Shown: positions 1 to 64,000 of the stretch, piece by piece
Layout: every line of letters begins with the position of its first letter
Numbering within the stretch: position 1 is the first letter of the stretch
Source of the DNA: the human T2T-CHM13v2.0 reference genome, Homo sapiens
Assembly (NCBI RefSeq): GCF_009914755.1
Contig: NC_060927.1
Length of the DNA: 64,000 nt
Reading direction: 5' to 3' (one strand)
Notes under the pieces: model-generated
The model's database searches: none
The model's input: the letters and a program-made list of their open reading frames with translations, nothing else
Told to the model about the DNA's origin: nothing
Made by a program: the position numbers and the translations under genes

Positions 1-164
1 ATCTGAGAACTGCTGCTTTCATAAAGTACAATGTCAGGTGAAATAGGTGGAGGCTGTTTGTAGTCAGGGGTTAGTAGAGATGGAAGAGACCCCAGGAATA
101 TCCTGGAAGGGGCTCTAATATTTTGTTTCTTGAATTGAGTGTCGGAAATATGGAGATGTTCAGG

Positions 165-475
165 TTTTGTTGTTGTTGTTGTTTTGAGGCAGGATCTTGC
201 TCTGTCACCCAGGGTGGAGCAAGTGGCACCGTCATGGCTCACTGCAGCCTCTGCCTCCTGGGATCAAGCAGCCCTCCCACCTCAGCCCTCCTGAGTAGCT
301 GGAACTACAGTCATGTGCCATCACTGTTGCCTAATTTTTGTATTTATTTATTTTTTGTAGAGAGGGGGTCTCATTATGTTGCCCAGGCTGGTCTCGAGCT
401 CCTGGGCTCAAGCAATCTGCTCACCTCGGCTTCCCAAAGTGCTGGGATGACAGGCATGAGCCACTGCGCCTGGGC
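165..475 (-). mobile_element. Alu (AluJ-like) with (TTG)n tail
   Basis: Reverse Alu body ending GAGCCACTGCGCCTGGGC; J-type TCCTGGGCTCAAGCAATC. Confidence 0.9.
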
Positions 476-821
476 AATATGTTCAGTTTGTAAGAAAAGT
501 ACTGTGTTGACTTCTTCTATGTGCACATTTCTTTAAGTAATAATTCAATAAAGCATTTAGAAAAATTGGTCATAATAAGAGTGATTTGTAGAGTGATTGG
601 CATGAAAGCTGATCACCTTAATTAGAACTACTCTGAAATGAGCACCAGGGGCCACCAAGAGGAGCCTTTCAAGGTGTCATAGCCAAGGAGAGGAGTGTGT
701 TGTGTACATCTCTGCATAAAGGATTTGCTGGTTACATGGAAGGATGAAGCCTCCTTCTGAGGAGAGAGGCAGCAAAGCAAGTGGAAGCCCAAAGCATTGA
801 GCTTTCTAAATGGACTTTGCT

Positions 822-1170
822 AAAATCCAAATGCCCATCACCAGATGAAGAGATACACCGATTGTTGTCTACCCACATGGTGGAATATTATTTGATCACA
901 AAAAGGAGGAAACTACATACGCTACAGCGTGGATGAACCTTCAAACAGCTGAAAGATCACATTCTACATGATTTCATTCAGATGGAAATCTATAGAAATA
1001 GGAAGTCGATTAGTGGTTGCTTAGGGCTGGTAGGGGCATGGGAGGATAGGGGGTGTTAGCTAAAGAGTATGAGATTTCTTTTTGAGGTCATGAAATGTTC
1101 TAAAATTGACTGGTAATGTTTGTGTATATCTCTGAATATATTAAAAACCATTGAAATGTAAAAAATGCAA
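822..1170 (+). mobile_element. Old L1M 3' UTR fragment
   Basis: CCAAATGCCCATCA...ATGGTGGAATATTATT...TGGATGAACCTT...GATTAGTGGTTGCTTAGGGCTGG motifs. Confidence 0.7.
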
Positions 1171-1372
1171 AGAAAAAACAGCCCAAGTTGCAATTTTATT
1201 CAACACTTAATTGGCTTTAAAAATAGATTCCAGGCTGGGCATGGTGGCTCACACCTGAATTCCCAGTGCTTTGGGAGGCTGTGGTGGGAGGATTGCTTGA
1301 GGCCAGGAGTTCCAGGCCAGCCTTGGCAACATGGCAAGACCCTGTCTGTACAAAAAAAGAAAAAATAAATAT

Positions 1373-2595
<1,223 letters not shown>

Positions 2596-2716
2596 TCAGC
2601 TACTCTGAAGGCTGAGGTGGGAGGATAGCTTGAGGCCAGGAGTAATTTGAGGCTGCAGTGAACTATGATTGTGACACTGCACTCCAGCCTGGACTGCAGA
2701 GCAAGACCCTGTCTCT

Positions 2717-2779
2717 TATACATACATATATACATACATATATATATATACATACACACACACACACGTACATACATAC
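2717..2779. repeat. (TA)n/(CA)n compound microsatellite at the Alu tail
   Basis: TATACATACATATATA...CACACACA. Confidence 0.9.
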
Positions 2780-3081
2780 CCAGGCTCTACCTCTGGTGAT
2801 TCTGACTCAGTAGGGTGGGGTATCCCCTAGGGATCCTACTGTTCAGCCTGGTCTGGGATCCACTTTTCACTGGGAACTGAGACACTGGCTGTGAGCCTTT
2901 CTGTCCTGAGATGTAGAGGTCATGGCGATGCAGGTTCAAGCTTAAGGAGACCTGACTGTGCATTAGGTATTGTGCTGAACATCATCTCTTACTCTCACAG
3001 CAACATCCTTAGAAGGTTAATGATGTGTCCCTGCTCTACAGATGAGCAACTGAGCTTTCAGAGGAGTTTAGCTTGTTCAAA

Positions 3082-3752
3082 ACTTACTCTTCCTATTGGA
3101 AACTTTGTACCCTTTGACCAGTGTCTCCTATCCCCTACCTTTCCTCCACCCCAGCCCCTGATAACCACTGTCCTACTCTCTATTTCTGTGAGTTCAACTT
3201 CTTTAGATTCCACATATAAGTAAAATCATGCAGTATTTGTCTTTCTGTGCCTGGCTTATTTCACTTAACAGAATGTCTTTCAAGTTCACTATGTTGTTGA
3301 AAATGACAGGATTTCTTTCTTTTTTAAGGGTTAATAGTATTCCATTGTGTGTATATAGTACATTTTCTTTATCCTTTCATCCATTGATGGACACTTAGGT
3401 TGATTCTACATCTTGGGTATTGTGAATAGTGCTGCAGTGAACATAGGAACGTAGAGATCCCTTCGACATATTGATTTCGATTTTTTTTGTCTATACCCAG
3501 AAGTTGGGTTGTTGGATTATATGCTTTGAAATCTATAGCACAGCAGCGTGACTATAGTCAATAATAATGTATCTTTCAAAATAACTAAGAGGGTACATTT
3601 CAAATGTCTCATCATAAAAATTGTCAGTAAATTAGGGGATCTACATATTAATTAGTTTGATCTAATCATCCCGCATTGTATACACATATCAAAACATCAC
3701 ATAAATGTGTACAATTATGATTTGTCAATTAAAATAACGTTAGTTAAAAAAA
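3082..3752 (+). mobile_element. L1MA-type 3' end with 5' inversion (3082-3522 inverted; about 3525-3752 sense), inserted in a MIR
   Basis: Inverted segment is the part of the 3' UTR immediately upstream of the sense segment; CTTGTTCAAA repeated on both flanks; MIR-like sequence on both sides. Confidence 0.75.
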
Positions 3753-5679
3753 TAAGTAACTTGTTCAAAGCCCCAGTTGAGATTGATGGAGCTGGGACAT
3801 GCACCAAGGCTGTTGCTCTCAGGCCTGCAGAGTCCTTGGTCCATGAATGTTGAAGCCCTACCTGAGATTTCTACTGAGATCAGTGTAGGGATTCAATGTC
3901 TCAGAATCATCCCATCCTCCAAGGCCCACAAGTCCATGACTGCTGCCTCTACCCCCAACCCTACTGACCTGAAATGTGGCCCCTGCTTTCATTTCCGGGA
4001 GCATACAACACTTACACCAAGCATTGATGGGTTTTGTTGACTTCATTTGAGATGTGGGGCCATAGAGAGGGTCCCATGATCCTTGCTTGGTGTTGGCCAA
4101 CTCATTGACTTCTCTCCTTTGGCTTCACCCTTCCCTTTTCTACTCACCTCCCCTGTCATGTATTGCTCTGGGAATTCTGAGCCCTGGTTCCTTTATTTTG
4201 CAGATAACCTTCACTCTTCTCTGCAATGAATCCCAAAAGTATGTAGTTGAGCTGACTGCAAGGTGCTTGAGATGCAAGAGACTCCACAAATGGGATTCGG
4301 CCTCTGGAAAGTGGTGGTAGTTCCAGATTTATGTGGATGTTACTTTGTTTTTCCCTATAAAATATATTCTTTAAACTATCAAGCTCTTGGCTCCTGGCTG
4401 CAGTCCTTTGCTGGTGGCAGTGGGCTGGGTACTGCCACTGGGGAGAAATGCTGCCCACTTAGAGAAACAGAAACTGGTTCTCTTTAAGAGGCAGAGGGAG
4501 GTTTCCAGTGCCAGTTTGTTTGGAGGCAAAATGGCTGTTGTATTAAAATTGCCCAAACTTGGGCTGGTGCCTTGTGTGTTTAGAGCTCAAAGCCACGATT
4601 GTTTTCATTTTTTTTTTTTTTTTTTTTTTTTTTTGGTGGTCGGTTTTCCATCCTTTTGCTTGGCAGGTTTCTGCTAATAGCTTCAACCTCAAGAGTCCCA
4701 TTATACAGACACTAATAGCACCTACTATGTGTCAGTCTGTAGTGCCTACTATGTACCAGGCATTGGAGATAATATTATGATGAATAAGATAAACATGGCA
4801 CTTGGAAAAGAGAGTCCAGTTCCCAATCTCAGCCCACCCCAAAGAGAGGCCAGAATTGGGCTTCCAAAGATCTCAGATGCCCTTGCATCATCTCCCTGAA
4901 GAGGGCGGGTGAAGCTTTGGTGTCTGAAGAGAATTTGGCTGGACAATCCCCAAGGTTTAGAATGATGGGAAGGAGCTGCCATCTGTGTTTAAGGTGAGAA
5001 GCGGGGGAGTGGCTGGATATCAGAGGAAGCCAAGATGAAGAGAAGGTTTTTGTGAGTTCCTAGGCATAGTGGAGACCTGTTATAGTGTGGGTCCCTGGGG
5101 CTGAGCCTGTGGGTCAGTGGAATGATGCTGTGAGGAGGGTCTTGTTATAGCAAGATAGCCCAAAAAAGGCTGATGGATCATGAGCAGCTGGAAGAACGGA
5201 GAGTTCGGGGGATGTAGTTCCTACCTGGCTTTCCAACAGTGTGTAAGCCCAGAATTCTTACATAAGCCCATGGAGAAGTGGAAGGAATGCTGGTAACGAC
5301 AAGATTGAATTCTCCACCTGCCAGGCATCCAGGGACTCAGAGCAGATTTAACTGAAGTTACAGAAATAGGAATGTGACATTTCCTACATGCGGGTGTGCT
5401 GGAGCAAATGTATTCCCTCTCAGGTTTGTGGGGAAGGAGAATGCTAACAGACAAGACTCCAGGTTTTCGCTCTTAAACCTGGTGCCTACATATGCATTTT
5501 CTACTGGATGCAGACAGAAGTTCCATATAGACATATCCATCGCTGCATCTCTCATGCCTTGTGTTCTCCCTAATTTTCCCTTTTTAACCCACAGAGGAAG
5601 AGAGTTCCAGCATCACTTCTGGCCTCTCAAGAGTGAGTTAGGTGGCCAGGTGGGGTTATTCATGCCTGTAATCTCATAA

Positions 5680-6706
5680 TGAATGGGTGGCCTGCCGCTC
5701 CACACCTGTGGGTATTTCTAACCAGGTGGGATGAGAGATAGAAAAGAAATAAGACACAGAGACAAAGTATAGAGAAACAACAGTGGGCCCAGGGGACCGG
5801 CGCATAGCATACCAAGGACCTGCACTGGCACCGGTCTCTGAGTTCCCTCAGTTTTTATTGATTATTATCTTCATTACTTCAGCAAAAAGGAATGTAGTAG
5901 GAGGGCAGGGTGATAATAAGGAGAAGGTCAGCAATAAACATGTGAGCAATAGAATCTATGTCATAATGAAGTTCAAGGGAAGTTACTATCACTGGACGTG
6001 CACGTAAGCCAGATTTATGTTTCTCTCCACCCAAACATCTCAGCGGAGTAAAGAATAACAAGGCAGCATTGCTGTAAACATGTCTTGCCTCCCACCTTAG
6101 GGCGGTTCTTCTCCCATCTCAGAATTGAACAAATGTACAATCGGGTTTTATACCAAGACATTCAGTTCCCAGGGACAGGCAGGAGACAGTGGCCTTCCTC
6201 TGTCTCAACTGCAAGAGGCTTTCCTCTTTGACTAATCCACCTCAGCACAGACTTTTACGGGTGTCGGGCTGGGGGACCGTCAGGTCTTTCTCATCCCATG
6301 AGGCCATATTTCAGACTATCACATGGGGAGAAACCCTGGACAATACCCAGCATTCAAGGGCAGAAGTCCTTGCAACTGTCTGCAGTGCATTGTGCCCCTG
6401 GTTTATTGAGACTAGAGATTGGCGATGAGTATTACCAAGTCTACTGCTTGTAAACATTTTGTTAACAAGGCACGTCCTGCACAGCCCTACATCCCTTAAA
6501 CCTTGATTTCATACAACACATGTTTTTGTTAGCTCCAGGTTGGGTCAAAGTGGTTTGGTCAAACTGGCTGGGGCAAAGCCGCAGATTAAGAACATCTCAG
6601 CAAAGCAATTGTTTAAAGTACAGGTCTTTTTCAAAATGGAGTCTCTTATGTCTTCCCTTTCTATGTAGACACAGTAACAGTCTGATCTCTCTTTCTTTTC
6701 CCTGCA
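5680..6706 (-). mobile_element. HERV-K(HML-2) 3' LTR (LTR5A/B-like)
   Basis: Minus strand starts TGCAGGGAAAAGAAAGAGAGATCAGACTGTTACTGTGTC and ends CCCACAGGTGTGGAGCGGCAGGCCACCCATTCA; polypurine tract at 6707-6720. Confidence 0.95.
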
Positions 6707-7589
6707 TATCCCCCTTTTCTTTTTGACAAAACCGCCACCATCATTATGGCCCCTTCTCGCTGGTCGCTGTCTCTCTGGAGCTGCTGGATACACCTGTAAA
6801 CTACCAATAGAAAGGACAGACATACAAGGATTAATACAAAATTTGCAACAGTGCAATTTCCAGTGGTTTTAACCCAAGTGACAGGGGGCAAGAGGACGGT
6901 GTGGGTGCTGCAGTACCCAGGCAGTCTCCCACCTCCTTTGTGTCTTAGTTGCTGTTTCTCATAGTTTTCGGTCTTTCTCCTCACCTGTTCACTCGCACCT
7001 TTTATCTCTTTGTCTCCTTTCTCTTACAGTCTCTCTCTTTTATACTATCTCTCTCCCCAGTCTCACTTTCTGTGTCTGTCTCTGATCTCTGTCTCTTTTT
7101 CTTTCTATTCTTCTCCCTGGCTCTCCACATGTGCCGTTTTCTTGGTGGATGGTAACTTCATTGGTTCTTCTGATATCACCATTTTGTTCACCCTGCGAGT
7201 CGATGATGCTCGATTGCGGGTTTTCTGTCTCTGCGGAGGCATTTTCATTTGCATCTCTGATGGGTTCATTGTAGAACTTCAAATGTCTAGTGGGTATCCA
7301 AACAGGAAGCTGATTTTCTCCTGGTGAAACACAAGCAAAACCTCTTCCCCATGTTATCACCTTCCCTATTTCCCATGTTTTGTTTTTGTTGTCTTTCCAC
7401 CAAATCAGTTTTCCCTCATGTGGGCTGTTCTTTTTACCAGTAAAATGTTCTGCAGAGGTAGCGGTCTGATTTCTATGTATGTTTAGAAAGTTTAAAGTAT
7501 AGAGTGTTAGATTAAGTTGCATCTGGGTAGTGTTATACTCCTTACTGTCTTTTTCCTTTTTTTGTTTAACCAATTGAGCTTTGAGTGTT
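6707..7589 (-). mobile_element. HERV-K(HML-2) internal remnant: integrase C-terminus, env N-terminus, non-env insert, env TM tail
   Basis: LYTLNFLNI...[47 protein letters not shown] (IN); MNPSEMQ...MKLPSTKK from ATG 7269; PVTWVKT...QQLQRDSD...AVLSKRKGG (TM tail). Confidence 0.95.
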
Positions 7590-8168
7590 TTAAGCAGGAC
7601 AGGTAAAATCTGCGTCTGGCACAGCCAGCCAGGTCTCCTTATCCTTTGCTTCCCTTTCTGCCTGTGACTGAATGGGTATGTCAGGGTCTAGTAGGGGATC
7701 CAGGAGGAGGAAACCTCATTAACTTCTATTCTGCAGCAATTGATGTCCACCCAACTTGAACAGTGGGGGCTTATCACCTCATGTACTAAGACCAGAGATA
7801 GCTGATGCCAAGGTTGGCTAAATTAGTAGCTTGAGATGTTAGGTTTTTCATTTGAGGTTTCCATGCTGCTATTGTCTTCTGCTCTTGGTCACAGAGGCTG
7901 CCACAATCCGCATGTCAAGTCCTCATGTGACAATATCCAGAGACAGCAAGGAAGAGGTACAGTGTATTCCTGCATGTTTCTTAAAAAAATGTTTTAGATA
8001 GAGAATAATTGTACACATTTATGGGGTCCATGTGAGATTCTGGTACATGCACGCAATGTGTAATGATCAAATCAGGGTCTTTAGGATATTAATCACCTCA
8101 AACATTGATCATTTCTTTGTATTGGGAATATTTCAAATCTTACTGCTATTTAGAAATATACAATAAAT

Positions 8169-10330
<2,162 letters not shown>

Positions 10331-11812
10331 AGAAATATACAACAAATTGTTGTAGTCACTTTCTGTGATAATGAACCCTAGATCTTATTCCTTCTATTAT
10401 ATATTTTTATACCCATGAATCAACCTCTTTTTATACCCATTAATCAACTTCCTATTCCCAGCCTCTGTTAACTATCATTCTACTCTTTATCTCCATGATA
10501 TCAATTTTATATAGCTCCAGGGCACACAAGTCCATAACTGCGGTCTCTCTCCCTGACCCTACTGACCTGAAACATGGCCCCCGCTTTGATTTCCAGGAGC
10601 ATAAACTGCTCATATAAGTGAGAACATGCAATAGTTTTCTTTCTGTGCATGGCCTAGTTCACCTAACTTTATGACCTTTAATTCCATCCATTTAGCTGAA
10701 AATGACAGGATTTCATTTTCTTTATGGCTGAATACTATTCTATTGTGCATATGTTCCCATTTTCTTTATCCATTCATCCATTGATTGATTGACACTTAGA
10801 TTGACTCCATATCTTGGCTATTGTAAATAGTGCTGCAGTAAATATGGGGGTACAGATATCCCGTTGATACACTGATATCCTTTTTTTTGGATACATACCC
10901 AGGAGTGGGATTGCTGGATCATATGGTAGATCTGTTCTTAGTTTTTTGAGAAATCTCTGTACTTTTTTTCATAATGGCTGTACTAATTTACATTCCCACC
11001 AACAACATACAATAATTTTCTTTTCTTCACATGCTTTCCAGCATTTGTTGTGCTTTGTCTTTTTCATAATAGCCATTCTAACAAGTGTGAGATGATATCT
11101 CATTGTGGTTTTGATTTGCATTTCCGTGATGATTAGTGATGTTGAATATTTTCTCATAAACTTGGTGATTTGTATATCTTCTTTTGAGAAATGTCTGTTT
11201 ATTTTTTGATAGTTTCTTTTGCTGTGCAGGAGCTCTTTCATTTAATTAGATCCCATTTGTCAATTTTTGCTTTTGTGGCAATTGCGTTTGGCATCTTCAC
11301 CATGAACACTTTGCCCATCACTATGTACCGGATGGTATTGCCTAAGTTGTCTTCCAGCGTTATTATAGTTATGGGTTTTACATTTAAGTCTTTAAGCCAT
11401 CTTGAGTTAATTTTTGAGTATGGTGTAAGGGAGGGGTGTTGTCTTTTCACTCTGTTGATTGCTTTCTTTGATATGCAGAAGGTATTTAGTTTAATATAAT
11501 CCCATTTGTCTGTTTTTGTTGCTTGTACTTTTTAAGTGTTAGCCATACAATCTTTGTTCTCAAGCGTTTCTCCTGTGTTTACTTCTAGTAGTTTCATAGT
11601 TGTGGCTGTTACATTTAAGTCTTTAATTGATTTTGAGTTTATTTTTGTAAGTGATGAGAGATAAGGGTCTAGTTTTATTCTTCTGTGTTTGGATATCTAG
11701 TTTCCCTGGCACCATTTAATGAAGAGGTTGTCCTTTATTCAATGTATGTTCTTGACAGCTTCTTGAAAATCAGTTAGCTGTAAATATGTGGATTCATTTC
11801 TGGATTCTTTAG

Positions 11813-12375
<563 letters not shown>

Positions 12376-12874
12376 CTTTGCAGTATATTTTTAAATCAGG
12401 TAGTGTGAGGCTTCTAGCTTTGTTCTTTTTGCTCAGTATTGCTTTGGCTACTTGGGGTCTTCTGTGGTTCCATATGAATTTCAGGGTTATTTTTTTTCCT
12501 GTTTCTGTGAAGAATATAATTGATAGGGATTATACTGAATCTCTAGATTGTTTCGGGTAGCATGGTCATTTTAACAGTATTAGTTATTCCAACCCACGAG
12601 CATGAGATCCCTTTCCATTTGTTCCTGTCCTTCTCAATTTATTTTATCAGTGTTCTGTGGTTTTCATTGTAGAGTTTTTTTGGTTTTTTTTTTCCCCATC
12701 CTTGGTTAAGTTTATTCCTAGGCATTTTATTTTTGTAGCTATTGTAAATAGAATTTCTTCCTTGATTTCTATTTTAGCTAGTTTGTTACTGGTATATAGA
12801 AACATTACTGATTTTTGTATGTTGATTTTGTGTCCTGAAGCTTTACTGAATTATACATCCGTTCTTTACAAAAT

Positions 12875-13209
<335 letters not shown>

Positions 13210-15380
13210 TAGGTTTTTCTGTTTACAAGTATAAGATTATGTCATCTGCAAAGTGAGACAATTTGACTTCCTCTTGTCCATTTTGGATGCCTTTTATTTC
13301 TTTATCTTATCACTCTGGCTTGGATGTCCCATACTGTGTTGAATAAGAGTGGTGAAAGTGGGCATCCTTGTCTTCTTCCAGTTATTAGAGGAAAGGCTTT
13401 TCAATTTTTCCCAGTGAGTAGGAAGTTAGCTGTAGATTTGTCATATATGCCTTTTCTTATGTTGAAGTGTTCCTTCTATGCATAATTTGTTGAGAGTTTT
13501 CATCATGAAGGCATGGTAAGTTTTACCGAGTGATTTTTCTTTCTGCATCTGCTGAGATGATCAGATAGTTTTTGACTTTCATCTTGTTGATGTGATGTAT
13601 CACATGTATTGATTTGTGTATGTTGAGCCATCTTTGCATTCCTGGGATAAATCCCACTTGATCATGGTATATTATCTTTTTCATTCATCATTAGATTTGG
13701 CTTGGTAGTATTATGCTGAGAATTTTTCCATTTGTGTTCATTAGGAATATTGGCCTGTAGTTTTCTCTTTTTGTTGTGTCCTTGTCTTCATTGGATATCA
13801 AGGTAATGCTGGCCTTATACAATGAGTTAGGAAGAATTCCCTCCTCTTCAATTTTTGGGAATAGTTTGAGAAGTATTGGTGTTTGTTTTTCTTTATAAAT
13901 TGGGTAGAAATCAGCATAAAAGCCTAGTCTAGGGCTTTTCTCTTTTGGGAGACTTTTTGTTACTGATTCAAACCTGCTATTCATTTTGTGTCATTTCAGG
14001 TTTTCTGTTTCTTCCTAGTTCAATCTTGGTAGGCTGTGTATGTCTGGGAATTTATCCCTTTCCTCTAGGTTTTCCAATTTGTTAGCATATGGTTGTTCAT
14101 AATAGCCTCTAATGATCCTTTTTATTTCTTTAGTAACAGTTGTAATGTCTCATTTTTCATTTCTGATTGCATTTATTTAGGTCTCCTTTTTTGTTTTTGT
14201 TTGTTTGTTTGTTTGTTTGTTTTGGTTAGCCTCACTAGTGGTTTTTCAATTTTGTTTAACTTTTCAAAAAACCAACTTTTATCTTGTTGATTCTTTGCAT
14301 TTCTTTTTTGTCTCTGTTGCATTTGGTTCTGCTATGTTATTTATTATTTTTTCTTTCTACTAATTTTGTGTTTGGTTTGTTCTTGCTATTTGAGTTCCTT
14401 GAGGTTCATCATTAGGTTGTTTATTTGAAATCTTTCTACTTTCTTGGTGTAGGCATTTATTGCTATAAACTTTCCTCGTAGTACTGCTTTTGCTGTATCC
14501 CATAGATTTTGCATGATGTGTTTCCATTTTCTGTTTAAAAAAATTTTTTGATATCCATCTTAATTTCTTCATCGATCCAATGATCATTCAATAGCACGTT
14601 TAATGTCCATGTATTTGTACAGTTTCCAAATTTCTTCTTCTTATTGATTTCAAGTTTTATTCCATTGTGGTCTGAGAAGATACTTGATATGATTTTAATT
14701 TTTAAAATTTTGTTGAGCCTTGTTTTGTGTCCTAACATATGGTCTTTCCTGGAGAATGTTCCATGTGTTGATGAGATGATTGTATATTCTGCTGCCGCTG
14801 GATGAAATATTCTGAAAATATCTGTTAGGTCCATTTGGTCTAACGTGCAGCTTAAATCTGAGGTTTCTTTGTTGATTTTATGTCTAGATGAACTGTCCAA
14901 TGCTGAGAGTAGGATATTGAAGTTCTCAACTATCATTGTATTGGACTCTATCTTTCCCTGTAGATTTAATAATATTTGCTATGTGTGTCTGGATGTGCTT
15001 GTGTTGGTTGCATGCATATTTAGAATTGTTATACTTTGTTGCAGAATTGATCCCTTTATTACCATATAATGACCTTCTTTGTCCTTTTTACAGTTTTTAA
15101 CTTAAAGTCTGTTTTATCTGATGTAAGTTTAGCTACTCCTGGTTACTTTTGATTTCTGTTTGTGTGGTATATCTTTTTCAATCCCTTCACTTTCAGTCTG
15201 TGTGTGTCTTTACAAGTGAAGTGAGTTTCTTGTAGACGTTGTTGGGTCATTTTTTATCCATTAAGCCTCTCTCTATCTTTTAGGTAGGTAATTTAACCCA
15301 TATTCAAAGTGATTATTGATAGGTGAAGACTTATTCCTGTCAATTTGTTCATTGTTTTCTGGTTATTTTGTATATCCTTT

Positions 15381-17660
15381 TGATATGGTTTGGCTGTGTC
15401 CCCACTCAGATCTCATCTTGAATTCCCATGTGTTGTGGGAGGGACCCAGTGGGAAGTAGTTGAATCACGGAGGCAGGTATTTCCCATGCTATTCTTTTGA
15501 TAGTGAATAAGTCTCGTGAGATCTGATGGTTTTAAAAGGAGGAGTTTCCCTGCTCAAGCTCTCTCTTTGCCTGCTGCCATCCCTGTAAGATGTGACTTGC
15601 CTCTCCTTGACTTCTGCAATGATTTTGAAGCCTCCCCAGCAATGTAGAACCGTAAGTCCATTAAACCTCTTCCTTTTGTAAATTTCCCAGTCTTGAATGT
15701 GTCTTTATCAGCTGTGTGAAAATGGACTAATACAGTAAATTAGTACCAGAAGTGGGATGTTGCTAAAAGATACCTGAATATGTGGAAGTGACTTTGGAAC
15801 TGGGAAACAGGCAGAGGTTGGAACAGTTTGGAGGGCTCAGAAGGAGACAGGAAAATGTGGGAAAATTTGGAAGAGATTTCCTAGAGACTTGCCCAAAATG
15901 CTGATGGTTATATGGACAATAAAGTCTAGGCCAAGGTTGTCTCAGATGGAAATGAGGAACTTGTCAGGAACTGGCACAAAGGTGACTCCTGTTATGTTTT
16001 AGCAAAGAGACTGGTGGCTTTTTGCCCCTGCTGTAGAGATTTGTGGAATTTTGAACTTGAGAGAGATGATTTAGGGTATCTGGTAGAAGAAATTTCTAAG
16101 CAGCAAAGCATTCAAGAGATGACTTGGGTGCTGTTAAAGGCCCTCAGTTTTATAAGGGAAGCAGAGCATGAAAGTTTGGAAAATTTGCAGCCTGAAAATG
16201 CAATTGAAAAGAAAATCCCATTTTCTCAAGAAAAATTCGATCTGGCTGCAGAAATTTGTTTACGTAAGGAGGAGTCAAATGTGAATCCCCAAGACAATGG
16301 GGAAAATGTCTCCATGGCATGTCATAGATCTTCATGGCAGCCCCTCCCATCAAAGGCCCAGAGGAAGAATAGATGGTTTTGTGGGCTGGACCCAGGGCCC
16401 CCCTGCTGTGAGCAGCCTAGGGTTCCTGAGTCCTAGCCACTCCAGCTGCAGCTAAAAGGAGCCAAGGTACAACATGGGCTGTGGCTTCAGAGGGTGCAAG
16501 CCCCAAGCCTTAGCGGCTTCCACATAGTGTTGAGCCTGTGGGTGCACAGAAGTCAAAAATTGAGGTTTGGGAACCACTGCCTAGATATCAGAAGATGTAT
16601 GGAAATGCCTAGACGTCCAGGCAGGAGTTTGCTGCAGGGACAGGGCACTCATGGAGAACCTCTACTAGGGCAGTGCAGAAGGGAAATGTGGGGTCGGAGC
16701 CCCCACATAGAGTCCCTACTGCAGCGCCACCTAGTGGAGATGTGAGAAGAGGGCCACCATCCTCCAGACCGCAGAATGGTGGATTCACTGACAGCTTGCA
16801 CTGTGTGCCTGGAAAAGCTGCAGACACTCAATGCCAACCCATGAAAGGAGGCAGGAGGGGGTTTATACCCTACAAAGCCACAGGAGTGGGGCTGTGGCCT
16901 TTTTTCTCCCAAGGCCATGGGAGCCCACCTCTTACATCAGCATGACCTGCATGTGAGACATGGAGTCAAAGAAGATCATTTTTGAGCTTTGAGATTTGAC
17001 TGCCCTACTGGATTTTGGGCTTGCATGGGGCCTGTAGCCGCTTTGTTTTGGCAATTTTCTCCCATTTGGAATGACTGTGTTTACCCAATGCGTATACCCC
17101 CATTGTATCCAGGAAGTAACTAACTTGTTTTTGATTTTACATGCTCATAGGCAGAAGGGATTTGCCTTGTCTCACATGAGACTTTGGACTGTGGACTTTT
17201 GAGTTAATGCTGAACTTAGTTAAGAGTTTGGGGGACTGTTGGGAAGGCATGATTAGTTTTGAAATGTGAGGATATGAGATTAGGGAAGGGTCAGGGACAG
17301 AATGATATGGTTTGGTTGTGTCCCCACCCAAATCTCATCTTGAATTCCCACATGTTGTGGGAGGGACCTGGTGGGAAGCAATTGAGTCATGGGGGCAGGT
17401 CTTTCCCATGCTGTTCTCATGATAGTGAATACATCTCACAAGGTCTGATGGTTTTAAAGAGGGTAGTTTCCCTGCAGAAGCTCTCTCTTTGCCTGCTGCC
17501 ATCCATGTGAGACATGACTTGCTTCTTCTTGCCTTCCAACTTGATTGTGAGGTTTCCTCAGCTATGTGGAAGTGTAAGTCCATTAAACCTCTTTATTTTG
17601 TAAATTGCCCAGTCTCAGTCAGGTATGTCTTTATCAGCAGTGTGAAAACAGACTAATACA
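15381..17660 (+). mobile_element. Complete THE1 (MaLR, THE1A/B-like): LTR 15381-15734, internal region, LTR 17303-17660
   Basis: Both LTRs run TGATATGGTTTGG...GACTAATACA; perfect 5-bp TSD CCTTT; internal peptide AFCPCCRDLWNFELERDDLGYLVEEISKQQSIQE. Confidence 0.95.
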
Positions 17661-17924
17661 CCTTTGTTCTTTTTTTCTCTCATTATTTATGGTTGCAGTT
17701 CGGTGGTTTTCTGTAGTGGTGTTGTTTGAATCCTTTCTTCTTTGTGTGTCTGCTCTGCCAGTGAATTTTATACTTTCATGTATTTTCCTGATGGTAGATA
17801 TTGTTCTCTTGCTTCCCAATGTAGGACTCCCTTAAGCATTTCTTCTAGGACCACAACAAACAAGACCCAAACAAACAGTCTTTTTCTTATCTGGGAAATA
17901 CTCTTTTTCTCTTTTATTTATGTA

Positions 17925-18082
17925 TTTCTTTTTTTAGCAATGGAGTCTCACTCTGTCACCCAGGCTGGAGTACAGTCGCATGATCATAGCTCACTGCAGC
18001 CTTGAACTCCTGGGCTCAAATAATCCTCCTGCCTCAGCCTTCTGAGTCTCTGGAATTGCAGATGTGAGCCACTGTGCCAGGC
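17925..18082 (-). mobile_element. Alu monomer (FLAM-like)
   Basis: Single arm ending GAGCCACTGTGCCAGGC. Confidence 0.75.
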
Positions 18083-19095
18083 TCCTTCATTTGTGAAGGA
18101 TATCTTTGCTGGGTATAGTATTTTTGGCTTACATTTTTTTTTTCTTTTTTTTACTTGTAGTATACATCCCCTTTTCTCCTAGCCTGCAAGGTTTCTGCTG
18201 AGAAATCCCGTTAGCCTGATGGAGATTCTAAGTGACTTCATGCTTTTCTCTTGCTGTTTTCAGCATTTTCTCTTTGTCTTTTGACAATTTTACCATAATG
18301 TGCCTTGGAGAAGATCTCTTTGAGTTGTATTTATTTGGTAATCTTTGAGCTTCCTGTATTTGGAAGCTTTCAGGAAGTTTTCAGTTATTATTTTATTAAA
18401 TGGGTTTTCTATGCCTTTACCCATCTCGTCTCCATCCAGAACTCCCAGAATTTCAGTTTTTGGTCACATATGTGTCCCATATATCATGTAGCCTTCCTTC
18501 ATTCTTTTTTCTTTCTTTTTGTCTGACTGGATTATTTTAAAAGACTAGGCTTCAGGTTCAGAAATTCTTTGTTTTGCTTGATCTAGTCTATTGTTAAAGC
18601 TGTCAATTATCTTTTGTATTTCTTTCAATGATTTATTCTTTTCCAGGATTTGTGTTTGGTTCTTTGTTATGCTGTCTATCTCTGTTGAATTTCTCATTCA
18701 GATCATGAATTGTTTTCCTGACTTTTTATATTCATTATCTGTGTTCTCTTGTATCTCCCTGACTTTCTTTAATAACATTATTTTGAATTTTTCTCAGTCA
18801 TTTCATAGATTTTCTTTTCTTTGGAATCTGTTGCTGGAGAATTATTGTGCTTCTTTGGAGATGTTATGTTTCCTTTTTCATCTTTCTTGCATCCTTATGT
18901 GACTATCTGTGCCTTTGACATAACAGTCACTTCTTCCAATTTTATGGATTGGCTTTTATATGGGAAAACCTTTTCTTATAGCTGTAGCTACAGTATTCAT
19001 TGGATATCACACTTTGGCTTTGATTCTGGGTGGGTACAGTGGCATAGTCTGCATATGATTTCTTCAGCTGTAATTGGCATGAGTGGTGTCTGTGA

Positions 19096-19437
<342 letters not shown>

Positions 19438-20065
19438 AGACTGCAGTTGTTATTTGAGGCTGTGATGAGGCTTTGCTGAGGATGGGGATGCCAGGAAGTC
19501 TTGTCCTTCAGCATCAGTGGTAGTGGTGGTGGACCAGGTTTGTCAATACTAGGGACCATGGGCAGTGTATATGGGCACTGATGATAGCCTGTCTACGTGG
19601 GCCAATCCTTGGGCCCCCAGGTGGCTTCTTTGGTTGCTGGCAGTGGCAGCACTGGGCCAGGCGGGCAGGTGCGCCACTGGGCTCCTGGGTGGCGTGTGTG
19701 GCAGTCTGATCTATAGTTCTCCAGGTGATGTGTGCAGGTTCTGGTGGTGGGTAGACAGGTGTTTACTCAGGCCTCTCAGTAGTAAGTGTGAGCGCTAGCT
19801 CTGGAGGCAGGTGAGTCAATCTCTAGGCCCCCAGATGGTACACTCAGGCCTCAGCATATTCCTATGCATTTCTAGATAAAAGTATTTTTCAGAAAACCTG
19901 AGCATATGTCCTATTAATACAAACTGCCCTCATCAGCTCTGCATGAGAAGAAGGGGGAATTCCCTCAGTAGAACTGTCAGAATGGAATCACAGACTTGTT
20001 TTGAGCCAGTCACTGGTAAGGGGGATTAGGCTAAAATGATAAGCTCAGAATCTAAACCTTAGACT

Positions 20066-20285
20066 AGGGAATGGCAAACTTTTTCCATAAAGAGGCAAAC
20101 GGTAATATTTTAGGCTTTTGGTCTAGATAACCTCTGTTGCAGTGACGCAGTGGTGCCATCATAGCCTAAAAGCATATGTAGACAAGGCATAAATGAATGG
20201 ACCTGGGTTTATTCCAGTAAAACTTAATTTATACAAACAGTCAGAGGGCCAGATTTGGCCCTTGGTCTATAGTTTGCCAACCCTG
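20066..20285. mobile_element. MER58-like hAT DNA transposon fossil
   Basis: Inverted termini GGCAAACT...AGTTTGCCAACCCCTG; internal AATATTTTAGGCTTT and CCAGATTTGGCCC. Confidence 0.8.
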
Positions 20286-20402
20286 TTTAGAACAGTCACG
20301 ATTTATTCCCTGGGGCTGGGCCAACTTTTTCTTAAAAAAAAAAAAAAAAAGAAAGCAACCCACTGTCAGAATAAAATAGGGTTTCTATTTAAAAAGAAGA
20401 AG

Positions 20403-20712
20403 AGGCTGGGTGTGGTGGCTCATGCCTATAATCCTAGCACTTTGGGAGGATGAGGCAGGAGGACTGCTTGAGGCCAGGAGTTTGAAACCAACTTGGGCAA
20501 TATAGTGAGACCCTGTCTCTGCAAATAATAAAAAAATTAGCCAGGCATGGTGGCACATGTCTGTAGTCTTAGCTAGACAGGAGGCTGAAGGGGAAGATCA
20601 CTTGAGCCCAGGATTTTGAGGTTACAGTGGCAAACTGTTTGCCTCTGACTGTACCACTTCTACTCTAGCCTAGGCAAAGGGGGAGAACCCAGAAACAAAC
20701 AAACAAACAAAA
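20403..20712 (+). mobile_element. AluJ
   Basis: Diverged dimer with (AAAC)n tail. Confidence 0.88.
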
Positions 20713-20889
20713 AGGTTGGTTGGGGAGGTTGGAGAAGAAAGTATTTCTGAATTTCTGGGTAGGTTACTGGTAGTGTCAGGCCAAACTAGCTCTACAGTCG
20801 TATTCATTATAAATAAAGGCAACTAGAAGATCTCCAATTAGCTATTAAAAATTGGTTAAAATCTACAGAGATAAAGGATGGTGACCCTT

Positions 20890-21290
20890 GTATCAGTTAG
20901 TTGTTGTCACAAAATGCTGCATAACAAGTCACTCCAAATCTCAGTGGCTTAATACAACAATTGTTTATTTTCATGGATCTATGGGTCAGCTGAGGATTGG
21001 TTAATCTGGCATGAGCGTGTCTGGGAAGCTTGACTTTGCTCTTGGTGTCTCTTATCTTCTGCTGGAAGCAGCAGTCTGGCCTGGGCTTGTTCTTTTGGTG
21101 ATAGCAGGAGTGAGTGAGCACAAATGAATGCACACTTTCCAAGTTTTTGGTCATGTAGATTAATATTCCAGTGGCCAAAGCTAGACATGTGACTAAATGC
21201 AACATTAGGGGCTGGAGAAATATACTCCAATTCTTCAGTGGGAGGAGCTGCAGAGACAAATGGCAGAGTCTTGGTTACAGGGAGGACATG
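20890..21290 (-). mobile_element. MLT1-type MaLR LTR
   Basis: TGCTGCATAACAA...CAAATCTCAGTGGCTTAATACAACAA motif. Confidence 0.6.
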
Positions 21291-22019
21291 GATCCATTAA
21301 TGTACCTTAATCAACGGCAACACTCTAACCACCAATACAATTAAATAAGTATTTGTTGAATGCACTTGTGCCTGAATCCTTCTGGCTGCAGCCCAGGCAA
21401 TGGGGGCCTGACTGGGGAGGGACCATAGCAGGGACTCGATGTCCTGCAGGTCTGCATGTAATTGTGTACGGCCGACTCCACATTGGTCATGGCTGACTTG
21501 CTTTGTCCTGCGTCCCCAAGGGGCAACGATTGGCTGATTTTATTTCTGAACAATTTTGACAAAGTTGTTTTCAGGAGCCCAGGAAGCAAATCAGTTGTAG
21601 ATTTGAATTTTGCAGGGGGTCAGAATTGTTGAATATATGTATAGTCTTTTACATGCTGATAATTATTTCCATACCACAAAGAAGGCCGGCTATTAGGAAG
21701 CTGCTGTTCAATTCCTTTGCCCCGTGAACTCATGAGCTGTGTCTATGTGGGGGGCACTCACTTGTTAGAGCTGTTTCCCTTCATAATAATATCAGCCAAC
21801 ATTCTAAATAAATGCAGGAAATTAAATAGTCTTTCCCAGACAGGTACTTTGCCCTTCTAAAGTGAATTACACATTGTAAAATAAAACACAGTCACTTTAA
21901 AAAAACAAAAGGTCTTTGGGTCAGGTTGGTCTGGCTTCAGCAAAGATAATCTTTGCCTCCAGAGTAGAAGATCCTTGGAATCCATGGTATTGCATATGGC
22001 AGCCCCACATCTTGTTTCC

Positions 22020-22810
22020 TTTTCTTTTTTTTTTTGTTTTTAACTAAAAGAATTGACAATTTTATTTTCACATTTCCCAATACAAATGAAAACTGCATCT
22101 TTTTTGGTCCCACTTCTCCCCTCCAAAACTATTCTCTTTGATAGGGCAAGGGGGCAAGTCTTCCTTATGCTGTTAAGAAAACCCAGCATCACAGCCCATG
22201 ATCTCCTGGTGAAGGGAGCAGGTAAATATAAAGTCATATAGGCCGGGCGCAGCTGCTCGCGCCTGTAATCCCAGCACTTTAGGAGGCTGAGGCAAGCAGG
22301 TCATGAGGTCAGGAGATTGAGACCATCCTGGCCAACATGGTGAAACCCTGTCTCTACTAAAATAAAAAAAATTAGCCAGGCATGGTGCGCATGCCTGTAG
22401 TCCCATCTACTCAGGAAGCTAAGGCAGGGGAATCACTTGAATCCAGGAAGTGGAGGTTGCAGTGAGCTGAGATCGTGCCACTGCTCTCCAGCCTGGGCGA
22501 CAGAGGAAGACTCTGTCTCAAAAACAAAACAAAAGAAAAAACACACAACAACAACAACAAAAAAACAACACTGATGTAATGAGGCCTCCCCTCTATCCTT
22601 ATCTGTCTGGTCAAGTCATTCTGGGCTAACTGGGCACCATCATGAGATGGGCAAGAGGTCTCATCATTGGGCACCCAGGCATCATGGGCATGTGGCCTCC
22701 CATGGCAGCCTCATTCCAGGAGCAGGTCCCACTGGCATCATTCCAGGAGGAGGAGGGCCCATCATTGGCATCATGGGAGGGCCTCCCATATGGGGTGCTG
22801 CCATCATACT
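22020..22810 (-). pseudogene. SNRPC: 5'-truncated processed pseudogene of U1 snRNP protein C; 3' UTR split by an Alu
   Basis: [33 protein letters not shown]... continuing with a frameshift to MT*PDR and stop near 22599; 3' UTR resumes 22240-22040 with AATAAA and an A tail on the minus strand. Confidence 0.93.
22241..22570 (+). mobile_element. AluS (Sc-like) in the SNRPC pseudogene UTR
   Basis: GGCCGGGCGC start, GAGACCATCCTGGCCAAC, (CAA)n tail. Confidence 0.9.
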
Positions 22811-23214
22811 GAGATGTGTGAGAAGTGTCAGATACACATTAGATTGTGAGGCCTTAATATAAAAAGAAAGCATTGTGTTAATGTTAAAATAGTTTATACA
22901 TGTAGACCTGGTATTTTGGATAGATTTATTTAAATCTGTGATATTATTCCAATTACCTTCACTTCTTTTGTTTTACTTTTTAAAATATGGTTACTACAAA
23001 ATGCAAAAGTAAATATGTGGCTTGCATCCTATTTCATCACATTTAGTGTGGGCCCTGAGGGTCTAGGGGAGTTATGAGCCTTAAGTTGAGGGTGACCCAG
23101 ATCAACGTGAATTGCTCTGAAAGAGAAGCAAAGGGCATAAAGAGAACGTATAAATGGAGAGAGGGAGCTCAGTCTCGCAGGGTCAGGAAAGGCTTTCTTT
23201 CTTACAGTCTGGCA

Positions 23215-23960
<746 letters not shown>

Positions 23961-24094
23961 GTAAAATCTTCCTTGAAGAGATGACACTTAAGGAGAGGCG
24001 TAGGGGGTGGGATGAGTTCACTAGGCAGAAAATGAGGAACAGCATTTCAGGGTGAGGAACAGCATAGTGAAGTCCCTGAGGTTGATAGGCATAG

Positions 24095-24415
<321 letters not shown>

Positions 24416-24663
24416 AGATTTAAGGTACTTTCAAGAAGTTTGTGTGGTTGAAGCCTGCAGGGCAAGCGAGAGAATCAGGAAATGAGGCTGGAGAAAGAGA
24501 GGGGCTAGGTCATGGAGGATCTCACATTAGGGTGTTGAAACTTCATAGGAGTGGTCCCACCTTGGGCATCCCACGTAACTACTCTGTGTCCCAGCTTCCC
24601 CACTGGTGAAATAAAGGGCTGATGTAGGGATGGACCGAGATAGTGTGTGCTCAGTAAAGGTGA

Positions 24664-24976
<313 letters not shown>

Positions 24977-26046
24977 AAGCTTTTATCATTGTTAACCCAC
25001 AGAGCAGTGGGAGCCATTGAAAGTGAGTGATCTGTTTAGATGCACCTTCTGAAGTGATTGCTTTGGTCCCTGTGAGGAGTGCAGAATGTCACAGGGCCAG
25101 GGGAAAACAGAGGCCAGTCAGGAGGCATTTGCAGTCAGACAGCTGGAGGTGATGGTGGCTTGGTTTATGGTGGTGTCAGGAGAGTGGCTGAGCAGTGAAC
25201 GGATCTGAGAAAGATTTAGGAGGTAAAACCCACGTGACTTGGTCACTGAATGTGGGCTGGGTGGGCTGGAGGGAAGGTAAGAAAGAATGAGAAGAAAAAC
25301 ATACGCAGGTGGGCCCTCCAGCCTAAGGTTACTTGAGGTCCTTTGTGAAGAGGAATGTTTGTGTTTATGATGAAGATGTCTAGACTTTGAAAGGCCATTT
25401 GCAGTACTTTTTTTTTTTTTTTTTTTTACCAGCCAACAACTCCTCCTTCCCTATGCCCTAAACATATGAATTTTTTTTGCCCTAATTTATCACAGAGAGA
25501 TGGACGTTCATTTGCTTTAATGAGAAATGCGGAATGCCACTAAGAAAGCATATTAAATTAATCTAGCTTGTTGTGAGGGAGTTAAATCTGTTTAGATGTG
25601 CACCAGTGTGACTATAATAGTTTGGTCTCAACCCATTTCTGGCCTGCGGCTGCAGGAGGTTGACTCCCAGCTTGCTTTCATTTGAAAGATCCCAGCAACA
25701 AACACATTTGGCATTTCCAGCCAAACCCACTTTGTGCAGCGAAGGAAAAGTTGAGGCGTGCCTCTGTTGTTTTCCCCCAAATCATTAGGCAGAAATGTGG
25801 CTGGGAGCTTCATTGCTGATTTTTTCAGTTTTAATATTGCTGTGGAAAGCCTGTACCAACACTCAGCCATGTTATTCATCCACAGCTCCAGTCTGGGCTG
25901 TGATTTGTTTTTCCTTTGAGTGACACAACCTTATTTTCCATTAAGACTCAATGCAAATAGACACTCATGCAACATCACCATCACTCCCCCTGCTTGGCAG
26001 AGGGAAGTCAATGGAGTGATTCTAGTTTGGTGTTCATATCGGAGGG

Positions 26047-26346
26047 TTTTATTTGTTTATTAATTTTGAGACGGAATCTGTCTCTGTCACTAGGCTGGAG
26101 TGCAGTGGCGCGATCTCGACTCACTGCAACTTCTGACTCCCTGGTTCAAGCGATTCTCCTGCCTCAGCCTCCTGAGTAGCTGGGCTTACAGGCATGTGAT
26201 ACCATGCCCGGCTAATTTTTTGTATTTTTAGTGGAGACGGAGTTTCACCGTGTTAGCCAGGTTGGTCTTGATCTCCTGACCTCGTGATCCGTCCACCTCG
26301 GCCTCCCAAAGTGCTAGGATTACAGGTGTGAGCCACTGCGCCTGGC
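26047..26346 (-). mobile_element. AluS
   Basis: Reverse dimer. Confidence 0.9.
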
Positions 26347-26451
26347 CTGGAGTCGTTTTTAAAAACACATTTCTCTCAAATTAACTCCGGGGTGTCCCAC
26401 TGTGACTTGGGCAAAGGTTTGGATTTTCTGGAGGTGGAAAGTCAAACTTCA

Positions 26452-26684
<233 letters not shown>

Positions 26685-26881
26685 TGTCCTGTGTCCACAC
26701 CCCATGAGGTGTATCAGCTGACTGAAGATAAAATCGGTCACGCTGTGTTGAGATTGGGGTTGCTGTTATCATACCTCATCCCCACCCCTGCTAGGCATCC
26801 ACAAACAGTCATCTTCAATGAGACATCCCTCCTGCCCCTGGCTGCCTTATTTCATCTGCACCCAACCATATCCATTGCTTG

Positions 26882-27823
<942 letters not shown>

Positions 27824-28089
27824 TTACTTGTATTGTTTTCTAGCCTGGCTTTGCCTTTCTGTTTCCCTTCACATCTTTGGGGGTAATTTTTATAATGCAG
27901 TCTAACAACCAGCTGCCTCAAAATGCACTGGGATCCCTCGTAACCAGGTAGCTCCGCATCTCCAACTCCGACCTGCCAAGTCGGAATCTTGTGGGTGGGG
28001 CCAAGGACTGTACATATTGAAACAGGCAGTGACCTGGGAACTATTTCTGAACACCCCTAGGTTTCCCCTGTGTTTGCCCTTTCCTTTCA

Positions 28090-28446
<357 letters not shown>

Positions 28447-28734
28447 GACAGAGATGTTCCTTCCTTTATGGAGCTCTCAGTAAAACAAGAAAGTTCACGA
28501 TGTCCTGGCATTTGTCAGAAATACATTTGGTATATGTAGCTGGGGTCACATGCTTGACATGCCTATTGAAAGCTTCTGGGTAGGAAGAGAACAATCATCA
28601 CAGCATCACAGCCTGGCATAACTGTCTCCCAGGACAGGTCTCCCTGGGGAGACTGAGACCACAACTCTGAAATCAGAGCTCAAATCCAGGTTCTACATTT
28701 CCCTCAGAAATGTACATGATGTAAGACAGTTTTT

Positions 28735-30137
<1,403 letters not shown>

Positions 30138-30169
30138 AATTTTGGTATTTTTAGTAGAGTTGGGGTTTG

Positions 30170-30318
30170 CTGAATGCAGCCCCCAGTCACATACTCCCTG
30201 CTTGGTCAATCGATCACGACCCTCTTATGATCACGACCCTCTCACACGGACCCCCTTAGAGTTGTGAGCCCTTAAAAGGGACAGGAATTTCTCACTTGGG
30301 GAGCTGGGTTGTTAGAGA
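30170..30318 (+). mobile_element. LTR2 (HERV-E) internal LTR fragment
   Basis: CAATCGATCACGACCCTCT...GGACCCCCTTAGAGTTGTGAGCCCTTAAAAGGGACAGGAATT. Confidence 0.75.
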
Positions 30319-30476
30319 CGTGTGCCACCACGCCCAGCTAATTTTTGTATTTTTAGTAGAGATGGGGTTTCACCATGTTGGTTGCCCAGCATAGTCTCGA
30401 TCTCTTGACCTCGTGATCTGCCCAACTCGGCCTCCCAAAGTGCTGGGATTACAGGCGTGAGCCACTGCACCCAGCC
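30318..30476 (-). mobile_element. Alu 5' half
   Basis: CCACCACGCCCAGCTAATTTTTG...GAGCCACTGCACCCAGCC. Confidence 0.88.
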
Positions 30477-30607
30477 CAGAGAAGGCTTTTCATACTTGCT
30501 TCACAGGCTCCTGCATCCTACCGCAGCACCAGGTGCTCACCACCTGTGGGCTGTGCTCATCTGTGATCATCTCTCCTCAGGCCTGCTGTTCCTTGAGAAA
30601 GGAAGTT

Positions 30608-31185
30608 GTAATGGGCAGAATTCTAGGACAGCCCCCAAGAGACCCACTCCCTTATATCTGCTCCCTGTATCATCTCTTCTTCTTGAGTGTGTCCAGAGCT
30701 TGTGATTTGGCCAAGGGGAAGGAATTTTGCAAATGTGATTATGGTCACACTTGCTTTGTTAAGCACATTTGCTCAGCTGACTTTGAGTTCATCCAAAGCA
30801 GGATGATCTTAGGTGGGCCAGACCTAATCATATGAGCCTTTTAAAGGTGAGGTTTCAGAGATTCAACCCTTAGCCTCCAAGGAGACACAAATGGCCATGC
30901 TGTGAGCTGTCTTTGGAGGTGGCAGCTCTAGGTGCTGAGGGCCTTCGTTCAACAATTGCAAGAAATTGAATTCAGTCCACAAACTGAATAAGCTTGGAAG
31001 AGGACCCTGAGCATCTGATGAGAGCCCAGCTCCAGCTGACACTCTGGTTGCAGTATTGTGACCCTGAATAGAAGGCCCAGTTAAACCCTGCCCAGACCCT
31101 TGGCTCATGAAAAGAGATAATAACTGGGTGGTGTTTAAGCTGCTCAGTTTGCACTGGTAAATCCACCAACAGGAAAGTAATATAG
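30608..31185 (+). mobile_element. MLT1-type LTR
   Basis: TGTAATGGGCAGAATTCTAGGA...GACCTAATCA...TGTTTAAGCTGCTCAGTTTG...TAATATA. Confidence 0.7.
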
Positions 31186-31195
31186 AAGTTAAGTG

Positions 31196-31490
31196 GGCCG
31201 GGCATGGTGGCTCATGCCTGTAATCCCAACACCTTGGGAGGCTAAGGTAGGTGGATCACAAGGTCAAGAGATCGAGACCATCCTGGCCAACATGGTGAAA
31301 CCCCACCTCTACTAAAAATACAAAAATTAGCCAGGTGTGGTGGCACACACCTGTAGTCCCAGCTACTCAGGAGGCTGAGGCAGGAGAATCACCTGAACCC
31401 AGGGGGTGGAGGTTGCAGTGACCCGGGACCATGCCACTGCACTCCAACCTGGTCAACAGAGAGAGACTCCATCTCAAAAAAAAAAAAAAA
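31196..31490 (+). mobile_element. AluS (Sc-like)
   Basis: Dimer plus A tail. Confidence 0.9.
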
Positions 31491-31859
31491 ATGTTAAACG
31501 AATACTTTTGAGCATTGATGGAAGTTGCTTTCATTCCCTCTTACTTAATCATCTTTATCTTAGCCCTGAAAGAGGGATGCTTTAACCCCATTTGTAACAA
31601 GTGAGTCTGAGGCCCAGGAAAGTGATAGAATTTAGCAAAGTCCACCTTGCTACCTGGTGGCTGCAGCTAGAACTTAACCCCAGGTCCATATACCTTAAGT
31701 CATTACAACTTCCACTAAAATTTTGCCCCTCTCTCCATGCCTTCCTGTTTAGAAGCCTGTTCCTTCAGGGATAGTTCCCAACCCAGTGTTACAAGGTACT
31801 GAATTCTGATTTTCACAAAATATAGTAACTCCACCCCAAAATTGATAATTGTATTTTTG

Positions 31860-32158
<299 letters not shown>

Positions 32159-32432
32159 CTATTTTTGAGTCCTTATGTGTCAACCACTGGGCTATCCCAA
32201 CACCAATAGATATTATGATTATGATTTTCTTTTCCATTTTATTGATGTGGAAACCAACACATAGAAAGGTAAAGGAACTTGCCAAAGGTGATGGTCACAC
32301 AGCCGAAGAACTGTAGAAGTAGCACAGGAATCCCAGCAAACTCACAGCCAAGCTCTACTTTTCACCTTCACGTCATACTGTCCTCAGACTAAAACCGTAA
32401 CTCTGACGTTCCCAATCAAAAATCATACTCAA

Positions 32433-32729
32433 GGCCGGGTGCGGTGGCTCACGCCTGTCATCTCAGCACTTTGGGAGGCCAAGGCAGGTGGATAACCTGA
32501 GGTCAGGAGTTCCAGACCAGCCAAGCCAACATGGTGAAACCCCATCTCTACTAAAAATACAAAACTTAGCCAGGTGCAGTGGTGGGTGTCTGTAATCCCA
32601 GCACTTTGGGAGGCTGAGGCATGAAAATCACTTGAACCCAGGAGGCAGAAGTTGCAGTGATCCATGATCATGCCACTGCACACCAGTCTGGGCAAGAGAG
32701 TGAGACTCTGTCTCAAAAGAAAAAAAAAA
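32433..32729 (+). mobile_element. AluS
   Basis: Dimer plus A tail. Confidence 0.9.
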
Positions 32730-33149
32730 CTGTGCTTAATAATAGCTTAGAAGTGCACATATCTTCTGTGAAGGTTGATGGACTACAATTAGCTTCAAAA
32801 CACAAATAAGTAACTGTGTTTAAATGAGGCCTTCTGTGTAATAGCTAGGGAAAATCAATGTAGCTATTCATATTTTGGTTCCCCTTCCAGGCACAGAGAA
32901 GTTGCCCATGACTCTGTGATCCGTTTTGTCCGATGAACCATGAGCAGGAGCAACTTGAGTCACCTCCAGGTGGAAGTGTTAAGAGGCTCTGTGATCCAGC
33001 ACATTCCCTTTCCCCTGAAGTGGTGATCAAGGACACATGCAGAGATGGGGCTTTTGTCAGCCTGGATCCCTGAGTGAACACAATGAACAGACCACCCCAC
33101 AATGCCCTAACACAGCCCAGACATGCAACATGACCAAGAATAAGCCTCA

Positions 33150-33440
<291 letters not shown>

Positions 33441-34013
33441 TACCTCACCGCATGGAGCCACTGAGATTTGGGGGTTGTTGTTACTGCATCAGAACCCAAA
33501 TCATCCTGACCACTAGACTGTCCTAACTAGGGTTTCTTACCAAAAGCAAAGGCATTTTTAAAGTTCGTGACATTTAAACAAAAGAGCAAATACCAATATC
33601 TGCCACTTTGTCAGGCTAACAAACCCAAACAAAGCCAACAGCCAGAAGTTAAAAGAAACGGATCATTAGGTTGAAAACAGAACTGTCAAAACAGGCAAAA
33701 TTGACTTTGTTTAGTGATTGCAAAGAACATCAGGCAAGACACAGGTGTGGTCATCATATAATTTATCACATGCTTAATTGCACATGTTTGACTAAGAAAA
33801 ACACAAAGTATTTAAGCTCATCTGTAGTTCAAAGTGCCTATCCGTGTATTTGTCCATTCATCCTGATTTATTTATTGAGCAACTCTTTTGTACCAGGCAC
33901 TGTGCTGGGTGGTGGTAATGCAATGATGAAAATGGCAGGCATGGCTCTGCCCTCCAGGAGTTTCTAGGATACAGAGGGAGACAAACAAAAAATAAGTAAA
34001 TCCATGAAAGAAG

Positions 34014-35085
34014 TATTGGTGGAACCTGCCCCCCAATATTTCAATGTAGGTTCTTTCTGTTTTCCATAAGTGTCAGCCAGCTGAGAAATAAAGAGAGACA
34101 CTACAAAGAGAGGAATTTTACAGCTGGGCCACTGGGGGTGACATTACATATCAGTAGGACCATGATGCCCCCTGAGTCTCAGACCAGCAAGTTCTTAATT
34201 AAGGGTTTCAAAAGGGGAGGCAGTGTAAGAACAGGGAGTAGGTACAAAGATCACATGCGTCAAAGGGCAAAAAGCAGAACTACTACTAAGGGTCTAAAAA
34301 AGATCACATGCTTCTGAGGGAACAGGACAAAGGGCAAAAGCAGAACTACTGATAAGGGTCCAGCAAAGATCACAAAGCAAAGGGCAAAAGCAGAACCACT
34401 GATAAGGGTCTACGTTCATTGGCGCATGTATTGTCTTGATAAACATCTTAAACAACAGAAAACAGAAAACAAGAGAACCAGTCTGACCACAGATTTACCA
34501 GGGCAGAGTTTTCCTCCACCCTAGTAAGGCTTTGGGTACTACAGGAGACCAGGGCGTATCTCAGTCCTTATCTCAACTGCGTAAGACAGACATTCCCAAA
34601 GCGGCCATTTATAGACCTCCCCCCAGGAGTGCATTCCTTTCCCAGGGTATTAATATTCCTTGCTAGGAAAAGAATTTAGTGATATCCCTCCTACCTGCAC
34701 ATCCTTTTATAGACTCTCTGCAAGAAGAAACATATGGCTCTTTTTGCCTGACCCTGCAGGCAGTCAGACCTTATGGTTGTCTTCCCTTTTTCCCTAAAAA
34801 TCACTGTTATTCTCTTCTTTTTCAAGGTGCACTGATTTCATATTGTTGAAACACACATGTTTTAAAATCAATTTGTACAGTTAACACAGTTATCACAGTG
34901 GTCCTGAGGTGATGTACATCCTTAGCTTATTAATATAACAGGATTAAGAGAGTAAAGACAGGCATAAGAAATTATAAAAGTATTATTTGGGAACTGATAA
35001 ATGTCCATAAAATCTTCACAATTTATGTTCCTCTGCCACAGCTCCAGCCAGTCCCTCCATTTGGGGTCCCTGACTTCCCACAACA
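34014..35085 (-). mobile_element. Solo MER11 LTR (HERV-K11/HML-8)
   Basis: Minus strand starts TGTTGTGGGAAGTCAGGGACCCC; three internal AAAGGGCAAAAGCAGAAC(T/C)ACT repeats; flanks AGAAG/AGAAA. Confidence 0.92.
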
Positions 35086-35787
35086 AGAAATAATAAGAGG
35101 TTAAGGTGGAGAAGAGCAGGGAAGTCCACTTTATAAAGGGGTCAGGAAAGAGCTCTCTGTGGAAGCACCATTTTAGCTGAGACCTAAAGGATGGTCTAAT
35201 TTGGGGAGGTGCAGAGGAAAATCATTCCAGGCTGAAGCAGCAAGTGCAAAGGCCCTGTTGTGGAAAAAGGTTTGAAAGTCCAACAAAACAAAAGGAGGCC
35301 AGAGTGGCTGAAATAGAGTAGGCCAAGGGGAGGAGATAGGAGAGGGCTGGAGAGGCGGCAGGATCAGGCAGAAGACTCAGGGTCTTGATTTTATTCTATG
35401 TGCCATGGGCAGGAAAGGCAAGGGTGAGACTCAATGGACACCTTAAGATCACTGAAGCTGCCAGGTGGGAAATGGATTGCTGAGCATCGAGAGTAGGTGC
35501 AGAGGACCAGTTAAGACCAGTTAGGAGGCTGCTGCTGTAGCCCAGCTGGGATAGCAGTGCCCTAGGCAAAGATAACGACAGTGAAGTTAAAGAGAGTGGA
35601 CAAGTTGGGTAAAGTTTAGAATCACAGGACTTGCTGACTGGAGAAGAGGGCAAAAGCAGAGTTAGCACAACACATGAGTTATGACCACCTTGAGCAGCTC
35701 AGCAGGGGGTGGTGCCATTTACAGAACAGAGATGGCATGGACAGAGCCCATGGAGAAGGAGGAGGAAAAAGAGAGTTTGGTTTTGGG

Positions 35788-36097
35788 TTTTTTTTTTAAG
35801 ACAGGGTCTCTGGCTCTGTCACCCAGGCTGGAGTGCATTGGTGCGATCATAGCTCTTTACAGCCTCAAACTCCTGGGCTCAAGTGATCCTCCTGCCTCAG
35901 CCTCCCAAGTAGCAGGATTACAGATCCTACAGATGCACTTCACCATGCCTAGCTAATTTTTTTTTTTTTTTTTTTTTTTGGTAGATAGGGAGTCTCACTG
36001 TGTTTTCCAGGCTGGCTTCAAACTCCTGGCCTCAAGTAATCCTCCTGCCTCAGCCTCCCATAGCACTGGGGTTACAGCCATCACCTACCACTCCAAG
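35788..36097 (-). mobile_element. AluJ
   Basis: Reverse dimer; GAGTTTGG(T/C)TTTGG on both flanks. Confidence 0.88.
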
Positions 36098-37134
36098 CCA
36101 TGAGTTTGGCTTTGGATGTAACAAGATGGAGGTGTTCATGAGTTCACAAGTGGAAAAAACAAGAAAGAAGTTGAGTGTTTAAGACTGCTGTTTGAAGGAG
36201 AAGTCTAGCCTCAAGACAAAAGTTCAGGACTCATAAGCTGAGAAATGGCACTGAAAATTATGCAAAGGGATGAGCTCAGCTAGCAAACAAGTCCAGAGAG
36301 AGCAGAAAGTCCAGAGAGAGCAGCACTGGGCCATGCACCTGGCCTAATGCCACCCCACTCCTCCCAATCCCTGTGTTATGCTGGAGAGGGTTCAGCCTCT
36401 GGTGAGTTTCACCAAACCCCCACATCTTATTCTTCTGAGACCGTCTTTAAAATCCCCTCTTTTATACTTAGTGAAATGGGATTCTCTTTTTCCCATCCAG
36501 CTTAAGCAAAAACTTTTGACTATGAAAGGAATGAGGATGCATTTAATATCTGCTCTGCATGGCTAATTCCATCAAAGATTTCTCATTATTCATGCCTGGC
36601 AGTCTCATTTTCTTCTTTCGCCTCTCAGAGCATAGTCATAGCCTTAATTAGTGACCTTTTCACCCTTCTAACACCAGTGATTTTCCCCCATCTCAGTTCT
36701 CAGGAAGTTCTGTTCACAGAATTATCTCCTGAATCCTCACCTGGGGATAGAAATTGTTCTCTGTGGCCGTGTCTCCCCCTCTAATTCTCATCAAAAAACA
36801 GTGATCTCTGTGCATCAAATATGAAACTCAAGCTTAACAGATCATGCTTCTGGCTTCTCTCTCTCTCTGGCCTGTGGGTTAACAGGTTTGCAGCCTTTGC
36901 AGAGAAGACACCAAATTCTCAAGAGGCCAGAGTTTCCAAGAGTGCTGGTCACTCTTGCTCTCTTTCTCCTGCTCAAAATTCAGCACTAGAGAGTGTTACA
37001 CCATTGCACCTGCAGAGGAGTTCATCTGACTCTAGGGACTACAGAGGAGAGAGACAGACAAACTAACAGACATTCAGAAAAGGGCTACCACAATGGGGAA
37101 GAAAATGAAAGTCAAACCAAATAAGCAATGGTCA

Positions 37135-37708
<574 letters not shown>

Positions 37709-37744
37709 TTATGCCCATTTGCTACATATTGTCTATGGCTGCTG

Positions 37745-38139
37745 GATTAGGCTGTTCTCTCATGCTATAAAGAAATACCTGAGATTGGGTAATGTATAAA
37801 GAAAAGAGGTTTAATTGGCTCACAGTTTTGTAGACTGTACAGGGAAGCATAACACTGACATCAGCTGAGCTTCTGTGGAGGCCTCAGGAAACTTACAATC
37901 ATGGCAGAAGGTGAAGTGGGAGCAAGAGAGTGAGGAGGGAGGTGCTACACACTCGTAAACAACCAGATCTTGCAAGAACTCACTTACTATTGCAAGGACA
38001 GGACCAAAGGGATGATGGTAAATCATTCATGAGAAATCCACCCCCATGATCCAATCTCTTCCCACCAGGCCCCACCTCTAAAACTGGGTATTACATTGCA
38101 ACATGAGATTTGGGCGGGGACACATATTCAACCTATATC
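37745..38139 (-). mobile_element. MST-type MaLR solo LTR inside a MER58-like element (about 37625-38252)
   Basis: GCTATAAAGAAATACCTGAGA...GAAAAGAGGTTTAATTGGCTCACAG...CAACCTATATCA; GCTG(C/G) flanks. Confidence 0.8.
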
Positions 38140-39000
38140 AGCTGCTTTCATGCTATGGGTGGCAGAGTTGAGTAACTACTACAAGAGACTGTATGGCCCA
38201 AGAATTGTAAAATATTTACTATCTGATGCTTTCAAGAAAGTTTGCAAAGCCTGCTCTTGAAAAGGAATGGAAGGAAGAGGAGAGGAGGAAGGCAGGAAGG
38301 AGCAGAGAGGGACACGGGGCTGTATTCAAACATCTGTTGTTAAGAAAGAGAAATTCAATTTATTTGGCATGGCCCAAGTTATCAAACTAGGAGCACTCCA
38401 TTGAAGTTTCAGAACAAACACTGTGCTGAATATAAGGATGACCCCATCTGTAATGCCTAACCTTGTTTTTACTAACTTTGTTGGTAGACTTTCCTTTTCT
38501 TTTAATCACTTAGCCTTGTTTCTACCTGAATTGACTTTCTTTTAGCTAAGAGAGCTAGATAGACTTTGTCTTGGCTTTTTCACTGGCAGCCCCTTCCTCA
38601 AGGACTTAACTTGTGCAAGCTGACTCTTAGCACCTCTAAGAATGCAATTAAGTGATAAGATACTGTGGGACGAGCAATATCCGCAGTTACTAGGAATTTG
38701 TCTGATTGATAACACCCAAAGCCCCGCGTCTATCACTTTGTAATAGTCTTAAAGCCCTTAGACCTAGAATTGTTTACTTTCCTGTAACAATTTATCCTTT
38801 TAACTTCTTTGCCTACTTCTGTAAAATTGTTTTAACTAGACCCCTTTCCCCTTTCTAAACTAAAGTATAAATGAAAATCTAGCCCCTTCTTCAGGGCCGA
38901 GAGAACTTTAAGCATTAGCTGTATCTTGGCCACCGGCTAAATAGACTCATAATTCGTCTCAAAGTGTGGCATTTTCTCTAACTCGCTCAAGTACAACATT

Positions 39001-39018
39001 TGGAGGCCCCAGTGAGAA
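39001..39018 (+). promoter_or_regulatory. Primer binding site complementary to tRNA-Thr
   Basis: TGGAGGCCCCAGTGAGA two bases after the 5' LTR; complements a tRNA-Thr 3' end (TCTCGCTGGGGCCTCCA) with one mismatch. Confidence 0.85.
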
Positions 39019-40804
39019 ACGCCACCAGGCGAGAGCCAGGCTTGCTCCGGCCCCCCCCGGAAGAACGGCCGGATTGTAGTGGGGGCGCCACTTGAAAAAA
39101 AATTTTCAGGTCCCTGAAAGGTGACCGTCTTCCAGAGGAAAGCGGATCGACTACCGTGTGGGTGCCCACAAAAATTCCACCTCTGAGTCCTCAACTTCTG
39201 ACCCTGAGGTCAGGTAGGTCAGATTTGACTTCAGTTCTAGTAAGAGGGAAGCGGCCCTTATGAGGGCATCCCTCTTTTGACTCTGCCCATTTCTCTAGGA
39301 CGCTAGAAGGCAGAGCCCTGGTTTTCTGTTAGGCACCTCTGTGTCTCTGTCTAGGAGGGAAGTGGCCCTGATAGGGGCCCTCCCTTGACTCAGTCCACAT
39401 CCCAGGATGCTGGAGGACTGAGTCCTGGTTTCTGGCAGACCGGTCACTCTCTCTCTCGCTCTCTTTTTCTATCTCTCATCTTTCTCTTGTTCCAGTTTCT
39501 TGAAGAATCTCCAAGAAAGAAAAAAAAACTGTTTTAAACTCTGTGTGAATAATGAATGAATGAGGGAGGACAAGGGCTTGCGCTTGTCCTCCAGTTTGTA
39601 GCTCCACGGCGAAAGCTACGGAGTTCAAGTGGGCCCTCACCTGCGATTCCGTGGCGACCTCTTAAGGCTTAAGGACAGCATCAGGCATAGCTCGATCTGA
39701 GCCGGAAGTTTATACCGGGCTGCCAATGCTAAGAGGAGCCCAAGTCCCCTCAGGGGGAGCGGCCAGGCAGGCATCTGACTGATCCCATCACAGGACCCCC
39801 TCCCCTTGTCTGTCTAAAAAAAAAAAAAAAAGGAAGAAACTTTCATAACTGTTTACATGCCCTAAAGTCAATTGTTTATGTTGATTGTTCTGTTCAGTGT
39901 CTACTGTCTTGTTAGTAGTTGTCAAAGTTTTGCATGTCAAGACGTTGATATTGCCCAAGACATCTAAGTAAAAACTTCTTCAAAGTCCTTAGTGCTGATT
40001 TTTTTGTCACAGGAGGTTAAATTTCTCATCAATCGTTTAGGCTGGCCACCACAGTCCTGTCTTTTCTGCCAGAAGCAAGTCAAGTGTTGTTACAAGAACA
40101 AGAGTGAAAAACATTTGCCTGATTAAGATTTCTAGCACCATGAAAGTTGTAAGTATTTAGATTGTCACACCCTACATCCAAGTGATTAGACCTCCTCTAA
40201 TCTAAACCAGTAGTAAGTTCAAAACAGCCACCCTGCAGATTTCCTTGCTCACCTCTTTTGTCATTCTGTAACTTTTCCTGTGCCCTGAAATAGAACGCAC
40301 ACCCGTACTACTTTACTTCATCGAGATTCTTACTCTGTTCCTCTGTGGCTACTCTCCCATCTTAAAAATGATCTGAGTAGTCCTTTACGCGTCGTTCCTG
40401 CCCCCTACCCTGCACATCTCATTTTCCGGTGTGACAGCAAGTTCAGCATCTCCATGACTTTGCTCTGCTCTCACTCCTTAAACCCTTAAAAGAAAAAGCT
40501 AAGCCTAAGCTATTTGCCTTTAAGTCATAAAGACACCAGAAGTATTTAAAGTACAGATCTAGAAGAAGAAGAACGCCTAGATCAAACTGACCCAGAAGAT
40601 CTCAGGCTGGCTCTAGTCCTCCTCCCTCAATCTTAAAGCTACAGTAATGTAGCAAGTAGTATGAGCTGTTGTAGTTTTTCTGCTCTTTCTAGTCATGTTG
40701 ATTCTGTTCTTTCAATACTCCAGTCCCCCAAGAAATAAGTTTCTCTGTCCATGTTAGGTTTAATATTTATGCTCAAATCTTATTAAATTGCCTTCAAAAA
40801 AAAA

Positions 40805-42150
40805 AAAAGAAACACTTCCTCCCAGACTTGTAAAAGTTAAAGCCCTCTCCAATGTGTGCTGCAGAATTTTCCTCTCAGTTTCTCAGAGGATTATAAAGTC
40901 CGCCTTGAAACAGGCAAGCTCCAGACACTCTGCAAAATAAAATGGCCAAAGTTTAAAGTCCAGTGGCCCCCTGAAGGGTCATTGAACCTCACAATTGTTC
41001 AAGCTGTGTGGCCGGTTGTTACTAAAACTCCTAGCCACCCTGATCAGTTTCCCTACATTGATCAATAGCTAAGTTTAGTCAGGAGCCCCCTCCATGGCTC
41101 CGCTCATGCGCCATTCATAATTCTACCTCCAAGGTCCTCCTAAGCCATACCGCCTTTTCATCTCGACCCTCAGCCGGTTTGGCTTCTCCTGTACTGCCTC
41201 CCTCTGAAGAAGGGGGGAGTCTCCCTCACCCAGTCCCACCGCCTTACAACCAGCCTGCTCCCTTAAAGTTATCCCATGTCTCCTCGACGACGTCCCCTGT
41301 AGACTCGCCACCCATTGCCTCTCAATCGCGACCGTGACAGGAAGAAGTAGCCCCTCTACTACCACTGAGAGAGGCACAAGTCCCTCCAGGTGACGAGCGC
41401 TCAGCCCCCTTCTTAGTTTATGTCCCTTTTTCTACTTCTGACTTATATAATTAGAAAACCCATAATCCTCCCTTCTCTGAAAAGCCCCAGGCTTTGACCT
41501 CTCTGATAGAGTCCGTACTCCGGACTCACCCGCCCACCTAAGATGATTGCCAACAGCTCCTTTTAACCCTTTTCACCTCTGAAAAGAAAGAACGTATCCA
41601 AAAAGAAGCCAAAAAGTACTTCCTCACATCAGCCAATGGACTGGAAGGAGAAGCTAGAGACCTCCTTGAGGAGGTCTTTCCCTCTACCCGGCCTAACTGG
41701 GACCCAAATTCCTCAAGTAGAAAGAGAGCTTTAGACGATTTTCACCGGTATCTCCTCGCAAGTATTAAAAGAGCCACTCAGAAACCCATAAACTTGTCTA
41801 AGACCACCGAAGTTGTCCAAAGGCCCGATAAGTCACCAAGAACGTTTTAGAGCGCCTCCAGGAGGCTTATCGGATTTACACCCCTTTTGACCCGGCAGCT
41901 CCCAAAAATAGCCGTGCTCTTAATTTAGCATTTGTGGCTCAGGCAGCCCCGGATATTAAAAAAGAAACTCCAAAAACTAGAAAGATTTGCTAGAATAAAT
42001 ATCAGTCAGCTTTTAGAAATAGCCCAAAAAGCTTTTGACCATCAAAAGGTTAAAAAACAAAAACAAGCAACACAGGCAGCTGAAAAGGCCACTGATAAAG
42101 CATTCAAAAGACAAACAAAAATATTAGTGGCGGCTATCCAAGAAGTACAG
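40805..42150 (+). pseudogene. gag: HERV-T gag remnant (MA through CA; NC missing)
   Basis: WPPEGSLNLTIVQAVW...HPDQFPYIDQ*, PPPY late-domain motif near 41236, YVPFSTSDLYN*KTHNPPFSEKPQ, PT*DDCQQLLLTLFTSE. Confidence 0.9.
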
Positions 42151-42167
42151 AATGAAATATCCCGTTA

Positions 42168-44240
42168 ATTTAGCATTAACTGAAGCCCCTGCTTTAGCCC
42201 TCCCTAATATCTCCATAAAAACCAAGGAGTTGCTAAAGAGGTGCTTACTCAGGCTTTAAGACCCTAAAGACGCCCAGTGGCCTATTTATCTAAGAGGCTA
42301 GATCCTGTGGCCTCTAGATGGCCAAGTTGTCTGCGAGCCGTAGAGGCTACAGCAAGCCTAGTCCAAGAAGATGATAAGTTAACTCTAAGCCAAAATTTAA
42401 CCCTTACAGCTCCTCATGCTGTAAAGACCTTACTACGAAGTGCTTCTGGCAAATAGATGTCAAATGCTCACATCTTGCAGTGTCAGTTAGATCAGCCTCG
42501 TTTGACTTTCTCTCCCACAAAGTGTTTCAATCCAGCCACACTACTTCCTGACCCAGACTGCACTATTCCTGCTCATGACTGTCAAGAACTGTTAGAAACT
42601 ATCCAAACTGGCCCATCTGATCTTCAAGATGTGCCCCTAGAAAAGGCAGATGCCGCCGTGTTCACAGACAGTAGCAGCTTCCTCAAGCAGGAAGTATGAA
42701 AAGCCAGTGCAGCTGTTACCATGGAGACAGATGTGTTGTAAGCTCACGCTTTACCAGCGAACACCTCAGCACAAAAGGCTGAATTGATCACCCTCACTCA
42801 GGCTCTCCGATAAAGTAGAATAAACGTATTAACATTTACAGTGACAGCAAGTATGCCTTTGCTACTGTGCATGTACGTAAAGCCATCTACCAGGAAGGCA
42901 GGCTACTCACCTCAGCAGGTAGCTGTGATCCACTGCAAAGGACATCAAAAAGAAAATACGGCCGTTGCCCATAGTAACCAGAAAGCTGATTCAGCAGCTC
43001 AGGTCGCAGCGCAACTTCAGTCATGCCTCTAAACTTGCTGCCCATAGTCTCCTTTCCACAGCCAGATCTGCCTGACAATCCCGTATACTCAACAACAACA
43101 AAAAAAAACTGGCTTCAGATCTCAGAGCCAATAAAAATCAGGAAAGTTAGTAGATTCTTCCTGACTCTAGAATCTTCATATCCTGAACTCTTAAAGAAAC
43201 TTTAATCAGTCACCTACAGTCTACCACCCACTTAAAAAGAGCAAAGCTACCTCAGCTCCTCAGGAGCCATTTTAAGATCCCCCATCTTCAAAGCCTAACA
43301 GATTAAGCAGCTCTCCAGTGCACAACCTGCGCCCAAGTAAATGCCAAACAAAGTCCTAAACCCAGCCTAGGCCACTGTCTCTGAAAAAACTCGCCAAGAA
43401 AAAAGTAAGAAATTGACTTTACAGAAGTAAAACCACACCGGGCTAAGTACAAATACCTTCTAGTACTAGTAGACACCTTCTCCAGATAGACTAAGGCATT
43501 TGCTACTGAAAACGAAACTACCAACACAGTAGTTAAGTTTTTACGCAATGAAATCAACCCCCAATATACGCTGCCTGCTGCTATAAAGTCTGATAATAGA
43601 GCAGCCTTTACCTCGCCTATAGCTCAGTCAGTCAGTAAGGCGTTAAACATTCAATAGAAGCTCCATTGTGCCTATCAACCCCAGAGCTCCAGGCAAGTAG
43701 AACGCATGAACCACACCCTAAAAAACACTCTTACAAAATTAATCTTAAAAACCAGTGTAAATTAAGTAAGTCTCCTTCCTTTAGCCCTACTTAAAGTAAG
43801 GTGCACCCCTTACTAGGCTAAGTTCTCACCCTTTGAAATCATGTATAAGAAGGCGCTGCCTATCTTGCCTAAGCTAAGAGATACCAAATTAGCAGAATTA
43901 TCACAAACTAATTTATTACAGTACCTGTAGTCTCTCCAACAGGTACAAGAGATCATCCTGCCACTTGCTCGAGGAGCCCATCCCAATCCAATTCCTGACC
44001 AGACAAAGTCCTGCCATTCATTCCAGCCAGGAGACCTAGTGTTTGTTAAAAAGTTCCAAGAAGAAAGACTCACTCCTGCTTAGAAAAGACCTCACACCGT
44101 CATCCTCACGACTCCAACTGCTCTGAAAGTAGACAGCCTTCCTGCTTAGATTCATCACTCCCGCATCAAAAAGGCCAACAGAGCCCAGCTAAAAACATAA
44201 GTCCCCAGGCCTAAGTCAGGCCCCTTAAAACTGCACCTAA
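42168..44240 (+). pseudogene. pol: HERV-T pol remnant (RT connection, RNase H, integrase; PR and RT polymerase domain deleted)
   Basis: [90 protein letters not shown]. Confidence 0.9.
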
Positions 44241-44244
44241 CTCA

Positions 44245-45290
44245 GGTGAAGCCATTAGATTCATTCTTTTTATCTACCTCACTTATTTGTTTTTGCCAGT
44301 TACATCCTCCGTGCCTTCCTACTCCTTTCTCCTCACCTCTTTCACAACAGGACGTGTATTTGCAAACACCACTTGGAAGGCCAGTACCTCCAAGGAAGTC
44401 TCCTTTGCAGTTGATTTATTTGTACTGTTCCCAAAGCCAGCCCATACCCATGAAAAGCAACACAATCTGTCAGTCCCAGGAGCAGGAAGTGTCGACCTTG
44501 CAGCAAGATTCAGACACTCCAAGAGCCAAACTAAATGTAGGAGCTCCAAAAGTGCAGAAAAAAGACTCCAAAATATTGACTTTTACCTCTGTCCTAGAAA
44601 TCACCCTGACACTAGCTGTCAAGATGCTTATCAGTTTTTCTGCCCTGATTAGACATGTGTAACTTTAGCCACCTACTCTAAAAGATCAACCAGATCTTCA
44701 ACTGTTTCCATAAGTCGTGCTTCTCATCCTAAATTATGTACTAGAAAAAATTGTAATCCTCTTACTGTAACTGTCCATGACCTTAATTCAACTCAATAGT
44801 ATCATGGCATGGCATGTCATGAAGATTAAGATTTTATATCCCAGGATTTAATGTTAAGTCTATGTTCACCATCCAAAAAAACCCTAGTCTCATAAAGCCC
44901 ACCCAAGCCAATCAGATCTTTAACTGATCTAAGTAACCCTATGTTCCAGAAACACCCTGACAAAGTTGATTTGACTGTTCCTCCACCTTTCTTAGTCATA
45001 AAAGATACACTCCAAAAAGTGCAAGAAAATCTAGACAAGCGCCAACAAGAACAAGAAAATAACATCCCCTAGTATCAAAGCATGTTCAACTAGAACCCAT
45101 AGCTAACCACTCTAATTACTAAGTTAGCCAGACCCCCTCCCCGTCCTACTAATAAGTCTAATATTTGGGCCTTGTATATTAAATTAGTTTCTTAATTTTG
45201 TAAAACAACGCATAGCTTCTGTCAAACTTATGTATCTTAAGACTCAATATAACCCCCTTTTTATAACTGAAGAATCAACGATTTGATTCC
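44245..45290 (+). pseudogene. env: HERV-T env remnant (SU N-terminal part joined to TM C-terminus)
   Basis: DFYLCPRNHPDTSCQDAYQFFCPD; then VIKDTLQKVQENLDKRQ...P*YQSMFN*NP*LTTLI...FGPCILN; furin site, fusion peptide and ISD not seen. Confidence 0.85.
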
Positions 45291-46106
45291 CCAAAAACAC
45301 AAATGAGGAATGTAATGCCCAACCTTGTTTTTACTAACTCTGTCTTTAGACTCTCCCTTTCTTTTAATGACCTAGCCTTGTTTCCACCTGAATTGACTCT
45401 CCCTTAGCTAAGAGAGCCAGACAGACTCCATCTTGGCTCTTTCACTGGCAGCCCCTTCCTCAAGGACTTAACTTGTGCAAGCTGACTCCCAGCACATCGA
45501 AGAATGCAATTAACTGATAAGATACTGTGGTGAGCAATATCCACAGTTCCCAGGAATTCATCTGGTTGATAACGCCCAAAGCCCCGAGTCTATCACCTTA
45601 TAATAGTCTTAAAGGCCCTAGACCTAGAACTGTTTACTTTCCTGTAACAATTTATCCTTTTAACTTTTTTGCCTACTTTACTTATGTAAAATTGTTTTAA
45701 CTAGACCCCCCTCCCCTTTCTAAACCAAAGTATAAAAGAAAATCTTAGCCCCTTCTTCGAAGCCGAGAGAACTTTCAACGTTAGCCGTTTCTTAGCCGCC
45801 GGCTAAATAAACAGACTCTTAATTCATCTCAAAGTGTAGCGTGTTCTCTAGCTCGCTCAAGAACAACACATCTAGCAGGCACGTAATCCACTCTAAAATG
45901 CTGTCCTGGGGTAGTAAAGATGATGTTGCTGGAAATACCCTTAAATGGCATGTGGATGAGTTCCCCCAGAGGCATACATGTTGAGCTACTTTGCTGATGA
46001 AGGGTACAAGTTGAAGGGGTTTTGTAAGGCAGAGTGAGGTTCCTCAGAAGGCTGTTGCTACAGAAAGCCAGGAGGAGAAATTACATGGCCAGATAGAGTG
46101 GCATGA

Positions 46107-46430
<324 letters not shown>

Positions 46431-47404
46431 TGAGGGTCTTCAGCAAAGATGGAAGTTTTGGTACCTTGCAGTTTAATCTCTTCATTTATGTCCTCCTGAA
46501 ATCTTCAGTAATAGCACACTTTGTCAATGCTTCTGGGGTCGTACTTAGGGGGACTTAAAGGAGATGTGATGTGGCAGCCTTTGACTCAAGGGAGTATCAT
46601 ACTAGCTCAAAGAGATCTGGGTACATGCCAGTTGAACCAACTCTTCTGAGGATGTGATAGATCCTGGGAGGCCACTGTGATCCCGCCAACCTTGAGGCCA
46701 GATGAGTCTTTGAAAAACATGGTTTGGCTTAACACCAGCACTTAGTCTAACACCCACCATGAATCTTGCTGAAGTGAAGCTATACAAATACCTTTTCAAA
46801 AGATTTTTTTTCATTTCAGATCCTTCGTAGAAATTCCTAAGGCTCAATGCTGTGTGGAAGTTTCTAAGAAAGAAAATAGTTTCCCATCTTTGGGATTCCC
46901 CTGAGATGGTCCAATCTGCAAAAAGTTCATTGCCATTTCCATCAAGGACACTGAGAACAACAGTCTTATCCGGATTGGATCCTGGGAATTGAGAAGCTTC
47001 AACAAGTGGGAAATGCACCCTCCACAGGTTCACACCCTTGTGGGCTGTTTCAGTTACCTATTGCACCCTAAAATTAGAAACTTTAAACCACCACAAGTCA
47101 TTATTGCTCATGACCCTGTGAGTTGCATGTGGACTTCCTGTCTAGTTTAATCTGGGCTCATTTGTGTGGCTACCTGCAGCTGGAGGGCCAGGTGGGCGGA
47201 ACATCCAGGACAGCCTCACGTGTGTGCCTGGCAGTTGGTGCTGCCTGTCAGCCGGGGAACCTTGTTTTCCTCCATGTGGCCCCTCGCCCTCCAGAGCCCC
47301 TCTCCAAATGGCCCTTTAAGCAGGATAGCCAAGGCTTGATTGGTGCCAGCATCCAAGAGGGCAAAAATATGGAAACTACGAGAGGGTTCTCAAGGCCTAA
47401 GACT

Positions 47405-48190
47405 ATATGCACCCCAAAAATCTGAGGTCTCAGTTAATTCAGAAAGTTTATTTTGCCAAGGTTGAGGATGCACGCCTGTGATACAGCCTCAGGAGGTCCT
47501 GACAACATGTGCCTAAGGTGGTAGGGACACAGCTTGGTTTCATACATTTTAGAGAGACATGAGACATGAATCAATATGTGCAAGATGTACATTGGTCCAG
47601 TCTGGAAAGGCGGGACAACTCCAGGTGAAGGTGAAGGTGAGACAACTCGAAGCGGAGAGGGGGCTTCCAGGTCATAGGTAGTTAAGAGACAAATGGTTGC
47701 ATTCTTTTGAGTTCCTGATTAGCCTCTCCAAATGAGGCAATCAGATATACATTTATCTCAGTGAGCAAAGGGGTGACTGAATAGAATGGGAGGCAGGTTT
47801 GCCCTAAGCAGTTCCCAGCTTGACTTTTCTCTTTAGCTAGTAACTTTTTTTTTTTTTTTTTTGGGACAGTGTCTCACTCTGTTGCCCAGGCTGGAGTGCA
47901 GTGGTGCGATCTCAGCTCACTGCAACCTCCAACTCCAGGGTTCAAGCAATTTTCCCTGCCTCAGCCTCCCGAGTAGCTGGGATTACAGGCGCCTGCCACC
48001 ACACCTGGCTTATTTTCATATTTTTTAGTAGAGATGGGGGTTTCATCATGTTGGCCAGGCTGGTCTTGAACTCCTGACCTCAGGTGATCTGCCCGCCTCA
48101 GCTTCCCAAAGTGCTGGGATTACAGGAGTGAGCCACTGAGCCCGGCCTAGCTTACTGATCTTGGGGGCCCAAGGTTTATTTTCCTTTCAC
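47405..48190 (-). mobile_element. MER4A-type solo LTR interrupted by an Alu (47845-48146), within an MLT1-like remnant
   Basis: Minus strand GTGAAAGGAAAATAAACCTTGGG...AAGTCAAGCTGGGAACTGCTTAGGGCAAACCTGCCTCCC...TTGGCAAAATAAACTTTC. Confidence 0.85.
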
Positions 48191-48641
48191 GGCTAGAAAT
48201 TGGTCACCATCACTTTGGCAGCATTCCACTGGCCAAAGCAAGTCATAAACAGCCCAGATTCATGTAGAGGAATATAAACTCTACCTCTTAAAGGAAAGAT
48301 TGGTTCAATTACACTGCACAAGCGTTTGCAGAAAGTTGTACCCATCTTCGGAAACTACCACACACACACACACACACACACACCTTTACATGTAACCCTC
48401 CCTTGAGGTGCATCTACTTCCAGGCAGAACCTAAACTTGACAGTACTCGACAGAAGGAAAGTAGTGTACTAAATGCCAGTTCTATTCTTACTCAACTTCA
48501 GCCTCATTATAAGCAGATTCTAACACAGTTTCTGTGTCTTGAGAAACATTGTAATTAATCTTTGGAATTTAAGAATTTGAATTCATAGCAGTAGCCTGTG
48601 CATAGGAAATATGCATATGGTAAGTTTTTCCTTTCTAATAA

Positions 48642-48920
<279 letters not shown>

Positions 48921-49521
48921 GCTCACGTACACTGTAACTGTATATTGAAAGTTTCTTTTTTTAACAATTAACAGGTTTAACAGAATATATCCCCTAATCT
49001 ATTCCTTTCACTGCAGACATCTATTGCCTTTTCAGCCTAGCAGCCCTCCCCTCTATGGAGACTCACACTTCCTACTCCAGTCACGGGGCTCTCATGGGGG
49101 CTGCCATGTTCTCACATGACTCCACCCCTCTGGCCTCAGTTGATTGGTCCAGGGATGAACATCTGGCCTAAATTGGCCAATCAGAATTCTTCCCTTGAAT
49201 ATTTTTCCAAACTGGAACCAGAACAAGTTAATCATTCTCTGTGATGACAGGAACTGTGTGTAGTGAGAAATACAGGAGCTTTTGTGGCCACATATCTCAC
49301 CTTATGGAGAAAAGGCTTGAGTAAGAAGAAATTAAGCCAGTATGCAGACAAAGCTAGAGACAGAGATAGAGAGACAGCTCTGAGGTGTCTCCACCCAGAG
49401 ATTGAAAGAGAGATCTTGTGGTAGGCCCCTTGGTATTTATCAATCTAGTCCATGCTTGCTACTGCATACAACCAAGACTTTCACTTGAGAGTTTTTTCAA
49501 AGTCAGGCAGGGAATATGTCA

Positions 49522-49835
<314 letters not shown>

Positions 49836-50455
49836 AGCCAGAGAGTTGATGCCCTGGGACCAGTCCTCAGCCAGTGACGGATGGGAGCCAGGCTATAAAT
49901 GCTTCAATATTTCCCCCCCTGGATGGAACAACTTTGAAATGTATTCCACATCACTTCCCAGAGGTCCCCAGTGGGGTCAAATCCTAGTTGCCTGGAGTGG
50001 TAAGCTGCTCACTGAAGCCTCCTGTGTGGCCTCCTGCCTTGTCATGAATCAGTTCCTCACTCCCCTATTGGTGTTCCCTGGAATCATCTCCTAAATAATC
50101 CACTTGCAATCCTGTCCCTCTTTCAGGATCTGCTTGGGGTTGGGGTTGGGGAGTGCAGACCAAAACATGATCCCTTTTCCACTCCACACTAGTAAGATGA
50201 GTTTCTGTCACTGGCAACCAAGAGTCTGACTATTACCTCCTTCTGAGATAATTTCTAAAATGTATTTGGGAATTTCCCCACCTCCATCCCACTGCGTATG
50301 TCATCAATCTGTAGATTTCTTAACAAAGTTTAATGGTATTCTTTGATCAGCCTCAAGTTTCACAAAGCACACTGCACTTTCATAAGGGATCCCCATGACT
50401 GACAGATCAGCCATTCAAAAGAAGGGAAGTGTCAGAGATGGCTCTGCTAGACTCA

Positions 50456-51106
<651 letters not shown>

Positions 51107-52764
51107 TCACTTTGGGGATGTTTTAATGGTCATGGTAGATGGTTGCCTGACTGCTGGCTGTTTCTACTGTGTTTCAGGAATATAGAGATGATGTACAAAT
51201 CACCCCTAAAATTAATTAGTATGCAATTCTCAAAGAGCCAAACTCTACCCCAAAAGCTACTGGAATGAAAAAAAAAAAAAGAGTTTTAATTCTCAAAGAG
51301 ACAAACTAGATAGTAAAAGCATTTATGTTCCCTTGGAGAATCTTCCCAACCATGGACTCAAAGTGGTCTCCAGACCAGGGAATGCCTTGGGCCTTGGACA
51401 TTCCCAATTCTGGTATCACCTTCCATTCTCCTTTAGGTCCAGTTTTCTCAGAGGAGCATGCATTGTTCATTGCCACCAAGGGTATCCAAGGGCACAAACT
51501 GAAGATAATAGTGCTTTATTGTCTCTCAGTCATCTGTCTCTCCCACATGCTGGAAGGAGAGCCAAGTCCAATTTATCCAATTACAAAGTAGCAACATTGG
51601 CATCATGAGATCAGCTAACAAAACTTTCAGAGGCAATCTATCTTCCTACCAAAAGTAACTAACATCTGTGGAGCACTTACCATGGCTAAGGGTCAACGTA
51701 AGTGGTTTGCATGCTGCATGTGTCAGGATGGACTAGGTTATGCTACAGTAACAAATTAACCCCAGAGTCTCAGCAGCTTAGCAACCAAGGTTGATTTCTT
51801 ACATTCCATGTCCACAATGGGTTGGCTGGGTATGGTGTGCTCCATATGGCCACTCAAAGACCTAGAATAATGGAAATTCTACCATCTTAATGCAGGGATT
51901 CTCCCATAGTTACTGCACCAGGAGATGAGAGGATGAGATAGTTATTCCCAAGCCCTCAAAAGCTGTAGACTAGAGGTGATGTCAGTGACTTCCACTTATA
52001 GAGCATTGGACCCTGGCATGGATCCATCTAACTACTGGGGGTCTGGGGAATATGGGGAGCACATGGAAATCCCATGAGCAGTAACCATTCCTGCCAGCAT
52101 GCATTATTTCATCTGAACCTCACAACCCCATGGAATATAGAACAGAGGCTTGGAGAGTTATGGGACCTGCCCCAAGGCATCAGAGATAATGAGATGCAGA
52201 GCTGAGATATGACCCTCAGCCTGGCAGGATTCAAACCACTATGCTGCATACTCATTACAAAATTCTATGAAATTCCTCATACAGCAAAACACCACACCAA
52301 GTGAAAAGAAAGCCAAGTTGTGCAAATACACAATAGAACTCCCCTGACACTTCACCTCCTCACCCACCCCACACCCCACTGAAAGAATCAACCCACACAA
52401 ATAACTGGAACGAAATTCTCAGGCAATTTCAGCAGGGGAAATGGGGTTATCTCATCTGGGTCTCACATCCGACCTCGTCAAAACAAGACCTTCCCTAAAC
52501 TTCGCCTGAACACCTGGACACACCGTCATGTCTTGCCGCTTCTTGTTACTGGAAATCCAAGGATGACATCTTTATACAACTTACAGGTCTTTCTATAAGT
52601 GCCAAGATAAATGTCATCCCTGTACCTGCATATCATTCAGAGGTAGGCAAGCTTCTATGTAAAGTGCTAGATAGTAACTATTATCAGCTTTGCAGGACAC
52701 ATCTGATCTCCATCCTATATACTTTTTTTTGTTTTACAACTTTTTTTTCTTTTTAGATAGTGTC

Positions 52765-53114
52765 TAAAAAGAAAATAAAACTTATCCATGCTGTGATATG
52801 GATGAACGTTAAAAACATGCTCAGTGAAAGAAGCAGACATGAAAAGTCATATATTGTACAATTCCATTTATATGCAATGTTCAGACTAAGCCAATCGACA
52901 GAGATAGAAAGTAGATGAGAGGTTTCCAGGGGCTGCAGGAGGGGGTATGCAGAGTGACTGCTGAATGGATATGAGGCTTCCAATTGAGGTGTTGAAAAAG
53001 CCCTGAAACTAGGTAGTGGTGATAATTGCACAACATGATTAATGTACAAAATGTCACTGAATTGTACACTTTCCGATGCACAAAATGGTAAATGTTGCAT
53101 ATATTATACCACAA

Positions 53115-53118
<4 letters not shown>
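52765..53118 (+). mobile_element. L1MB-type 3' end
   Basis: ATGGATGAAC...AAAACATGCTCAGTGAAAGAAGC...CACTGAATTGTACACTT. Confidence 0.75.
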
Positions 53119-54352
<1,234 letters not shown>

Positions 54353-54672
54353 TAATTTTTTTATTGTGGTAAAATACATACAAAATCTATTATTTTAGCC
54401 ATTTTCAAAGGAAAAATTCAGTGGTGTTAAGTGCATCCACCACATTGTACAGCCATGTCCCCCATCCATCTCCAGAACGCTTTCATCCTGTCCTGCAAAT
54501 ATGCTGCACCTTGCTACACTCCGGGTTGTTTGTCCCACAACAGAGCTGGGCTGAATTATTAATGTGGACGTTGTTCAACAACGGATTAAAGAGGGATCTC
54601 TGTGAGGACGTTGTTCAACAACGGATTAAAGCCCACGATCTCTGTGAGGAGTGCATGACAGGTGCTCGTGGG

Positions 54673-54912
54673 ATGACAGGGTTCGGGGCCCTCCAGCTGC
54701 TGCCGCCTGTCCTACTGAGTAGCCACCCCGTCCCAGGGAGGAAGAGCACTCACAGCTGCTGCTGATCTCCTTCCAGGGCTTCCGCTGGGACTAGGATCAG
54801 GATGTGGACACCCCCAATCTGGACCGTCTAGCCGGGGAGGGCGTCAAGGCCAGGTACCTCATGCCACCCTTTGTCACGATGACCTCCCGGTCCCGCTTCA
54901 CCGCCATCCCGG
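54673..54912 (+). pseudogene. ENPP7: Exon 1 of an unprocessed ENPP7-like (alkaline sphingomyelinase family) pseudogene
   Basis: Signal-peptide-like MTGFGALQLLPPVLLSSHPVP, frameshift, then QLLLISFQGFRWD*DQDVDTPNLDRLAGEGVKARYLMPPFVTMTSRSRFTAIPG; TAG at 54792-54794; phase-1 donor G|GTAAGC at 54912/54913. Confidence 0.92.
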
Positions 54913-55021
54913 GTAAGCGCCACTCTGCCCATTTCACCCGGTGCCCATCAAAGCCCCAGCGTCCGTCATTCCTGGAATAAGAAGCAGAGCTCGGTCAGCT
55001 CTAGGGAGGCTGAGGCGGCTC

Positions 55022-55654
<633 letters not shown>

Positions 55655-56334
55655 TTAAAATCACTTTTAAAGAATTGTATAAAAATAATAAAATATTAAC
55701 ATTTACAGAGCTCAGTTAGATGACGTGACTCATACCCTCCAATGGTGTCCTGGTTTTCTTAAATGAGAATTCAAATGTCTTTCTGTGGCCCAAAAGATCC
55801 CACACAGCCTGGCCCCTGGCCCATCTTCTGCCAGCCTCTCTCATCTCTCTCCCTCTCCTTCACTTCCCTCCAGATCACAAAGGCCTTTTGCCTGTGCCTT
55901 CTGCCCTGCTCCCTCCAGCCCCAGGGACTTGGCCTGTGCTAGTCCAGTCCCTCCAGCTCACTAGGAGCATGCAGTCCAGTCGGGGAGACAGACAACAGAC
56001 ACCCTAACAGGCACATACATCCCAGGACAACTCGGGAGGCACCAAGGAGGAAAACGAGTTTTCCAGGCACAGACTACAGGGGTAAACTGGCTTAAAACTA
56101 GAGAGGGAGAAAGGGGCTCTCTGAGCATGGGGCAGTTGAGCTGAAAGATATCTCAGGGGACCAGAGCAAGGAAAAGTGTTCCAGGCAGAGGGAACAGCAT
56201 GTGTGAGGTCTTTGAGACAAAGACCTGGTCATTTCAGAATCCCAGTGGCCACTAAAATAGAGGGATTCTGACCTAAAAAGGATGGAGAGGAGGCTGCTGG
56301 AAGGCAAAGGACTCTGTGTAAGAATCATAATAGT

Positions 56335-62497
<6,163 letters not shown>

Positions 62498-62908
62498 CAT
62501 TGGCTGTTGACTCCAAATATCCTGCTTCATCATCTCTCCACTCCAGAAACTTTTCACATGCTTACAAAGGGTGTTCATTTCTCCTCTAAGTATTTGCACT
62601 CCAGCCCCACCTGCAAGAAGGTGGAAGTAGGGCCTCTGCCTGGGATGGTAACTCTCAAATACAAGGCAAGACCTTTCTCTCCTCCAATATCCCCAGGACT
62701 GAAGGACTGTGCAAGTCTGCATATTGATCAAGCTTCTTCCTCCTCCCTTATCTGAAGGGACTTACTTCCTTCAAGACACTTTTCCTCTTCCCACCTAGCT
62801 CCGTGCCCCTATCCAGTCATCTTCCAACCCATCTCTCCCCACCTCCATGCCACACAAGAGGGGCTTGACCACAGCACCTGGAAGTTCCTTAAAATTGAAT
62901 GGTGTGTC

Positions 62909-63189
62909 GGGCCGGGTGCGGTGGCTCATGTCAGTAACCCCAGCACTTTGGGAGGCTGAGGCAGGCAGGTCACTTGTGGTCAGGAGATCGAGACCAGCCT
63001 GGCCAACATGGTGAAACTCCATCTCTACTAAAAATACAAAAGTTAGCTGGGTGTGGTGGTGCATGCCTGTAGTCTCAGCTACTTGGGGGCTGAGTCAAGG
63101 GAATCACTTGAACCCAGGAGGCAGAGGTTACAGTGAGCCGAGATTGCACCACTGCACTCCAGCCTGGGTGACTGAGTGAGACTCTGCCT

Positions 63190-63249
<60 letters not shown>
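62909..63249 (+). mobile_element. AluS with 59-nt pure A tail
   Basis: Dimer; A run 63191-63249; TSD AAAAT(T/C)GAATGGTGTG. Confidence 0.93.
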
Positions 63250-63251
<2 letters not shown>

Positions 63252-63291
63252 GAATGGTGTGATTAGCTTATGATTTTTAAAAAATGGAATG

Positions 63292-64000
<709 letters not shown>

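What the first reader, a model, noticed from the sequence alone, without database searches (positions are those of the whole stretch)
38449..38880. Plus-strand C>T hypermutation confined to the 5' LTR U3 of the HERV-T provirus
Aligning the two LTRs by hand gives roughly two dozen U3 positions with T in the 5' LTR and C in the 3' LTR, against only two or three the other way. Most are non-CpG and in CC or TC context (GCCC>GCCT, ACCT>ACTT, TCCA>TCTA, AGCCAG>AGCTAG, CTCCCAG>CTCTTAG, CACCT>CACTT, AACCA>AACTA). Neutral decay would be symmetric. It is established for HIV-1 that APOBEC3G also edits plus-strand 5' U3 while it is transiently single-stranded during reverse transcription. Inference: this is a germline fossil of that second-strand editing, and LTR-LTR divergence would overestimate the provirus age.
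Basis: partly seen in the sequence, partly recalled or inferred. Interest (0 to 1): 0.82.

Follow-up and report, generated by a model that had tools for sequence, protein, structure and literature searches.

The report
APOBEC footprint on provirus 5' LTR
An ancient retrovirus copy in human chromosome 3 was heavily mutated by a host antiviral enzyme while it was being copied into DNA, and it preserves a rarely seen second footprint of that enzyme on the opposite DNA strand at one end, which makes the insertion look much older than it is.

Summary
The 5' LTR (38449-38998) reads T where the 3' LTR (45311-45868) reads C at 26 sites, plus one just past the LTR end, against 3 the other way.

Seven paralogous 5' LTRs, ten paralogous 3' LTRs and twelve independent LTR copies polarise this. 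About 25 are derived C>T in the 5' LTR lineage, fixed before the locus was segmentally duplicated.

- **Context:** CC 16/48, TC 6/37, AC 2/32, GC 0/23; CCA 7/7.
- **Gradient:** hits fall from 10/28 C sites in the first 100 nt to 0/13 at the U5 end.
- **Boundary:** an empty-site paralog on chr16 shows the cluster stops at the LTR edge (15/38 against 1/25 C sites).
- **Provirus body:** a classic G>A hypermutant (125 G>A against 12 A>G; GG 78/199).

Two independent elements, a chr19 provirus and a chr3 solo LTR, carry the same 5'-terminal cluster.

Best reading (0.8): APOBEC3G-like editing of the plus strand before integration. LTR dating drops from about 28 to about 17.5 My.

Caveats: the pattern is a gradient, not a U3 box. 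The HIV precedent could not be read here. The published catalogue files the element as HERV-T2.

The parts
38445..38448 (+). Left copy of the 4-bp target-site duplication (CATC)
   Evidence: Read. The chr16 empty-site paralog L039 carries a single copy, seen as a 4-base overlap of the two flank alignments.
38449..38998 (+). 5' LTR (550 bp, TG...CA ends), carrying about 25 derived plus-strand C>T
38458..38861 (+). Span of the old (pre-duplication) C>T sites of the 5' LTR, densest in 38458-38577
   Evidence: 22 of the 27 pairwise T/C sites are T in the paralogous 5' LTRs (6 to 7 of 7 per site), C in 10 of 10 paralogous 3' LTRs at 18 of the 22 sites (6 to 9 of 10 at the other four) and C in 9 or more of 12 independent copies. 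Gradient and context.
38866..38871 (+). TATAAA box; marks the approximate end of U3 (transcription start inferred about 25-30 nt downstream)
   Evidence: Read. The U3/R boundary is inferred from motif position, not tested.
39001..39018 (+). Primer-binding site (TGG... 18 nt, two bases after the LTR). No fixed C>T here
   Evidence: Alignment columns printed. The tRNA identity was not tested.
38999..45310 (+). Provirus body, G>A hypermutated in GG and GA context
   Evidence: Changes shared by at least 6 of 7 paralogous copies against 3 unanimous independent proviruses: G>A 125, A>G 12, C>T 16, T>C 17, transversions 12. GG 78/199, GA 37/258, GY 10/464. Non-CpG: GG 61/159, GA 21/181, GC 0/159, GT 4/182, p = 1.7e-22.
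45311..45868 (+). 3' LTR (558 bp), keeps the older C at the edited sites. Has three lineage-specific G>A in R (45760, 45778, 45794) and the AATAAA signal at 45806-45811
45869..45872 (+). Right copy of the target-site duplication (CATC)
   Evidence: Read.

Best explanation
This is a HERV-T provirus whose reverse transcript was edited by an APOBEC3G-like cytidine deaminase before integration.

**Shown:**
- The minus strand was deaminated along the whole genome, giving plus-strand G>A in GG and GA context.
- The plus strand of the 5' LTR was also deaminated, at CC (especially CCA) and some TC sites. Intensity is highest at the very 5' end of U3 and decays towards U5.
- The 3' LTR and both host flanks escaped.

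**Inferred mechanism:** The 5' LTR plus strand is plus-strand strong-stop DNA. After the second strand transfer, the minus strand is completed by copying it from the PBS end towards the U3 5' end. The U3 5' end is therefore the last part of the plus strand to become double-stranded and has the longest single-stranded exposure. APOBEC3G's reported bias towards the 5' side of single-stranded DNA would add to this. Uracils were copied into A on the new minus strand, fixing C>T in the 5' LTR only.

The mirror-image event, exposure of the displaced 5' end of the minus strand, would give G>A only in R/U5 of the 3' LTR. Three such sites are seen here, and eight of eleven G>A lie there in the related solo LTR.

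The edited provirus integrated (TSD CATC) and was then copied at least 15 times by segmental duplication, which froze the pattern.
For: 1. **Polarity and timing.** At 25 sites the 5'-LTR group (at least 6 of 8 copies) has T, while the 3'-LTR group (at least 9 of 11) and the independents (at least 9 of 12) have C. Other 5'-lineage changes number only 3: 1 G>A, 1 G>C and 1 indel column at the LTR end. That is 24 of 140 C sites against 1 of 70 G sites, p = 4.6e-4.
2. **Enzyme-like context.** CC 16/48, TC 6/37, AC 2/32, GC 0/23. CCA 7/7, CCT 6/17, CCC 3/20, CCG 0/4.
3. **Gradient from the U3 5' end.** 10/28, 6/30, 5/24, 2/20, 1/25, 0/13; Mann-Whitney p = 3e-4. The result is the same with three other reference copies.
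4. **Sharp stop at the LTR edge.** The empty-site paralog is chr16 L039. In the last 130 bp of flank, 1 of 25 C sites is T in the provirus-bearing copies, against 15 of 38 in LTR 1-130 (p = 0.0023). For 300 bp: 2/51 against 22/85 (p = 9e-4).
5. **The same molecule was edited on the minus strand.**. Internal C>T is not raised: 16 against 17 T>C; CC>CT 5/420.
6. **Recurrence.** The chr19:23.3M provirus L068 has T5'/C3' 13 against 3, with 8 of 31 C sites hit in the first 100 nt against 4 of 123 elsewhere (p = 3e-4). Its own 3' LTR keeps C, and its body shows GG 15/114 against GY 11/352 (p = 0.005). The solo LTR L023 has 9/31 against 5/123 (p = 2e-4), plus 11 G>A and 0 A>G. Five hot spots (LTR positions 10, 30, 47, 75, 93) are shared by all three, and each element has private sites. 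The two proviruses without the cluster (L061, L062) lack significant GG/GA enrichment (p = 1 and 0.055).
7. **Precedent (recalled, not read).** Yu et al. 2004, Nat Struct Mol Biol 11:435, reported C>T in the 5' U3 and PBS of vif-deleted HIV-1 and a CCCA preference.
Against: - No fixed C>T in the PBS, although it contains a CCCCA run.
[quoted passage not shown] The single-stranded exposure is therefore inferred, not shown.
- The plus-strand editing rate at the U3 end (15/38 C sites) is as high as the minus-strand GG rate (78/199). I recall plus-strand C>T being described as rare for HIV-1.
- One of the three 3'-LTR-specific G>A (45778) is in GC context.
- Polarisation rests on human paralogs and other human copies only; no ape orthologs were available.
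- The LTR-edge test exists only for this locus, not for L068 or L023.
- Two further proviruses gave nothing clear: chr6:87.68M has T5'/C3' 4 against 10; chr3:167.12M has 9 against 2 but without 5' clustering.
Confidence: 0.8

Rival explanations
1. Post-integration, strand-coordinated APOBEC cluster ('kataegis'-type germline event) that happened to hit the 5' LTR in the short interval between integration and the first segmental duplication.
For: Clusters of CC-context C>T attributed to APOBEC3G are described in hominid genome evolution (PMC4864454, abstract and passages). All sites predate duplication, so the timing alone does not exclude it.
Against: - The cluster ends at the LTR edge: 1/25 against 15/38 C sites.
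- Its maximum sits at that edge and decays inward. On textbook end-resection polarity (my inference, not from any call), a break at that edge would expose the minus strand there, not the plus strand.
- The same LTR end is hit in two unlinked elements.
- It coincides with genome-wide minus-strand editing of the same provirus.
Confidence: 0.07
2. The 5' LTR (or its first 100-400 nt) was acquired from a different, T-rich LTR variant. The routes would be gene conversion, recombination, or transfer of strong-stop DNA made on a co-packaged variant genome.
For: Three elements share five T alleles. Intermolecular plus-strand transfer has been proposed for HIV-1 proviruses with structurally unequal LTRs (PMC9278108, passages).
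Against: - The differences are 25 C>T against 3 of any other kind. Real subfamily differences would be of all types.
- The T set was found on no 3' LTR: 0 of 11 paralogous 3' LTRs, and none of the 3' LTRs of L061, L062 or L068.
- Among the 12 independent LTRs, only the solo LTR L023 carries it.
- A search seeded with the T-rich LTR itself found only its paralogs, L023 and the L068 5' LTR (40 of 407 candidates scored).
- Each element has private edited sites.
- U3 of a 5' LTR is not transmitted to progeny (textbook retroviral replication).
Confidence: 0.05
3. Deamination after integration that is specific to the transcriptionally active 5' LTR promoter, with single-stranded DNA arising from transcription or R-loops.
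For: Only the 5' LTR of a provirus is normally the active promoter, which could explain the asymmetry between identical LTRs (general knowledge).
Against: - Density is highest about 440 nt upstream of the TATA box and falls to 1/25 and 0/13 towards and beyond the inferred start site. That is the opposite of transcription-coupled targeting.
- A solo LTR shows the same pattern together with G>A at its other end.
- The pattern coincides with virion-type G>A hypermutation.
Confidence: 0.04
4. Chance or ordinary neutral decay, including CpG decay.
For: None beyond the fact that C>T is a common substitution.
Against: - 27 against 3, p = 8e-6.
- 1 of 24 sites is CpG.
- No excess in flanks or body.
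Confidence: 0.01

Closest known systems
APOBEC3G-induced plus-strand C>T in the 5' U3 and PBS of vif-deleted HIV-1 (Yu et al. 2004, Nat Struct Mol Biol 11:435; recalled, paper not held)
   Same: Plus-strand C>T limited to the 5' LTR side, CC/CCCA-type context, and co-occurrence with minus-strand G>A editing. Both are explained by transient single-strandedness during reverse transcription.
   Different: - This is a fixed germline fossil in a gammaretrovirus-like ERV, not cell-culture HIV-1.
- Editing is intense (15/38 C sites in the first 130 nt) and graded. I recall it being described as rare in HIV-1.
- No PBS site is edited here. The HIV PBS site has been reattributed to alternative tRNA priming (PMC4549124, passages).
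G>A hypermutated endogenous retroviruses: primate gammaretroviruses CERV/RhERV (PMC2564838, passages); HERV-K(HML-2) (titles seen in a reference list); the hypermutated founder of HERV-T2 (PMC5388530, passages)
   Same: The body of this provirus shows the same GG>AG / GA>AA strand-specific signature fixed in the germline.
   Different: Those studies score G>A and use plus-strand C>T as the negative control. PMC2564838 does not contain the word LTR (0 occurrences). The 5'-LTR C>T footprint and the LTR asymmetry are not described in the passages I read.
Genome-wide screens of edited LTR retrotransposons (Knisbacher and Levanon 2016, PMC4866542, passages)
   Same: Same idea of recognising editing by clusters of one transition type between related copies.
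   Different: C>T clusters (12,857 sites against 137,954 G>A) are treated there as a control that 'mocks' opposite-strand editing. The present case shows that at least some such clusters are real editing with a defined position.
Clustered CC-context mutations in hominid genomes attributed to APOBEC3G (Pinto et al. 2016, PMC4864454, abstract and passages)
   Same: Strand-coordinated C>T in CC context, inherited through the germline.
   Different: Those are taken to arise on chromosomal DNA. This cluster respects the viral DNA end and comes with virion-type hypermutation, so it arose before integration.
Structurally asymmetric LTRs in HIV-1 proviruses (Joseph et al. 2022, PMC9278108, abstract and passages)
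   Same: The two LTRs of one provirus differ from the moment of integration because of events in reverse transcription.
   Different: There the differences are deletions ascribed to template switching. Here they are point substitutions ascribed to deamination.

Membership tests
APOBEC3-hypermutated provirus | Large excess of plus-strand G>A over A>G relative to related copies | tested here: met
   125 against 12, binomial p = 7e-25.
APOBEC3-hypermutated provirus | G>A concentrated at GG and/or GA, not GC/GT, after removing CpG | tested here: met
   GG 61/159, GA 21/181, GC 0/159, GT 4/182; p = 1.7e-22.
APOBEC3-hypermutated provirus | Strand specificity in the body (no matching C>T excess) | tested here: met
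   Internal C>T 16 against T>C 17; CC>CT 5/420.
APOBEC3-hypermutated provirus | Editing confined to viral DNA (host flanks unaffected) | tested here: met
   Upstream flank C>T 5/467 and T>C 3/529. Downstream flank G>A 0 to 1 per 300 bp. Outgroup is the chr16 empty site.
Plus-strand (strong-stop DNA) editing of the 5' LTR, as reported for HIV-1 | C>T on the plus strand present in the 5' LTR and absent from the 3' LTR of the same provirus | tested here: met
   25 derived C>T in the 5' lineage, with the 3' lineage keeping C.
Plus-strand (strong-stop DNA) editing of the 5' LTR, as reported for HIV-1 | Deaminase dinucleotide preference (CC, CCCA-type) | tested here: met
   CC 16/48 against non-CC 8/92, p = 6e-4. 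CCA 7/7.
Plus-strand (strong-stop DNA) editing of the 5' LTR, as reported for HIV-1 | C>T also in the primer-binding site | tested here: not met
   No C>T shared by the paralogs in 39001-39018. This feature is itself disputed for HIV-1.
Plus-strand (strong-stop DNA) editing of the 5' LTR, as reported for HIV-1 | Occurs during reverse transcription in a virion that carries the deaminase | not testable with these tools
   Inferred from the LTR-edge boundary and from co-occurring minus-strand hypermutation. Needs an infection experiment.
Chromosomal APOBEC mutation cluster (kataegis-type) | Cluster position independent of mobile-element boundaries | tested here: not met
   15/38 against 1/25 across the LTR edge. 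The same LTR end is hit at three loci.
   No repeat library is held. The HERV-T catalogue lists a 7.4-kb plus-strand chr3 provirus matching this one, and its paralogs, as HERV-T2. Its text pairs 'HERV-T3 and HERV-T2' with 'LTR6A and LTR6B' (PMC5388530, passages and supplementary file 1 part 7). Proviruses that catalogue lists as T3 match this one at only 72-77%.

The most novel reading that the evidence does not exclude
Deamination of the last-copied 5' ends of both DNA strands is a regular and strong feature of APOBEC3G-restricted reverse transcription in this virus group. It leaves mirror-image footprints: C>T at the U3 end of the 5' LTR, and G>A at the U5 end of the 3' LTR.

If so:
- The footprints map the order and duration of the final strand-displacement steps of reverse transcription in vivo.
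- Part of the C>T clusters used as negative controls in genome-wide ERV editing screens is genuine editing.
- LTR-divergence ages of hypermutated proviruses are systematically too old. Here the factor is about 1.6.
Probability: 0.45. Interest if true: 0.7.

Novelty: new variant of a known kind. Interest (0 to 1): 0.62.

Why it matters
- **Evidence for a debated step.** It gives natural, germline-fixed evidence that the plus strand of a retroviral 5' LTR is single-stranded long enough to be heavily deaminated. Reviews often deny this, and the HIV-1 precedent rests on cell-culture data I could only recall.
- **Kinetic record.** The gradient, together with the opposite G>A footprint at the 3' LTR end, is a fossil read-out of the last steps of reverse transcription.
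- **Dating.** The two LTRs of a hypermutated provirus are not identical at integration, so LTR-LTR dating is biased. Here it moves from 28.3 to 17.5 My at 2.2e-9 per site per year.
- **Screens.** Using C>T clusters as a noise control discards real signal.
- **Locus history.** The locus brackets one integration between two rounds of segmental duplication: an empty site on chr16 and at least 15 filled copies.

Tried and rejected
- **HIV precedent.** Yu et al. 2004, Mbisa et al. 2007 and Das et al. 2005 are not held. I rely on recall and on citing papers.
- **Literature for a 5'-LTR C>T footprint in ERVs.**
  - Searches that ran.
  - Result: (six terms, at least five required) returned 0 papers. 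None of the passages read describes the footprint. This is absence within the open-access library only.
- **Wider LTR survey.** I took three short stretches instead. Prevalence is therefore known only for 6 independent two-LTR proviruses and 12 other LTR copies.
- **Two extra proviruses.**
  - chr6:87.68M shows no asymmetry (4 against 10).
  - chr3:167.12M shows T5'/C3' 9 against 2 without 5' clustering. Two of the nine fall in flank columns. It is left unexplained.
- **PBS editing.** Looked for, not found.
- **Published age for this provirus.** The catalogue gives 'ND' for HERV-T2 proviruses, so no published date could be compared. Its hypermutation results by locus are in a figure supplement that I could not see.
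- **RNA editing of the genomic RNA.** Rejected because it would appear in both LTRs (textbook replication scheme).
- **Non-enzymatic deamination.** Rejected because of the GC 0/23 against CC 16/48 contrast.

Full report
**What is there.** A repeat search finds a pair of direct repeats 6.86 kb apart. Reading the ends gives these boundaries:
- 5' LTR 38449-38998 and 3' LTR 45311-45868, both TG...CA.
- The 4-bp duplication CATC on each side (38445-38448, 45869-45872).
- A TGG... primer-binding site two bases after the 5' LTR.

The provirus is 7.4 kb. The HERV-T catalogue of Blanco-Melo et al. 2017 (PMC5388530, supplementary file 1 part 7) lists a 7,396-bp plus-strand chr3 provirus, and several of the paralogs found below, as HERV-T2 with age 'ND'. 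The text pairs 'HERV-T3 and HERV-T2' with 'LTR6A and LTR6B'. No repeat library is held here to settle it.

**The observation.** In the pairwise alignment:
- The 5' LTR has T where the 3' LTR has C at 27 columns. One of these, 38999/45869, lies just outside the LTR.
- The reverse case occurs at 3 columns. G/A is 10 and A/G is 7.
- 27 against 3 has binomial p = 8.4e-6, while 10 against 7 is unremarkable.

So the asymmetry is real and specific to one transition on one strand.

**Polarity and timing.** The assembly holds many copies (40 of 407 candidates scored, 30 fetched). Flank and internal matches sort them into 7 paralogous 5' LTRs, 10 paralogous 3' LTRs (segmental duplicates of this very provirus on chr3, 4, 8, 11 and 12) and 12 independent LTRs.
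- At 22 of the 27 T/C columns, the paralogous 5' LTRs read T (6 or 7 of the 7 copies per site). All ten paralogous 3' LTRs read C at 18 of the 22 sites and 6 to 9 of ten at the other four. Nine or more of the twelve independents read C.
- The remaining five are one private T>C of the window's 3' LTR, three later changes of this copy, and the column outside the LTR.
- With thresholds of at least 6/8, 9/11 and 9/12, the 5'-LTR lineage has 25 C>T, 1 G>A, 1 G>C and 1 indel column. The 3'-LTR lineage has 3 G>A and one 4-column indel.

The changes are thus derived C>T in the 5' LTR. They were acquired before the first duplication, in an interval in which almost nothing else happened to that LTR.

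**Signature.** Taking a natural 3' LTR copy for neighbouring bases:
- 24 of 140 older C sites changed, against 1 of 70 G sites (p = 4.6e-4).
- By the preceding base: CC 16/48, TC 6/37, AC 2/32, GC 0/23 (CC against the rest, p = 6e-4).
- All seven CCA sites in the LTR were hit. CC followed by C was hit 3/20.
- Only one site is CpG.
- The hit rate falls steadily from the LTR's 5' end: 10/28, 6/30, 5/24, 2/20, 1/25, 0/13 per 100 nt (Mann-Whitney p = 3e-4). Three other reference copies give the same picture.

All sites do lie upstream of the TATA box at 38866. However, R plus U5 is only about 100 nt and sits at the tail of the gradient. 'Confined to U3' is therefore not distinguishable from 'graded from the 5' end'.

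**The boundary.** A search with the upstream flank turned up chr16:5185985-5189582 (L039). Its sequence runs from the upstream flank straight into the downstream flank, with a 4-base overlap. It is an empty site duplicated before the integration. With it as outgroup:
- Only 1 of 25 C sites in the last 130 bp of flank is T in the nine provirus-bearing copies. The figures are 2 of 51 in the last 300 bp and 5 of 467 over 2.1 kb, with 3 of 529 T>C.
- The first 130 nt of the LTR have 15 of 38 (p = 0.0023), and the first 300 nt have 22 of 85 against 2 of 51 (p = 9e-4).
- The downstream flank has no G>A excess.

The cluster begins at the end of the viral DNA.

**The rest of the provirus.** I aligned the window's provirus with six full-length paralogs and three independent proviruses and counted changes shared by at least 6 of 7 paralogous copies against unanimous outgroups.
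- The body has 125 G>A, 12 A>G, 16 C>T, 17 T>C and 12 transversions.
- The G>A sites are followed by G in 78 cases, A in 37, T in 8 and C in 2.
- Per available site: GG 78/199, GA 37/258, GY 10/464.
- Without CpG and with all three outgroups required: GG 61/159, GA 21/181, GC 0/159, GT 4/182, p = 1.7e-22.
- GG editing is lowest next to the PBS (10/58) and about 35 to 63% further on.
- Plus-strand CC>CT in the body is 5/420.

This is a textbook APOBEC3 hypermutant with a mainly APOBEC3G-like (GG) preference. The plus-strand editing is limited to the 5' LTR.

**Recurrence.**
- *Independent proviruses.*
  - L068 (chr19:23.3M) has T5'/C3' 13 against 3, with 8 of the 13 in the first 95 columns.
  - L061 and L062 have 7/4 and 6/6.
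- *L068, polarised against 14 background LTRs.*
  - Its 5' LTR has C>T at 8 of 31 C sites in the first 100 nt and 4 of 123 elsewhere (p = 3e-4).
  - Its own 3' LTR keeps C at these sites.
  - Its body is moderately GG-enriched: 15/114 against GY 11/352, p = 0.005.
  - L061 is not enriched (p = 1) and L062 is marginal (p = 0.055).
- *L023 (chr3:186241661-186242214).*
  - It is a solo LTR: there is no internal sequence within 1.5 kb, and the flanking ACAT/ACGT fits a decayed duplication.
  - It has C>T at 9 of 31 against 5 of 123 (p = 2e-4), and 11 G>A with 0 A>G.
  - Eight of the 11 G>A lie at LTR positions 428-550, the R/U5 end.
  - A solo LTR is a 5'/3' recombinant, so this looks like a 5' LTR head joined to a 3' LTR tail.
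- *Sharing between the three elements.* Five hot spots (positions 10, 30, 47, 75, 93) are shared by all three, and each has private sites. This fits repeated action of one enzyme on one sequence rather than inheritance.
- *Two further proviruses gave no support.* chr6:87.68M has 4 against 10. chr3:167.12M has 9 against 2 without 5' clustering.

**Mechanism.** Shown: deamination-type changes on both strands of one reverse transcript, plus-strand changes only in the 5' LTR and graded from its outer end, and none in host DNA. Inferred:
- The 5' LTR plus strand is plus-strand strong-stop DNA. The minus strand is finished by copying it from PBS to U3, so the outer end of U3 stays single-stranded longest.
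- The enzyme's reported 3'-to-5' bias (title seen in reference lists) would reinforce this.
- APOBEC3G is reported to impair plus-strand transfer (title of Mbisa et al. 2007 seen), which would lengthen the exposure.
- The displaced 5' end of the minus strand would be exposed in the same way. This would explain the three G>A found only in R of the 3' LTR (45760, 45778, 45794; two in GG context) and the L023 tail.

**Points against the mechanism.**
- The canonical displacement scheme leaves no free plus strand. [quoted passage not shown]
- The PBS is not edited.
- The plus-strand rate is unexpectedly as high as the minus-strand rate.

**Rivals.**
- A chromosomal APOBEC cluster of the kind described by Pinto et al. 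(PMC4864454) is contradicted by the LTR-edge boundary, the direction of the gradient, the recurrence at the same LTR end and the link with virion-type hypermutation.
- A borrowed T-rich LTR is contradicted by the pure C>T spectrum and by the absence of the T set from every 3' LTR examined.
- Promoter-linked deamination is contradicted by a maximum about 440 nt upstream of the TATA box.
- Genomic-RNA editing would mark both LTRs.

**Known and new.**
- G>A hypermutated ERVs are well known, including in HERV-T. The HERV-T2 founder is described as a hypermutated T1 element, and 49 sequences were run through Hypermut. The per-locus results are in a figure supplement I could not see.
- Plus-strand C>T in the HIV-1 5' U3 and PBS was, as I recall, reported by Yu et al. 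2004. That paper is not held, and its PBS part was contested.
- ERV studies that I could read treat plus-strand C>T as a control (PMC2564838; PMC4866542).
- My searches found no description of a 5'-LTR-specific C>T footprint in an endogenous retrovirus, within an open-access library only.

I therefore rate it a new variant of a known kind.

**Consequence for dating.** The raw LTR-LTR distance is K2P 0.1245, or 28.3 My at 2.2e-9 per site per year (the rate used in PMC5388530). Dropping the 28 columns attributed to reverse transcription gives 0.0770, or 17.5 My.

**Limits.**
- Only human copies were available.
- Body outgroups are three proviruses at 84-86% identity.
- The flank test exists for this locus alone.
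- The survey covers 6 two-LTR proviruses and 12 other LTRs, chosen by similarity searches that score only 40 candidates each.
- The enzyme identity and the single-stranded intermediate are inferred.

Noticed in passing
L039 = G000 chr16:5185985-5189582 (reverse strand), matching window 36358-38448 and 45869-47379: This is an empty-site paralog of the integration locus, at about 93-94% identity and with a single CATC. The duplicon had therefore already been copied once before the provirus arrived, and the filled site was then copied many more times.
   Followed up: yes
G000 chr8 (four or five copies), chr7:7.11M, chr4:4.03M and chr4:9.04M; window equivalent about 38089-39046: Eight paralogs match the upstream flank only up to window position about 38088, and the provirus body only from about 39047. 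They share a deletion of roughly 1 kb that removed the whole 5' LTR.
   Followed up: partly
L038 = G000 chr8:6899434-6903030: A rearranged paralog. It has the flank plus the first 155 nt of the 5' LTR, then window-equivalent 38924-39164, then an inverted copy of 38745-39848. Its LTR fragment carries the T alleles.
   Followed up: partly
window 38942-38943 against 45809-45812: The 5' LTR of this copy has lost the AATAAA polyadenylation signal through a 4-bp deletion. The chr3:75.56M paralog lacks 2 of the 4 bases, and the other paralogs keep them.
   Followed up: no
window 38472, 38713, 38717 and 45339 (3' LTR column matching 38477): At three old C>T sites the window's 5' LTR reads C while 6 or 7 of the other paralogous 5' LTRs read T. 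At one site (38477 = 45339) the window's 3' LTR reads T like the 5' group. Back-mutation or short gene conversion between the two LTRs of this copy is possible.
   Followed up: no
G000 chr3:167116700-167125000 (L072, L073): Another HERV-T provirus with T5'/C3' 9 against 2 and G5'/A3' 9 against A5'/G3' 6. The sites are scattered rather than clustered at the 5' end, and its LTRs differ from this family in their first 90 nt or so. Unexplained.
   Followed up: partly
window 39001-39018 and paralogs: The fourth C of the PBS run GGCCCC varies among the paralogs (C, G or T) while the three independent proviruses keep C. This looks like a hypervariable site, possibly CpG-related in some copies.
   Followed up: no
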